Assembly (NCBI GenBank): GCA_944393485.1
Contig: CALYAJ010000002.1
Span: 1-56,732, forward strand
Origin: an uncultured Clostridia bacterium
GTDB lineage: Bacteria; Bacillota; Clostridia; TANB77; CAG-508
Direction: 5' to 3'
Length of the DNA stretch: 56,732 nt
Position 1 is the first letter of the stretch. Each line of letters starts with the position of its first letter. A model generated the notes under the pieces. It saw only the letters and a program-made list of their open reading frames with translations, ran no database searches and was not told where the DNA came from. Both the position numbers and the translations under genes were made by a program. Below are positions 1 through 56,732 of the stretch, in pieces.

Positions 1-7
1 ATTTTTC

Positions 8-65
8 ACGATAAAAAAGTAAAAGACTACTAAATATAAAATTAGGTTTCCCATAGTCTTTTACT
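8..65 (-). terminator. Rho-independent terminator
   Basis: Perfect 12-bp stem (18-29 agtaaaagacta / 54-65 tagtcttttact). Read on the minus strand it is followed by TTTTTTATCG. Confidence 0.5.
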
Positions 66-170
66 GAAAATTTATTATTAATATCAATAGTTTTTGAGGA
101 TTTCTTCCCCAACTTTTCCCCAATTCTACATAATAACGCCATTTTAAAACATTATTGTAAACTAATTGGA

Positions 171-210
171 GAATATAAAAAATCGCTACAACTATTGAAA
201 TTGTAACGAT
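171..210 (-). terminator. Rho-independent terminator immediately 3' of the tRNA remnant
   Basis: Stem 182-191 atcgctacaa / 201-210 ttgtaacgat (one mismatch), followed on the minus strand by T6. It starts 9 nt after the CCA end at 219. Confidence 0.55.
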
Positions 211-218
211 TAACAAGT

Positions 219-263
219 TGGTTGCGGGGGTAAGACTCGAACTTACGACCTTCGGGTTATGAG
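219..263 (-). tRNA. 3' half of initiator tRNA-fMet (anticodon CAU): truncated remnant, att-like scar
   Basis: Minus-strand read is CTCATAA-CCCGA-AGGTC-GTAAG-TTCGAGT-CTTAC-CCCCGCA-ACCA. That is the anticodon loop with CAU, the CCC of the initiator-type 3xGC anticodon stem, the variable loop, a perfect T-arm, and the acceptor plus ACCA. The layout matches the E. coli tRNA-fMet 3' half. Sequence beyond 263 cannot form the anticodon stem, D-arm or 5' acceptor, and no matching 5' half was found in the window. Confidence 0.75.
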
Positions 264-310
264 AAATAAATTTTCATTTCTATAATATCTCATTATGTCT
301 AGCATAACTA

Positions 311-3028
311 CTAAACTACTTTTATATATTCAATTTTTTCAAGCATATAATTATAACCATTAATAGTAAAAATATTTCCAACTATTGAATCACTTAATTT
401 TCTAGCAAGTTCACAATTAGGAGTCAATTGTCGAAATCCCTCTATCTCTAGTTCATTTATCTTATTTTCATTAATATAATACTTTATTGTATTTTTCTCA
501 ATATCATCTAATACGTTATAAATCTTTAAAATTTTGTTTTCTTTAAATTCTTTTTCGTCTTCTGTTATGCTATTAATCTCATCATCAATTTTTTTTATAT
601 TAGTTTTAGTTATTTTTTTTATATTATATTTTGGATTATTTTCTATATTGCCCAAAAAATAATCTTCTATAAATTGCCATCTATCATCATCATTATCTAA
701 TTTTTCAAAAAAATATTTCATATAATTTACAGAGTTATAATGTAAATTACTTATGTTTTTTAATGTTTGACTACTATAAAATGAGTTATCAATCACTCTT
801 CTTATTGTCTCTTCACTATTAACACGTACGAAAAACTCAGGTTTATTTCCTGCTTCAAAATTATATGAAGCAATATCAAATAATTCCATTAACTGTACAG
901 CAATTATTAAAGGATCATTCCTCATGTTTTCATCTTTACTATCTACTATAGATATACGTTTATTGGTATTTTCATATCCTTTTATGTAATTAAATACAGC
1001 TTCTTGAATTTCTGATATTTTTCTATCATATGTTGCACTTTTTATATGATACTTATCCGTCTTGGTATTATAATCACAAAATTTATCTTTATGATTTTTT
1101 GCAGCACTATACGCTATTATTAAATTTATTATAGGCTCTATTATTCTTTTTATAAATGTTTTATTAGATTGGTTGTCTTTTAAAGAATAAATATTAACTA
1201 TTTCATCAATTGAAAAATGTTTTGTGGACATTTTCATCTCGTCAAATACTAATTTTAAACAATTCAATTTATTTTTTAATATATAGAACACTGTTTCTAA
1301 ATTATTGCCATGTTTTGTTTCTACAGTTAAAATCATTTTTTCGTGCATAAATGATCTATCTCTATTTTCTAATTCATTCTCAAAAAATTTTCTTTTAAAA
1401 TTTCCAAATGTTAATCCATCATACTTTCCATTATATTTTTCTTCCCAGCAACTCTTAAAATCAAATTCATATACTTTACCTAGAAATTTTGTCACAACAC
1501 CCTCATAATTCATATTTTCTAACTGTTTTGAATCATACTTTACAGTTAAATATTTGTTCCAATTATATTCTTCTATTAATGGTAATTTAACATCAGGAAT
1601 ATAAAATAATCCCTTTGTATACATACTTCTTGGTTTAAAAACTAATGGAACATAGTTAGACATTGATTTAAAATCACGTTTTATAGCAATAATTGTTGCC
1701 TTTAGACTCGCTTCAATATTCTCATCATTATCTTCACTTGCACTAAATATATGTGCAAAGTCATCTGTAGATACTAAAAAATTCCTTCTATTTAATTTTT
1801 TATATTTATCTAATATCTTTTTTAATACTCCTATTATATGGTAATTAGTAATTCTTGATAATCCATAAAGTTTATTAATATATCTAAAATCCTCTTCAAA
1901 ATAATCCGTTGCAGCAACTCCTGTTTCATTAGGATCTCTAGCAGCTCTTCCTATTTCTTGTACATAATCTGAAAGATTTCCAGTTGGTGCAAAATGGTAA
2001 ACATCCGTAATACCTTTTACATCTATTCCCATACCAAAAGCTTTTGTTGCTAGAACAACATTCCTTTCACCCGTTTTTATATCTTCAAGAGTCATATCTT
2101 TTTCATTTTTATCTAGTTTTCCAAAATATCTTGAAACTTTGTCTTGTGGCAAACTTTCATATATATTATTCAGAGTTTTTACAAAAGGAAAATAAACTAT
2201 GGTTTTCTTTTTCTCTTGTATATATCTATTTATTTTATTAATAACTGCAATATCTTTTTCTTCTTTATATGCATGATCTTTTTTACAAATATTTATATCA
2301 AATTTTATATTATATCTTTTTACGTCTCCTAGAAATGGTTCACATGTCATATTTAAACTTTCAATTATATCATGATACATATCATTTCCATCTTTACTAA
2401 TTGTAGATGTCGCCGTAAATGTTGCTATTGGAAAAATATGATTTAACCTATGTCTTAATCTATTTATATATTCTCCTAAATACCAATAATCAGGTCTAAA
2501 GTTTTTCCCCCATGTTGAAACAGTATGCGCCTCATCAACAACTAATAGTCCAATTTTTCTTTCACCTATTATAGATTTTATATCATAGTTTCCTAATAAA
2601 GTTTCTGGAGATATATATAAAATTGAACATTGCCCTTCTTTTACTTTTTCTTTTATAATTTCTTTTTCATATGGTGTATACTCTGAATTAATTGTTTGGG
2701 CAATGTTAGTAATTTTCTTTAAATTATTAACTTGGTCTTTCATTAATCCTATTAATGGAGAAATTACAATAGTAACTAAATTCAATTTTTCTGCTGCCAT
2801 TACTGCAGGTATTTGAAATAAGATAGATTTTCCTGCCCCCGTTGGTGCTGTTACAAAAATATCTCTAAAGTCTGTTCCAATTTCTTGTGCTTTTTTTATA
2901 TTTTCATATATGTAATCAATTATTACACTTTGATTGATATCTATTTTTTCATTATTTAAAAAAGGATTTTTATATATTTTGAAATCTTTAAAATCATAAT
3001 TTTTATCAATTCTTCTTAATATACTCAA
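311..3028 (-). CDS. RecQ-like SF2 DEAH helicase, probably the 3' part of a larger disrupted gene
   Basis: 905-aa ORF with motif I APTGAGKS, motif II VVDEAH followed by TVSTWGKNFRPDY (RecQ-type), and motif VI QEIGRAARD. About 450 aa of C-terminal sequence has no motif I recognise. Start is TTG with no SD, and the frame stays open upstream to 3253. Confidence 0.75.
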   Translation of the reverse strand: MSILRRIDKNYDFKDFKIYKNPFLNNEKIDINQSVIIDYIYENIKKAQEIGTDFRDIFVTAPTGAGKSILFQIPAVMAAEKLNLVTIVISPLIGLMKDQVNNLKKITNIAQTINSEYTPYEKEIIKEKVKEGQCSILYISPETLLGNYDIKSIIGERKIGLLVVDEAHTVSTWGKNFRPDYWYLGEYINRLRHRLNHIFPIATFTATSTISKDGNDMYHDIIESLNMTCEPFLGDVKRYNIKFDINICKKDHAYKEEKDIAVINKINRYIQEKKKTIVYFPFVKTLNNIYESLPQDKVSRYFGKLDKNEKDMTLEDIKTGERNVVLATKAFGMGIDVKGITDVYHFAPTGNLSDYVQEIGRAARDPNETGVAATDYFEEDFRYINKLYGLSRITNYHIIGVLKKILDKYKKLNRRNFLVSTDDFAHIFSASEDNDENIEASLKATIIAIKRDFKSMSNYVPLVFKPRSMYTKGLFYIPDVKLPLIEEYNWNKYLTVKYDSKQLENMNYEGVVTKFLGKVYEFDFKSCWEEKYNGKYDGLTFGNFKRKFFENELENRDRSFMHEKMILTVETKHGNNLETVFYILKNKLNCLKLVFDEMKMSTKHFSIDEIVNIYSLKDNQSNKTFIKRIIEPIINLIIAYSAAKNHKDKFCDYNTKTDKYHIKSATYDRKISEIQEAVFNYIKGYENTNKRISIVDSKDENMRNDPLIIAVQLMELFDIASYNFEAGNKPEFFVRVNSEETIRRVIDNSFYSSQTLKNISNLHYNSVNYMKYFFEKLDNDDDRWQFIEDYFLGNIENNPKYNIKKITKTNIKKIDDEINSITEDEKEFKENKILKIYNVLDDIEKNTIKYYINENKINELEIEGFRQLTPNCELARKLSDSIVGNIFTINGYNYMLEKIEYIKVV

Positions 3029-3811
3029 ATAATCATTATACTTTTCTGGTTTTTTTAGTTTTTTTCTTTCAGTATGAGTTTCTATATTTATTCCTAAATT
3101 ATTTAATAAATATAGAAATTTATTTGTTACTATATTCTTATTATTATCTTCTATAATATTATAAACTATAGTATTATATCCTTCATAAATAATTTTATTA
3201 AAAATTTCAATATATTTTTGTGAATTAGAAGTATCGAATAACTCTATTGACTTTCTATCTGATTCTTTCCAAATACTATAATCATTTGAATATATTCTAA
3301 ATAATTGTAATACTTTGTATTTGTTTTCTAATTCTATTGAATTATATGCTATAACTGGAATATTGTTTATTTTATCAAATTCTGAATATATAGTCTGAAA
3401 AATATTATCTTCATCAGAATCCTCATCAAATTTAGCTAATATTTCGTCTATATTATTTGATATAATGCCCGGATAGTAGTAATCAAAAATTCCAATATCT
3501 ATTATTTTAATATTATATTTAGATGTTTCAATTAAACCTAGTAAATTATTTTTAGCTATATAAATTAATTCTTATAATAAGCAATAATATCTTTCTGACA
3601 TACTTAATTTATTAACTATGTCTACTATAACTTTTTGATTATCTATTTTAAATAAATTATTAATGTCTTTATCTATTTCCAAATTTATAATATGTGTAGT
3701 ATCAATTTTTAAATGACTAATTATAGAATTAAAACCTTTTAACACATATATAGTATTTTTTTCAGCTATTGCTTCATTTAATTTTTTATTAATTTCTTTC
3801 AACATAAACAT
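3029..3811 (-). pseudogene. Disrupted 5' region (~260 codons) in front of the helicase
   Basis: ATG 3811 is preceded by AAGGGG. There are 79 codons, an in-frame TAA at 3572-3574, then 91 more open codons in the same frame to a TAG (about 3297-3299). Two further frame changes follow. The last segment (from 3253) is in frame with the helicase with no intervening stop. No ORF of 60 aa or more is listed here although the codon pattern looks coding. Confidence 0.45.
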
Positions 3812-4249
3812 ATCTATTTTTCCCCTTATTAGTATATTTAAAATAATCTTATTACAAACACATATACTTTTACAATATTTATTTCAAATTATTTACTATT
3901 TTTAATTTAATTTTATGTATTTTCATTTCATATATTAGTACATACACAATCTAAAAACAAAATTATTATCATAATAAAAAATGCATTTATCTTTTTCATC
4001 ATATTTTTTCCTATTCTTTTTATTGTATAATCTATACATTTTCTCTATTTCTTATTCTGCCCAGTACCATGTTGTAATTTTTACTATTAACTCATGTACT
4101 TTTCCTTTTATTTTATGAAATATCTTCATTTTAATTATTCCATCTTTTTTCTTAAATTCATATTTCAACTACAGACAACTTTTTAGTAAATTATTACGAC
4201 GCTGTATTTTAAGCATTATATTGCAATTTGCAACATATATTTTCATCTC

Positions 4250-4932
4250 CTACCCAACTCCAAAATCCGTATTCTCAACTAAAATATCCATATTTTCAAA
4301 ATCCTTATACAAAGGATAGATCTCCTTCATAAATCTAGCTTTTAGTTTTTCATCAGCTGGCATAATATCATCCATCTCTTTATATAAATTAACACAAACT
4401 CTATCAAAATTCTCTATATCAATTTTAATATCAGCTTCTATTTGTTCCAAAGTTTGTCCTTTAACTCCGACTAATAAATTTACCACATCAAATGTTTCTT
4501 TCAATTCTTCCAAAGTCGGATATCCAAATCCTTTCATCAAAACTTTCTCTCTAAAGTCTGCATCAAAAGTCTCTACTCCGCCTTTAACCTGTATAACTAT
4601 TTCTAATTTTTCGCACTTTTTTCTTAATTCAGTTATTTGTTTTTTATACATATAATGACTTTCTATAATTAATCTTTTTATTTGCTTTTGCTTGCATACT
4701 TCAATTAATTCATTAAAACTTCTTTCATTTAATTCAAATATGCTTCCTGAATTTATTGCTTCTAGCACGCCAAATTCTCCCGTCACATTCTCCAAAGCCT
4801 TACTATTAATTTGATATTGTTTCTATCTAAATGGTAATTACAAAATTTACATTTACTCCATTTGCAACCATTTCCAATTAATAAAACAATTTCTCTTTTA
4901 TCTTTATCTAATATTTTTGAATATCTCTCCAT
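4250..4932 (-). pseudogene. Radical-SAM-like protein, frameshifted
   Basis: SD AAAGAGGTG is followed by ATG 4932, giving MERYSKILDKDKREIVLLIGNGCKWSKCKFCNYHLDRNNIK.. (Cys cluster Cx4Cx2C). This frame stops at 4783. The rest (ALENVTGEFGVLEAINSGS...ENTDFGVG, track ORF 4250..4795) continues in another frame. The frameshift lies within about 4801-4825. Confidence 0.55.
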
Positions 4933-4936
4933 AATT
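4860..4936 (-). repeat. 77-bp direct repeat, copy A (functional 5' end of the radical-SAM-like gene)
   Basis: 74/77 identical to 7130-7206 in the same orientation. Covers AATT-ATG through ..GGTTGCAAAT. Confidence 0.9.
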
Positions 4937-4958
4937 ATCACCTCTTTCATTTTTTATT

Positions 4959-5705
4959 CTATTTAATTTCTGTAATTAGTAAATAAAAAGTGCTATTTCC
5001 ATCATCCTCAATTTCATTTTCAGATGATATATCTTTTAAACAATCATTATAATATCTCCATTTAAAAGGTTCATATTTATTTTTTATGTTAACTGTTCTT
5101 TTTTTATCAGAATATCCTACTATATTTTCTGTATTATTTTCCAATATAAACTTTCCATTTTTCTTAGGCACTAATTTTTTCCCAAGTTCTCTGCCTTGAT
5201 GTATACTAAAGTTTATATACTCTGGTTTTTCTCCGTTTGAACATCTAGGCTCTTTAATATATGATTTATCATTAGTTATAAAAATTGCGTATCCTTTTAT
5301 AAAGTTTTGACAATCTTTATCTGACAATTTTTCTATTCTTGATATATCTTTCACATATCCATAACAACCATTATTTTTAGCACCTTGATTTTTCAAATTA
5401 TTGATTAAACTTTTTTCTATACCATTATATTTTAAACTTTCTATGTTTTTTATTGCTTTGGTTTTATATTTTAATTCTATTGGTAAAAATTTTTCTCCTT
5501 CCACAAGAAAAATATCTGTATGACTTCTTTTATTTTCATCATCATTTGGATATTCTAAAATTATTTCTACATTACTATTATTTAAATATTCTTTTATTTT
5601 CCATGCCAATTTAAATTGTAAATCTGCTTCAGAATAAAAAAATTCATAATTTTTGTGTAGTTCTTTTAAAATTACTTTAATATCAAATTCTTCCAAACTT
5701 TTCAT
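4959..5705 (-). CDS. PD-(D/E)xK nuclease-like protein
   Basis: Start moved to M24 (AGGAG 8 nt upstream). Motif pattern is E(ADLQ)...HTDIFLV...PIELKYK, i.e. E / D / ExK. C-terminal half unassigned. Confidence 0.5.
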   Translation of the reverse strand: MKSLEEFDIKVILKELHKNYEFFYSEADLQFKLAWKIKEYLNNSNVEIILEYPNDDENKRSHTDIFLVEGEKFLPIELKYKTKAIKNIESLKYNGIEKSLINNLKNQGAKNNGCYGYVKDISRIEKLSDKDCQNFIKGYAIFITNDKSYIKEPRCSNGEKPEYINFSIHQGRELGKKLVPKKNGKFILENNTENIVGYSDKKRTVNIKNKYEPFKWRYYNDCLKDISSENEIEDDGNSTFYLLITEIK

Positions 5706-5972
5706 CTTGTTTTCTCCTATTTTTTTACATATTATATAATAATAACTTTTATCTCTGCAATATAACCCATTCATTCTTATTCAGTCTGTTTTTTTATTAC
5801 AAATATTTAAATTTATTATATTTTTTCATTCTTGTTTAGTCGTCTAATATTATATATATTATTAATTTCCATTTTTTTGGGCATTAAATAGCATGGTTAA
5901 ATAAATGATATCTTAACCATGCTATTTTTAATTATATATTATTTTAAGTCGAATATAATTCATATTTATCAA

Positions 5973-6944
5973 TTATTGAAATTCTTCCCATGTTTTATTA
6001 TTTAATATTTTTGCTATTTCTTCTGTTGATGGCAGATTTTCTGTGTTAAGCATTTCTGCCAAATTAAATAATTTACTTCTTTGAATTGGATTTTTACTTC
6101 CTTTTTTAAAGTCTGTTTTTATAAATTCTTCTACAATAAAATAATTATGTAATCTGTCAGCTATATTATAACCATATTTTTTAGATTTTTCCATAGCTTT
6201 TTTTATTCTTTCAATCTCATTTTGAGTTACTTCTTCTCCTATAATTGTTTTACAATTAAACTTATTATTTATATAAGAAGCTTGTACTATTTTTTTTAAT
6301 TTTCCTATGGCCTTAATAGACTTTTGATTATATAAACCAATATATCCGTGTTCAGAATATCCTCTATTAGCATCATCATAGTATAAATTCAATTCCAAAT
6401 TATCTTGTAATGTAGTTCCTGCAACAATTGCTCTCATCCATTTATCCGAATTAGGAATTAAATTTTCTTCAAGACAATAACTTTTATAATCTTCTAAAAT
6501 AGACATAATTTCATAATCATTTTCTTCTATTATATCCTCCAACGCATCTATCAATTCTTTAAAAGTTATATTAATATGTTTTATTGGAATTTTTCCCAAT
6601 TTTTCTTCATTATAGTTATCTAGAAATTTATTAAATTTTTCAAGCAAATTATTTTTCATTGGTTTTGGATCTAATGTCAAAATAACTTTTACATCTTCAT
6701 TATTAAATTGTTGTAAATGATTAATTAATTGATTTTCATTAAATTGATTGTATAACTTTGTTTCTACTACAATTTTAAAGCTCTTTTGACTTATTATTGC
6801 ATCTGGTATACTATTATTTTTACTTTTGTAATGCTGTAATTCAATAGATAATTCCGGCTCCTCATCTTCCTTTAAAATAAAATTGTTTAGCAAAGTATAA
6901 AATTTATGTGGACTGTATTCATAAAACATAGAAAGCATTAACAT
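5973..6944 (-). CDS. PD-(D/E)xK nuclease-like protein with unassigned C-terminal domain
   Basis: SIPDAIISQKSFKIVVETKLY is a classic PD..ExK. The listed ATG has no SD. A strong SD (GGAGAAGG 7014-7021) serves an ATG at 7009-7011 that is out of frame by one A in an A5 run. Confidence 0.5.
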   Translation of the reverse strand: MLMLSMFYEYSPHKFYTLLNNFILKEDEEPELSIELQHYKSKNNSIPDAIISQKSFKIVVETKLYNQFNENQLINHLQQFNNEDVKVILTLDPKPMKNNLLEKFNKFLDNYNEEKLGKIPIKHINITFKELIDALEDIIEENDYEIMSILEDYKSYCLEENLIPNSDKWMRAIVAGTTLQDNLELNLYYDDANRGYSEHGYIGLYNQKSIKAIGKLKKIVQASYINNKFNCKTIIGEEVTQNEIERIKKAMEKSKKYGYNIADRLHNYFIVEEFIKTDFKKGSKNPIQRSKLFNLAEMLNTENLPSTEEIAKILNNKTWEEFQ

Positions 6945-7129
6945 CGTATTAGATGTATCTACATTTTCTTTTTGACTATACCTTTGAAAATAGTGTACTT
7001 TAATTTTTCATCACCTTCTCCTAACTTAATTCTTTTTTATTATAATTAATGTAATTATATCATATTTTAAAATAACAAACTATAATCTAATTATTAAAAT
7101 GTTACATCCTCTAAAAGTTGATTACTTAT

Positions 7130-7206
7130 ATTTGCAACCATTTCCTATTAATAAAACAATTTCTCTTTTAGCTTTATCTAATATTTTTGAATATCTTTCC
7201 ATAATT
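7130..7206 (-). repeat. 77-bp direct repeat, copy B (dead copy: no SD, stops after GNGCKYK)
   Basis: 74/77 identical to 4860-4936. Similarity begins exactly at AATTATG and ends at GGTTGCAAAT. Confidence 0.9.
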
Positions 7207-7327
7207 TATTTTAAACAATTTACTCTATTTTGTTAGCATTCTATCATAATAATATTCATCTATTCAATTACGGTAATATATTTTCATTAATTTGCCCTTT
7301 TTCCTTTAAATATTTTAAATTTTTTTA

Positions 7328-7357
7328 GTTGACTTTATATAAAAAGGTACGCTAAAA
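7328..7357 (+). promoter_or_regulatory. Sigma-A-type promoter candidate
   Basis: TTGACT (7328-7333), 18-nt spacer, TAAAAT (7352-7357), about 130 nt upstream of the methyltransferase gene. Confidence 0.4.
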
Positions 7358-7491
7358 TCTAAACAAGTTATAAAATATATTACTGAATTTTACTATAACT
7401 TAGGATATCAATATAAAAACAAAAAGAAAGAATTAAATGATGAAAATGTTTATATAATAGAAAAATATTTATAAATCTGGAGATGATTTCA

Positions 7492-8256
7492 ATGCAAGAA
7501 AATGAATATAAAAGATATGAAGAAATTGGAAATTGGGATTTTTCAGACATAAAATACACTGTAGAGCAGAACAGTTCATGGGATTTTTACAAAGAAATCT
7601 CAAAATACACTAATTCAAGTTCATTACTACTTGATTTAGGTACTGGTGGCGGAGAAAAAACTTTATCTAATATGCCTGATACTGGCATGATAATTGCTAC
7701 AGATTTTTCTTCCAAAATGATTGAAACTGCTAATATAAATAAAAAGAATTATCCTAATAAAAGGATCAAATTTGTTACTATGGATAATCTTAATATGAAT
7801 TTTCCAGAAAACTTATTTGATGTAATAACAGCAAGGCATACTATTATTGATGCCAAACAAATACATCGTTGTCTTACACCTAGCGGAGTGTTAATAATTG
7901 AAGGTGTAGATAAATATGATTGCTGGGAACTTAAAGAACTTTTCAAAAGAGGTCAAGCATATAATGATGAAATCGCAATAAGTAAAAAAGATTATAGTGA
8001 TATTAAAAATGCTGGTTTTGCTGAAATAACTCTACAAGAAATTGTACAATATGAATATTATAAGACAAAAGAAGATTTACTTGCTTTACTTCTTAAAACT
8101 CCTATTTTAGATGATTTTTCAGAATTAGATATATCATCTAACACACATAAAAATTATATAGAAAAAGATTTATTCAATAAATATGTTGATGAACATTCTA
8201 CAGAAAAAGGAATAGAGTTAAAAAGACTCCTATATGGAATAGTAGCCCAAAAATAA
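7492..8256 (+). CDS. Class I SAM-dependent methyltransferase
   Basis: Motif I LLLDLGTGGGEKT. Start taken at the ATG 9 nt after GGAG (track start 7483 abuts the SD). Confidence 0.7.
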   Translation: MQENEYKRYEEIGNWDFSDIKYTVEQNSSWDFYKEISKYTNSSSLLLDLGTGGGEKTLSNMPDTGMIIATDFSSKMIETANINKKNYPNKRIKFVTMDNLNMNFPENLFDVITARHTIIDAKQIHRCLTPSGVLIIEGVDKYDCWELKELFKRGQAYNDEIAISKKDYSDIKNAGFAEITLQEIVQYEYYKTKEDLLALLLKTPILDDFSELDISSNTHKNYIEKDLFNKYVDEHSTEKGIELKRLLYGIVAQK

Positions 8257-8334
8257 TAATTCATTTTTCAAACAAAATTTAAATTTTACTTATTTGTTTT
8301 TAAGTGCTATAATTCGTGCAAAGGGGGAATTTCT

Positions 8335-8643
8335 ATGGTATGTCCAAATTGTAAAAAAGTAGTACCAGACGATAGTGAAAAATGTACAGAATGTGGTATA
8401 GAATTCAAAAATTATCAATCGTCAAATTATGTAGTAACAAAAAAATCAGATTTTATTGTAATCTTCAAAAGAGTTCTTATATTTATATTAATACTTACAG
8501 CATATATATCTGCAGTAAGTAGTTATGCGCCTTTGGCAATTGCTTCTATCTTACTTGCAGTTTTTATTTGGATAGCTTTAACAATTGAAGAAAAGAAAAT
8601 TGATCTACTTCAAGAAATCAGTGAAAAATTAGATAAAAAATAA
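8335..8643 (+). CDS. Zinc-ribbon membrane protein
   Basis: CPNC..x11..CTEC at the N-terminus, then two hydrophobic helices. SD GGGGGA upstream. Confidence 0.5.
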   Translation: MVCPNCKKVVPDDSEKCTECGIEFKNYQSSNYVVTKKSDFIVIFKRVLIFILILTAYISAVSSYAPLAIASILLAVFIWIALTIEEKKIDLLQEISEKLDKK

Positions 8644-8654
8644 GGAGTGATAAC

Positions 8655-9077
8655 ATGAACGAACCAAATAAAATAAGACCAATTGTTTTAGGAATTGCTA
8701 TTAAAGATAACAAATTATTAGTAGGTAAAGGATTTGACAAAGTAAAAAACGAAGTATTTTATAGAGCATTAGGTGGAGGAATTGAATTTGGAGAAACAAG
8801 TAGTGAAGCTTTAAAAAGAGAATTCATGGAAGAAATACATGCACATATACATATTAAAGAATTTTTAGGTGTTGAAGAAAACATTTTTACATACAAAGGT
8901 AATCCATGTCATGAAATCGTATTTTTATATTCTATAGAAATTCCAGACGAAGAATATAAAGATAAATATATAATAAATGATGATGCAGGTGAATATGGTT
9001 CAACATGGATTGATATAGACGAATTTAAAAATCACAACAAAATAATATACCCAGAAAATATTTTTAAATATATTTAA
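8655..9077 (+). CDS. NUDIX hydrolase
   Basis: Nudix box GGGIEFGETSSEALKREFMEEIH. Confidence 0.8.
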   Translation: MNEPNKIRPIVLGIAIKDNKLLVGKGFDKVKNEVFYRALGGGIEFGETSSEALKREFMEEIHAHIHIKEFLGVEENIFTYKGNPCHEIVFLYSIEIPDEEYKDKYIINDDAGEYGSTWIDIDEFKNHNKIIYPENIFKYI

Positions 9078-9113
9078 ACCATAATCACTTAGTTGGTTAT
9101 TATGGTCTTTTTT
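9077..9113 (+). terminator. Rho-independent terminator of the NUDIX gene
   Basis: aaccataat...attatggt stem followed by CTTTTTT. Confidence 0.6.
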
Positions 9114-9185
9114 AGCCCCACTCGCTAAACCAAGACAAGATAAAATCCCAGATGTAAAAACATACATCCGGGATTTTATCTGTTT
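9112..9185 (+). repeat. Possible diverged member (U5) of the U repeat family
   Basis: gccccactcgct...gacaag...agatgtaaaaaca...gggatttt resembles U3/U4 (gccactcg..gac..atgtaaaaatctggtaatttt). It contains a 14-bp hairpin aaaatcccagatgt/acatccgggatttt. Confidence 0.3.
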
Positions 9186-9252
9186 ATATAAATATCCATC
9201 TCCCATTTTTCAAACATTTCTATACTGTTTCTAAACTATTTCTATTGAATTC

Positions 9253-9816
9253 CTACACCTTCCCATAAATCTTATAATTCACATAGTCCTTAATTCCTCT
9301 ATTAATAAACTTATTCTGCTTATTTTTAAGTTCTTCTTCCAGCTTTGTAAAAGTATTCCATGCTAAATCACATTCTTCTCTGCTTACTATTCCATCATTA
9401 TAAGCTGCTTCTAATTCTTCTGCATCATCTGGCCTCATATAATATCCTATTCCAGTTCCAAATGGAGTTTCATAATAGAAATCCAAGTATAAATCTTCAT
9501 AATATGCTTCTCCGTCCTTTTCGTAATTTCTTAAAGTCATATCTATGTAATATAAAACAATTTCATAATTATTGTTCATAAAAGCTCTTACATTATAATT
9601 CTCATCTAGTGGAGTATATTCTATAACTGCACAACCTTTATCTATATTACATATTTCATTTCCGTTTATATGTAAATAATTCTTTTCTTCTACTTCTTCA
9701 ATTTCTTTTATAGTTATATATGCATTTAATTCATCAATTTTTTGTATATATTTATTTACCTTAACTGTTCCTCTCATATACATATCTTTTACTCTTCTTG
9801 TTCTATTTACTTTCAT
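9253..9816 (-). CDS. DUF402-type protein (nucleoside tri/diphosphatase-like)
   Basis: AGGAGG SD. Sequence pattern YYIDM..DLYLDFYY...DDAEELEAAYNDGIVS resembles the DUF402/FomD family. Confidence 0.45.
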   Translation of the reverse strand: MKVNRTRRVKDMYMRGTVKVNKYIQKIDELNAYITIKEIEEVEEKNYLHINGNEICNIDKGCAVIEYTPLDENYNVRAFMNNNYEIVLYYIDMTLRNYEKDGEAYYEDLYLDFYYETPFGTGIGYYMRPDDAEELEAAYNDGIVSREECDLAWNTFTKLEEELKNKQNKFINRGIKDYVNYKIYGKV

Positions 9817-9828
9817 TTGTACCTCCTA

Positions 9829-10215
9829 CTAAAAAAATTTATAAATTCCAGTTATATCCATCCAATATGCATTTCTGCGATTTATTTTAATTGATAATCC
9901 CATTAAATAACTATTGGGTCCTGTTGGTTCAGCTGTACTAGATAAATTATACACAGGTATTAATGCAGAAAAACACAAATATATTAATATAATTATTCCT
10001 AATATTATTTTATTAAATCTCTTATTTTTCATCATCAGCAATAGCAATAAAATATTTATTACTACTATAGGTATTAATCTCATATAATATTTAACATTAT
10101 AAAATTCAATATTGTCCATCCATACAAAATTAAATAATAAACATACTATTATCGGTTCAATTATTGATAAACCGAGTATTATTTTCACAATATTAACAAA
10201 AATATTTTTCTTCAT
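9829..10215 (-). CDS. Small multi-pass membrane protein
   Basis: Three or four hydrophobic helices. Start moved to the ATG after GAGGGGA. Confidence 0.45.
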   Translation of the reverse strand: MKKNIFVNIVKIILGLSIIEPIIVCLLFNFVWMDNIEFYNVKYYMRLIPIVVINILLLLLMMKNKRFNKIILGIIILIYLCFSALIPVYNLSSTAEPTGPNSYLMGLSIKINRRNAYWMDITGIYKFF

Positions 10216-10293
10216 TTTTCCCCTCTTCATTTTCTGAATAATTTCCTATTTCATCATCTAAAGTCACATAATTTGACATCCGATATTTCATAA

Positions 10294-10941
10294 TTAGCTC
10301 TTCTTTATTCTAAGCTTTTCTAATATCTTATTAATAAATTTTTTAATCTTATAATTCCATGAATTTTCATTAATTGCAATTAATTGCTTTTTATTAGTTT
10401 CTTCTGTTTTTAAACTATCATTATTAAGTTCATTTTCTCCACTAGTATTTTGACCAGCAACACTATAACTATTAACCTCATTTTCTCCATTAGTATTTTG
10501 ACCAGCAACATTATCACTATTAATCTCATTCTTTTCAATAAGACTTTGACCAGCAACACTACCACTATTAAACTCATTCTCTCCAATAATACTTTGAACG
10601 GCATCACTATCTCTATTAATATACTCATTTTTACTTGCAAAAAATTCTCTTTCATCAAACTGTTTTAAATTTTCCTGCTCTTTTTTCATTAAAAATGCCT
10701 CTAATTGCTTTTTTTGCTTTTCATTTGCAACATCATTATAAAATAAACTTAAAAGCATATCTCTTGCTTCATCTGATAAATTTATATCATCTATATTTGT
10801 ATTAAAAGCACATATCTTTTTAAAGTTTTTATCCATGTTTTTCTTGATATAATTTATTTTTTCTTTAGGAATCAATCTGTACTCTTCTTCTGGCAAATAC
10901 TGAATTATTTGATATACTTCCGCACATGCACTACTATTCAT
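10294..10941 (-). CDS. Hypothetical protein with 16-aa tandem repeats
   Basis: The repeat NE(F/I/V)NS.(S/N)VAGQ(S/N).. occurs 3 full times plus degenerate edge copies. Start at the ATG after GGAGGAG, overlapping the stop of the upstream gene. Confidence 0.5.
   Translation of the reverse strand: MNSSACAEVYQIIQYLPEEEYRLIPKEKINYIKKNMDKNFKKICAFNTNIDDINLSDEARDMLLSLFYNDVANEKQKKQLEAFLMKKEQENLKQFDEREFFASKNEYINRDSDAVQSIIGENEFNSGSVAGQSLIEKNEINSDNVAGQNTNGENEVNSYSVAGQNTSGENELNNDSLKTEETNKKQLIAINENSWNYKIKKFINKILEKLRIKKS
10420..10640. repeat. 48-bp tandem repeat, about 4.5 units, in-frame coding
   Basis: TGACC(A) anchors at 10451, 10499, 10547 and (degenerate) 10595 give a period of exactly 48 bp. Confidence 0.85.
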
Positions 10942-11185
10942 TTTCTCCTCCATCTACAAAAATACTCATATCCACATTATCCAAAATTAATGGCATTACT
11001 TGTTTGAATTCTTCCTCATCTGTTACCTCTTGTAAATCATCATTTTCAACAATTCCTAAAACCACATTTGTTTGCTCTTCTGTATTTACAAGATACACAT
11101 AATTTTTGTCATCATAACTGCATGTTCCTGCCACCAAGTACTTCTTCTCATTTTCTAAAGTAATTATATCTCCAAATTCTAACAT
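10934..11185 (-). CDS. Small acidic protein, DUF1292-like
   Basis: 83 aa, with a pattern (short beta-rich N-terminus, acidic C-terminus ..DDLQEVTDEEEFKQV) reminiscent of DUF1292. Confidence 0.4.
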   Translation of the reverse strand: MLEFGDIITLENEKKYLVAGTCSYDDKNYVYLVNTEEQTNVVLGIVENDDLQEVTDEEEFKQVMPLILDNVDMSIFVDGGENE

Positions 11186-11209
11186 TCTTTTACCTCTTTC
11201 TTTAGTATT

Positions 11210-12049
11210 CTATCTTTCTCCTTTATTTCTTGCAGGAGCTTCCATCTCAAGACTAGGAGTTTCCATTTCTCTTCCAATGCTTTGTAACGTTCTTATGGTC
11301 GGAAATTTAGATGTATTTTTCATTGACTCTCCAATATTATGCAATATCCCTTTAAAATTAATTAGTGGAATATTTCCTTCTTTCTTTTCTGCGATTCTCT
11401 CTTTTGCAAAACTTCCAACTGATTTTACTGCATCTATTCCTATTAAAACTTTATTCATATCTATATTTTTAGCAGCATCTGCTATTTTGGCAAATTTATG
11501 TGGTAATTTTGAAAAATCGAATACTGCATTATAATCTATTTGATGTGTCATTATTAAAAATGTTCTTCCACCAATACCTAATGCGTTTTTTGCTAAATTT
11601 AAAAATGCCTTTGAACTTTTGTATTTATCATCTTGCTCTGTTTCTTTTTCTGCTTTACCATCCATTTTCTTAACATTTTGTATTACATGATGTATTTTAC
11701 TATTCTTGAATCTTTCACTATCTTTTATGGGCTGTATTACTTCCTTTGCAAGATTTAATGATTTAGAAGCTAAAATAATTCCTTGCAATCCTACTGTATC
11801 TAATACACCTTTTGTCATTTTCAATACCATATCAGTATATCCTGGTAGCGAATTAAGAACAGGTATATTATCTATAGCTTTTCCAACAGTATCTAAATCA
11901 ATAAAATTATTATAATTTACTACACCTGTTTTCATAAGAAAACAAGTTAGTCCTAAGCCTATCCCAGCACTTGCTATAGGTAAAATATACTCTTTCTTTG
12001 ATTTTTTAGTTTCTTTATCTACTTCAGTAATTTTCAAATTTATCACCAT
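11210..12049 (-). CDS. Hypothetical protein (one N-terminal TM segment)
   Basis: 279-aa ORF with its own promoter (12074-12102). No recognisable motif. Confidence 0.5.
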   Translation of the reverse strand: MVINLKITEVDKETKKSKKEYILPIASAGIGLGLTCFLMKTGVVNYNNFIDLDTVGKAIDNIPVLNSLPGYTDMVLKMTKGVLDTVGLQGIILASKSLNLAKEVIQPIKDSERFKNSKIHHVIQNVKKMDGKAEKETEQDDKYKSSKAFLNLAKNALGIGGRTFLIMTHQIDYNAVFDFSKLPHKFAKIADAAKNIDMNKVLIGIDAVKSVGSFAKERIAEKKEGNIPLINFKGILHNIGESMKNTSKFPTIRTLQSIGREMETPSLEMEAPARNKGER

Positions 12050-12073
12050 TTTTTCTTCAGTTTTTCTGAAATT

Positions 12074-12102
12074 ATTTTATCATTACAGTTTTCTTTTTGC
12101 AA
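12074..12102 (-). promoter_or_regulatory. Sigma-A-type promoter for 11210..12049
   Basis: Minus strand reads TTGCAA (12097-12102), 17 nt, TAAAAT (12074-12079). Confidence 0.5.
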
Positions 12103-12113
12103 TGTTTTTGTAT

Positions 12114-12251
12114 AAGAACAAAAGGGGCATGATTAAAGTTTTATGCCATTTTAAACAACTTACATGCCCTGTATTTGTTCACTCGTCAAAATTGCACAGC
12201 AATTTTGTATGAAATTTATTTGTATAATATGGAAGTTCGAAGAACTTTCCT
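12114..12251 (+). repeat. 138-bp inverted repeat, left copy (IR-L)
   Basis: About 88% identical (16 mismatches and 1 indel by hand alignment) to the reverse complement of 22205-22341. Contains a ggggcatg..catgccc hairpin, the palindrome caaaattgc-aca-gcaattttg (12187-12207), tgtataat, and a ggaagttc/gaactttcc hairpin. Confidence 0.9.
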
Positions 12252-12280
12252 TTGAAAATAAACCACCCAGCTGGGTGGTT
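12252..12280 (-). terminator. Terminator of the 80-aa cassette gene
   Basis: Perfect hairpin aaccacccag/ctgggtggtt (12261-12280), followed on the minus strand by TATTTTC. Confidence 0.6.
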
Positions 12281-12293
12281 TGTCAATGGCAAT

Positions 12294-12536
12294 TTACTCG
12301 TGAATAATTACATCTTCAGGTAATTTGCCTATCGAGGCTCTTAGCTTTCCAATCTCGGTTACAATTCTAGAATCAAATCTTCGGAAAAGCGAAACTTCTC
12401 CAAGTTCTGATTGAACTGTAATGGAATCACCTATCCGTTCAGAGGAAATCTCGAAACTTTCTCCAGGTTCGATAACTATTCCTTTCCCGTAATAGAAAAT
12501 TCCTACCGGTTTTGATGTTTTATTCGTTATTTTCAT
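12294..12536 (-). CDS. Hypothetical 80-aa protein (higher-GC cassette)
   Basis: Own extended -10 (TGTTATAAT, 12573-12581 on the minus strand), SD GCGAGGTAG, and terminator. G+C visibly above its surroundings. Confidence 0.55.
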   Translation of the reverse strand: MKITNKTSKPVGIFYYGKGIVIEPGESFEISSERIGDSITVQSELGEVSLFRRFDSRIVTEIGKLRASIGKLPEDVIIHE

Positions 12537-12572
12537 GTCTATCTACCTCGCTTTCAAATAAAACACATATAT

Positions 12573-12581
12573 ATTATAACA
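12573..12581 (-). promoter_or_regulatory. Extended -10 element for 12294..12536
   Basis: Minus strand reads TGT-TATAAT, 37 nt upstream of the ATG. Confidence 0.35.
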
Positions 12582-12654
12582 TAAATTTAACGTCTGTCAT
12601 TATTTTCCTTACTTGTACGCCAAAGTGATTTTTCCAAATATGATTTTGTAGTAG

Positions 12655-12735
12655 TCGCAAAGTATATGCCAGCCACATTGCTCAGGTAGATATAGGCAAC
12701 CTTGCAATATAAGTAAAATCCGGCAATTTCCCCTA
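12655..12735 (+). repeat. U repeat copy U1
   Basis: gccagccacattgctcaggtagatataggcaaccttgcaatataagtaaaatccggcaatttcc aligns with U2-U4. Confidence 0.5.
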
Positions 12736-12737
12736 CA

Positions 12738-12765
12738 CCAAAGAAAACGGTGCTTTAAAAGCACC
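12738..12765 (-). terminator. Terminator of 12755..12997 (hairpin includes the stop codon)
   Basis: ggtgctt-ttaa-aagcacc, followed on the minus strand by GTTTTCTTTGG. Confidence 0.6.
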
Positions 12766-12997
12766 ATTTCCGTTCCAGAGCAAATACAATTTGCTCTTCT
12801 TCGAATGATAATTCATCATTGTGAGAAAAGTAATTTCTGCTCATCTTCTCACCTGCTGAATCAATTAGAGTAATAATCGAATCATAATTACTCCCATATT
12901 TTACAAGCACTTCTAATTCTTTTGTGCTTATTCCATATGGTTTCGTTACCCGTTTTACTCTCCATCTTTTTATCCATTCGATTGCTTTATGTACCAT
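12755..12997 (-). CDS. Hypothetical 80-aa protein (higher-GC cassette)
   Basis: Near-consensus promoter, SD AAAGGAGGA, ATG, own terminator. No recognisable motif. Confidence 0.55.
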   Translation of the reverse strand: MVHKAIEWIKRWRVKRVTKPYGISTKELEVLVKYGSNYDSIITLIDSAGEKMSRNYFSHNDELSFEEEQIVFALERKWCF

Positions 12998-13025
12998 AGA
13001 ATTCCTCCTTTGTTATTATACTTTT

Positions 13026-13054
13026 ATTATACCACTTTATGTATACTTATTCAA
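13026..13054 (-). promoter_or_regulatory. Sigma-A promoter for 12755..12997
   Basis: Minus strand reads TTGAAT (13049-13054), 17 nt, TATAAT (13026-13031). Confidence 0.6.
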
Positions 13055-13104
13055 TTGTTCTATACTACAATATCCTTTTTCCATCTTCTCCCCCTAGAAG
13101 AAAA

Positions 13105-13200
13105 GTAGCTTCGCCACATGTACAGATTGCTTTGCAATCGCACGGACAAAGGAAACTTAACCTTGTTATATACGTAAGAATCTGGCGATTTTTCTTATAC
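13105..13200 (+). repeat. U repeat copy U2
   Basis: Contains the palindrome gattgc-ttt-gcaatc, equivalent to the aaattgc-nnn-gcaattt core of IR-L/IR-R, then cttaaccttgttatatacgtaagaatctggcgattttt. Track ORF 13039..13224 is made of this repeat. Confidence 0.5.
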
Positions 13201-13230
13201 AATAAGAAAAGCATTTCTTCTTAGTATTTG

Positions 13231-13317
13231 CGAAATACGTGCCACTCGTTTTGCTCGGCTAGACATAGGTCGCTTAACCTTTTTGTACATGTAAAAATCT
13301 GGTAATTTTCCTATATA
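13231..13317 (+). repeat. U repeat copy U3
   Basis: cgtgccactcgttttgctcggctagacataggtcgcttaacctttttgtacatgtaaaaatctggtaattttcc. Confidence 0.5.
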
Positions 13318-13363
13318 AAAAACAACTCAGATAAACAAATTATATCTGTCTTATCTGAGATTG
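13312..13363 (-). terminator. Terminator downstream of the HD-domain gene
   Basis: Stem caa(t)ctcagataa/ttatctgagttg, followed on the minus strand by TTTTTTATATA. Confidence 0.6.
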
Positions 13364-13490
13364 TTTCATTTATTAATTTAATTGCTTTTTCTGCATTTTC
13401 TGCTCTTGTTCCATTTGATTCCATTTGTATAAGTGATACTTCCGTACTTAATGCACCTCTTCTTGTTTATTACGGAATATCCATGTATTT

Positions 13491-14288
13491 CTATTCTTCT
13501 ATTTTCATATCAATATAATCTTTAGCACATTTCCTTATATTTTCCATTCTTGCTTTTGTTTCTTCATCTTTATATTCTATCTTATCAACTAAAATATCTA
13601 TATAATTTTTATCTTTTATATATTGAAATGAACTTTTAAAATTAAAATCATATATAAATGCTAATATACATATCCAAAAATCTAAAAGAGTTTTTCTGTC
13701 AATTAATTTTATGCATTGATGATTCATAAAATCATTGTATACTTTGTCAGATATTTTTTCATAAGCTATATTTTCTACATTTTTTGAGCCTGGAAAATTG
13801 CTTTGAAAATCGTTTTCTTTTTTTACTCTAAAATTATCTAATTTGTCTGCATCCCTTATAATTTTAGAATGCACTACTTCTAAATCTGTTAATTCATTTT
13901 CAATTTTGTATTTATTATGATTTGCTATTGCGACTTTAATTATATTGTCATATTTATCTTCTTCTATAAAATTTCTAATCAAATTTTTATTAAATAAAAT
14001 TTCTACACCTAAGTCTGCATGATCTATTCCTTTGGTATCAGAAAAATCATTTAGTTCTTTTAGCTGTTCAAATCTTCCTATATCATGCAAAAGTGCTATT
14101 AATTTAGCAAGCTCTACATTTTCTTCATCAAGTCCTTGTGATTTTGCTATATATTCACTAAAATCAACCACATGATATGTATGAACAATTTTTAATTTAA
14201 CACTACTATTTTCTGCATCATAGTCTTTTAGATAATTCTTAAATTCTTCTTTTGCTTTTATAAAATCCAATTTTTTCTCCTTTCGCAT
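13491..14288 (-). CDS. HD-domain phosphohydrolase
   Basis: H..(HTYHV) and LLHDIGR motifs, plus IRDADKLD. Confidence 0.7.
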   Translation of the reverse strand: MRKEKKLDFIKAKEEFKNYLKDYDAENSSVKLKIVHTYHVVDFSEYIAKSQGLDEENVELAKLIALLHDIGRFEQLKELNDFSDTKGIDHADLGVEILFNKNLIRNFIEEDKYDNIIKVAIANHNKYKIENELTDLEVVHSKIIRDADKLDNFRVKKENDFQSNFPGSKNVENIAYEKISDKVYNDFMNHQCIKLIDRKTLLDFWICILAFIYDFNFKSSFQYIKDKNYIDILVDKIEYKDEETKARMENIRKCAKDYIDMKIEE

Positions 14289-14815
14289 TACTTAATTATG
14301 TATCTTTTTATTTTTTTGCCAGAATATTCTGACTGTAATACTCCTGTAGGAATTGCTCCAACACTTTCTAAAACTTTTCTTGATGCTTCATTTTCTATAT
14401 AATGACATGCAACAATTTCTTCCATTCCTAGTTCTTTACACTTTGCCACTAGCATATTTGCTATTACTTTTCCATATCCTTTTTGTCTTTCTGATGGACG
14501 TACTCCATATGCTATATTTCCTAGTGTATCTTTTCCTAGTTGTGTTAAATTACATCTTATTTCTCCTGCACCAATCAATTTATTTTGATCATTTATTGCT
14601 AAAAAATAATATGCATTCATATACCAATCTCTGTCTTCATGTAATCCTTTTTCTGTATTTTGTGCTGTTTCTATTATTTTTTTATACTCTTCTATATTAT
14701 CACAAGGCATTTCTAATATATCTGGTGTTAGCCCTGTGTTGCTTTCTCTCCATTCTTTAATCATTTCCATATATTCATAAAAATATTGTCCTTCTATTTT
14801 CTCTAGTCTTACCAT
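14288..14815 (-). CDS. GNAT family N-acetyltransferase
   Basis: Motif A RQKGYGKVIA.. and the ..ENEASRKVLESVG tail. Start at the ATG after GGAGGG. Confidence 0.65.
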   Translation of the reverse strand: MVRLEKIEGQYFYEYMEMIKEWRESNTGLTPDILEMPCDNIEEYKKIIETAQNTEKGLHEDRDWYMNAYYFLAINDQNKLIGAGEIRCNLTQLGKDTLGNIAYGVRPSERQKGYGKVIANMLVAKCKELGMEEIVACHYIENEASRKVLESVGAIPTGVLQSEYSGKKIKRYIIK

Positions 14816-14912
14816 ATAAATACCCTCCATATTAATTTTTCTATATTTTTTTTATTTTTCCTTGTATTTTTTGGTAAATAACTCATTTTCTGACAAATTT
14901 CTTTTGTTTTTA

Positions 14913-15491
14913 TTAGATTGCATTTATTATATCATCTATATTATTAAATTTGATACTCTTTATTCCTAAACTATTTCCGATATCCACATTTTTTTGCCTG
15001 TCGTCAAAAAATATCGTTTCTTCTTTTTTTAGATTAAATGTTTTTATCAATTTTAGATAGATTTTAGAATCTGGCTTGCAGACATGAGCTTTAAAAGAAT
15101 ATATTCCACCATCAAATTCTTCTAATATATTTTTTATATATAAATAGGTGTCTTCTGTTAAATTTGAAAGGAAATATATCTTGTATTTTTCCTTAACTTC
15201 TCTTAATACATTTAATATATCATTTTTTATTGGCATTGTTTTTGGTAAATTTTCCTTTGATAAAAGCTTTTCAATAAATTCTTTTTGCTCTGGATTTTTT
15301 AGAATAACTCCTTCCATACATTCATCTAAATTTAATCTTCCTATTAAATATTGTCTAAATTCTTTGCTTCCATATACAATTTTATAAAGCTTTTTTATAT
15401 CTTCTTCTGATACTTCTAGAAATTTTCTTAAATTTTCTTTTCCATCATCTAATAGAACTCCTCCAATATCAAATACTATATTTTTAATCAT
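14913..15491 (-). CDS. HAD-superfamily hydrolase (subfamily IA)
   Basis: Motif I IVFDIGGVLL and motif IV FFDDRQKNV. Confidence 0.7.
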   Translation of the reverse strand: MIKNIVFDIGGVLLDDGKENLRKFLEVSEEDIKKLYKIVYGSKEFRQYLIGRLNLDECMEGVILKNPEQKEFIEKLLSKENLPKTMPIKNDILNVLREVKEKYKIYFLSNLTEDTYLYIKNILEEFDGGIYSFKAHVCKPDSKIYLKLIKTFNLKKEETIFFDDRQKNVDIGNSLGIKSIKFNNIDDIINAI

Positions 15492-15573
15492 AGTATTTCC
15501 TCCCTAATATTTGAAATTTAGATACTGTTCTTATGTTTCTTAATCTTATAGTCTAATACTTTAGCATTATCGT

Positions 15574-15780
15574 CTAAAATAAATTTTCCTTCAAACATGC
15601 TATCTCGAGAAAATATTTTGTAAATTTTGTATTCATATCAAATTGTTTAATATTATCAAGCTCTTTAATATCTATCCATTCTAACATTCTTTCTTCTAAC
15701 TCTTGTAAATTACCATAAAAGTTTCCTTCTACATATATAAATATTATTCCTTCTGTACTATCTTTCCAATATAATATCAT
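15574..15780 (-). pseudogene. Orphan C-terminal gene fragment (possibly NUDIX-like tail)
   Basis: 68-aa ORF with no SD. The frame is open upstream into repeat U4 (..SEWQVFKNYIKEIFDK-M..), suggesting the N-terminus was replaced. Confidence 0.3.
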
Positions 15781-15810
15781 TTTATCAAATATTTCTTTGA
15801 TATAATTTTT

Positions 15811-15885
15811 AAATACCTGCCACTCGCTTGGCTAGGCTGGACATAAAAATCCTAATCTTTTATATACGTAAAAATAAGCTCTTAT
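15811..15885 (+). repeat. U repeat copy U4
   Basis: cctgccactcgcttggctaggctggacataaaaatcctaatcttttatatacgtaaaaataagc. Confidence 0.45.
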
Positions 15886-15970
15886 AATATATTAAGCAAT
15901 ATATCATAAAAGCTATATTTTTACTAGTTTTAAACGTAATTTTAAAATATCATATTGGTAAAATTAAATA

Positions 15971-16543
15971 TTATGCTTTATTCTCCAAATACCATTTTGC
16001 AAACGTTCTCATTGCATTTTTGCTTTCATATTTCTTTCTTGTTGCTCTTTCTTCTTTTGTCATTTGTGCTAATGTTTTATCATATCCACTTGGAATATAG
16101 ATATACCATAAGTCTGACCATTTTTCATTTGTATTTTCTCCTAGAATTTCTTCAGATAATCTTCCTTTGTTTTCTCCCATAAATTGATGTAATTCTTTTC
16201 CATCATAATATGATAAACATTCTGTAAATTTACAATTTCTGTTTTTCTTTCCTTCCATTAATTTTAATATTCCTTCTAATCCTAATGTTTCCAATGAGAA
16301 ATTTACAAATGCTCTTGGAAATCCATTTAATTCTTCTATCCAAAATCCGCAATCTAAAGATATACAAGGCTTTTTTACTAATTTATATGCCTCTTCCACT
16401 TTTACTTTAGAAATATATCTTATATCATCACTTCTAGGTTCATCTAAATCATATTCAAATATTTTTACATTTACTCCTTCTAATTGCTTTTGGGCTGATG
16501 CAATTTTTCCTTTATTATGTGTTACAAATACTATTTCTTCCAT
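15971..16543 (-). CDS. Ham1/RdgB-like non-canonical purine NTP pyrophosphatase
   Basis: N-terminus VFVTHNKGK, with family-like size and spacing. Confidence 0.5.
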   Translation of the reverse strand: MEEIVFVTHNKGKIASAQKQLEGVNVKIFEYDLDEPRSDDIRYISKVKVEEAYKLVKKPCISLDCGFWIEELNGFPRAFVNFSLETLGLEGILKLMEGKKNRNCKFTECLSYYDGKELHQFMGENKGRLSEEILGENTNEKWSDLWYIYIPSGYDKTLAQMTKEERATRKKYESKNAMRTFAKWYLENKA

Positions 16544-16559
16544 TTTAGCTCCTCCTTTG

Positions 16560-17258
16560 TTATAATATCTTTCTTAATTCCATCAAATCATGTATTTCGA
16601 ATGTTGGTATAAATTCTATACATTCCTCGTTTTTGTTATTAAACCAGCATGTATCTATACCTATTTCATTTCCACCTTTTATATCTTTATCTATTTCATC
16701 ACCTATAAATAGCATTTTTTCTTTATTATAATAATTTATTTTATCAAATAATGCTTCATAAAAATGTGTATGTGGTTTCATATTTCCACATTCATCTGCG
16801 GCAAATGTTACATCTATAAAATCATCTATTTTTAATTTATTTAATTTTGCAGGTAAAGCATCACTTGGCCCATTAGTTGCTATTACTATTTTGTAATCTT
16901 TTTCTTTAAGATATTCTAATATTTCTATTGCACCATTGATTGGCTCTACTTTTTCTTTTAATCCTTCAACATATAAATTATTGTAATTTACTGCTTCTTT
17001 ATATGTTATATTTCCGAAATACTTAATAAATCTTTGAGCTCTAATCCATTCTGTAATCTCATCTCTTGTCATTCCTTCTCTTGGATTTTTTATTAAGCCT
17101 TCTGCCCTTTCATTCCAGATTTTTTGATCTATATTATAAAATCTATTAAATTCGTCTTCACTATAATTATCTTTTACTATTGTTTTAAAAGCTCCTTGTA
17201 CATTTTTTAAATTGTCTGATAATGTGTCATCTAGGTCGAATATTATATATTCATACAT
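16560..17258 (-). CDS. HAD-superfamily hydrolase (YjjG-like nucleotidase type)
   Basis: DxDxT motif IIFDLDDTL, ATNGP, and FIGDEIDKDIKGG. Confidence 0.65.
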   Translation of the reverse strand: MYEYIIFDLDDTLSDNLKNVQGAFKTIVKDNYSEDEFNRFYNIDQKIWNERAEGLIKNPREGMTRDEITEWIRAQRFIKYFGNITYKEAVNYNNLYVEGLKEKVEPINGAIEILEYLKEKDYKIVIATNGPSDALPAKLNKLKIDDFIDVTFAADECGNMKPHTHFYEALFDKINYYNKEKMLFIGDEIDKDIKGGNEIGIDTCWFNNKNEECIEFIPTFEIHDLMELRKIL

Positions 17259-17316
17259 AAAAATTTCCTCCTTATGTGAAAATTATATCACGTAAAGAGG
17301 AAATATTTTTGTCAGT

Positions 17317-17928
17317 TTATTTTTTTAAATCAATTTCTTTTTCATATTTTTCATCTAATATTTTATAATTACTAATATTAGCTAATCTAAATAATCTTAT
17401 CTCGTTTCTAAGTTCGCAAAAAGCTGCAACATACCAATCATTAATATAATCAAATAATTCTGCTGGGTGGATAATTCTTTCTGTTTTTCCTGAATTTACC
17501 GAAAAGTATTTTATTTTTACTTTATTTTTTCCGTTTATTGCTTTTCTAAAATCTTTATATATTTCTGTAAATTCTGGATAAATTCTTTCTATTTTTTTAC
17601 TATTTTTCTTATTCCCATTATTTATATATGCTTTATATATTTTTTCTACTATTTCTTTTTCATAATTATCTTTAGCAATATTTTTTAAATAATATATTTC
17701 TTCATCTGTCAAACCTATATCTATATTTGTTTTTATATCCTCTAAAATATATCCTCCTTTAATTCCTTGCACACCTTTTATATAAATTCCTGCCTGTTCT
17801 AATTCTTGTTTATATTGTCTTATCATTCTTTCTGAAACTTCTAGTTCTTTTGCTAATTCATTTATAGTATGCTTTTTACCATCTTCTAATATTTTTACCA
17901 GATTAAGCATATTTGCAACTTTGCTCAT
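17317..17928 (-). CDS. HTH + WYL domain transcriptional regulator
   Basis: N-terminal HTH INELAKELEVSERMIRQYKQELEQAG and a C-terminal WYL-type domain ..IHPAELFDYINDWYVAAFCELRNEIRLFRLANI. SD AAAGGAG. Confidence 0.7.
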   Translation of the reverse strand: MSKVANMLNLVKILEDGKKHTINELAKELEVSERMIRQYKQELEQAGIYIKGVQGIKGGYILEDIKTNIDIGLTDEEIYYLKNIAKDNYEKEIVEKIYKAYINNGNKKNSKKIERIYPEFTEIYKDFRKAINGKNKVKIKYFSVNSGKTERIIHPAELFDYINDWYVAAFCELRNEIRLFRLANISNYKILDEKYEKEIDLKK

Positions 17929-17950
17929 AGTTTACTCCTTTATTTTTGGG

Positions 17951-17994
17951 AAAGAGTGTCCATTTGTTTAATTTTTAAAAAATGAACACTCTTT
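17951..17994. promoter_or_regulatory. Inverted 15-mer pair (putative WYL-regulator operator, autoregulatory)
   Basis: aaagagtgtccattt (17951-17965) and the reverse complement of 17980-17994, aaagagtgttcattt, separated by 14 nt. Lies between the predicted promoter and the RBS of the WYL gene. Confidence 0.45.
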
Positions 17995-18006
17995 TTTGAA
18001 TTATAT

Positions 18007-18035
18007 TTTATATATAAGTTCCTATTACTACGCAA
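18007..18035 (-). promoter_or_regulatory. Sigma-A-type promoter for the WYL regulator gene
   Basis: Minus strand reads TTGCGT (18030-18035), 17 nt, TATAAA (18007-18012). Confidence 0.4.
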
Positions 18036-18053
18036 TCATTTCGATTTTACTTG

Positions 18054-21000
18054 TTATTCTAAATTCTTAATAAATTCTTCTTCTGTAATTTCTTTATTCT
18101 CTAATAAATATTTTATAACATTATCCATCCTCTTTTTATTTTTCTTAATTATCTCTACTGAATCATTAAATGCATCATTTAAAATTTGGTTCACTTCTTT
18201 TTGAATATCTTTTTCCATTTCATTCTCTGGATTTTTTATTTGTCCAAATCCTAGATTTGACATTCCATAAAATTTTACCATATTTTCAGCATTGAATGTT
18301 GCATTTTCTAAGTCTGAAGTATTTCCATTTGAAAATTCACCAAAATAAACTTGTTCTGCTGCCATTCCTGCCATTTCCACTTTTATATCATTTAATATAT
18401 CAGTTCTAGTTTTTATTGGTTTATCTGGATCTGTACTATGTAATACATATCCTAATGTTCCATCTCCTTCTGGATTTACTGTAATTCTCTTTATTCCTGG
18501 CTTTTTAAACAAAACTAATCTTACTAAAGCATGTCCAACTTCGTGTGTAGCCACTCTTTTTCTTATCTCATTTGTTATTGTGTTTGGATCTGTCATATTT
18601 GAACCATTAAATACTACTTCTATCATTTCTTTAATAGTTGGTATATCTTGTTCTCTAATTTCTTTTATATTGTCTTTGTAATTTTTTGCGTGTTTTATTA
18701 ATATTTCTTGTAATACTTTATCTACAAATCTTCCATTTCCAATATTTTCCACATTGCAAAAATATTTCATTATTTTTGCAATACTTTCTTTTGATTTATC
18801 ATTTATTTGTAATTCGCATTTATCCATCTTTTTGTATAAAATATCTGCTAATTCATATTCATTATAATCTGGGAATTCAAATGTGTATCCAATTCTTGAG
18901 GCTATTCCTGGATTACTATCTATAAAATCCTGCATTCCTTTTCTATAACCTGCAAATATTACTACAAATTCTCCTTTATGGTCTTCCATTGCTTTTAATA
19001 ATGTTTCTACAGCTTCTAATCCAAATGAATCTTTACCTTCTGTTAAGCTATAAGCTTCATCTACAAACAATACGCCTCCCATTGCTTTTTCTATAACTTT
19101 AGCAGTTTTTGGAGCTGTCTGTCCAACATATTGACCAATTAGATCTTTCTTTGAAACTTCTACTAATTTATTTTCTTTTACCACTCCTAAGTCAAATAAT
19201 AATTTTGCCATAATTCTTGCAATCGTAGTTTTTCCTGTTCCAGAATTTCCTACAAATACCATATTCATATTATTTTCTACTAAATTAATACCAGCAGTTC
19301 TTGCCTCATTCTGAAATATTACATAATCCTCAAATTCTTTAATTTTGTCTTTTAAATCTTTCATTCCAATTATATCATCTAATAACTTTAATGATTCACC
19401 TTTAACATTATTACCTGTATCTGTTAGCTCTTCTATTGTTGGAATATCTTTTTTATAAATTACATCTATTTCATCATCATTTATAGCATGATTCATTATA
19501 GCTTCTTGAATTAATTTATCAACAAATCTACCATTTCCAAATGCTTTTCTTTTTGAGAAATATTCACATATGCCTTCTACTACTTCTTTTACACCATCTT
19601 CACATTTAAATCCCATATTTTTTATCTTTAACATAAATATATCTACTAATTCATTTGGTGTATAATCTGGAAAATCAAATGTGTAACCAATCCTTGAGGC
19701 TATCCCTGGATTACTATCTATAAATGACTTCATTTCGTCTTTATATCCAGCAAATATTACTACAAATTCTCCTTTATGATCTTCCATAGCTTTTACAAGT
19801 GTTGCTACAGCTTCTAGTCCGAAATGTATTTCCTCCTTCTGTGCTTCCTTGTGTTAGGCTATATGCTTCATCTATAAATAATACTCCTCCCATTGCTTTG
19901 CTTATTACTTCTGCTGTCTTTGGTGCAGTTTGTCCAATATATTGAGCTATTAAATCTTTATTTTCAACCTCTATTAATTTATTTTCTTTTATTATTCCAA
20001 GATCAAATAACATCTTAGCCATAATTCTGGCAATAGTAGTTTTTCCTGTTCCTGGATTTCCTGTAAATATCATATGCATATTAGCATTTTTTAATTTTAA
20101 ACCATTAGCTTTTGCTTTTACTTGAAATAATATATATTTTTCAAATTCTTTCACTTTTTTCTTTAATGATTCTAAGCCGATTATATTACTTAAACTTTCT
20201 TCTACTGTTTCCTTTTTATACATACTTTCTGGAAATATTATTTTATTTTTAGCATTGCTATAATCAGCTAAGTATGTAGCTAATTCTCTATTAGAAAATG
20301 GAATAAATTTTTGATTTAAACTTACATAATCTTTAAATTCCTTTTTATATTTTTCTTCATGCGTTCTTAAATCATCTACTAAATCTGATTTTATTTTTGA
20401 AATATATAATTCGTAAATTTCATCTAGTGATAAATCTTTTACTTTGTAAATATAATTTTGATATATATATCTTAATTTTGGATCAATTGCTAATAATTCT
20501 TCAATTTCTTTTTCTGTTGCCATTAAAATAATATAATTGTCTGAGTCCATCTTAGTAAGTAAATCTAACACATGTTTAAATTGCTTTTCTCTAAGCTCTT
20601 CTGTAGAATTTAAAGCTTTTCTATAATCTGTTATAAATTCTGTTATACCATTTATAACATATAGTCGTTTTTCTTCTAATTCAGTATATTTTATTGCTTC
20701 TTCTACATGATAAGGAACTCCATTTTTATCATTTTTATCCAAATCGTAACTTGCTTTATATGTATTATATGATGCCAAATTTTGCATAGATAATCTTATA
20801 ATATCTTCTGAATTTAATTTGCCTTTTTTAAAAAGTAACTCAGCAATTTTATTTATTAATTTGTTTTTTGTTTCTAGGTCATTTCCCTCTATTATACAAT
20901 GAAAATTAGCTTGTGATTCATTTGATATTATTTCACCAATTGATTTTAAATTATCCACCTTTTCCTTTAATTCATCGAAATTATCTAATATATCATTTTT

Positions 21001-21945
21001 AGAATTATCCAGCTCTCCTAATTTTGCTTTTTTATTTTCCTTAATAAGCTTATCTACTTCTTTTTTGTGTTCTTTATAATATTTTCTATCAGCTTCTATT
21101 TGCTCAAACTTACCTTCTCTTTGTAAATAAAATATATAACCAGCAATTATAAACGGACATTCAGAAAGTCTACAATTATATGTATTACAATAATTAAACT
21201 CGGTATTAGTACTTCTTTCTATATAAGTATAGTTTTCAAAATTATGAGAAGGAGCTGTTAATTTTGTTACATCATTATTAAACTTTGTATATTCTTTACA
21301 AGAGTATAATGATTTTATTTCTACACTATTATTTTCATTTAAAACATTTGATACCCATATACAATTATTATCAACTATTCTCTTACAAAATTGATATGTA
21401 TCTTCAGACACATTTTTTAAGCCATCTTTTACATTCCATATAAAATCAAATTTATTATTTGTATTATTTTTCTTTCTATATTCTTCTCTTTCTTTTAGCT
21501 TGTTGTTTAATTCTCCTTTTCCATATAAATATAGAACATATGCTGCTAATACTTTAGGACATTTATCATAATTACAACCTCTACATACACTATTTATTGT
21601 ATCAGTTTTACATATTATTTCCCATTCGTCTTTATCCTCTTTAATGTACTGATTTATATTATTTTTTAGATTTTCTAATAATTCTTCAGAAGTTATTTTG
21701 TTTTCGCAAAAGCTTATAAGATTTGACTTTATAATTAATTGTGGATAATATTCTTCTGTTTCTGCTTTATAAGATAATTCAATTTTTCCTTCTTTTATTA
21801 ATCTAAATGCAATCTCTAGTGCAGTATCAGAAACAAATTTTAAGCCTGATGGGTTTTCTAACTCGAAGTCATATTTTTCTACTATACTATTAAAGTTTTC
21901 TGGCATACTTAATAATTTATCTTCCTTGTTTTTTTCCATATTCAT
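18054..21945 (-). pseudogene. SWIM-like x2 / SpoVK-type AAA+ x3 (one degenerate) / FtsH-M41 metalloprotease fusion, one frameshift
   Basis: ORF 19774..21945 ends ..EGGNTF-RTRSC.. and ORF 18054..19787 starts MEDHKGEF. Removing one base in sense TTTCGGA (19818-19824) gives ..NTFGLEAVATLVKAMEDHKGEFVVIFAGY.., parallel to the second module ..DSFGLEAVETLLKAMEDHKGEFVVIFAGY. Walker A is GNPGTGKTT and GNSGTGKTT, Walker B is (I/V)DEAYSL, and the C-terminal zinc site is THEVGHALV. No TM segment. Confidence 0.7.
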
Positions 21946-22100
21946 TATGTATGATATATTTTATAATTAAATATGTCATACTCTCCTTTCTATGATTTTT
22001 TCTTTTGAATACTTTGTTTTTATCACTTTAATTTTTTAAGTAAAATAAGTAAACCTTAAGTCAATAGTGATTGTAATATTTTACCTTATTAGATCCTTTT

Positions 22101-22129
22101 CTTATATAAATAGTGTCCATTTGGTGCAA
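22101..22129 (-). promoter_or_regulatory. Sigma-A-type promoter candidate for the AAA-protease gene
   Basis: Minus strand reads TTGCAC (22124-22129), 17 nt, TATAAG (22101-22106). The spacer is occupied by one operator half-site. Confidence 0.4.
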
Positions 22130-22195
22130 AGCGACTTTTATACAATATGAAAGTATAATTTTCCTATTGTATAATGAACAAAGTGGACACTATTT
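22108..22195. promoter_or_regulatory. Second inverted pair of the 15-mer (putative WYL operator)
   Basis: aaatagtgtccattt (22108-22122) and the reverse complement of 22181-22195, aaatagtgtccactt. Same core AGTGTCCAYTT as at 17951-17994. Confidence 0.45.
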
Positions 22196-22204
22196 TAATA
22201 TAAT

Positions 22205-22341
22205 AGGAAAGTTCTCCGAACTTCTCTATTATATTAATAAATTTCACACAAAATTGCACGGCAATTTTGGCGACGAACAAAGACGGGGCATGTAAGTTAT
22301 TTAAAAGGTCATAAAACTTTAATCATGCCCCTTTTGTTCTT
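22205..22341 (-). repeat. 138-bp inverted repeat, right copy (IR-R)
   Basis: Reverse complement aligns with 12114-12251. On the minus strand it reads as a terminator hairpin for the MazG-like gene (22285-22331), then the palindrome caaaattgc-cgt-gcaattttg (22249-22269), then aatataat, pointing at the AAA-protease gene. Confidence 0.9.
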
Positions 22342-23183
22342 TATTCCTTAAACATATTTTTTCTATTATGTTTTTTGCTTTCAATTTCTTCTTTTAAATA
22401 TGTACATTCTTCTAAATCAATTCCATAAGTATTTGCTAATGAACATGTATAATATAAAACATCTGCTAATGACTCTTCTATAGTTCCTTTTATTTTGTCG
22501 TTTTTCATTCTTTTGTCATCTCCTACAGTGCTTGATAAATCACCTAATTTCTCCATTAATTTTAACATATATTTAGTTGGAGCAGATTTTCTTACTTCAA
22601 TTTTAGCGATACTTGCTTGTAGCTTTTTCATAGTTAACTCTTCTGTTTTAGGTGTCTCTATTGTAGGAATTTTAGCAATTACTGGCTCTGGCTTTGGTTT
22701 TTCCTTTTTCACACCATATATAGGGCCTAAATCTTCATCAGCTAATATTGATTTAAAATGTTCTTTAAACTCATCTATCTTCTCTTCTAATAATTCTTGG
22801 TTTGCAATATATTCAATACTTTCTTCAGGTACACTCATAAAGCTCTGTGCAACATAGAATATGTTTAATACATCTATTATATTTTGTATGAATTTTTTCT
22901 TTTTGTAATTTATAAATCTTTTACTGCTTAATACTACTTCACTTGTAGCATCTAAATATTCCTCTAATGTATATGTCTCTAAACAATATTTGCCCCATAC
23001 TTTAAGTTTTACAGTATTATTTTCACTTTCTTCAAAAATTGGAAATAATACAATATTTCTTCCATTTTCTTTTATGCATCTAGGAAAAAATATATAATAT
23101 TCTTTTTTTCCTCTATTTTCATTTTTCCAATTTTGTAAAATTCCTTCTAATAATGCTACTCCATTTTCTACTTCTTCTTCCAT
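22341..23183 (-). CDS. Protein with C-terminal MazG-type nucleotide pyrophosphohydrolase domain
   Basis: The last ~90 aa (..LMEKLGDLSS..EESLADVLYYTCSLANTYGIDLEE..) fit a MazG helix pair. The N-terminal 180 aa are unassigned. Confidence 0.5.
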   Translation of the reverse strand: MEEEVENGVALLEGILQNWKNENRGKKEYYIFFPRCIKENGRNIVLFPIFEESENNTVKLKVWGKYCLETYTLEEYLDATSEVVLSSKRFINYKKKKFIQNIIDVLNIFYVAQSFMSVPEESIEYIANQELLEEKIDEFKEHFKSILADEDLGPIYGVKKEKPKPEPVIAKIPTIETPKTEELTMKKLQASIAKIEVRKSAPTKYMLKLMEKLGDLSSTVGDDKRMKNDKIKGTIEESLADVLYYTCSLANTYGIDLEECTYLKEEIESKKHNRKNMFKE

Positions 23184-23249
23184 AATAACACCTCTAATAT
23201 TTTTATTTTTCTTCTGTTTTTTATTAATTATAATAATAAATTCGTTTTT

Positions 23250-24674
23250 TTACAATTTTTTTATTAAATTTCTTGCCATTTGTACTCCAGAGGCAGATGC
23301 CATCATTAGTCCTCTTGTCATTCCTCCTCCATCACCTATTGAATATAATCCTTTTACACTTGTTTCAAAATTTTTATCTATTACTACTTTGTTGCTATAA
23401 AATTTAATTTCTGGTGCATATAATAAGTTTTCTGGATTTGCAAATCCTTCAACTATTTTATCCATTTTTCTTATAAATTGAAGTATGTCAGTCATTGTTC
23501 TATAACCTAAAGCAAATGTTAAATCTCCTGCTACTGCTGATTTTAGAGTTGGCTTTATTTTATTTGTTTCTAATTCTTTTGCCCACGTTCTTTTTCCTCT
23601 ATAAATATCTCCTAATCTTTGAACAACTATATTTCCTGCTCCTAGTTCGTTTAAGTTTTTAGCTATATTTCTTCCATATTCTATCGGTTTGTCAAAAGGA
23701 TATTCAAAATTATGTGATACTAAAATTGCTAAATTTGTTTGAGTACTTTTTTTATCTTTATATGAATGTCCATTTACTAAATCTATGCCTTCATCATAAA
23801 CTTCTGATGAAACAAATCCACTAGGATTTTGGCAAAATGTTCTAACTTTATCTTTATATGGTCCTGGATATCCTATAAATTTTCCTTCATACATATATTT
23901 ATTAATATCTTTCATTACTTCATCTGAAAGTTCATATCTTACACCTATATCTACTACTCCAGCTTTTGTTTTTATATTATACTTGTTACACATATCTACT
24001 AGCCAGTTAGCACCTTTTCTACCAACTGCAATTATAATATTTTTTCCATAGATTTCTTCTTGTTTATTTTCTTTAATATTATATGCTATTATTCCCTTTG
24101 CTTCGTTATTTTCTATTATTAAATCTTTTACTTCTGTTTCAAACATTAAATCTATATTATGTTCTTCTAAATAATCTTCTAATTTTTTATATAATTCATG
24201 TGCTTTTTCTGTTCCTAAATGCCTTATTGGTATATCTATTAATGTTATTTCTTCTTTTTTTGCTTTTTTCTTTATTTCTGCAACTTCTTTTTTATATTTT
24301 GTTCCTTCTAGCTTTGGATCTGCTCCAAAATCTAGATATATTTGATCAGTATAATCTATTAATTTCTTTGTTTCTTCTACTCCAACATATTTATGTAGTT
24401 CTCCTCCTACATAAAAGTCTTCATCTTCTTTATTATATAATGATAATTTTCCATCTGAAAATGCTCCTGCTCCTGAAAATCCACTTGTAATATTACAAAA
24501 CGGCTTACATTTTGTACATTTTCCAATTGTATCTATTGGACAATTTCTATCTTCTACTCGTTTTCCTTGTTCTACTAGTAAAATCTTTTTGTTTTGATTT
24601 TTTTGAATCATCTCATAAGCAAAAAATATTGAGCCTGGCCCCATTCCAACGACAATAACATCATATTTTTCCAT
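23250..24674 (-). CDS. FAD-dependent oxidoreductase (COG2509-like)
   Basis: Dinucleotide fold YDVIVVGMGPGSIFFA and C-terminal GDGGGMTRG. Confidence 0.6.
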   Translation of the reverse strand: MEKYDVIVVGMGPGSIFFAYEMIQKNQNKKILLVEQGKRVEDRNCPIDTIGKCTKCKPFCNITSGFSGAGAFSDGKLSLYNKEDEDFYVGGELHKYVGVEETKKLIDYTDQIYLDFGADPKLEGTKYKKEVAEIKKKAKKEEITLIDIPIRHLGTEKAHELYKKLEDYLEEHNIDLMFETEVKDLIIENNEAKGIIAYNIKENKQEEIYGKNIIIAVGRKGANWLVDMCNKYNIKTKAGVVDIGVRYELSDEVMKDINKYMYEGKFIGYPGPYKDKVRTFCQNPSGFVSSEVYDEGIDLVNGHSYKDKKSTQTNLAILVSHNFEYPFDKPIEYGRNIAKNLNELGAGNIVVQRLGDIYRGKRTWAKELETNKIKPTLKSAVAGDLTFALGYRTMTDILQFIRKMDKIVEGFANPENLLYAPEIKFYSNKVVIDKNFETSVKGLYSIGDGGGMTRGLMMASASGVQMARNLIKKL

Positions 24675-24770
24675 TTTAAGCACATCCTTTTTTCTCTTTT
24701 TTACGACTTCATTTTATACCAAAACTCTTTTTATTACAATAGTGATTTTAAGTCGAAAAATAATTAAATT

Positions 24771-24820
24771 TTAAAAAGACAAAGAGCCTAGTAAAAGGAT
24801 ATTATCCTTACTAGGCTCTT
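24771..24820 (-). terminator. Terminator of the HExxH gene
   Basis: agagcctagtaa..ttactaggctct stem, with TTGTCTTTTT on the minus strand. Confidence 0.6.
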
Positions 24821-24828
24821 ATTTAGAA

Positions 24829-25425
24829 TCATTCCCACGCTAATTTTAATATTTGTTGCATAAAATATCTTTTTGAATTTTCATCAATATAAGATATTTT
24901 TATTGCAGAGTTATCATTAGCGATTAATTCTCCGGTCAATTCTGCCAATAGCTCCTTCGCAAGCATACGATTTACTGAAAAAAAGCTTTCTATTTCTTGC
25001 AATAAATCGTTACTCACCTTCACTGTATGAAGCTTGTGTCCTATTTCATGTCCAAAGATTTGGGCCCCGGAACCTTCTCTTCTCATATCTAGTAGTCCAT
25101 CATTATCAACTGCAATTAGACCACTAGTAGTTGAAAAGATTCCGACTCGTTCTACCATTGGAAAAATATCAATCTTCTGTCCTTCTATATACCTTAAAGG
25201 CATTGGACTTCTTTCATATGTTTCTATAATTCTTTTTATAGCGCGGAAATATTGTGGAAACCACATTTCTTCCGCAAACCTCATGATATTTTCGTCCCTT
25301 TCCATAGGACTGTCTCCCATAGCCGGCGCTTCTTCTTTTTCCATAATACCTGGAACAGGCACATAAACTGTTACTTCAATTTTGTGCCGTATCCAACTTT
25401 TTGAGTAAATTAACCTTTCTGACAT
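24829..25425 (-). CDS. Putative zinc metallopeptidase (HExxH), higher-GC orphan
   Basis: FGHEIGHKLH motif. SD AAGGAGG, with start at the second ATG of MTMSERL. G+C visibly above its neighbours. Confidence 0.5.
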   Translation of the reverse strand: MSERLIYSKSWIRHKIEVTVYVPVPGIMEKEEAPAMGDSPMERDENIMRFAEEMWFPQYFRAIKRIIETYERSPMPLRYIEGQKIDIFPMVERVGIFSTTSGLIAVDNDGLLDMRREGSGAQIFGHEIGHKLHTVKVSNDLLQEIESFFSVNRMLAKELLAELTGELIANDNSAIKISYIDENSKRYFMQQILKLAWE

Positions 25426-25550
25426 AGTCATGTCCTCCTTATTAATTATCACGTGGTTGTTAGTAAACATAATTATTATAGCATCATTATTGTTAATTTT
25501 CAATAAAAATGACAAAAACCAATACAAATCTATGCACTGGTTTCTGTTTA

Positions 25551-26894
25551 CTATTTTCCAAATTCTTTTTCTATAAATGATGTATCATATTTATTTTTTA
25601 TAAATTTTTCATTATCTAATATTTTTAATATGAAGTCTCTATTAGTTTCTATTCCAGAAATTACAAGCTCTGATAAAGCACTTTTCATTTTTGCTATAGA
25701 TTCTTTTCTATCTTTTCCGTGAACAATTACTTTTGCAATCATAGAATCATAGTTTTGTGGTACTTTATATCCAGAATAAACTGCTGTATCAACTCTTACA
25801 CCATTTCCTCCAGGAAGATGTAATTCTTCTATTAATCCTGGGCATGGCATAAAGTTTTTCTCTGGATTTTCTGCATTTATTCTAGCTTCTAGACTATGTC
25901 CTGTAAATGTAATATCTTTTTGTTTATATTTCATTTTTTCTCCTGAAGCTATACAAATTTGCTCTTTTATTAAGTCTAATCCTGTTACCATTTCTGTTAC
26001 TGGATGTTCTACTTGAATTCTTGTATTCATTTCCATAAAATAAAAATCTTTGTTTTTATCTACTAAAAATTCAATTGTTCCAACATTTGTATATCCAACT
26101 TCTTTTACAGCCTTAACAGCAACTGCTCCCATTTTTTCTCTTAATTTGCTATCAACAATTCCTGATGGTGTTTCTTCTAGCATTTTTTGATTTCTTCTTT
26201 GTACTGTACAATCTCTTTCTCCTAAGTGAACTGCATTACCATGTTCATCAGCCATTACTTGAATTTCAATATGTCTTGGATTTTCTACAAATTTTTCTAT
26301 GTAAATACTATCATCATTAAAAGAAATTGCTGCTTCTTGTTTTACAACTTCATATGCTTTTTTTAGTTCATCTTCATTATATGCAACTCTTATTCCTTTT
26401 CCGCCACCACCAGCAGATGCTTTAAGCATTACTGGATATCCTATTTGATTTGATATATTTATAGCTTCTTGCATTGTATATATTAATCCATCAGATCCAG
26501 GAACTACAGGAACTCCTGCATTTTTCATTGTTTCTTTTGCCTTTGATTTATTTCCCATAAGTTCAATTATTTCTGGTCTTGGTCCAATGAATTTTAAACC
26601 AATTTCATCACACATCTTTGCAAAACTACTATTTTCTGATAAGAAACCAAATCCTGGATGAATACTATCAGCACCAGTTAAGCAAGCAGCTTCTATAATT
26701 GCTTTTACATTTAAATAGCTTTTTACAGAAGGTGCAGGACCAATACATACTGCTTCATCTGCAAGTTTTGTATGTAATGCTGTTCTATCTGCTTCTGAAT
26801 AAACTGCTACTGTCTTGATTCCCATTTCTCTACAAGCTCTTATAATTCTTACAGCTATTTCTCCTCTGTTTGCAATTAATATTTTCTTTAACAT
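25551..26894 (-). CDS. accC: Acetyl-CoA carboxylase biotin carboxylase subunit
   Basis: MLKKILIANRGEIAVRIIRA.., GGGGKGIR, EMNTRIQVEHPVTE. Confidence 0.92.
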   Translation of the reverse strand: MLKKILIANRGEIAVRIIRACREMGIKTVAVYSEADRTALHTKLADEAVCIGPAPSVKSYLNVKAIIEAACLTGADSIHPGFGFLSENSSFAKMCDEIGLKFIGPRPEIIELMGNKSKAKETMKNAGVPVVPGSDGLIYTMQEAINISNQIGYPVMLKASAGGGGKGIRVAYNEDELKKAYEVVKQEAAISFNDDSIYIEKFVENPRHIEIQVMADEHGNAVHLGERDCTVQRRNQKMLEETPSGIVDSKLREKMGAVAVKAVKEVGYTNVGTIEFLVDKNKDFYFMEMNTRIQVEHPVTEMVTGLDLIKEQICIASGEKMKYKQKDITFTGHSLEARINAENPEKNFMPCPGLIEELHLPGGNGVRVDTAVYSGYKVPQNYDSMIAKVIVHGKDRKESIAKMKSALSELVISGIETNRDFILKILDNEKFIKNKYDTSFIEKEFGK

Positions 26895-26960
26895 TTTAAT
26901 TTCAAATCCTTTCTTAGTTAATTGCTTCATTTAAAGAATTATATAAAAGTATCCAATATA

Positions 26961-27383
26961 TTATACAATTGCAAATGTAAGTTCACCTTTTACAGCAACT
27001 TCTCCATTTACTGTAGCTATTGCTTCTCCAACTCCTATTGGACCTTTTCTTTTTATAATTTTAACTTCTAGTTTTAATACATCTCCTGGTATTACTTGTC
27101 TTTTAAATCTTAATTTATCAACTCCACCAAATAATGCATTTTTTCCTTTGTTTTCTGGCATAGAAAGTATTGCAACAGCACCTGTTTGAGCTAATGCTTC
27201 TATTGTTAATACTCCTGGCATTATTGGATTACCTGGAAAATGTCCTTGAAAATGAGGTTCGTTTATACATACATTTTTATAAGCAGTACAACTTTCACCA
27301 GGTACATATTCTTCTACTCTATCTATCATTAAAAATGGTGGTCTTTGTGGAATTATTTCCATTATTTCATTTATATTTAACAT
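26961..27383 (-). CDS. fabZ: 3-hydroxyacyl-ACP dehydratase
   Basis: [25 protein letters not shown]. Confidence 0.92.
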
Positions 27384-27453
27384 AATTTTTCTCCTTTATA
27401 TTTTTGTTTATTAAGCTCTATGTTTAGCTTCGCAGTATGGTTTCCTACGTTTT

Positions 27454-27482
27454 TGAACTTTAAGGACCGTCCCTAAAGTTCA
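27454..27482. repeat. REP-like 29-nt palindrome, copy a (form A)
   Basis: tgaactttaaggaccgtccctaaagttca. Abuts the accB stop codon (27483-27485). Confidence 0.9.
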
Positions 27483-27932
27483 TTATTTTATTTTGAATAA
27501 TGTTGTTCCATATTCTACCATATCTTCATTTTTAACGCAGATTTCTACTATTTCTCCATCAAATTCTGATTCTATTTCATTCATTAATTTCATTGCTTCT
27601 ACTACACAAAGAACATCACCTTTTTTTACTTTATCTCCAATTTTTACATATGGTGCATCTTTTGGAGATGGTGCGCTATAAAATGTTCCAACCATTGGTG
27701 ATTTTACTTCTTTATAATTTTCTGTTGCTACTACAGCTTTTTCTTCTGGTTTATTTTCTGCTGGTAATGTAACTTCTTTTACAGCTGGCATTGCTGGAGC
27801 TACAGCTTCTATAATTTTTGCTTCATTTTTCTTCATTTTAATTTTTGTTCCATCTGGAAATTCTATATCTAAACTATCTACTTTAGAATTTCCCATATCA
27901 TCTAATAATTTTTTTATTTCACTATATTCCAT
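27483..27932 (-). CDS. accB: Biotin carboxyl carrier protein
   Basis: Biotinylation motif EAMKLMNEI and an Ala/Pro-rich linker. Confidence 0.9.
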   Translation of the reverse strand: MEYSEIKKLLDDMGNSKVDSLDIEFPDGTKIKMKKNEAKIIEAVAPAMPAVKEVTLPAENKPEEKAVVATENYKEVKSPMVGTFYSAPSPKDAPYVKIGDKVKKGDVLCVVEAMKLMNEIESEFDGEIVEICVKNEDMVEYGTTLFKIK

Positions 27933-27944
27933 TTTTCATTACTC

Positions 27945-29186
27945 CTATCCTTCATATTTTTTAAATATTATTGATGCATTGTGTCCACCAAATCCTAATG
28001 AATTTGACATTGCATATTTAACATCAATATTTCTTCCTTTGTTTGGAACTATATCTAAATCACATTCTGGATCTTCTACTTTATAGTTTATTGTTGCAGG
28101 TACATATCCATCTTCTATTGCTTTAACACATACAATAGCTTCAATTCCTCCTGCTGCTCCTAACATATGGCCTGTATTACTTTTTGTTGAACTTACTAAA
28201 ACTTTCTTACTTGCTTCTTCACCTAAAGCTTTCTTAATTGCCATAGTTTCACCTGCATCATTTAGATGTGTTGAAGTACCATGTGCATTTATGTATGTAA
28301 TATCTTCTGCTTTTATTTTTGCATCTTCTATTGCAGATACCATTGCTCTTGTAGCACCTTCTCCATCTGGAGCTGGTGATGTTATGTGATATGCATCTGA
28401 TGAAGCTCCATATCCTACTATTTCTGCATATATATGTGCTCCTCTTTTTTTAGCATGTTCTAATTCTTCTAGAACTATAACTGCTGCTCCTTCTCCCATA
28501 ACAAAACCATTTCTCTCTGCATCGAAAGGTATACTTGCTCTATTTTTATCTGTAGCTTGTGATAATGCTTTTAAGTTTTGGAATCCTGCTATACCACTTT
28601 TTGTAATTGGTGCTTCTGTTCCTCCTGCTAAAACTGCATCTTGATATCCATGTTTAATCATTCTATAGCTTTCTCCTATTGAATGTGTTCCAGTTGCACA
28701 TGCAGTTACCATAGCAACAGATTCTCCTTTTAATCCTAAATCTATTGAAACATTACCTGCAGCCATATTTGGTATACCCATTGGTATAAAGAATGGTGAT
28801 ACTCTATCTGGACCTTTGTTTGCACATACTACTATATCTTTTTCCATTGTCTCTAATCCACCAATTCCAGAACCTATAACTGTTCCTACTCTTGTCATAT
28901 CTGTATTTTCTTCTGTAATTCCACTGTCTTTTAATGCTTCTCTAGAAGCTATAACTGCATATTTTGTGTATAAATCCATTCTTCTAGAAGCTTTTCTGTC
29001 TAAATAATCTTCTGAATTAAATCCTTTAACTTCTGCAGCTAATTTTACTTTTAAATCACTAGTATCAAATCTTGTTATTTCATCAATACCGCATTTTTCT
29101 TCTTTAATACTATTCCAAAACTCCTTAGCTGTATTTCCTATTGGTGTGATTGCTCCTATTCCTGTAACAACAACTCTTCTTTCCAT
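27945..29186 (-). CDS. fabF: 3-oxoacyl-ACP synthase II
   Basis: RRVVVTGIG.., active-site ACATG, HGTST, GFGGHN. Confidence 0.92.
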   Translation of the reverse strand: MERRVVVTGIGAITPIGNTAKEFWNSIKEEKCGIDEITRFDTSDLKVKLAAEVKGFNSEDYLDRKASRRMDLYTKYAVIASREALKDSGITEENTDMTRVGTVIGSGIGGLETMEKDIVVCANKGPDRVSPFFIPMGIPNMAAGNVSIDLGLKGESVAMVTACATGTHSIGESYRMIKHGYQDAVLAGGTEAPITKSGIAGFQNLKALSQATDKNRASIPFDAERNGFVMGEGAAVIVLEELEHAKKRGAHIYAEIVGYGASSDAYHITSPAPDGEGATRAMVSAIEDAKIKAEDITYINAHGTSTHLNDAGETMAIKKALGEEASKKVLVSSTKSNTGHMLGAAGGIEAIVCVKAIEDGYVPATINYKVEDPECDLDIVPNKGRNIDVKYAMSNSLGFGGHNASIIFKKYEG

Positions 29187-29188
29187 TT

Positions 29189-29923
29189 TTAAATCATACC
29201 CCCATCTATATTTAAAGTTTGACCTGTTATATATGTATTTTCTTCTCCTCCTAAGAAATATACTGCATTAGCAATTTCTTCTGCTGTTCCCATTCTTTTT
29301 AAAGGAATTTGTGCATTTATACTTTCTTTTACTTTGTCATTTAATACTGATGTCATATCTGTAGCAATAAATCCAGGTGCTACACAATTTGCTAAAATAT
29401 TTCTTGATGCTAATTCTTTTGCAATGCTCTTTGTAAATCCTATAATTCCAGCTTTTGATGCTGCATAATTAGATTGTCCTGCATTTCCCATAACACCAAC
29501 AACAGATGAAATACTTACAATTCTTCCTTCTCTTTTTTTCATCATATATGGTGTTACAAGTTTAGTTAAATTAAATGTTCCTTTTAGATTTATAGAAATT
29601 ACTTTGTCAAAATCTTCTTCTTTCATTCTCATTAATAAATTATCTCTTGTAATTCCAGCATTATTAACTAATACATCAATTCTTCCAAATTTTTCTATTG
29701 CAGATGTTACCATTTTTTCACACTCTTCATAATTACTTACATCTGCCTTTTCTAATAATACTTCTACATCATATTTTTTAAAGTCTTCTTTTATTGCATC
29801 TAAATCAGTATTGTCTGAAACATAATTTATTACTAAATTATATCCATTTTTTGCAAATTTTTCAGCAATTGCTTTTCCAATTCCTCTTGCTGCTCCTGTA
29901 ATTAAAGCTACTTTTTCTTCCAT
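29189..29923 (-). CDS. fabG: 3-oxoacyl-ACP reductase
   Basis: SDR motifs TGAARGIG, NNAG, and YAASKAG. Confidence 0.9.
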   Translation of the reverse strand: MEEKVALITGAARGIGKAIAEKFAKNGYNLVINYVSDNTDLDAIKEDFKKYDVEVLLEKADVSNYEECEKMVTSAIEKFGRIDVLVNNAGITRDNLLMRMKEEDFDKVISINLKGTFNLTKLVTPYMMKKREGRIVSISSVVGVMGNAGQSNYAASKAGIIGFTKSIAKELASRNILANCVAPGFIATDMTSVLNDKVKESINAQIPLKRMGTAEEIANAVYFLGGEENTYITGQTLNIDGGMI

Positions 29924-29927
29924 TTTC

Positions 29928-30875
29928 TTACTCTCCTTTTCTAAAATTTTCTAAAAATGATTCTAGTGATTCTACACTATTAATATTTACTAAGTTTGCT
30001 TCTTTATTTTCTTTTCTTACAAATCCAGTTAAAGTTTTTCCTGGTCCAATTTCTACATATGTATCAATTCCATTTTCTTGCATTGTTTTAATTGCTTTAT
30101 CAAATCTTACTGAACTTACAATATGTCTAGACAATATATCAACCATATCATCATTTTCATTATAAAATGTTCCATCTAAGTTTTTAATTACTTTTGCCTT
30201 TGGATTTTCTTTATTAAATTTTACTTCTTTTAAATTTTCTGTATATAAATCTTTTGCTTTATTTAATTTTATAGTATGGAAAGGGCCACCTGTAGCTAGT
30301 TTTAAAGCTCTTTTGGCTCCTTTTTCTTTTAAAGCATCTATTGCTAAATTAATTGCTTCTTCATCACCTGATATTACTGTTTGACCTGAGTAATTGTAGT
30401 TTGCAGGTGATATAAACATTCCTTTTTCTGCAATTTCTTTGCAAACATCTTCTATAATTTTACTATCTAGACCAATTATTGCAGCCATACTGTAATTTCC
30501 TGGTTCTACTTTGTTTCCCATTAAATACCCACGTGTGTTTAATAATGTAATTCCATCTTCAAAGCTTAAATATCCTCCACTTATTAATGCTGGATATTCT
30601 CCTAAGCTTAAACCTACTGTTATTTCTGGCTTTACACCATTTTTTTCTAATACTTTTAATATTCCTAAACTCATAGTTGCTATTGCAAGTTGTGTATTTT
30701 CTGTTTTACTTAATTCTTCCATTGTGGAATTAAATGTAATTTCTGCTATATCTTTTCCAGAAATTTTAGAAGCTTCTTTATATACTTCTCTTACTTCTTC
30801 ATATTTGTCATATAAGTCTTTTCCCATTCCAACAGTTTGGGCACCTTGACCTGGAAACATAAATGCTATTTTCAT
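29928..30875 (-). CDS. fabD: Malonyl CoA-ACP transacylase
   Basis: FPGQGAQ and GLSLGEY. Confidence 0.9.
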   Translation of the reverse strand: MKIAFMFPGQGAQTVGMGKDLYDKYEEVREVYKEASKISGKDIAEITFNSTMEELSKTENTQLAIATMSLGILKVLEKNGVKPEITVGLSLGEYPALISGGYLSFEDGITLLNTRGYLMGNKVEPGNYSMAAIIGLDSKIIEDVCKEIAEKGMFISPANYNYSGQTVISGDEEAINLAIDALKEKGAKRALKLATGGPFHTIKLNKAKDLYTENLKEVKFNKENPKAKVIKNLDGTFYNENDDMVDILSRHIVSSVRFDKAIKTMQENGIDTYVEIGPGKTLTGFVRKENKEANLVNINSVESLESFLENFRKGE

Positions 30876-30888
30876 AAAATTCTCCCTT

Positions 30889-31806
30889 CTATATTTCTAA
30901 TAATATACTTCCTGTATTTAGGCCTCCGCCATAGCCTATTAGAAGTACTTTATCATTCTCTTTTAATAATCCTTGATTTGCCATATCATCTATTGCTATA
31001 GGAATACTTGCACAAAATGTATTTCCATATTCTTCTACATTTGAGTACATTTTTTCTTTTTGAATTTTTAATTTGTTTGACATTGATGATAAAATTCTTC
31101 TATTTGATTGATGTGGAATTATATATTTTATATCGTCTAAATTTATTTTATTTTTATCTAATAATTTATTTATGTTTTTTACTGTATCTGTTACAGCATA
31201 TTTATATACTTCTTTTCCGTCCATATATATTTTTTCATCACTGCTAAATGTTAATATTTCTCCTTTTTGACCTTTGCTTTCTATATATGAATCATATAAT
31301 TTTTGTTTTTCACATTTTTTTATAACTATTGCTCCAGCACCATCTGCAAGTAAAATTTCTGTATTTATATCATTTTTATCTATATGATCTGATAGTTTTT
31401 CTACTCCTACGACTAATGCAGTATTTATTCTCTCACTATCCATATATAATTTTGCAATATCAATTGCATTTATAAAACCTGCACATCCTGCAAGTAAATC
31501 TAAGCACATACAATCTTCTATATTAAAATATTTTTGTAAATCATACGAAATGCTTGGCATTTGTTTTATTTCTGATATTGATGCTACAATTATTAAATCT
31601 ATTTTTTCTTTTGTATTTTTTAATGCTTCTTTACAAGCATTAATTGCTAATTCTTCTATTTTTTCTTCTGCATAAAATCTTTGCTTTATACCAGTTCTTT
31701 TTATAATATAATTTTCTTCTACTTGGTATTTTTTTTCTAATTCTTCATTTGTTATTTTTATTTTTGGAATATATTTTCCACTTGAAATTATTTGTAAATT
31801 GCTCAT
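30889..31806 (-). CDS. fabH: 3-oxoacyl-ACP synthase III
   Basis: Active-site LAGCAGF, PHQSN, and GNTFCASIP. Confidence 0.85.
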   Translation of the reverse strand: MSNLQIISSGKYIPKIKITNEELEKKYQVEENYIIKRTGIKQRFYAEEKIEELAINACKEALKNTKEKIDLIIVASISEIKQMPSISYDLQKYFNIEDCMCLDLLAGCAGFINAIDIAKLYMDSERINTALVVGVEKLSDHIDKNDINTEILLADGAGAIVIKKCEKQKLYDSYIESKGQKGEILTFSSDEKIYMDGKEVYKYAVTDTVKNINKLLDKNKINLDDIKYIIPHQSNRRILSSMSNKLKIQKEKMYSNVEEYGNTFCASIPIAIDDMANQGLLKENDKVLLIGYGGGLNTGSILLEI

Positions 31807-31866
31807 ATCTGCTCCTATTATATATATTTCCCTATAATATTTTAATAGTTTTTAGAGTGTTTTTTA

Positions 31867-31889
31867 ATTAGTCTGACTGGTCAGATTTT
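31867..31889. promoter_or_regulatory. Palindromic operator candidate upstream of fabH
   Basis: aatTAGTCTGAC-tg-GTCAGAtTtt, just downstream of a TATAAA -10-like box on the minus strand, about 60 nt before the fabH ATG. Confidence 0.35.
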
Positions 31890-31994
31890 ATACTCTACAT
31901 ATAATTTTTCCAAAATGCCAATTGTATTTTATCATATTTTATCTTATAACAAAAGAGCATTTGTTATTTTAAGCCAATTTATTATTTATCTAGG

Positions 31995-32040
31995 AAAAAG
32001 AGTTGGAATTTGATGCTTACATCACTTTCCAACTCTTTTT
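31995..32040 (-). terminator. Bidirectional terminator
   Basis: aaaaagagttggaa ... ttccaactcttttt, 14 nt downstream of the 32054 stop. Confidence 0.65.
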
Positions 32041-32053
32041 AGGCTTTGATAAC

Positions 32054-32512
32054 TTAAATATTGGGAGTGCTTTCAATAGGTGCTACTCTAGCATCGGGAA
32101 TCAATTCTACTTCGCTTTCTCTTTCACCTTTGAAAAATCCCGCAGAATTATACTGAGTTACTTTTTCACCATTATGATGTAAATATTTTGCATCATAGTA
32201 GTGAAAGAAGTCCCAGAAATATTCTTCAGTATCTGTTCCTTCGCAATCCATTTCGTCATACCGTGCAAAGCACCAGATTTTCACATCTCTTTCGGGAATT
32301 TCTATTGGTTGTCCAAAGTCTTTAGAGCACCTTATTAAGGTCCAATCTATCAGACCATTTCCCAATAATTTTTCATCATCTACCACAATTTTTTTCTGTG
32401 GTATTATCCGGATTTTTTCGTCCTTAATTCCAAGATATCTACCAGTAATGCTTTCCTTTTGTTTTGTAATAACATTTATGATAGCATTTTTCCTTAAGTC
32501 CTTCATATCCAT
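32054..32512 (-). CDS. Hypothetical protein (higher-GC orphan)
   Basis: Start at MDMKDL after AAGGAGGG. Own terminator. No recognisable motif. Confidence 0.55.
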   Translation of the reverse strand: MDMKDLRKNAIINVITKQKESITGRYLGIKDEKIRIIPQKKIVVDDEKLLGNGLIDWTLIRCSKDFGQPIEIPERDVKIWCFARYDEMDCEGTDTEEYFWDFFHYYDAKYLHHNGEKVTQYNSAGFFKGERESEVELIPDARVAPIESTPNI

Positions 32513-32690
32513 AAAAAGCCCTCCTTTTTTTTTTCGCTTACTATGATTGTTGTAAGCACTCTTAAACATTTAGTTATCGCTGTTATTATATCACAATTTA
32601 CGTATTAACCCAAGAATTAAATTTAAGATTCAAAGTGAACAAAGGAGACACTCTTTGAATTAGTTTGTTATCCGTCAATTTTCTTGTACT

Positions 32691-32738
32691 AAATAGAAAA
32701 AGCCACCTGTAATATTTAACATATTATTACAGGTGACC
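32691..32738 (-). terminator. Terminator of 32743..33198
   Basis: cacctgtaata/tattacaggtg stem, with GCTTTTTCTATTT on the minus strand. Confidence 0.65.
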
Positions 32739-32742
32739 ACTT

Positions 32743-33198
32743 TTAGAATAAGTCAAGACCACAATCTTCTTCCAGACCTTCATCAGGCTCTTCGCCTTCT
32801 TCAAGCCCTTCTTCACATTGTGGGACAAGCTCTTCTTCTAGTCCGTCGTACTCCTTTCCATCAATGATTTTCGGAGTCCCATCTTCGCAATACTGTGTAA
32901 GACCATTTTCCATTATTTTATAAGAATAGAATCCCGGCCAGCTTGCACTTCTAACCATCGGACTCCCGACAAACAGGATTTGGTCATACTTCAGTTCCTC
33001 CATACTTTTTATATCGGCTTTTTCAAGCCAGATTGGTTCTCCATCATCTATGGAAGCTCGTATGTAGTCTTCCAAAAATACTTCGGGCATTACTTTCCGC
33101 TGTCTTCTTACCTCAACAGCAGAATTTCCAAGTTCTGTTACTCTTCCTGTTACAACAGTTCCGTCATATTTTTCGATTCTTACAATTGCTTCTCTCAT
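32743..33198 (-). CDS. Hypothetical protein with acidic C-terminal tail (higher-GC orphan)
   Basis: 151-aa ORF, SD AAAGGAG. Tail is ..EEGLEEGEEPDEGLEEDCGLDLF. Confidence 0.55.
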   Translation of the reverse strand: MREAIVRIEKYDGTVVTGRVTELGNSAVEVRRQRKVMPEVFLEDYIRASIDDGEPIWLEKADIKSMEELKYDQILFVGSPMVRSASWPGFYSYKIMENGLTQYCEDGTPKIIDGKEYDGLEEELVPQCEEGLEEGEEPDEGLEEDCGLDLF

Positions 33199-33339
33199 TA
33201 TTTGAAGCTCCTTTCTTTTGTTTTCTACATATTTTGTTTGTGCGACTATATTATTATAGCACGCTTTACATAATTTTTCAATCTTTTAATTTTTCCTATG
33301 CTATAATTCCTTTAATTTTTTAATTAAGGAGTACTAATT

Positions 33340-33946
33340 ATGATAAAAAATATTATATTTGACTTAGGTGGTGTTTTGATAGATTTTTTCCCAGAAATAT
33401 ATTTAAAACACATTGGGCTAAATGAAGAAGAAATAAAATTATATAAAAAAATGATTTGGAGTAGCAAAGAATGGTATTTAGGTAATAGAGGTGATTTATC
33501 TTATCCGGAAATACTTGAAGAGATTTATAAAAACAATCCTACATATTCAAAAAAATTAAGATATATATTAGAAAATAAAAATAATGATTATATTCTATTT
33601 GAAGCTTCATTTGCATATGATTATCTCTTAAGTTTAAAAAATAAAGGATATAATTTATATTTTTTATCAAATGTTAATAAATTCGACTTAAAATATGATC
33701 AGGAACATTTTAAAATTTTTGATTTAGTTGATGGTGCTGTTTATTCTGCAGAAGTTCGGATATGCAAAGCCAGAAAAAGAATGTTACCAAATATTGCTTG
33801 ATAAATATTCTCTTGTTCCTGAAGAATGTTTATTTATTGATGATAATGAAACAAATGTTGAAGTTGCTGAATCTCTTGGAATAAAAAGTATTCATTTTGC
33901 TAGTTTCAAAACTTTAAAAAATGATATTACTATTTTTTTAAAGTAA
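33340..33946 (+). pseudogene. HAD-superfamily hydrolase, frameshifted
   Basis: Motif I IIFDLGGVLID. ORF1 ..AVYSAEV-RICK.. and ORF2 ..F-GYAKPEKECYQ..LFIDDNETNV join if one base is removed in GTTCGGA (33755-33761). Confidence 0.7.
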
Positions 33947-33978
33947 CAAATATTTAGTTAAACATAAAGGAGCCACTC

Positions 33979-34614
33979 TCATGGCTCCTTTATTGTTACA
34001 TCTTTTGTTTCGTCAATGATGTAAACTTCATCAAATCCAATAAAATATTTAGTTGGATTTTGAAGTTGATATTGCAAATAGTCATACGTTAATAGGATTA
34101 AACTTGTCCTATTCTGCGTATCTCCTCGATTAATCGATCGCAAAACAGCCTTCAACATATCACAATTTAATATTACAAGTATTGCAGAAGAATAGTTATC
34201 TTTCAGTCTACTTAACACCTCTGCTCTATCTGTTGGAAATATTCCTAAAGTATCATATATTACAGTAGTCTCTTTTGCCAATGCCTCTTCTGCATTTTGA
34301 TATGCTTTATCATGGGCTTTCTTTGCGATAAAGTTAATCTCTTCTTCTTTCAGATACTCCGCATTTGGATATAGCTCTTTTGTTGCCTTATCAAATACGC
34401 AATCAATGTCAATATGAATTACGCTGGATTGCATACATATTTTCCGAGCCAATGTAGTTTTCCCTGATCCCGGAGTTCCACATAACAAGACAAACGATTT
34501 TTTAGGTATTTTTATCTCATTTTTATAAAAATACCTAGTAGTCTTATCAGGCGCATACATTTTCTTTGCCTTTATTAAGTCTTTTTCTAAGTTTTGCTCT
34601 TTAAAGTCTATCAT
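33979..34614 (-). CDS. P-loop NTPase/kinase (AAA_33 / zeta-toxin-like fold), higher-GC orphan
   Basis: Walker A LLCGTPGSGKTTLA. Start at MIDFKE after GAAGGAAGGAAGGA. Confidence 0.55.
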   Translation of the reverse strand: MIDFKEQNLEKDLIKAKKMYAPDKTTRYFYKNEIKIPKKSFVLLCGTPGSGKTTLARKICMQSSVIHIDIDCVFDKATKELYPNAEYLKEEEINFIAKKAHDKAYQNAEEALAKETTVIYDTLGIFPTDRAEVLSRLKDNYSSAILVILNCDMLKAVLRSINRGDTQNRTSLILLTYDYLQYQLQNPTKYFIGFDEVYIIDETKDVTIKEP

Positions 34615-34734
34615 TTTTCCTTCCTTCCTTCTATTTGCTACCTTCAAAAAAACTTTGTCCTATATTTTATCAAATTATGTTACCCTAGTCAAATTTTATT
34701 GTATTAATGTAAAAATCACTTTCCCCTATACCAT

Positions 34735-34787
34735 AAAAAAAGACATCCCCCCTGAAATGTGTTTTTATTGATTCCACATTTAGGGGG
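34735..34787 (-). terminator. Terminator between the 76-aa gene and the P-loop gene
   Basis: cccctgaaatgtg / cacatttagggg stem, then T7 on the minus strand. Confidence 0.6.
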
Positions 34788-34796
34788 TTACAGAGG

Positions 34797-35027
34797 TTAT
34801 TTTACATCAAGTACAGCCCGGTTTTCGAGCTTAACCACTTTAAGCTTAAGCACTCTTGCAATTTTTTTTACCTTATTTTCCGAAATTTCATCCGGAAAAT
34901 ACATATGCACCTCACCGTGCATATATTGTGCATTAAAGCTTTTTGGACCATAAACCTGCCTTACAGCATTTTTAGCCCGATTTAATGATGTTGTTTTGCC
35001 TTGAATTATTACTTTCTTCATAGGCAT
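34797..35027 (-). CDS. Hypothetical 76-aa basic protein
   Basis: SD AAGGAGGG and its own terminator. No recognisable motif. Confidence 0.5.
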   Translation of the reverse strand: MPMKKVIIQGKTTSLNRAKNAVRQVYGPKSFNAQYMHGEVHMYFPDEISENKVKKIARVLKLKVVKLENRAVLDVK

Positions 35028-35151
35028 AATCCCTCCTTATTAAGTATTAAAAACTTTAGCCTCAATACTATTATACTCTTTTTGTTGGTTTTATGTCAAT
35101 TAAATGTATTAATTTGTCATATTTTGTATTATCTGTTATAATATTTGCATT

Positions 35152-36072
35152 ATGGAAACAGGAGAAAGATATAATCATTTAAATACTTATTATAAAAATA
35201 AATTTGGTGAAAGGACATTAAAAATTTGTATTGATGCAGGTTTTACATGTCCTAATCGTGATGGAACTTTAAGCAATTCTGGTTGCATTTTTTGTAGTGA
35301 AAAAGGTTCTGGAGAATTAATTAAATATTCAAATCAACATATAGAAAATCAAGTAACAAACTTTTTAAATAGCTATCGTGGAAAACGTGCAAATAAATTT
35401 ATAGCATATTTTCAAAACTTCACAAACACATATGATACACTAGAAAATTTAAAGGAAAAATACGATTCTGCTCTAAATGCTAGTGATAAAATTGTAGGTC
35501 TTTCTGTTGCTACTAGACCTGATTGCATTACAGAAGAAATTGCAAAACTTCTTGCATCGTATTTGGATAAATATAATGTATCTGTTGAACTTGGTCTGCA
35601 AACTTCTAATAATAATATAGGAAAGATAATTAATCGTTTTTATTCAAGCTCTCAATTTACAGAAGCTGTTAAAATTTTACGAAAATATAATATAGAAGTA
35701 ATTGCACATATGATGATTGGTCTTCCTACAGAAACATTTGATGATATAAAAAACACTGTAGATTTTATAAATAAACATGATATTCAAGGATTAAAAATAC
35801 ATTCAACATATATAGTAAAAAATACAATTCTTGCAGATATGTATTTTAATAAAAAGTATGAGCCAATTACATTAGAATATTATTTAGATAGCTTAGCGTA
35901 TGTAATAACACATATTCGTAAAGATTTAATAATTCATAGAATTTCTGGTGATGCTCCAAAAGACTTACTTGTTGCACCAGAATGGAATTTACACAAAAAG
36001 TGGATATTAAACGGATTTGAAAAATTATTAAAAGAACAAGATTTTTGGCAAGGAAAATTTTATGAGGCATAG
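35152..36072 (+). CDS. TIGR01212-family radical SAM protein
   Basis: N-terminus ..YYKNKFGERTLKICIDAGFTCPNRDGTLSNSGCIFC.. is typical of that family. Confidence 0.75.
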   Translation: METGERYNHLNTYYKNKFGERTLKICIDAGFTCPNRDGTLSNSGCIFCSEKGSGELIKYSNQHIENQVTNFLNSYRGKRANKFIAYFQNFTNTYDTLENLKEKYDSALNASDKIVGLSVATRPDCITEEIAKLLASYLDKYNVSVELGLQTSNNNIGKIINRFYSSSQFTEAVKILRKYNIEVIAHMMIGLPTETFDDIKNTVDFINKHDIQGLKIHSTYIVKNTILADMYFNKKYEPITLEYYLDSLAYVITHIRKDLIIHRISGDAPKDLLVAPEWNLHKKWILNGFEKLLKEQDFWQGKFYEA

Positions 36073-36109
36073 AAAACTATGCCTCATTTTAAGCGCAATT
36101 TTTTGCCTG

Positions 36110-36901
36110 TTATATTTTTTCTGCAATATATAATATATGATTACTACATCCCATAAGATCTTCTCTTTCACAAGTTGCTAAATGATATTTTACCCATATT
36201 TTAAAATCTTCATCAGATAATTCATTTACATATATTGCACCAACACCTCCTGCAATTCCATCTGTTGCAAGTTCTTTAACTTTCTTAATATTCTTATAAT
36301 TTGACATTATTTTATTAAAATCTTTTATATATCTTACTGCAAAAATTTCCTCTGGAATATTTGGAACTTTAAAATTTTCATCACACATTTCTTCAATTTC
36401 TTTTAAGTGGCCTTTTCTTAATCCATAATTAAAAATTGGCGCTTCATTAGTTATATATGCAAAAAATATTTTTCCACCATTTTTTGTTACTCTTATTGCT
36501 TCACTTATAGTTTTTTCTACATCTTCATCAGAAAACAAATGGTATAAAGGTCCAAAACATAAAGTAACATCAAATGTATTATCATTATATCTACTTAGGT
36601 CCATAGAGTTTCCTTGTACTGCATTAACTTTCATTCCTGGCTCTATCTTTTCTTTTAGTTTTTCTAAATTGCTTTCTATTAGTTCTACAGCATCTACCTC
36701 AAAGTCTTTTTTTGCATAATAAATTGTATATCTTCCTGTCCCTGCACCTATTTCTAATATTTTATCTCCTGTTTTTAAATATTGTTCTACATATTTTGTT
36801 GTTGTTATAAATTCTATACTATGTGCCTTGTCTTTTTCTAATCTTCCATCTTCATCATATTCTGCATAATAATTATTTAAAATATCTTTTACATTATCCA
36901 T
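36110..36901 (-). CDS. Class I SAM-dependent methyltransferase
   Basis: Motif I ILEIGAGTGRYT. Confidence 0.7.
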   Translation of the reverse strand: MDNVKDILNNYYAEYDEDGRLEKDKAHSIEFITTTKYVEQYLKTGDKILEIGAGTGRYTIYYAKKDFEVDAVELIESNLEKLKEKIEPGMKVNAVQGNSMDLSRYNDNTFDVTLCFGPLYHLFSDEDVEKTISEAIRVTKNGGKIFFAYITNEAPIFNYGLRKGHLKEIEEMCDENFKVPNIPEEIFAVRYIKDFNKIMSNYKNIKKVKELATDGIAGGVGAIYVNELSDEDFKIWVKYHLATCEREDLMGCSNHILYIAEKI

Positions 36902-36903
36902 TT

Positions 36904-37293
36904 TTATTCCCCTTCTTTATCCCAATTTCTTTTTACATTTTCTTTTTCTTTATTATATATCGCATCAAATAAGTTTATATTTAATTTGTTACATATACAT
37001 GTAAGCACAATAAATACATCTGCAATTTCACTTTCTATATTTGAATAATGATTTAATTTAGTATTATCTACTGCCATATCTGAATAATCTTTTCTTATTG
37101 CTTTTGCAAGTTCTCCTGCCTCTTCTAATAGCAAAAGCATTTTTTTCTCTATTTCTTCTTTTTCGAAACCTCTTATACTAATTACACTTCTTATATATTC
37201 TTGGATTTCGTCTAAATTACTAGTTCTATCTATATTCTTAAGTAATCCTTCTTGTGTAGATTTCTTATTATTTTCTTCATATTTATATATCAT
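36904..37293 (-). CDS. MazG-like nucleotide pyrophosphohydrolase
   Basis: LLLEEAGELAKAIRK and ESEIADVFIVLTCICNKLNINL. Start at the ATG after GAGGGTG. Confidence 0.65.
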   Translation of the reverse strand: MIYKYEENNKKSTQEGLLKNIDRTSNLDEIQEYIRSVISIRGFEKEEIEKKMLLLLEEAGELAKAIRKDYSDMAVDNTKLNHYSNIESEIADVFIVLTCICNKLNINLFDAIYNKEKENVKRNWDKEGE

Positions 37294-37373
37294 AAATACC
37301 ACCCTCTTTTTGTCATTTTACATTTTGAAGCTGATATCTGTCAATATAATTATGAAATTTTGTTCGCACTTTA

Positions 37374-37961
37374 TTATCTATTTTTAAATCTTTTATTTAC
37401 ATTATTCCAATTTACAATATTCCAAAATGCTTTAATATATTCTGCTCTATTTGCCTTATACTGTAAAAAATATGAATGTTCCCACATATCTAAAACAAGT
37501 ATTGGTTTAGAATTCCAAATAGTCAAATCTTGATGTTTTTCACATTGAATTATTTCCAATTTATCTAATCTTGGTACCCACACTAACAAATTCCAACCAG
37601 ATGCTTCTACAACTTTACTGCTTTCTGTGAATTGCTCTTTAAATATCTCAAAATTCCCAAAATCTTTATTAATTTGTTCCATTAATTTTAAATCTGGTGA
37701 TGATGGAATTGCAGGGCCCATATTTTCAAAAAATAATTCATGTAATACCACTCCTGAAGCAAAAAATGATAAATTTTTTTCAAGGCATTTTATATTTTCA
37801 AAATTTCTTTCTTTTCGTGCTTTGTCCAATTTATCCAATGTTAAATTTGTATTATCAACATATCCTGCATACAAAGTATTATAGTGAATATTTAATGTTT
37901 CTCTACTATAATATGGTTCTAAACTGTCTAATGGATATTCTAAATTTATTTTTTTAATCAT
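37374..37961 (-). CDS. sodA: Fe/Mn superoxide dismutase
   Basis: LEYPLDSLEPYYSRETLNIHY.. and DMWEHSYFLQYKANR. Confidence 0.88.
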   Translation of the reverse strand: MIKKINLEYPLDSLEPYYSRETLNIHYNTLYAGYVDNTNLTLDKLDKARKERNFENIKCLEKNLSFFASGVVLHELFFENMGPAIPSSPDLKLMEQINKDFGNFEIFKEQFTESSKVVEASGWNLLVWVPRLDKLEIIQCEKHQDLTIWNSKPILVLDMWEHSYFLQYKANRAEYIKAFWNIVNWNNVNKRFKNR

Positions 37962-38015
37962 AAAAAACTCCTCCATATTTTATTTTATGAAGAAGTTTTT
38001 AATTTATGATTAATC

Positions 38016-38507
38016 TTATAATATAACATCATAGCGGTTTTTATATACCATTACATCTATGTTTTCACCTACTTTATAAATATCATCTATGTAATAAAGG
38101 CTTTTTACTTTTTTTCCATTAATATCAACAATTAAATAATGTCTGGTTGAAAATTCTGTATTGAATTGGCTTTTTATTTTTATAATTGTACCTATTTCTT
38201 TATGACCATTTGCAAAAACTTTTTTTCTATTAATATAGTAATCTAATATTCGAACAACTCCAGATAATATTCCTATAGATACTAAAATCATAATAATAAA
38301 TAATATTACAAATATTATTATATATACTTCATTATTATTGAAAAATAGAAATTTAGACATATTGTAAATCAATATAGCCATTAATATGTAAGCTATATAA
38401 ATCTCCACTCCATCTAATATTACATTTAAATTCACAAATTTTTTTGATGAAGCAATTACTCCTATTATTATATATAATACTATTAAAACAATTACTAGAA
38501 TTTTCAT
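38016..38507 (-). CDS. Membrane protein
   Basis: Three N-terminal TM helices plus a soluble C-terminal domain. Confidence 0.5.
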   Translation of the reverse strand: MKILVIVLIVLYIIIGVIASSKKFVNLNVILDGVEIYIAYILMAILIYNMSKFLFFNNNEVYIIIFVILFIIMILVSIGILSGVVRILDYYINRKKVFANGHKEIGTIIKIKSQFNTEFSTRHYLIVDINGKKVKSLYYIDDIYKVGENIDVMVYKNRYDVIL

Positions 38508-38530
38508 TTTTCCTCCAATTTTATCTTTTG

Positions 38531-39103
38531 TTAAATTCGTTTTTGTAGTTCTAATTCTAAATTTTCTATTATTTTACAAATTATATCTTCTCTGCAATAT
38601 TTCTGATTAGTTTCTTTATATAAAGATGTAGCAATATCTACAATTTCGTCTGAAAATTCATTTTCATTAACATTAAATCCAATTCCAATAAATATTTCTT
38701 TTACCTGTTCTTTAATTGTTGTAGTTTCAGTTAAAATCCCACATATTTTTTTATTATTTAATAATAAATCATTTGGCATTTTTATTTCTAAATTTATATT
38801 ATATAAATCTTTAATTGCTTTTTTAATATTTTCTGCGATTGCATAAGTAAAACCTTCTAATTTGCTTAAATTAATTTTTGGCTTTAAGATTATTGTCATT
38901 GCTATATTATTTTCTTTAGTATGCCAAATTCTTCCATGTGTTCCTTTCCCACTTGTTTGAACATCTGCTATAATTATACTTCCATCTTTATATTTTTCTA
39001 CATTTCTCTTGGCTTCTGTTTGTGTTGAATCTATTTCTTTAAAAAAATGTAGATCTTTTCCAATATATTTAGTTTTTGCATTTTGTATTTTTTCTATTTC
39101 CAC
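38531..39103 (-). CDS. birA: Biotin--protein ligase catalytic domain (short, no HTH, short C-terminus)
   Basis: QTSGKGTHGRIWHT corresponds to the GRGRxGRxW motif. Only 190 aa. Confidence 0.6.
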   Translation of the reverse strand: MEIEKIQNAKTKYIGKDLHFFKEIDSTQTEAKRNVEKYKDGSIIIADVQTSGKGTHGRIWHTKENNIAMTIILKPKINLSKLEGFTYAIAENIKKAIKDLYNINLEIKMPNDLLLNNKKICGILTETTTIKEQVKEIFIGIGFNVNENEFSDEIVDIATSLYKETNQKYCREDIICKIIENLELELQKRI

Positions 39104-39115
39104 TAAAATATCTCC

Positions 39116-39967
39116 TTATAGTATTATATCTCTTTTTAATAAATTATTTTTTACAGTTCCTGTTCCTATAAATTTATTATCTACATATATTTTATATAAT
39201 CCATTTTCATTTTGTACAGTTAATTGCACACCATTTAAAAATAAATTTAGCTTTTTAGAACTAAGATTTAATATTGGAGTTTCTTTTAATATGTCTTCTA
39301 ATGTATATAAATATTTATCATAATTTTCAATATTAACCTCATCTATTTTTATTGCACAATCTATATTAAATTCTCCAACTTGTAATCTTTTTAAATTTTT
39401 CATATATCCTACAGTGTTTAATTTTTCTGCAATATCTTCACATAAACTCCTTATATATGTACCTTTTGAGCAACTTACTATAAATTTAATATTATTTTCT
39501 TTATAATTTATTAATTCTATTTTATATATTTCAATTTTTCTAGGTTCTACTTCTACTTTTTCGCCTTTTCTTGCATATTCATATAACTTTTTGCCATTCT
39601 TTTTTATTGCAGAATACATCGGAGGAATTTGTTCTTGCTTTCCTATAAAATCTTCTAAGACCTTAGTTAAATTTTGTTTTATATATTCTGTATCAACACT
39701 TTTTTCTTCTATTATTTTTCCTTCAATATCTGCAGTATCAGTTTTTTTACCTAATTCTATTTGGGCCTCATAAATTTTATCATGATTTATTAAATATTTA
39801 GAAAATTTGGTTCCTTTACCTATTAAAATAGGTAAAACACCTGTTGCATTAGGATCAAGTGTACCTGTATGACCTACTTTTGAAATATTTAATTTTTTCT
39901 TCAATTTTGCTACAACATCATGCGATGTATATCCTTTTTCTTTGTTTATTACTATAATTCCATCCAT
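39116..39967 (-). CDS. truB: tRNA pseudouridine(55) synthase
   Basis: GHTGTLDPNATGVLPI. Confidence 0.9.
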   Translation of the reverse strand: MDGIIVINKEKGYTSHDVVAKLKKKLNISKVGHTGTLDPNATGVLPILIGKGTKFSKYLINHDKIYEAQIELGKKTDTADIEGKIIEEKSVDTEYIKQNLTKVLEDFIGKQEQIPPMYSAIKKNGKKLYEYARKGEKVEVEPRKIEIYKIELINYKENNIKFIVSCSKGTYIRSLCEDIAEKLNTVGYMKNLKRLQVGEFNIDCAIKIDEVNIENYDKYLYTLEDILKETPILNLSSKKLNLFLNGVQLTVQNENGLYKIYVDNKFIGTGTVKNNLLKRDIIL

Positions 39968-39993
39968 ATTTAACCTCTTTATAATTAAAAAAA

Positions 39994-40022
39994 TGAACTT
40001 TAAGGACCGTCCCTAAAGTTCA
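39994..40022. repeat. REP-like palindrome, copy b (form A)
   Basis: tgaactttaaggaccgtccctaaagttca. Confidence 0.9.
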
Positions 40023-40050
40023 AATCAGGAAAAAGGACAGTCCCAAATCC

Positions 40051-41007
40051 CTATTTTAATACTTTTCTTATTGCACTTACTAATGTATTTTTTATTTGTT
40101 CTGGTGTACCTGCTAACTTGCATCCTGCTGCTCTAATATGACCTCCACCACCAAACAATATTGCTATATCTGATACATTTACATAGTTATTAGAACGTAA
40201 TGAGATTTTATAAGTTTTATCTTCTCTTTGACGTAAGAAAACTGAAACTTCTACTCCTTCAATATCTCTTCCTTGTTCTACAATTCCTTCATGATCTCCT
40301 GGCTCTGCCTTAACATCTTCTTCATCCTGTTTTGTTATATATGTAAATGCAATTTTTCCATCTTCTAAAAATTCCAATCTATTCATTGCAATTCTTGATA
40401 ATTCAAAACTTGATCTTGTACGAATTTGAAAAGCTTTTTTATATACATCTGAAACATTAACTCCTGTTTGTAATAACCATGCTACAAATTGAAATGTTTC
40501 TGCTGATACGCCTTGATATTTAAATCCACCTGTATCTGTTATAATTCCTGTTAATAGACAAGAACCAATGATTTTGTCTATTTTTACTTTTAAAGCTTCT
40601 AATACTATTATTAATATTTGAGCACATGCAGGTGATGCTGGATCTACATAGTTGTAGTCTCCAAACATTCCATTTTTAGCATGATGATCAATATTTATAG
40701 TAGTTTTAGCTTCCTCAAAATAATTTCTCCAGCCATTTAATCTTTCAATTGTTGCACAATCTACTGCAATCGCTAAATCATAATTTTTATTAGTTCCTTC
40801 TTTTTTTATTTCATCTGCTCCTGCTAAGAATTCAAAATTTCTAGGGCATTCCGGAATTATTACATCTGGATTTTTTCCTAATTGTTTTAAAGCATTATAC
40901 ATAGCTAGAGCGCTACCTATTGCATCTCCATCAGGCGTTTCATGTGTTAGTACAACTATGCTTTCCGCTTTTTTAATTTCTTCCACAATATTTTCTAAAG
41001 TTGTCAT
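40051..41007 (-). CDS. nrnA: DHH/DHHA1 phosphoesterase (NrnA-type)
   Basis: HETPDGDAIGS, NIDHH, and GGGGHIRAAG. Confidence 0.8.
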   Translation of the reverse strand: MTTLENIVEEIKKAESIVVLTHETPDGDAIGSALAMYNALKQLGKNPDVIIPECPRNFEFLAGADEIKKEGTNKNYDLAIAVDCATIERLNGWRNYFEEAKTTINIDHHAKNGMFGDYNYVDPASPACAQILIIVLEALKVKIDKIIGSCLLTGIITDTGGFKYQGVSAETFQFVAWLLQTGVNVSDVYKKAFQIRTRSSFELSRIAMNRLEFLEDGKIAFTYITKQDEEDVKAEPGDHEGIVEQGRDIEGVEVSVFLRQREDKTYKISLRSNNYVNVSDIAILFGGGGHIRAAGCKLAGTPEQIKNTLVSAIRKVLK

Positions 41008-41009
41008 AG

Positions 41010-41387
41010 CTATTCTCCTTTATTCTCTGGTTTAATATCTTTTATGACTTCTTTTAGAATTGTATCTATTTTAGAACCATATTCTATTGAATCATCAAAA
41101 ATAAATATAATTTCTGGAGTTGTACGTAAATTAACTCTTTTTGCTACTTCTGTTCTAACAAATCCTGCAGACTTTTTAAGTGCTGCAAGGACTTGTTTAT
41201 TATCTTTTGCATTTAGCATACTTACATATACTTTTGCATATTTTAAATCTCCACTAACTTTTACTTTTGTTACACTTATTAAACCTGTTATATTTGGATC
41301 TTTTAAGTCATAAGTAATTATATTACTTATAACCTTTTTTAATTCTTCGTCAACTCTACCCATTCGGTTTTCTTTTCTATTAGGCAT
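41010..41387 (-). CDS. rbfA: Ribosome-binding factor A
   Basis: Position after infB, size, and the R..RV.EELKKVIS pattern. Confidence 0.85.
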   Translation of the reverse strand: MPNRKENRMGRVDEELKKVISNIITYDLKDPNITGLISVTKVKVSGDLKYAKVYVSMLNAKDNKQVLAALKKSAGFVRTEVAKRVNLRTTPEIIFIFDDSIEYGSKIDTILKEVIKDIKPENKGE

Positions 41388-41405
41388 ATTTACCTCCTTT
41401 GAATA

Positions 41406-44291
41406 TTATCTTTTAACTTCTTCCATTATAAATGCTTCGATAATATCTCCTTCTTTTATGTCATTATAATTTTCTATTTGCATACCACATTCAAAACCTT
41501 TATTAACTTCTTTAGCATCATCTTTAAATCTCTTTAATGAAGCTAATTTTCCTTCGTGTATTACAACTTCATCACGGATTACACGAACACCTGCATTTCT
41601 TTCTATTTTTCCTGTTAATACAAATGCTCCTCCAATTGTTCCTACACTTGAAATTCTAAATGTTTGTCTTATTTCAGCTGTTCCAATTAATTTTTCAACA
41701 TATTTTGGATCTAACATACCTTTCATAGCAGTTTCAACATCTTCTATTGCTTGATATATTACAGAATATTGTTTAATTTCTACATTATCTTTTTCAGCTT
41801 GTATCTTAGCTGTTGGAACAGGTCTTACATTAAATGCAATAATAATAGCATTTGAGACATTTGCAAGTGTTACATCAGATTCTGTAACAGCACCTACTGC
41901 TGAATGTATAACTTTTACTCTTACTTCTTCATTACTTAATTTTTCCATAGATTGTTTAACAGCTTCAACTGTTCCTTGAACATCTGCTTTTATAATTAAG
42001 TTTAATTGTTTTAATTTACCTTCTTCCATTTGGCTAAATAAATTATCCAAAGTAACTTTATTAACTTGATTAATTGATTTTTCTCTCGCTTGTCTTTTTC
42101 TTCTTTCTATTAGGTGTTTAGCCATTTTTTCATCTTTTACTTCATAGAAAGTTTCTCCAGCTTCTGGAACTTCTGTAAGTCCCATAACTTCAACTGGCAT
42201 TGATGGTCCAGCCTTTTTAACTTTTTGACCTTTATAATTTCTCATAGCTCTAATTCTTCCTATAGAAGAACCTACAACTATTGTATCTCCAACATCTAAA
42301 GTTCCTCTTTGTACTAGAAGTGATGCTACAGGTCCTTTAGATTTATCAAGTCTTGCTTCTATTACTGCTCCTTTAGCTTGTTTATTAGGATTTACTTTTA
42401 AGTCTAACATGTCTGCTTCTAATAAAACCATTTCTAATAATTGGTCTATATTTTGATGAGTTTTAGCAGATATTGGAACATAAATTGTATCTCCTCCCCA
42501 TTCTTCTGGAACCAATTCATATTTCATTAATTCTTCTTTAACTTTTTCTACATTTGCTCCTGGTAAATCTATTTTGTTTATAGCAACAATAATTGGAATA
42601 TTAGCTGCTTTTGCGTGATTTATTGCTTCTACTGTTTGTGGCATAACTCCATCATTTGCAGCAACAACCAATATTGCAATATCTGTAATTTGAGCACCTC
42701 TTGCACGCATACTTGTAAATGCTTCATGTCCTGGTGTATCTAAAAATGTTATATCTCTACCATTTACTTTTACTTGATAAGCACCAATATGTTGTGTAAT
42801 TCCTCCAGCTTCACCTTCTATAACATTTGTAGAACGAATAGCATCAAGAAGTGATGTTTTACCATGGTCTACGTGTCCCATAACAACTATTACAGGTGCT
42901 CTTGGAACTAAATCTTCTTCTTTATCTTCTGATTCATCAAATAAAATATCTTCTTCTTTAACAACATTCTTCTTATTAGCTGTTACTCCAAATTCTTGTG
43001 CTACTAAATAAGCTGTATCAAAATCTATATCATTATTAATTGTTGCCATTATTCCATAGCTTAACAATTTTTTAATAACTTCACTACTAGTCTTTTTAAG
43101 TTCTGCAGCTAAATCTTTAACAGAGATTGTTTCTGGTATTGTTATTTCTGTAAGTTTAAATATTTTTTGCTTTGATTCTGCTGGCTTTTGATTTTTATTA
43201 TTTTTCTTTTTATTACGTTTTCCTCTAGTTGTAGATAAATCATAATAATCCAACATTCCACCATCTTGCTCTGTAAACATTGTAGATAAGCTACTAGCTT
43301 GTTTTAAGTCTTGTAGTTTCTTTTCGTTTATATCTTCATCAGTAAATCTCTTGCTTGCTTTAGCAGACTTTTTACTTCTATTTTCTTCATATTTATTATT
43401 TTTTTGCTTATCTATAGATTTATTATATTCCCTTACATTTTCTTTTTCTGTAACTTCAGAAGCCATAATATTTTTAATATTTTTTTCTATGGCCTTTTCG
43501 TCCATTGGTCTTGGAACTCTAGAGAAGTTATTATTTTTATAATTTACATTTTGATTATTTTTGTAGTTATTATTTCTATTGTTATAACCTTCTCTATTGT
43601 TATTATTTCTGAAGTTTCTATTATTATCTCTTCTATTATAATTATTATTTCTTTTAAAATCTTCTTTTTTATTATTATTTTCTATTTCTTTTACTGTTTT
43701 TGTTTTTTGTAACTCTACCATACTCTCTCTTTCACTTTTTTCTAAATTTTTATTTTCTTCCTTTACAGGTTCAACTTCTTTTTCTTCTACAATTTTTTCT
43801 TCTTTCTTAACTTCTTTAACTTTTTCTTCTGTTTTTGCTTTAGGTTTTGGCTCTTCTTTTTTCTTTATTCCAAACAATTCTTCAACTGTTAATGGTTTTG
43901 TTTGTTTATTTCTGTATACAATATTAAAATCCTTATTTTTGTTTCTTTCTACAAAACCTAATTGTTTTTCTCTTTCACGTTGTTTTTTTACTTTTTCTTC
44001 TTCTTCCTTTTTGTTAAGTTCTTCATCTGAAATAATAACTTCTCTTCTTATTATTACAGGTTCATCTTTTTTTAAATCATTTTTATCTTTTTTTACTGTT
44101 TTTTCTTTTTTATTATTTTTAGCTTTTCCTGTTTCATCTTTTAATGCTTTTTCGATTTTTTCTGCTTCTTCATCTGTTACTGCACTTAGATGGCTTTTTA
44201 CATCTATCTTTAGGCTTTGTGCTTTATCCAATACTTCTTTACTTGCAAGACCTAATTTTTTGGCTATTTCGTGTATTTTTATTTTACCCAA
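41406..44291 (-). CDS. infB: Translation initiation factor IF-2
   Basis: G domain [24 protein letters not shown]. Long Lys/Glu/Asn-rich N-terminal region. Start proposed at TTG 44291 ([24 protein letters not shown]); the track start at 44309 is also possible. Confidence 0.92.
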
Positions 44292-44601
44292 TAGCTTCAC
44301 CCCCATCAATGATTTTTTCTATTCCTTTAACTATATTTATATCTTTAATTCCTATAATTGCTCTGTTTTTCTCACCTATTGCATTGCTTAATTCATCTAT
44401 TTTTCCCATAAATATAATTGGAATATTGTATTTATTTGCATAAAATTTATAATTTTTCTTGGTTTTCTCTGAAGCTTCTTCAGATATAATTAACATTTTT
44501 ACTTTTTTTAGTTTTAATGCATTTTCTACTGCGTTATCTCCAGATACTATATTTCTAGCCCTTGTAGCTAATCCAAGTAAATTTAAAATTTTATTATTCA
44601 C
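44284..44601 (-). CDS. ylxQ: L7Ae-family RNA-binding protein (YlxQ)
   Basis: Conserved position between ylxR and infB; ..[14 protein letters not shown]... Confidence 0.8.
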
Positions 44602-44851
44602 TAATTACACCTCTTAATTCATTATATACATCTTCACTAATAGACATTTCAAAATTTCTTTCTAATGCTTTAGATTTTATGGCTTTTTCTAGGCATTCTA
44701 TATTATCACAAATATATGCTCCTCTGCCATTTGCTTTTCCAGTTCTATCTAAAGAAATTTCTCCATCTTTATTTTTTACAATTCTTATTAAATCTTTTTT
44801 ATCTTTCTTTTCTCTGCATCCTATACAAGTTCTTTGTGGTTGCTTTTTCAT
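44594..44851 (-). CDS. rnpM: YlxR/RnpM family protein (DUF448)
   Basis: PQRTCIGCREKKDKKDLIRIV and GRGAYIC. Start at M21 after AGGAAG. Confidence 0.8.
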   Translation of the reverse strand: MKKQPQRTCIGCREKKDKKDLIRIVKNKDGEISLDRTGKANGRGAYICDNIECLEKAIKSKALERNFEMSISEDVYNELRGVISE

Positions 44852-44882
44852 TTTAACACTTCCTTTAACTTGAATATTGCTA

Positions 44883-46034
44883 TTACTCTTCAGAATCAGT
44901 GTTTGAATCATTATTTTCCATTTCTGCTTGTCTTTCTTCTAGTATTTTTCTAAATTGTGATTCTGATTTTATATCAATTTTCCAATCTGATAATCCTGTT
45001 AATTTAGCAGCTAATCTTGCATTTTGTCCAGATTTTCCTATTGCTAAAGATAATTGATCATCTGGCACGATTACTTGTGCAATTTTTGTATCTTCATTTA
45101 TATCTACTGCCATTACTTGTGCTGGTAATAATGCTGAAGAAATATATGTTGATAAATCAGCGTTCCATTCTATAACATCTATTTTTTCACCATTTAATTC
45201 ATTTATTATGTTTTGAATTCTAACTCCTTTTTGTCCTACACATGAACCAACTGGATCTATATTTTCATTTGGTGAATATACTGCAACTTTACTTCTGCTA
45301 CCTGCATCTCTTGAAACACCTTTAATTTCTATAACACCTTCATAAATTTCTGGTATTTCAAATTCAAATAATTTTCTAACAAACTCTGGACAAGCTCTTG
45401 AGATTATAACTTGTGGTACTCCTTTAGCTCCTTTTTTTACTTCTAATATATATCCTTTTATTTTATCATTTACATGATATGTTTCTGTAGGTATTTGTTC
45501 TTTAGCTGGCATAACACCTTCTACTTTTCCTAAATCCATTACTACAATATTTTGATCTGCTTTTTGGATTATACCAGAAACTATTTCACCTTTTCTTTCG
45601 CTGTATTCACTATAAATAATTTCTCTTTCAGCTTCTCTTAATTTTTGAATTATAACTTGTTTTGCTGTTTGTGCAGCAATTCTTCCAAAATTTTTTGGTA
45701 CAAGTTCTATATCTACTGTATCTCCAATTTTTACTGTTTTGTCTATTTTTTTAGCATCTTCTAAGCTAATTTGTAAAACTGGTTTTTCTACATATTCTAC
45801 AACTTCTTTTACTGCATATAAATGTGATGCTCCTGTTTCTCTATCTACTACTACTTTAACATTTTCTTGTGAATTATAATTTCTTCTATAAGCTGTTAAT
45901 AATGCTGTTTCGATTGAATCTAATAAATAATCTTTTTTTATTCCTTTCTCTTTTTCTAATTCTTGTATTGCAACAATAAGTTGTTTATTATCTATTCCTT
46001 CACCTTTCATTTTTTTCTTAATTCCTCCTACCAT
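44883..46034 (-). CDS. nusA: Transcription termination/antitermination factor NusA
   Basis: ..LEKEKGI.., S1 and KH domains. The start may instead be the ATG at 46010. Confidence 0.92.
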   Translation of the reverse strand: MVGGIKKKMKGEGIDNKQLIVAIQELEKEKGIKKDYLLDSIETALLTAYRRNYNSQENVKVVVDRETGASHLYAVKEVVEYVEKPVLQISLEDAKKIDKTVKIGDTVDIELVPKNFGRIAAQTAKQVIIQKLREAEREIIYSEYSERKGEIVSGIIQKADQNIVVMDLGKVEGVMPAKEQIPTETYHVNDKIKGYILEVKKGAKGVPQVIISRACPEFVRKLFEFEIPEIYEGVIEIKGVSRDAGSRSKVAVYSPNENIDPVGSCVGQKGVRIQNIINELNGEKIDVIEWNADLSTYISSALLPAQVMAVDINEDTKIAQVIVPDDQLSLAIGKSGQNARLAAKLTGLSDWKIDIKSESQFRKILEERQAEMENNDSNTDSEE

Positions 46035-46471
46035 TCAAATTTTATTTTTATTAACGAAATATCTTTTCTAGGTATATTAATATCATTTATTATTATGTTT
46101 TCTTCATCAAAATTTTTAAGTTCACCTGAAATTACTTTTTCTCCATTTAATGGTTTAAATAATTTTACTTCTACATTTTTTCCAATATTTTCTTTAATTT
46201 GCCAGTCTTTTCTTAATATTCTTTCAACTCCCGGTGATGATACTTCTAAGAAATATTGATCTTTTATGTAATCTTTTTCGTCTAAAACCTCTGTAATTGC
46301 ATTATTTACTTTTTCGCAATCTTCTAAACTTATTCCTTTTTCGTTATCTATAAAGATACGTAAGAAATAATCTTTTCCTTCTTTTTCGTAAATGACATCA
46401 TAAAGTTTATATCCTATCTTTTCTATTATAGGCTTTACTAATTCTTCTACATTATTTTCTATTTTAGACAA
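46028..46471 (-). CDS. rimP: Ribosome maturation factor RimP
   Basis: Position before nusA; ..YFLRIFID...LEVSSPGVER... TTG start after AGGGAGG. Confidence 0.85.
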   Translation of the reverse strand: MSKIENNVEELVKPIIEKIGYKLYDVIYEKEGKDYFLRIFIDNEKGISLEDCEKVNNAITEVLDEKDYIKDQYFLEVSSPGVERILRKDWQIKENIGKNVEVKLFKPLNGEKVISGELKNFDEENIIINDINIPRKDISLIKIKFEW

Positions 46472-46497
46472 ATATTTTACCTCCCTTTACACCTATA

Positions 46498-46524
46498 AAG
46501 AGTGGGATTTGCTCCCACTCTTTA
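46498..46524 (-). promoter_or_regulatory. Leader hairpin upstream of rimP
   Basis: aaagagtggga-tttgc-tcccactcttt (11-bp stem), 20 nt before the rimP SD. An extended -10 TGTTATAAT lies about 45 nt further upstream on the minus strand. Confidence 0.3.
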
Positions 46525-46647
46525 TGTAATGTTTTTTGCTCTATGCGTATTATATAACATATATTACCAAAAATCAAGGTTTTTTTGGAAGTTTAACACT
46601 GCAAGTCTCGCTTTTTTCAAACTTTTTTCTCATTTTTGATTTAAGTA

Positions 46648-46676
46648 TGAACTTTAGGGACGGACCTTAAAGTTCA
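46648..46676. repeat. REP-like palindrome, copy c (form B)
   Basis: tgaactttagggacggaccttaaagttca. Confidence 0.9.
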
Positions 46677-46850
46677 AATTTTATGTTAATCAGTCGTGAA
46701 CTTTATTGATAAATCTATGCTTTACATGTATTTCTATAGCATTACTTAATTTGTTATCAGAATCTTCAATTTTACATCAACCGCTATAAATAAAGCCTGT
46801 AAATCCTAAATTCCTAGGGCTTTTTAATTTTTTATATTATGTTGACCTAA

Positions 46851-46879
46851 TGAACTTTAAGGACCGTCCCTAAAGTTCA
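46851..46879. repeat. REP-like palindrome, copy d (form A), overlapping the addA 3' end
   Basis: tgaactttaaggaccgtccctaaagttca. On the minus strand it supplies ..t gaa ctt TAG, the last codons and stop of addA. Confidence 0.9.
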
Positions 46880-49800
46880 AAATTTATTGTAATGACTCTG
46901 GCAAGCCATGTTGAGTAGATATATACTTTATCTACTTTTCTATCTAACGCTTTTTCTAATGCTTTTTTGTATATTGCAAGTTGTATGTCATATTTTTCTT
47001 TTAAACTCTCTTCATCATTATTTTCTACATAATCTGTTTTATAATCTACTAAAACTAATTCGTCATTTTTGTTTATATAATATAAGTCTATTATACCTTG
47101 TACTAATATGTCTTCTTCTGATTTTACATCGTATATTTCATTTGCTTTTATATTAAAGTAAAATGGCTTTTCTTGTTCTACTAATTTTGCTTCTTTCATT
47201 TCTTTCCAAATATCTGATTTTAAAAATTCTAGTATTTTATTATAGTTCACACTTTCCGCTTCTTTGGGTAATATAATCTCTTTTTCTACTAAAGATTTTA
47301 CCATTCTTTTTAATTTTTCTAAATCATATTCTTCTTTATGATTTAATTTTTGTAAGCATAAGTGCATTATTGTACCTTTTTCTGCTCCTGTTAGCTCTGT
47401 TTTTTCTATTAAGAAATTAGGTTTTGCAAAACTTACTTCTTGATTGTGATTATGATTTTGATTATAATTTTGCCTTTGTTTATTATTCTTTAATTCCTTT
47501 ATTTTAGAAACTGAAAGTTCACTTGGTAATTCTACAGATTCTTCATATTTATATTTCCATTCTAATTCTTGTTTAATTTTATCCATATTTTCTTTTGATG
47601 TAGCTCTATTTTTAATTTCTTTTAATATATCTATATCGCTTTCTTTTTCTTCTGCTTTATCTTTTAATATATCTTTTTTGTTTATTATATTAAATTTCAT
47701 AATATCTTTATCTTTGTTTTTTAGATATACTAATTCAATCCAATCTATATAAGATTTATATTTTGCAACTAAGCTTGGATTCATTTTGTTTTCTGTAGAG
47801 TCTTTATAAATTTCTAACTCTTTTTGTTTACTGTCTATTGAATCATTTACATCTTTTTCTATTCCTGTTATAACTAATTTTTCTTTTGCTCTTGTTAATG
47901 CAACATATAAAACTCTCATTTCTTCTGCTAATATTTCTCTTTTACTTACTATTTTTATTGCTTCTTTAGCAAGTGTTGGATATTCTATTTTCTTCTCGTA
48001 ATTTGTATATATTGGACCTAATCCAATATCTTGATGTAATAATACTTTTTTATTTAAATCTTGCATATTAAACTTTTTGCCAGTACTACTTAAAAATACT
48101 ACAGGAAATTCTAGTCCTTTGCTTTTATGGATACTCATTATTCTAATAACATCTTCATTTTCTCCAATAATTTTTGCTGAACCTAAATCACCACTACTTA
48201 ATCTTAGTTTATCTATAAAATTTATAAAATTAAATAATCCCTTAAAAGATGCACTTTCATATTGTTTTGCTCTTTCAAATAACATTTTTAAATTAGCTTG
48301 TCTTAATTTACCATTTTGCATTAAGCCAACATAATTATAATATCCTGTATCTAAATAAATTTTCCAAATAAGTTCATCTAAGTTTAAATATTCATTTGCT
48401 TCTCTCCAATTTTCTATTTTTTCTAGAAAATTATTTATCTTTATTCTTAATTCTTCACTTACTTGTACTTGAGCTTTTAAAATACTTTCATAAAAATTAC
48501 AATTTTTGTCTGCAAGTCTTATTTCTATTAAATCATTATCTGTAAATCCACCAATCATAGATCTCATAACTGTTACAAGTGGTATATCTTGCATTGGATT
48601 ATCTATTATTTTTAATACAGAAATTATTGTTTGTATTTCTACAGAATTTAAATATTCTGATGATGTATCACTAAAAACTGGCATTCCTAAATCTGCAATT
48701 TCTTTTTCGTAAATTGGTGCAAGTGTTGCAGTTGATCTTAATAAAACTACAATATCTTTATATGTAATTTTTCTATATCCTTGTTTTTTATCGAAGACAT
48801 AGTAATTGCTATTAATTAGCTCTTGTATTTTTTTAGCTACATATTTGGCTTCTAATATAGAATCTTCTATTCTTTCATTGTTTTCTGTATCTTCTGTTTC
48901 TTCTTCTATTTGATTTTTGTTTAAATTTATTACATCTATTTCTGTTTTTCCAGCAAAATCTACATTTTCTATATCAGGATAATTTGCACCTAGATTTAAA
49001 TATTCATCTTCATTATATTCTACATCACCTAATTTTTTACTCATTATTTCTTGGAATACTAAATTAGATGTACTTAGAATATTTTCTCTGCTTCTAAAGT
49101 TTTTAAAAAGTTGAATTTTTAAATCATCATTTTCATTTTTATCTTTTTTTAGTTTATATTTTTCGTATTTGCTTAAAAATAATTCTGGCATTGCTTGTCT
49201 AAATTTATATATACTTTGCTTTACATCTCCAACCATGAAGATATTGTTTCCTTTAGATATTGAAGTTAAAATATATTCTTGAACCATATTACTGTCTTGA
49301 TATTCATCTATAGCAATTTCTTCAAATTTATCTTTATATTTTTTTGCAACTTCTGTTGGTACATATTTTCCGTCTTCTTCTTTAATTAAAATTTTTAAAG
49401 CTAAATGTTCTATATCATTAAAATCTATTACATTTCTTTCCAACTTTACTTTGCTATATGCTTCTTCAAATTCTAATACTACTTTTTTTAATAAATTAAG
49501 TATTTCATATACTTCTTGCAAATCTTGTACAGCTTCTTTTGATGTATATATAAAAATCTTGTCTTTAATTCCTTTAAATTTTTTATTAATTTTATCTCTT
49601 TTTTCTTTTGCTTCATCTTTAATATTTGATTGTATTTTTCTATCAACTGGCCATTTTGTAAAAGAAAAGCTTTGACTTAATTCATAAACTTTATCCCAAG
49701 AATCCAAGTTTGATTTTAATAATTCTAAATTTTCTAAATCCAATCTTATAACTTGTGAAAATTTTTCAAGTTCAGGATTTGAATCTAAATCTTTTTTTAC

Positions 49801-50499
49801 ATTTTTTAAGCCTAATATTGTTTCATCTATATTTTTTTCATATTCTCCTAAAATTAATTCTCCCCATTTTGTTTTAGCAAAATCTAGACTTAAATCTTTT
49901 ATATTAAACTCTTCTACTTTTTCTTCTAGCCATTTTCTTGGAAATGGACTACTTTGAATAAATTTATATATTTCCATTACTAGTTCTTTTAAAGGCTCAT
50001 CGCCTCTATAACCAGTATATGTATCTACTAATTTTAGAAAATCTTGGTCTTCTTCAAAATATTTTTTCTCAAATAAATCGTCCAACGTTTCTTGTTTTAA
50101 TAATTCTATTTCTGCGGTATCTCCAATTCTAAAATTAGGAGATATATTTATTTCGTAAAAATTATTTCTAATTACATCTAAACAAAATGAATGAATTGTA
50201 CAAATACTAGCTTTATTAAGCAAAGTTATTTGTCTTTGTAATTCTATGTTTGAAGGATCTTCTTCTATTTTTTTATAAATAGCATCTAAGATTCTTTCTC
50301 TCATTTCACTTGCTGCTGCATTTGTAAAAGTAACAACTAAGAGTTTAGCTATATCAATCTTATCATTTAATATTCTATTAATTATTCTTTCTACTAAAAC
50401 AGCTGTCTTACCACTACCTGCAGCCGCTGCAACTAATATATTAGATCCTTTTTCTTCAATTGCTTGTTTTTGTTCATTTGTCCATTTAACTTCGCCCAT
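46870..50499 (-). CDS. addA: ATP-dependent helicase/nuclease subunit A (AddA type)
   Basis: UvrD-type N-terminus AAAGSGKT and a C-terminal RecB-type nuclease motif GIIDLYY..LVDYKTD. 1209 aa. Confidence 0.88.
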   Translation of the reverse strand: MGEVKWTNEQKQAIEEKGSNILVAAAAGSGKTAVLVERIINRILNDKIDIAKLLVVTFTNAAASEMRERILDAIYKKIEEDPSNIELQRQITLLNKASICTIHSFCLDVIRNNFYEINISPNFRIGDTAEIELLKQETLDDLFEKKYFEEDQDFLKLVDTYTGYRGDEPLKELVMEIYKFIQSSPFPRKWLEEKVEEFNIKDLSLDFAKTKWGELILGEYEKNIDETILGLKNVKKDLDSNPELEKFSQVIRLDLENLELLKSNLDSWDKVYELSQSFSFTKWPVDRKIQSNIKDEAKEKRDKINKKFKGIKDKIFIYTSKEAVQDLQEVYEILNLLKKVVLEFEEAYSKVKLERNVIDFNDIEHLALKILIKEEDGKYVPTEVAKKYKDKFEEIAIDEYQDSNMVQEYILTSISKGNNIFMVGDVKQSIYKFRQAMPELFLSKYEKYKLKKDKNENDDLKIQLFKNFRSRENILSTSNLVFQEIMSKKLGDVEYNEDEYLNLGANYPDIENVDFAGKTEIDVINLNKNQIEEETEDTENNERIEDSILEAKYVAKKIQELINSNYYVFDKKQGYRKITYKDIVVLLRSTATLAPIYEKEIADLGMPVFSDTSSEYLNSVEIQTIISVLKIIDNPMQDIPLVTVMRSMIGGFTDNDLIEIRLADKNCNFYESILKAQVQVSEELRIKINNFLEKIENWREANEYLNLDELIWKIYLDTGYYNYVGLMQNGKLRQANLKMLFERAKQYESASFKGLFNFINFIDKLRLSSGDLGSAKIIGENEDVIRIMSIHKSKGLEFPVVFLSSTGKKFNMQDLNKKVLLHQDIGLGPIYTNYEKKIEYPTLAKEAIKIVSKREILAEEMRVLYVALTRAKEKLVITGIEKDVNDSIDSKQKELEIYKDSTENKMNPSLVAKYKSYIDWIELVYLKNKDKDIMKFNIINKKDILKDKAEEKESDIDILKEIKNRATSKENMDKIKQELEWKYKYEESVELPSELSVSKIKELKNNKQRQNYNQNHNHNQEVSFAKPNFLIEKTELTGAEKGTIMHLCLQKLNHKEEYDLEKLKRMVKSLVEKEIILPKEAESVNYNKILEFLKSDIWKEMKEAKLVEQEKPFYFNIKANEIYDVKSEEDILVQGIIDLYYINKNDELVLVDYKTDYVENNDEESLKEKYDIQLAIYKKALEKALDRKVDKVYIYSTWLARVITINFEL

Positions 50500-50522
50500 T
50501 TTATCTCCTTTTCCGACGTTTT

Positions 50523-50551
50523 TGAACTTTAGGGACGGACCTTAAAGTTCA
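50523..50551. repeat. REP-like palindrome, copy e (form B)
   Basis: tgaactttagggacggaccttaaagttca. Abuts the pepF stop (50552-50554) and shares the left flank ..acgttttt with copy a. Confidence 0.9.
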
Positions 50552-52318
50552 TTAAATTAAATTTTCTAGCTCGTTTATATCGTTTTCATAGAATTTAAGT
50601 GCATTTTCATATATTCTTTTATCTTCTAAATCTATTCCTACTGTTTTTAATATTTCTAGAGGTTTCTTGCTTCCTCCATGTTTTAACATATCTATATATT
50701 TTTCTACTAATCCATCTTCTTTATTTAAAATTCTAGATGCAATGTCTATTGAACAAGATATTCCTGTTGCATATGTATACACATAAAAATTCCTAAAGAA
50801 ATGTGGTATTCTTATCCAATTGTTTTTATTGTATTCATCTATTGTTAGGCTATCTCCATAGTACTTTTTGTTAAGCTCTAAATAATAATTTCCGATTATT
50901 TCTGGATTTAAGTTTTCTCCATTTTCTACTTTTGAATGTATTTCTTTTTCAAATTCTGCAAGCATTGTTTGCACAATTAGTGTTGCTTTTACTGTATTTA
51001 TTCTATTATATAATAATTCTTTTTTAGTTTCTTTATCTTTTGTACTTCTTATTTTATACTCTGCAAATAAAATCTCATTTATTGTTGATGCCATTTCAGC
51101 TAATAATTTACTATAACTATAATTTAAAGCATTTTGATTTTTACTTGAATAATATGAATGCATTGCATGACCAAACTCGTGTGCTATTGAAGATACATCA
51201 AAATTTGTTCCTGTATAATTCATTAAAACAAATGGATGTACTCCGTATACATTCATATTATATCCACCTCCTCTTTTATTTGGAGATGGATATACATCCA
51301 TCCAGTTAGAATTAAAAGCTTCTTCTATTTTGGTAACATATTCTTTTCCCATTGGTTTTAATGCTTCTAATACTTCTTTTTCCGCAGTTTCTATATCTGT
51401 AAGACTGTCTTTACTTGAAAATGGATTATAGTTCATATCGTACATATGTAATTCATCTACATTTAATAATTTCTTTTTTAAATTTGTATATCTATGATTT
51501 ATACTTAGATTTTCATTAACTGTTTTTAATAAAGTATTATATACTTTTACACTTGCTTCATCATTATCCACCGCTTTTTCTAAAGAACTTTTATAATTTC
51601 TTAAATTTGCAATTTTAGTATCTTGTTTTACATTATTTAAATATAATTCGGTTAATGTATTTGTATATTTTCCATATTCAGAAATTAAAGAATTATGTGT
51701 AGCTTTTCTTACTTCTCTATTAGAAGAATTTAAATATTTTCCTGCATTATCTTCATTTATTTCTACTAAATTTCCATCTTCATCTTTTATTGGAGTAAAT
51801 TTCATTTCTGTGTTTGTAAAAATTTCATATGCATTTTTATATCCAATTAGTACATTTGAAAATTTAGCTAGAATCTCTTCTACATCTTTACTTAAAATAT
51901 GTTTTTTGCTTTCTATGATATCATTAATTGTTTTAGAATATGCTTCTAATCTATTGTCTTCTTTAAGATATTGTTTTAATTTTTCCGTATCCATTTTGGT
52001 TAATTCTGGAACTGCAAAAGCAGTTACTTCATCAATTTTACTATCTAAGGCTTCTACCTCTTTAAATATTGAAATTCCTTTAGAATCTGCCATATTTTTA
52101 TGGTATCTTAACATTCCATAAGAATATAATTTGCATATTATCTCTACTATTTCTTCATATAATTTATAGTAATTATATATATTATCTGATGAATCAGCTA
52201 ATATTCCTTTATATTTAACTATTTCATCTAATTTATTATTTAAACTTTCTTTATCTTTTTCAAAATCTTCTTTTGATTTATATATATCTGATAATTTCCA
52301 TTCATACTTATTTTCCAT
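50552..52318 (-). CDS. pepF: Oligoendopeptidase F (M3B)
   Basis: HEFGHAMH zinc motif, with size and N-terminal pattern typical of PepF. Confidence 0.88.
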   Translation of the reverse strand: MENKYEWKLSDIYKSKEDFEKDKESLNNKLDEIVKYKGILADSSDNIYNYYKLYEEIVEIICKLYSYGMLRYHKNMADSKGISIFKEVEALDSKIDEVTAFAVPELTKMDTEKLKQYLKEDNRLEAYSKTINDIIESKKHILSKDVEEILAKFSNVLIGYKNAYEIFTNTEMKFTPIKDEDGNLVEINEDNAGKYLNSSNREVRKATHNSLISEYGKYTNTLTELYLNNVKQDTKIANLRNYKSSLEKAVDNDEASVKVYNTLLKTVNENLSINHRYTNLKKKLLNVDELHMYDMNYNPFSSKDSLTDIETAEKEVLEALKPMGKEYVTKIEEAFNSNWMDVYPSPNKRGGGYNMNVYGVHPFVLMNYTGTNFDVSSIAHEFGHAMHSYYSSKNQNALNYSYSKLLAEMASTINEILFAEYKIRSTKDKETKKELLYNRINTVKATLIVQTMLAEFEKEIHSKVENGENLNPEIIGNYYLELNKKYYGDSLTIDEYNKNNWIRIPHFFRNFYVYTYATGISCSIDIASRILNKEDGLVEKYIDMLKHGGSKKPLEILKTVGIDLEDKRIYENALKFYENDINELENLI

Positions 52319-52345
52319 ATTTTTCCTCCATTTTTAAACTTTAAG

Positions 52346-52374
52346 TGAACTTTAGGGACGATCATTAAAGTTCA
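52346..52374. repeat. REP-like palindrome, copy f (degenerate form B)
   Basis: tgaactttagggacgatcattaaagttca. Confidence 0.7.
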
Positions 52375-52408
52375 TAATTTTTTCTTAATTATATCAATCA
52401 TTGTAATT

Positions 52409-52927
52409 TTATCCAACTTTATTTAATACTAGCCCTGCAAAAAATGTTATTCTATCATTGTCTACCACTCCATAATTTATATGCTTTTTGGTTCTAGTAT
52501 TTTCATCAACTTTAAATTCACCAAAAACAAATTGCCTTTCTTTTGTTAAAAAACTTTCTGAATATTCCAATGTAAAATATCTAGGCATAGCAGGAGTTAA
52601 TGCTAATGCTACATATTTACTTGCAGCATCATTATATTCATATTCAGGAAATTTGAAAAAGAATATATTTACTCCTGAATCTGATTTATTAAATGTTATA
52701 TCAAAATCATTTTCTGTTACTTCTTTATTGATGTCTTTTACAATTAAATCATCTCTTTGTTTTAATATTTCTTTTATATTATTCCATTCATCACATAACC
52801 ATTTTCTCATAATATTTGGTCCTGCCTGTAATTTTTCATTAAAACTTCTCCAATTTGCAAATATTTCATCAAATAATTTAACATTTGTCATTTGATATTG
52901 TATACTTGTACTTATTTTATTTTCCAT
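52409..52927 (-). CDS. Hypothetical protein
   Basis: Start at MENKIS after AAAGGGGA. No recognisable motif. Confidence 0.5.
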   Translation of the reverse strand: MENKISTSIQYQMTNVKLFDEIFANWRSFNEKLQAGPNIMRKWLCDEWNNIKEILKQRDDLIVKDINKEVTENDFDITFNKSDSGVNIFFFKFPEYEYNDAASKYVALALTPAMPRYFTLEYSESFLTKERQFVFGEFKVDENTRTKKHINYGVVDNDRITFFAGLVLNKVG

Positions 52928-53074
52928 AATAAATTCCCCTTTTACCAATAGTATTTAAATAATCCATCAAACTAATTTCTTCATTTTTAATTTTTAGCAT
53001 ATTTTCTTTTTAATTATTTATATATATTTGTGGTATCAAATTATCTAATAACTTTTCTTATCTTCATAAAAAAT

Positions 53075-53929
53075 TTATTGTCCTATGTTTACTTCTTGTA
53101 TAACGTCCTTATTTCTTTCTCTTGGTGTAAATATTCTTACATAATAGGGCTGAATTTCTGGGAAAACATCTTTTACAAGTATAATATTTCCATTTATATC
53201 TGTTACTTTTAAATTTGGAAATGTTTTTAACATTACCTCATCATTTAAATATTTTTCCATAAATTCATTTACACCTGGCGCATTTTGAATTTCTTCATAA
53301 TCTAATAAATATTGTTCTCCGTTTTGTATTTGTATTAATCCACTATGTTCTATTCTTGCATAAAACATTCTAAGAGCAACTGCTGTATAAATACAATCTA
53401 TAAACATAAAGATAATCAACAATATTGTACATATTTTTAATAATTTTATATTAAATTTTTGTTTTAACCAGTCAATTAGCATATCTGCTTTTTTATTTAT
53501 ATATGTCATTAAAAAGATTGCTAAAATTCCCCAGAAGATTGAGAAATATACACAAATTCTACCATTTAAATTAAATGGTATATTAGAATAATCCCACCAT
53601 TTTACATGAAGCATCATTTCTCCAAATAAACTTACAAAATATTCAACAATTGAACCAATTAAAAATCCTCCAAAAAATAGTGTAAAATTATTCTTTTTAA
53701 AGTGTCTTAATGAACCAATCATAATTACTGCACCAACACCATAAATGGCACAAAATGGTCCATATATGAAACTTTTTCTACTCTCTATTACACCTTTTGT
53801 AACTAGTCCAAATAATGTTTCTATTAAATATCCTAAAATACTATAAATAATGAAATATGCAAGTAATCTCCATATTGTCATTCCTAGTATCGTAAACTTT
53901 TTCTTTTCTTTAGTATTTTCATTTTTCAT
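53075..53929 (-). CDS. Polytopic membrane protein (DUF1113 / putative ABC-transporter type IV-like)
   Basis: Six or seven TM helices; YGPFCAIYGVGAV motif. Confidence 0.5.
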   Translation of the reverse strand: MKNENTKEKKKFTILGMTIWRLLAYFIIYSILGYLIETLFGLVTKGVIESRKSFIYGPFCAIYGVGAVIMIGSLRHFKKNNFTLFFGGFLIGSIVEYFVSLFGEMMLHVKWWDYSNIPFNLNGRICVYFSIFWGILAIFLMTYINKKADMLIDWLKQKFNIKLLKICTILLIIFMFIDCIYTAVALRMFYARIEHSGLIQIQNGEQYLLDYEEIQNAPGVNEFMEKYLNDEVMLKTFPNLKVTDINGNIILVKDVFPEIQPYYVRIFTPRERNKDVIQEVNIGQ

Positions 53930-54095
53930 CTTTTCCTCCGTTTATTAGTACATATTTTGTTAAAAACAGATTTCTATGGTCTCCTCTTTTCCATATCTTA
54001 TTAATATTTTTAATAAATTGCAATATTAATTCTCTTTTTTTATTAAGTTTGTTATAATTTGGATATAATTTATTATGAAAGGAGTTGCTTGTTAG

Positions 54096-56732
54096 TTGGA
54101 ACAAGAAAATTGGCATTCGCTTTCTGAATCGGAAGTTCTAGAAAAACTTAAAACTTCTGATTATGGATTAAGTGATGAGGAAGTTCGAAGTAGGCAAAAA
54201 GTCTATGGATATAATGAACTTTCAAAAAAGAAAAGAAAAAGCATTTTTAAATTAGCTTTATATGAATTAAAAGATCCTATGATCATAATTCTTATTTTAG
54301 CTAGTATTTTATCCTTTATTTTGGATGAATTTGTTGAAGGATATGTTATTTTATTTATAGTTTTTATTAACACTATTATAAGTGTTGTACAGCAAAAAAA
54401 GGCTGAAGCTTCTATAGAAGCTTTAAAAAGTATGAGTGCACCTACAGCACATGTCATTAGGAATAATTCAGAAATAATAATTCCTGCTTCAGAACTGGTT
54501 ATTGGCGATATCGTTATTTTAGAAGCCGGAAGTGTTGTTCCTGCTGATATCAGGCTTATAGAAAGTGCAAATTTAAAAATACAAGAATCTGCACTTACTG
54601 GTGAAACCGTTCCTGTTGAAAAAGATGCAGATGAAATATTAAAACCAGATTGTTTCTTAGCTGATAGAATTAATATGGCATATACCTCTTCTCTTATAAC
54701 TTATGGTAGAGGAATTGGTGTAGTTACTGCAACTGGAATGAATACAGAAGTTGGACATATTGCTTCACTTCTTAATAATTCTGATGAATTTGATACACCT
54801 TTAAAAAGAAAACTTTCTGCTGTTGGAAAAACATTAAGTATTGTTGGATTAATTGTATGTGTAATTATTTTTGTAATTGGATTACTTTATAAAAGACCAA
54901 TTCTTCCATTATTTATGACTGCAATCTCTCTTGCAATTTCTATTATTCCAGAAGGATTACCAGCTACTGCTACTATAGTTATGGCTCTTGGCGTAAAACG
55001 TATGGCAAAAGAAAATGCATTAATTAGGAAATTACCTGCAGTAGAAACTCTTGGTAGCAGTACTGTTATTTGTTCAGATAAAACTGGTACTCTTACACAA
55101 AATAGAATGGTTGTAAAAAAACTAGCAAATGTAGATGATATTTTTAATAATTCTGCTATCACACCAAATTCTATTTCTAACAAAGAACTATATAAGGATT
55201 TAATTTATTCAGGTCTTTTATGCAATGATGCTACATTTGATAAGAAAAATAATGATATGATTATTGGTGATCCAACAGAAGGTGCACTTTTACTTCTTGG
55301 TAGAGATTATTTTAAAATTAATCAAGAAGAGTTAGAACGTAAATACGAAAGACTTTTTGAACAGCCTTTTGATTCTGATAGAAAGCGTATGACAACAGTT
55401 CATAATATAGATGGAGAAATTACAGCATATGTAAAAGGTGCTTTAGATGAATTATTAGAGCTATGTGATACAGTTCTTACATCTGATGGCATACGTCCTA
55501 TTACAAATGAAGACAAAGAAAAAATACTTAATTTAAATAATACTCTTTCTTCTGAAGCATTAAGAGTTTTGGGATTTGCTAAAAAAATCTTAAATAAAGT
55601 TCCCGAAGATGAAGAAGAAAATGTTGAATTTAATTTAACATTTATTGGAATTGTTGGTATGATTGATCCTCCAAGACTTGAAGTTCCAAATTCTATAAAA
55701 ACTTGTAAGAATGCTGGTATTAGAACAATTATGATTACAGGTGATCATGTAATTACTGCAAAAGCTATTGCAAAAGAACTTGGAATATATGATGAAAACA
55801 CAAAAGCAATTACTGGCACTGAACTTGATAATATGACTGATGAAGAATTAGATAAAGCTGTAGAAAATACTTCTGTTTTTGCAAGAGTTTCTCCTAACCA
55901 TAAATTAAGAATTGTAAACTCTTTAAAAAGAAACGGTGAAGTTGTTGCTATGACTGGTGATGGTGTAAATGATGCACCTGCACTTAATAAAGCAGATATC
56001 GGTATTTCTATGGGAATTAATGGTACAGATGTTGCAAAAGATGCATCAGATATGATTTTATTAGATGATGATTTTACAACTATAGTGTATGCAATAAAAG
56101 AAGGTCGTAGAGTTTATAAAAATATTCAAAAAGTAATACAATTTTTACTTGCTGGTAATATTGCAGAAATTTTAACATTGTTTATTGCTACATTATTAAA
56201 CTGGGATCCGCCAATTCTTGCTATACACATTTTATGTATAAATTTAGCAACAGATTCACTTCCTGCTTTGGCTTTAGGAGTTGATCCTGCAAGTAAAAAT
56301 GTTATGAAAGAAAAACCTGTTAAATCTGGAAGTCTTTTCGAGAAAGCATTGGTCTCTAGAGTTATATTACATGGTATTTTTATAACTATTGCTACAATTT
56401 CTGCATTTTTAATTGGGTATAATACAGATAGTTATATTGTAGGACAAACAATGGCCTTCTCTGTTTTAGCAATTTCACAAATGCTACATGCATTTAACCA
56501 AAGATCTAATACAGATTCTATTTTTACAAAAGGAAATGGACATAATAAATATTTATTCTTTGCATTATTATCATCTTTTGTTTTATTACTAATAATTTTA
56601 TTTGTCCCTGTTATTAGAAATATATTTAGTTTGACCATATTAAAACCAATTGAATGGGCTATAACAATCGGACTTTCAATTTTACCTGTAATTCTTGTAG
56701 AAATTACTAAATTTATAAAAAGAAAATTTAAA
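54096..56732 (+). CDS. Calcium-type P-type ATPase (P2), 3' end beyond the window
   Basis: Open frame from TTG 54096 (in-frame TAG at 54093-54095, AAGGAG at 54079-54084) to the window end, 879 codons. It has no stop, so it is absent from the ORF track. [10 protein letters not shown] at 55071-55100 and [12 protein letters not shown] near 55950-55985. N-terminus ..[34 protein letters not shown]. Confidence 0.9.

Follow-up and report, generated by a model that had tools for sequence, protein, structure and literature searches.

The window, by which we mean the whole 56,732-nucleotide stretch of DNA analysed here, carries on its minus strand a giant AAA+ protease gene that is divided between two ORFs (19774..21945 and 18054..19787, both confirmed), with a MazG-like gene upstream of it and a gene for a WYL-domain regulator downstream. 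Deleting the single C at window position 19821 (minus-strand context AAT ACA TTT C GGA CTA GAA) merged the two ORFs into one of 1,296 aa. The junction of this repaired ORF, ...GGNTF/GLEAVATLVKAMEDHKGEF, agrees with the second AAA module and with in-frame orthologues; the predicted transframe junction peptide is ...GGNTFGLEAVATLVK. An earlier sequence-only reading of the locus had proposed a cytosolic protein of about 1,290 aa, and the joined product was indeed devoid of any hydrophobic segment (maximum Kyte-Doolittle 19-residue mean, 1.0). By its motifs the protease is predicted to be catalytically intact and cytosolic.

Architecture of the giant protease

The frame 0 part of the gene (19822..21945, minus strand; codons 1-708, ending at Phe UUU) was described from ORF, Pfam, motif, alignment and model evidence. 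Read from the N-terminus, it has two Cys4 modules at about residues 14-290, then a coiled linker, a degenerate AAA-like module at about 340-580 and, last, the initial half of AAA+ module 1, with Walker A at 629, the pore-loop motif QYIG at 668 and Walker B at 688. The +1 frame part (18054..19820, minus strand; 589 codons), defined by ORF, Pfam, motifs and dN/dS, supplies the rest of module 1, AAA+ module 2 (Walker A at 899, Walker B at 958), the lid domains and an M41 domain with HEVGH at 1134. Pfam returned two AAA matches (625-735 and about 890-1000), AAA_lid_6 and Peptidase_M41 (1122-1291), and the top NCBIfam model was spore_V_K (E 4.9e-140), followed by CbbX and EccA. Both Walker A motifs are intact (GNPGTGKT and GNSGTGKT), and the pore-loop Tyr of the AAA+ modules is conserved. 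The degenerate module has no Walker A, and its predicted model is an alpha/beta AAA-like domain. Pfam, NCBIfam, motifs and model thus agreed on the order first read from the sequence: a degenerate module, two intact SpoVK/CbbX-type modules and an FtsH-type metalloprotease domain without a membrane anchor.

The two Cys-rich strings that had been noted at the N-terminus were also found, each with four invariant or near-invariant cysteines in the family alignment (C80/C121/C124/C129 and C216/C253/C258/C263). Their description as SWIM-like modules lacking the His was not supported: Pfam SWIM was unmatched even at E<=10, and the fourth ligand is apparently Cys, not a lost His. Despite a confident model (pLDDT 90), the modules had no sequence or fold similarity to PDB/BFVD entries, ClpX-type domains included. 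Cys4 modules ahead of AAA+ rings recall the zinc-binding N-domains of ClpX, and the ORF1 model superposed in structure comparison on stacked double-ring AAA proteins of the ClpA, ClpC and Cdc48 kind.

The closest known systems each share one portion of the protein. FtsH, YME1 and AFG3L2 have the same C-terminal M41 domain with its HExGH, AAE and SDL(E)xAT motifs, and the giant protease matched FtsH structures at E 2e-24; by analogy, it would likewise use an ATP-driven unfoldase to feed a zinc-protease chamber. It differs from FtsH in having no transmembrane helices, in ATPase modules of the SpoVK/CbbX type rather than the classic clade, in carrying two to four of them plus a degenerate one, and in its novel Cys-rich N-terminus. 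Over its full length, QY[IV]G pore loop included, each active module matched the spore_V_K, CbbX and EccA models, and it aligned with the CbbX crystal structure at 45-49% identity. SpoVK, CbbX and EccA, however, are chaperones or remodellers of about 300-570 aa that have a single module and lack a protease, whereas here tandem modules are fused to M41. In line with the sequence-only reading, which could name no such system, profile, structure and literature searches yielded no described match, and a soluble Cys4/AAA+/M41 architecture without SWIM had no description in the profile libraries and literature searched.

About 383 genomic relatives of the giant protease were found, mostly in gut Clostridia, with one to four Walker-A modules per member and HExGH retained in most. 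Within the genus, many relatives lack the gene, which appears as a clean 3.9-kb presence/absence difference inside an otherwise conserved gene cluster (see below). The giant gene is therefore accessory and patchily distributed.

A one-base break shared by three lineages

The break falls in a 22-nt candidate +1 frameshift cassette, GAA GGA GGA AAU ACA UUU C GGA (19818..19839, minus strand). In it, an SD-like AGGAGG (19832-19837) is separated by a 7-nt spacer from a P-site UUU (19822-19824), which is followed by a rare A-site CGG (19819-19821) that begins with the extra base, C19821; the +1-frame codon is GGA (19818-19820). The in-frame orthologue reads GAT GGT GGA AAC TCT TTC GGA. The same extra base and an identical cassette occurred in three species-level lineages, represented by the window, by L002/L003 and by L001/L015/L080/L082. 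In dozens of independent assemblies, ORF1 occurs as about 30 distinct variants that all end after GGNTF/R, and the sister-species variants are all in frame. Because the in-frame lineage L090 is the outgroup, the insertion arose once. An assembly artefact is unlikely, since an intact 1,746-aa paralogue shares a contig with the frameshifted copy; this paralogue was gained in L002 and has only about 75% DNA identity. The window contains no intact paralogue.

The sequence-only reading had treated the break as damage in need of repair. If so, the gene would be a decaying pseudogene, inactivated by a 1-bp insertion and no longer yielding the joined protein, as its splitting by gene callers and its dispensability in the genus might suggest. 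This explanation is strongly disfavoured, and we consider it very improbable. Between the window and L001, at a dS of 0.66-0.67, dN/dS was 0.15 upstream and 0.12 downstream of the shift, and the 588 downstream codons had accumulated zero indels and zero stops. The flanking WYL, HAD and MazG genes had the same dS and an equal or higher dN/dS. The frameshift is thus common to lineages that have diverged substantially, and it is fixed in the ~30 variants, none of which has secondary lesions.

Purifying selection on both halves would be equally expected of a stable split gene, in which ORF1 (723 aa) and ORF2 (577 aa, from the ATG at 19787 by termination-reinitiation) reassemble without recoding. 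Unshifted frame 0 runs for 15 more codons to a stop at 19774-19776; in both the window and L002, this ORF1 stop has a 14-nt overlap with the ORF2 ATG, so that coupling is possible, and family members naturally split into two genes exist (L058, L060). Those members divide at a domain boundary, whereas here the AAA core itself is interrupted, after Walker B and before the sensor-1 strand. There is no SD ahead of the ORF2 ATG, and the ORF1 stop of L001 is 47 nt beyond it; the coupling geometry is therefore not conserved. Furthermore, the earliest start codon of the +1 frame (ATG 19785-19787) is 13 codons past the shift site, yet the intervening codons (GLEAVATLVKA) evolve as +1-frame coding sequence, with three synonymous changes and one Val-to-Ile in that frame and four of four non-synonymous in frame 0. 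Over the whole overlap, a test of six events only, all six substitutions were non-synonymous in frame 0, whereas in frame +1 four were synonymous and the other two conservative; four of the six precede the first +1-frame start codon. Taken together, we regard a split gene as unlikely.

As a one-base break kept under strong selection in three species, the site instead looks programmed, and the giant gene is probably read by ribosome slippage. Full-length protein in this clade would then require a +1 shift at UUU_CGG_A: as the rare CGG delays the A site, peptidyl-tRNA-Phe would move its pairing from UUU to UUC. The upstream AAGGAGG may lengthen the pause, and ribosomes that do not shift would release a 723-aa N-terminal product; both the shift and its efficiency are deduced here from sequence comparison. 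CGG accounts for 7 of 14,953 codons (0.47 per 1000), and its six other uses in the window show that it can be decoded. In-frame UUU_CGG occurs once, at the shift site. Nucleotide conservation near the site is raised (95% over 60 nt versus 84% overall), a level not unique within the gene, and folding analysis detected no RNA structure there. The SD-like AGGAGG may simply reflect preferred codons for Glu-Gly-Gly.

UUU_CGN is a known +1 frameshift motif (PMC3498833, PMC6356274). The core is identical in influenza A PA-X and in amalgaviruses, where tRNA-Phe slips from UUU to UUC before a rare CGN Arg codon. In glass-sponge mitochondria a +1 shift occurs at a rare CGG_A next to GGA, created by a base inserted 5' of GGA (PMC5009743). 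Those sites operate in eukaryotic-virus or mitochondrial translation, whereas the giant gene is bacterial; no bacterial cellular UUU_CGN example was found in the literature searched. Among bacterial chromosomal genes, prfB (RF2) is comparable in its +1 shift by P-site re-pairing on a U-rich codon, where the A site is slow and an SD-like element lies upstream (PMC3711429). Here the A site holds a rare sense codon rather than a stop, and the SD-like element lies 7 nt from the P-site codon as opposed to the 3 nt that promotes +1 shifting in prfB. Unlike prfB, the giant gene has no evident autoregulatory logic, and the frameshift is limited to a single small clade within one gene family.

The WYL regulator, its cluster and the palindromes

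The downstream gene (17317..17928, minus strand) encodes a 203-aa HTH_11 plus WYL regulator by Pfam. It belongs to a conserved house-cleaning cluster (FAD-NUDIX-229aa-MazG-WYL-HAD-Ham1) that occurs in many relatives without the giant gene, and WYL genes about 70% identical occupy the same syntenic position there. The regulator is thus native to this older nucleotide house-cleaning cluster. The HTH-WYL gene does adjoin the giant gene, as first read, but the two do not form a conserved module: they are neighbours in 4 of 79 homologous loci, all four from one narrow clade, and where the giant gene is missing the WYL gene stays with its cluster. Functional linkage is best evidenced for a different neighbour, the 280-aa tandem MazG-like protein (22341..23183, minus strand; Pfam), because giant homologues from other genomes carry its N-terminal domain as a fusion at their own N-terminus.

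A 20-codon upstream ORF (21917..21979, minus strand) owns the sole Shine-Dalgarno sequence upstream of the giant gene (21974-21990) and overlaps the annotated giant start in another frame.

The 15-mer AAAKAGTGTYCAYTT had been reported in four copies forming two inverted pairs; we recovered four matches (17951, 17980, 22108 and 22181) against 0 expected. Pair 1 (17951..17994), whose arms at 17951-17965 and 17980-17994 are separated by 14 nt, lies between the giant gene stop and the WYL RBS and could be a WYL operator or an RNA hairpin. The arms of pair 2 (22108-22122 and 22181-22195, 58 nt apart) are the outer ones of a 98-nt nested palindrome (22103..22200), 163 nt upstream of the annotated giant start. 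The sequence-only reading had also placed both pairs relative to putative promoters, but sigma-70-like hexamer pairs were not enriched here (38 found versus 45.4 expected in shuffles).

We think it possible, though somewhat doubtful, that these palindromes are RNA hairpins or a lineage-specific repeat element rather than WYL operators, serving as processing or stability sites or left as scars when the giant gene moved downstream of MazG. Each pair forms a strong hairpin when folded (z -5.5 and -7.2), four palindromes follow one another in the giant gene's 395-nt leader, and the wide spacing of the pair 2 arms around a nested inner palindrome would be unusual for a simple dimer operator. The pairs also flank the giant gene in precisely the lineage in which it moved; they are conserved in the sister lineage and absent from L001/L015, whose genes are tightly packed, and from giant-less loci. 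However, two independent hairpins sharing one stem sequence imply a common reading factor, and no U-run lies downstream of either in the sense direction. In the in-frame L090, a related palindrome just before WYL keeps the same outer core with symmetric changes in both arms, as expected of an autoregulatory operator. In the window lineage, the WYL regulator has probably gained control of the protease gene too, through the shared palindromes.

Candidate roles

The locus had been put forward as an uncharacterised defence or stress module. As an anti-phage or abortive-infection system, the WYL repressor would free the protease gene on infection and the protease would destroy phage or host proteins. 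ATPase-plus-protease defence systems exist (Iet), and PADLOC matched IetA at 5.8e-15; the similarity to IetA/IteA is generic to AAA proteins, at 50 bits against a cutoff of 510. The patchy distribution, the paralogue gain in L002 and the palindromes flanking the giant gene would suit such a role, as would the precedent of WYL regulators that guard defence systems and sense ssDNA (PMC9122601, PMC11662680). The regulator shares with BrxR and CapW (defence), and with DriD, PafBC and SiwR (DNA-damage response), an HTH, a WYL ligand-sensing domain, a position adjoining its possible target genes and palindromic candidate operators. It lacks the WCX domain of BrxR/CapW, however, and its best solved relative is PafBC. 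The rarity of the WYL-giant pairing also argues against defence, as does the position of the locus, which adjoins the fab operon rather than lying in a mobile island. Across the giant family, no neighbour recurs. Since no neighbour is conserved, and PADLOC and NCBIfam gave only generic AAA similarity, nothing specific to phage defence supports the role, which we judge improbable. Judged by eye from translations, neighbours of distant homologues include GroEL-like and ClpP-like ORFs of housekeeping type.

We favour, with moderate confidence, an accessory soluble self-compartmentalising AAA+/M41 protease of an undescribed family, made by programmed or compensatory +1 frameshifting inside a house-cleaning cluster. 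By homology with FtsH and double-ring unfoldases it would probably form hexamers, in which the two N-terminal Zn(Cys4) modules may select substrates or partners, and a pseudo-AAA ring and two SpoVK/CbbX-type AAA+ rings would thread substrate into the C-terminal M41 zinc-protease chamber. As to its physiological context, the house-cleaning partners of the WYL regulator are no less consistent with a DNA-damage or nucleotide-stress regulon than with defence.

Architecture of the giant protease and its family

Two minus-strand ORFs, 19774..21945 (723 aa) and 18054..19787 (577 aa), are the halves of one gene, the giant gene, which is interrupted by a single extra C at position 19821 of the window (minus-strand context AAT ACA TTT C GGA CTA GAA). 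Removing this base yields one ORF of 1,296 aa, bearing out the join proposed in the sequence-only reading, with a predicted junction peptide of AMGGVLFIDEAYSLTQGSTEGGNTFGLEAVATLVK. The junction, GGNTF followed by GLEAVATLVKAMEDHKGEF, matches the corresponding stretch in the second AAA module as well as in in-frame orthologues.

Pfam placed two AAA domains, AAA_lid_6 and Peptidase_M41 (residues 1122-1291) on the joined protein. The top NCBIfam ranks were spore_V_K, CbbX and EccA, with a TIGR02881 score of 465 bits that is the sum of two modules (cutoff 422.95), and a sequence search of the PDB returned CbbX (E 3e-50), EccA1 and FtsH protease domains (E 2e-24). Walker A (GxxGTGKT), Walker B (VLF[IV]DE) and the pore loop with its Tyr (QY[IV]G) are each intact twice; by model match and motifs, the modules belong to the SpoVK/CbbX/EccA clade of AAA+ proteins. 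The C-terminal part belongs to Peptidase M41: PF01434 scored 107.8 bits against a cutoff of 29.9, HEVGH lies at 1134, and H1134, E1135 and H1138 are invariant in alignment A1. No hydrophobic segment was found in the giant (maximum 19-residue hydropathy 1.0). The initial description of two intact SpoVK/CbbX-type modules and an HEVGH protease without a membrane anchor therefore stands, as does that of a degenerate module: residues ~340-580 lack Walker A and are modelled as an AAA-like alpha/beta domain. The model of ORF1 (pLDDT 80.6) aligns with double-ring unfoldases.

Neither parent family accommodates the protein. The FtsH family model (TIGR01241) gave 114 bits against a cutoff of 600, with the match confined to the M41 part (1092-1290), and the N-terminal transmembrane anchor of that family is missing; the giant may be likened to an FtsH-type protease in its working mode, but differs in having no membrane anchor, another AAA clade and multiple rings. 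Its modules are of the SpoVK/CbbX type, yet SpoVK proper is a single module of ~320 aa with no protease, whereas the giant has 1,296 aa, tandem modules and an M41 fusion.

Two Cys-rich modules at the N-terminus had been described as SWIM-like but lacking the His. An alignment of 13-21 homologues confirmed two repeated modules of ~150 aa each and the missing His, with four invariant or near-invariant Cys per module (C80, C121, C124 and C129; C216, C253, C258 and C263), for which a Cys4 site would be the simplest explanation. The SWIM assignment (CxCxnCxH) was rejected: even with the threshold relaxed to E<=10 neither module had a Pfam match, to SWIM (PF04434) or to anything else, and a model of residues 14-335 (pLDDT 90.4, pTM 0.87) found nothing significant in the PDB (best E 1.4) or BFVD (best E 0.3), in a Foldseek search whose 322-aa query could miss a domain as small as SWIM. 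Profile-HMM and structure searches of the repaired protein, the check originally proposed, matched CbbX, EccA and FtsH and gave no Pfam family and no significant PDB or BFVD fold for the N-terminus. Among 1.84 billion proteins, a profile of this region retrieved only 83 cluster representatives, practically all of which are long giant-family proteins or fragments of these, and the module did not appear in other architectures. As first suspected, our literature search found no description of such an architecture. We regard the giant as a member of an undescribed family of soluble AAA+/M41 proteases, presumably multi-ring, whose N-terminal fold is without a known relative.

A genome scan identified 383 stretches encoding relatives, of which 79 loci were kept; uncultured gut Clostridia account for most of them, Coriobacteriia and Bacilli for some. 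Walker-A modules number one to four per family member, and an HExGH motif is usually present. Across these loci (L001-L079), intact AAA+ modules number 1 to 4 and lengths span ~980-2,000 aa, a range that suggests that modules have repeatedly been duplicated and lost as near-identical tandem copies recombined. In some distant members (L058, 633-4803; L060, 7977-11305) the N-terminal region and the AAA-M41 part are two adjacent genes split at the domain boundary, overlapping by 4 nt in L060.

Conservation and proposed decoding of the frame break

Three lineages have the break at one and the same base: the window and P0007; L002, L003 and P0011; and L001, L015, L080, L082 and P0018. GAA GGA GGA AAT ACA TTT C GGA is common to all three, while surrounding synonymous sites differ. 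Approximately 30 distinct ORF1 variants, on dozens of contigs from ENA, Logan, NCBI and JGI, all end shortly past GGNTF|R. Intact alleles do occur in relatives, as had been asked: sister-species variants (the P0003 cluster, L004 and L090) are all in frame, reading GAT GGT GGA AAC TCT TTC GGA. Because L090 is the outgroup of the frameshift lineages (70% versus 81-88% amino-acid identity upstream of the break), the insertion arose once. A metagenome scan for further shift-site variants returned 4 contigs only and no new lineage.

Since that insertion the frameshift lineages have diverged to dS 0.66-0.72, with dN/dS of 0.15 upstream and 0.12 downstream of the break, and the 588 downstream codons contain no indel and no stop. 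Flanking genes are comparable (dS 0.66-0.92, or 1.27 for WYL; dN/dS 0.06-0.33). The frameshift has therefore been kept across diverged species with both frames under purifying selection, and we exclude a recent pseudogene and a sequencing artefact. Decay of the gene in any form is very improbable given selection on both sides and no downstream lesion. Assembly error is further contradicted by the occurrence of the break in dozens of independent assemblies from four sources and by an intact paralogue on the same contig; transcriptional slippage and phase variation were rejected, as the site offers only a T3 run and no within-species polymorphism. There is a practical lesson for annotation here, since the gene gets split or dropped by gene callers and pseudogene filters.

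In frame 0 the break reads UUU (Phe) and then CGG, which accounts for 7 of 14,953 codons in window ORFs (0.47 per 1000), is among the five rarest sense codons there, and follows UUU in frame only at this site. The site combines a shift-prone P-site codon with a slow A-site codon in the form UUU_CGN, an established +1 frameshift motif of influenza A PA-X and amalgaviruses (PMC3498833, PMC6356274). In glass-sponge mitochondria, a +1 shift occurs at a rare CGG_A created by a base inserted 5' of GGA (PMC5009743). At the giant, tRNA-Phe would re-pair from UUU to UUC, after which GGA CUA GAA and onward would read the conserved GLEAVATL. Upstream of UUU, at a distance of 7 nt, stands an AGGAGG that the in-frame orthologue lacks; such motifs occur inside window ORFs about once per 3.5 kb, the prfB stimulator has a spacing of 3 nt (PMC3711429) versus 7 nt here, and Glu-Gly-Gly codon choice could explain the motif. 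No stable RNA structure was predicted near the site (z -0.13), Rfam found nothing in the window, and neither the window nor close loci hold tRNA genes, among them tRNA-Arg(CCG).

Alternatively, the two ORFs could be translated as a two-polypeptide split protein with no recoding, the second half being reached by reinitiation. The +1 frame has its last stop 11 codons before GGA and its next start, an ATG, 13 codons after GGA. Within these 13 start-free codons, the four substitutions among frameshift lineages comprise, when read in frame +1, three synonymous changes and a single Val-to-Ile, and are 4/4 non-synonymous in frame 0; over the whole overlap, a small sample, the counts are 4 synonymous and 2 conservative against 6/6 non-synonymous. 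This pattern of +1 coding evolution favours putative translation through the junction rather than a restart at the ATG. In addition, the break interrupts the AAA core between Walker B and sensor 1; natural two-gene versions elsewhere in the family are split at domain boundaries. We accordingly regard a split protein as unlikely and lean, with modest confidence, toward decoding of the break by +1 ribosomal frameshifting. New as well, as judged by comparison of the lineages, is a frameshift conserved under selection at a canonical UUU_CGN site.

The WYL regulator, the palindromes and the house-cleaning cluster

The gene downstream of the giant (17317..17928, minus strand) encodes HTH_11 plus WYL, as first described. 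The view that it guards an adjacent defence module fared poorly. Its WYL domain occupies residues 123-189 of 203 and is not followed by a WCX domain, while BrxR-type chains have ~291-299 aa with the WYL domain at ~122-200; in sequence the regulator is closer to PafBC than to BrxR. Searches with the window WYL protein (tblastn and phmmer) placed a WYL neighbour beside the giant at only four of the 79 loci (L001, L002, L003 and L015), leaving 75 without one, and phmmer disclosed no weak WYL neighbours at the other giant loci. All-versus-all clustering of 970 neighbouring ORFs at the 79 loci found no conserved partner gene beyond the closest clade.

The WYL protein has >1,800 homologues, and ~70%-identical versions lie in the same syntenic block in giant-less relatives (L084-L089), in the order fabF-accB-fabZ-accC-FAD protein-NUDIX-229aa-MazG-WYL-HAD-Ham1-NUDIX-HAD-GNAT/HD. 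L001 and L085, with flanks of 94% identity, are set apart by a clean indel of 3.9 kb that coincides precisely with the giant gene and has a 10-nt microhomology, TAAAAATGGA, at its borders. The giant-sized indel and the giant-less WYL blocks identify the giant as an accessory insertion, or a subject of frequent loss, inside a conserved nucleotide house-cleaning cluster of which WYL is the resident regulator. BrxR/CapW-type co-localisation with a defence system was rejected on the same grounds, the WYL homologues residing in the FAD-NUDIX-MazG-WYL-HAD-Ham1 cluster with or without the giant. Known defence families gave generic AAA similarity only (PADLOC 2.0 and NCBIfam: IetA 5.8e-15, TRIP13; IteA 50 bits against a cutoff of 510), and PADLOC, NCBIfam, neighbour clustering and the literature yielded no defence-specific evidence. 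WYL regulators control phage defence (PMC9122601, PMC11662680) and DNA-damage responses (PMC10853764, PMC11804915, PMC10693628), and with MazG, Ham1, NUDIX and HAD partners a DNA-damage role fits at least as well as phage defence. Mining for defence systems should allow for a WYL neighbour that is a bystander from an older cluster.

Gene content elsewhere in the cluster also varies. A 68-aa ORF (15574-15780, minus strand) is the 3' remnant of a NUDIX gene whose 5' half the window has lost; at this position L002, L001 and L084-L090 have the complete gene (150 aa). The unannotated 229-aa gene between NUDIX and MazG (L084 5396-6086; L088 5349-6039) is whole in some strains and overlapping 70-aa and 178-aa ORFs in others, another frame break in the cluster. 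In L084-L089, at ~14.2-14.6 kb and ~7 kb downstream of WYL, strains carry either GmrSD_N or an AAA_11/AAA_12 helicase with DUF2726; this spot, separate from the position of the giant, looks like a defence-type variable one.

The 15-mer AAAKAGTGTYCAYTT occurs four times against 0 expected, in the two inverted pairs originally noted, at 17951-17994 before WYL and at 22108-22195 upstream of the giant (nested palindrome 22103-22200). Both pairs are kept at the same places in L002 and L003, and the gap before WYL in L090 holds a related palindrome, AAAGAGTGTCACCTT...AAAGGGACACTCTTA, whose outer core is unchanged and whose inner changes are symmetric; L001 and L015, where genes are packed without gaps, lack the pairs, as do giant-less loci. 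Because one stem sequence stands at two sites, the pairs would point to a shared reader; the simplest candidate is the WYL protein, acting at its own gene and secondarily, in this lineage, at the relocated giant. An RNA-level or repeat-element role may also be considered: both pairs fold as strong hairpins (z -5.5, -7.2). Neither hairpin is followed by a U-run in the sense direction. Promoter placements around these sites could not be upheld, the calls being indistinguishable from chance and from shuffled AT-rich sequence in DNA of 26% G+C.

The 395-nt leader of the giant contains four consecutive palindromes: besides the 15-mer palindrome, strong hairpins follow directly after the stop of the upstream MazG-like gene, at ~22270-22334 (GC-rich) and 22243-22268 (fold z -5.5), and another lies at 22195-22237. 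At 21917-21990 (minus strand), the sole Shine-Dalgarno sequence ahead of the giant (GAAAGGAGAG) serves a 20-codon uORF in another frame, encoding MTYLIIKYIIHNEYGKKQGR and a stop. The uORF overlaps the annotated ATG of the giant (21945), which has no Shine-Dalgarno of its own; the next in-frame ATG (Met14, 21906) lies 10 nt past the uORF stop, and the conserved region of the family starts there (MPENFN). This arrangement suggests control through termination-reinitiation or a leader peptide. As L002 has an identical region, conservation says little here.

The upstream gene (22341..23183, minus strand) encodes a tandem MazG-like protein, which the giant directly adjoins, on either side, in all four lineages. 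The N-domain of this MazG-like protein is fused to the N-terminus of giant homologues in L002/L003, L009 and L005-L007. In L002 (1481-6721) and L003 (7422-12662), the fusion is a second paralogue of 1,746 aa, intact and containing three Walker-A modules; it takes the place of the NUDIX and 229-aa genes and lies directly upstream of the MazG gene and the frameshifted copy. Of all the neighbours, the MazG-like gene has the strongest case for a functional link with the giant.

Significance of the frameshifted giant

The observation underlying the sequence-only reading was confirmed, and its interpretation was supported in part. We tentatively advance a joint reading, at slightly short of an even chance, in which a genuine UUU_CGN programmed +1 frameshift in a non-mobile bacterial chromosomal gene would set the ratio of a 723-aa sensor-only form to the 1,296-aa full-length protease, possibly through tRNA-Arg(CCG) supply, and in which the giant would be the founding member of a new class of AAA+/M41 machines, soluble and multi-ring, that combine a Zn(Cys4) recognition fold not seen before with a functional tie to MazG-type nucleotide pyrophosphatases. 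The physiological role of the giant is here one that we infer.

To our knowledge, prfB, mobile elements and phages aside, very few bacterial genes have a well-supported programmed +1 frameshift. If confirmed, the giant would be a rare bacterial cellular case, and a selected sense-codon UUU_CGG site would show that the influenza- and amalgavirus-type mechanism works on bacterial ribosomes; the 22-nt candidate shift cassette would be compact and testable. The giant is also of interest in itself, as a membrane-free FtsH-type protease driven by two to four rings of the SpoVK/CbbX type and seen chiefly in uncultured gut Clostridia.
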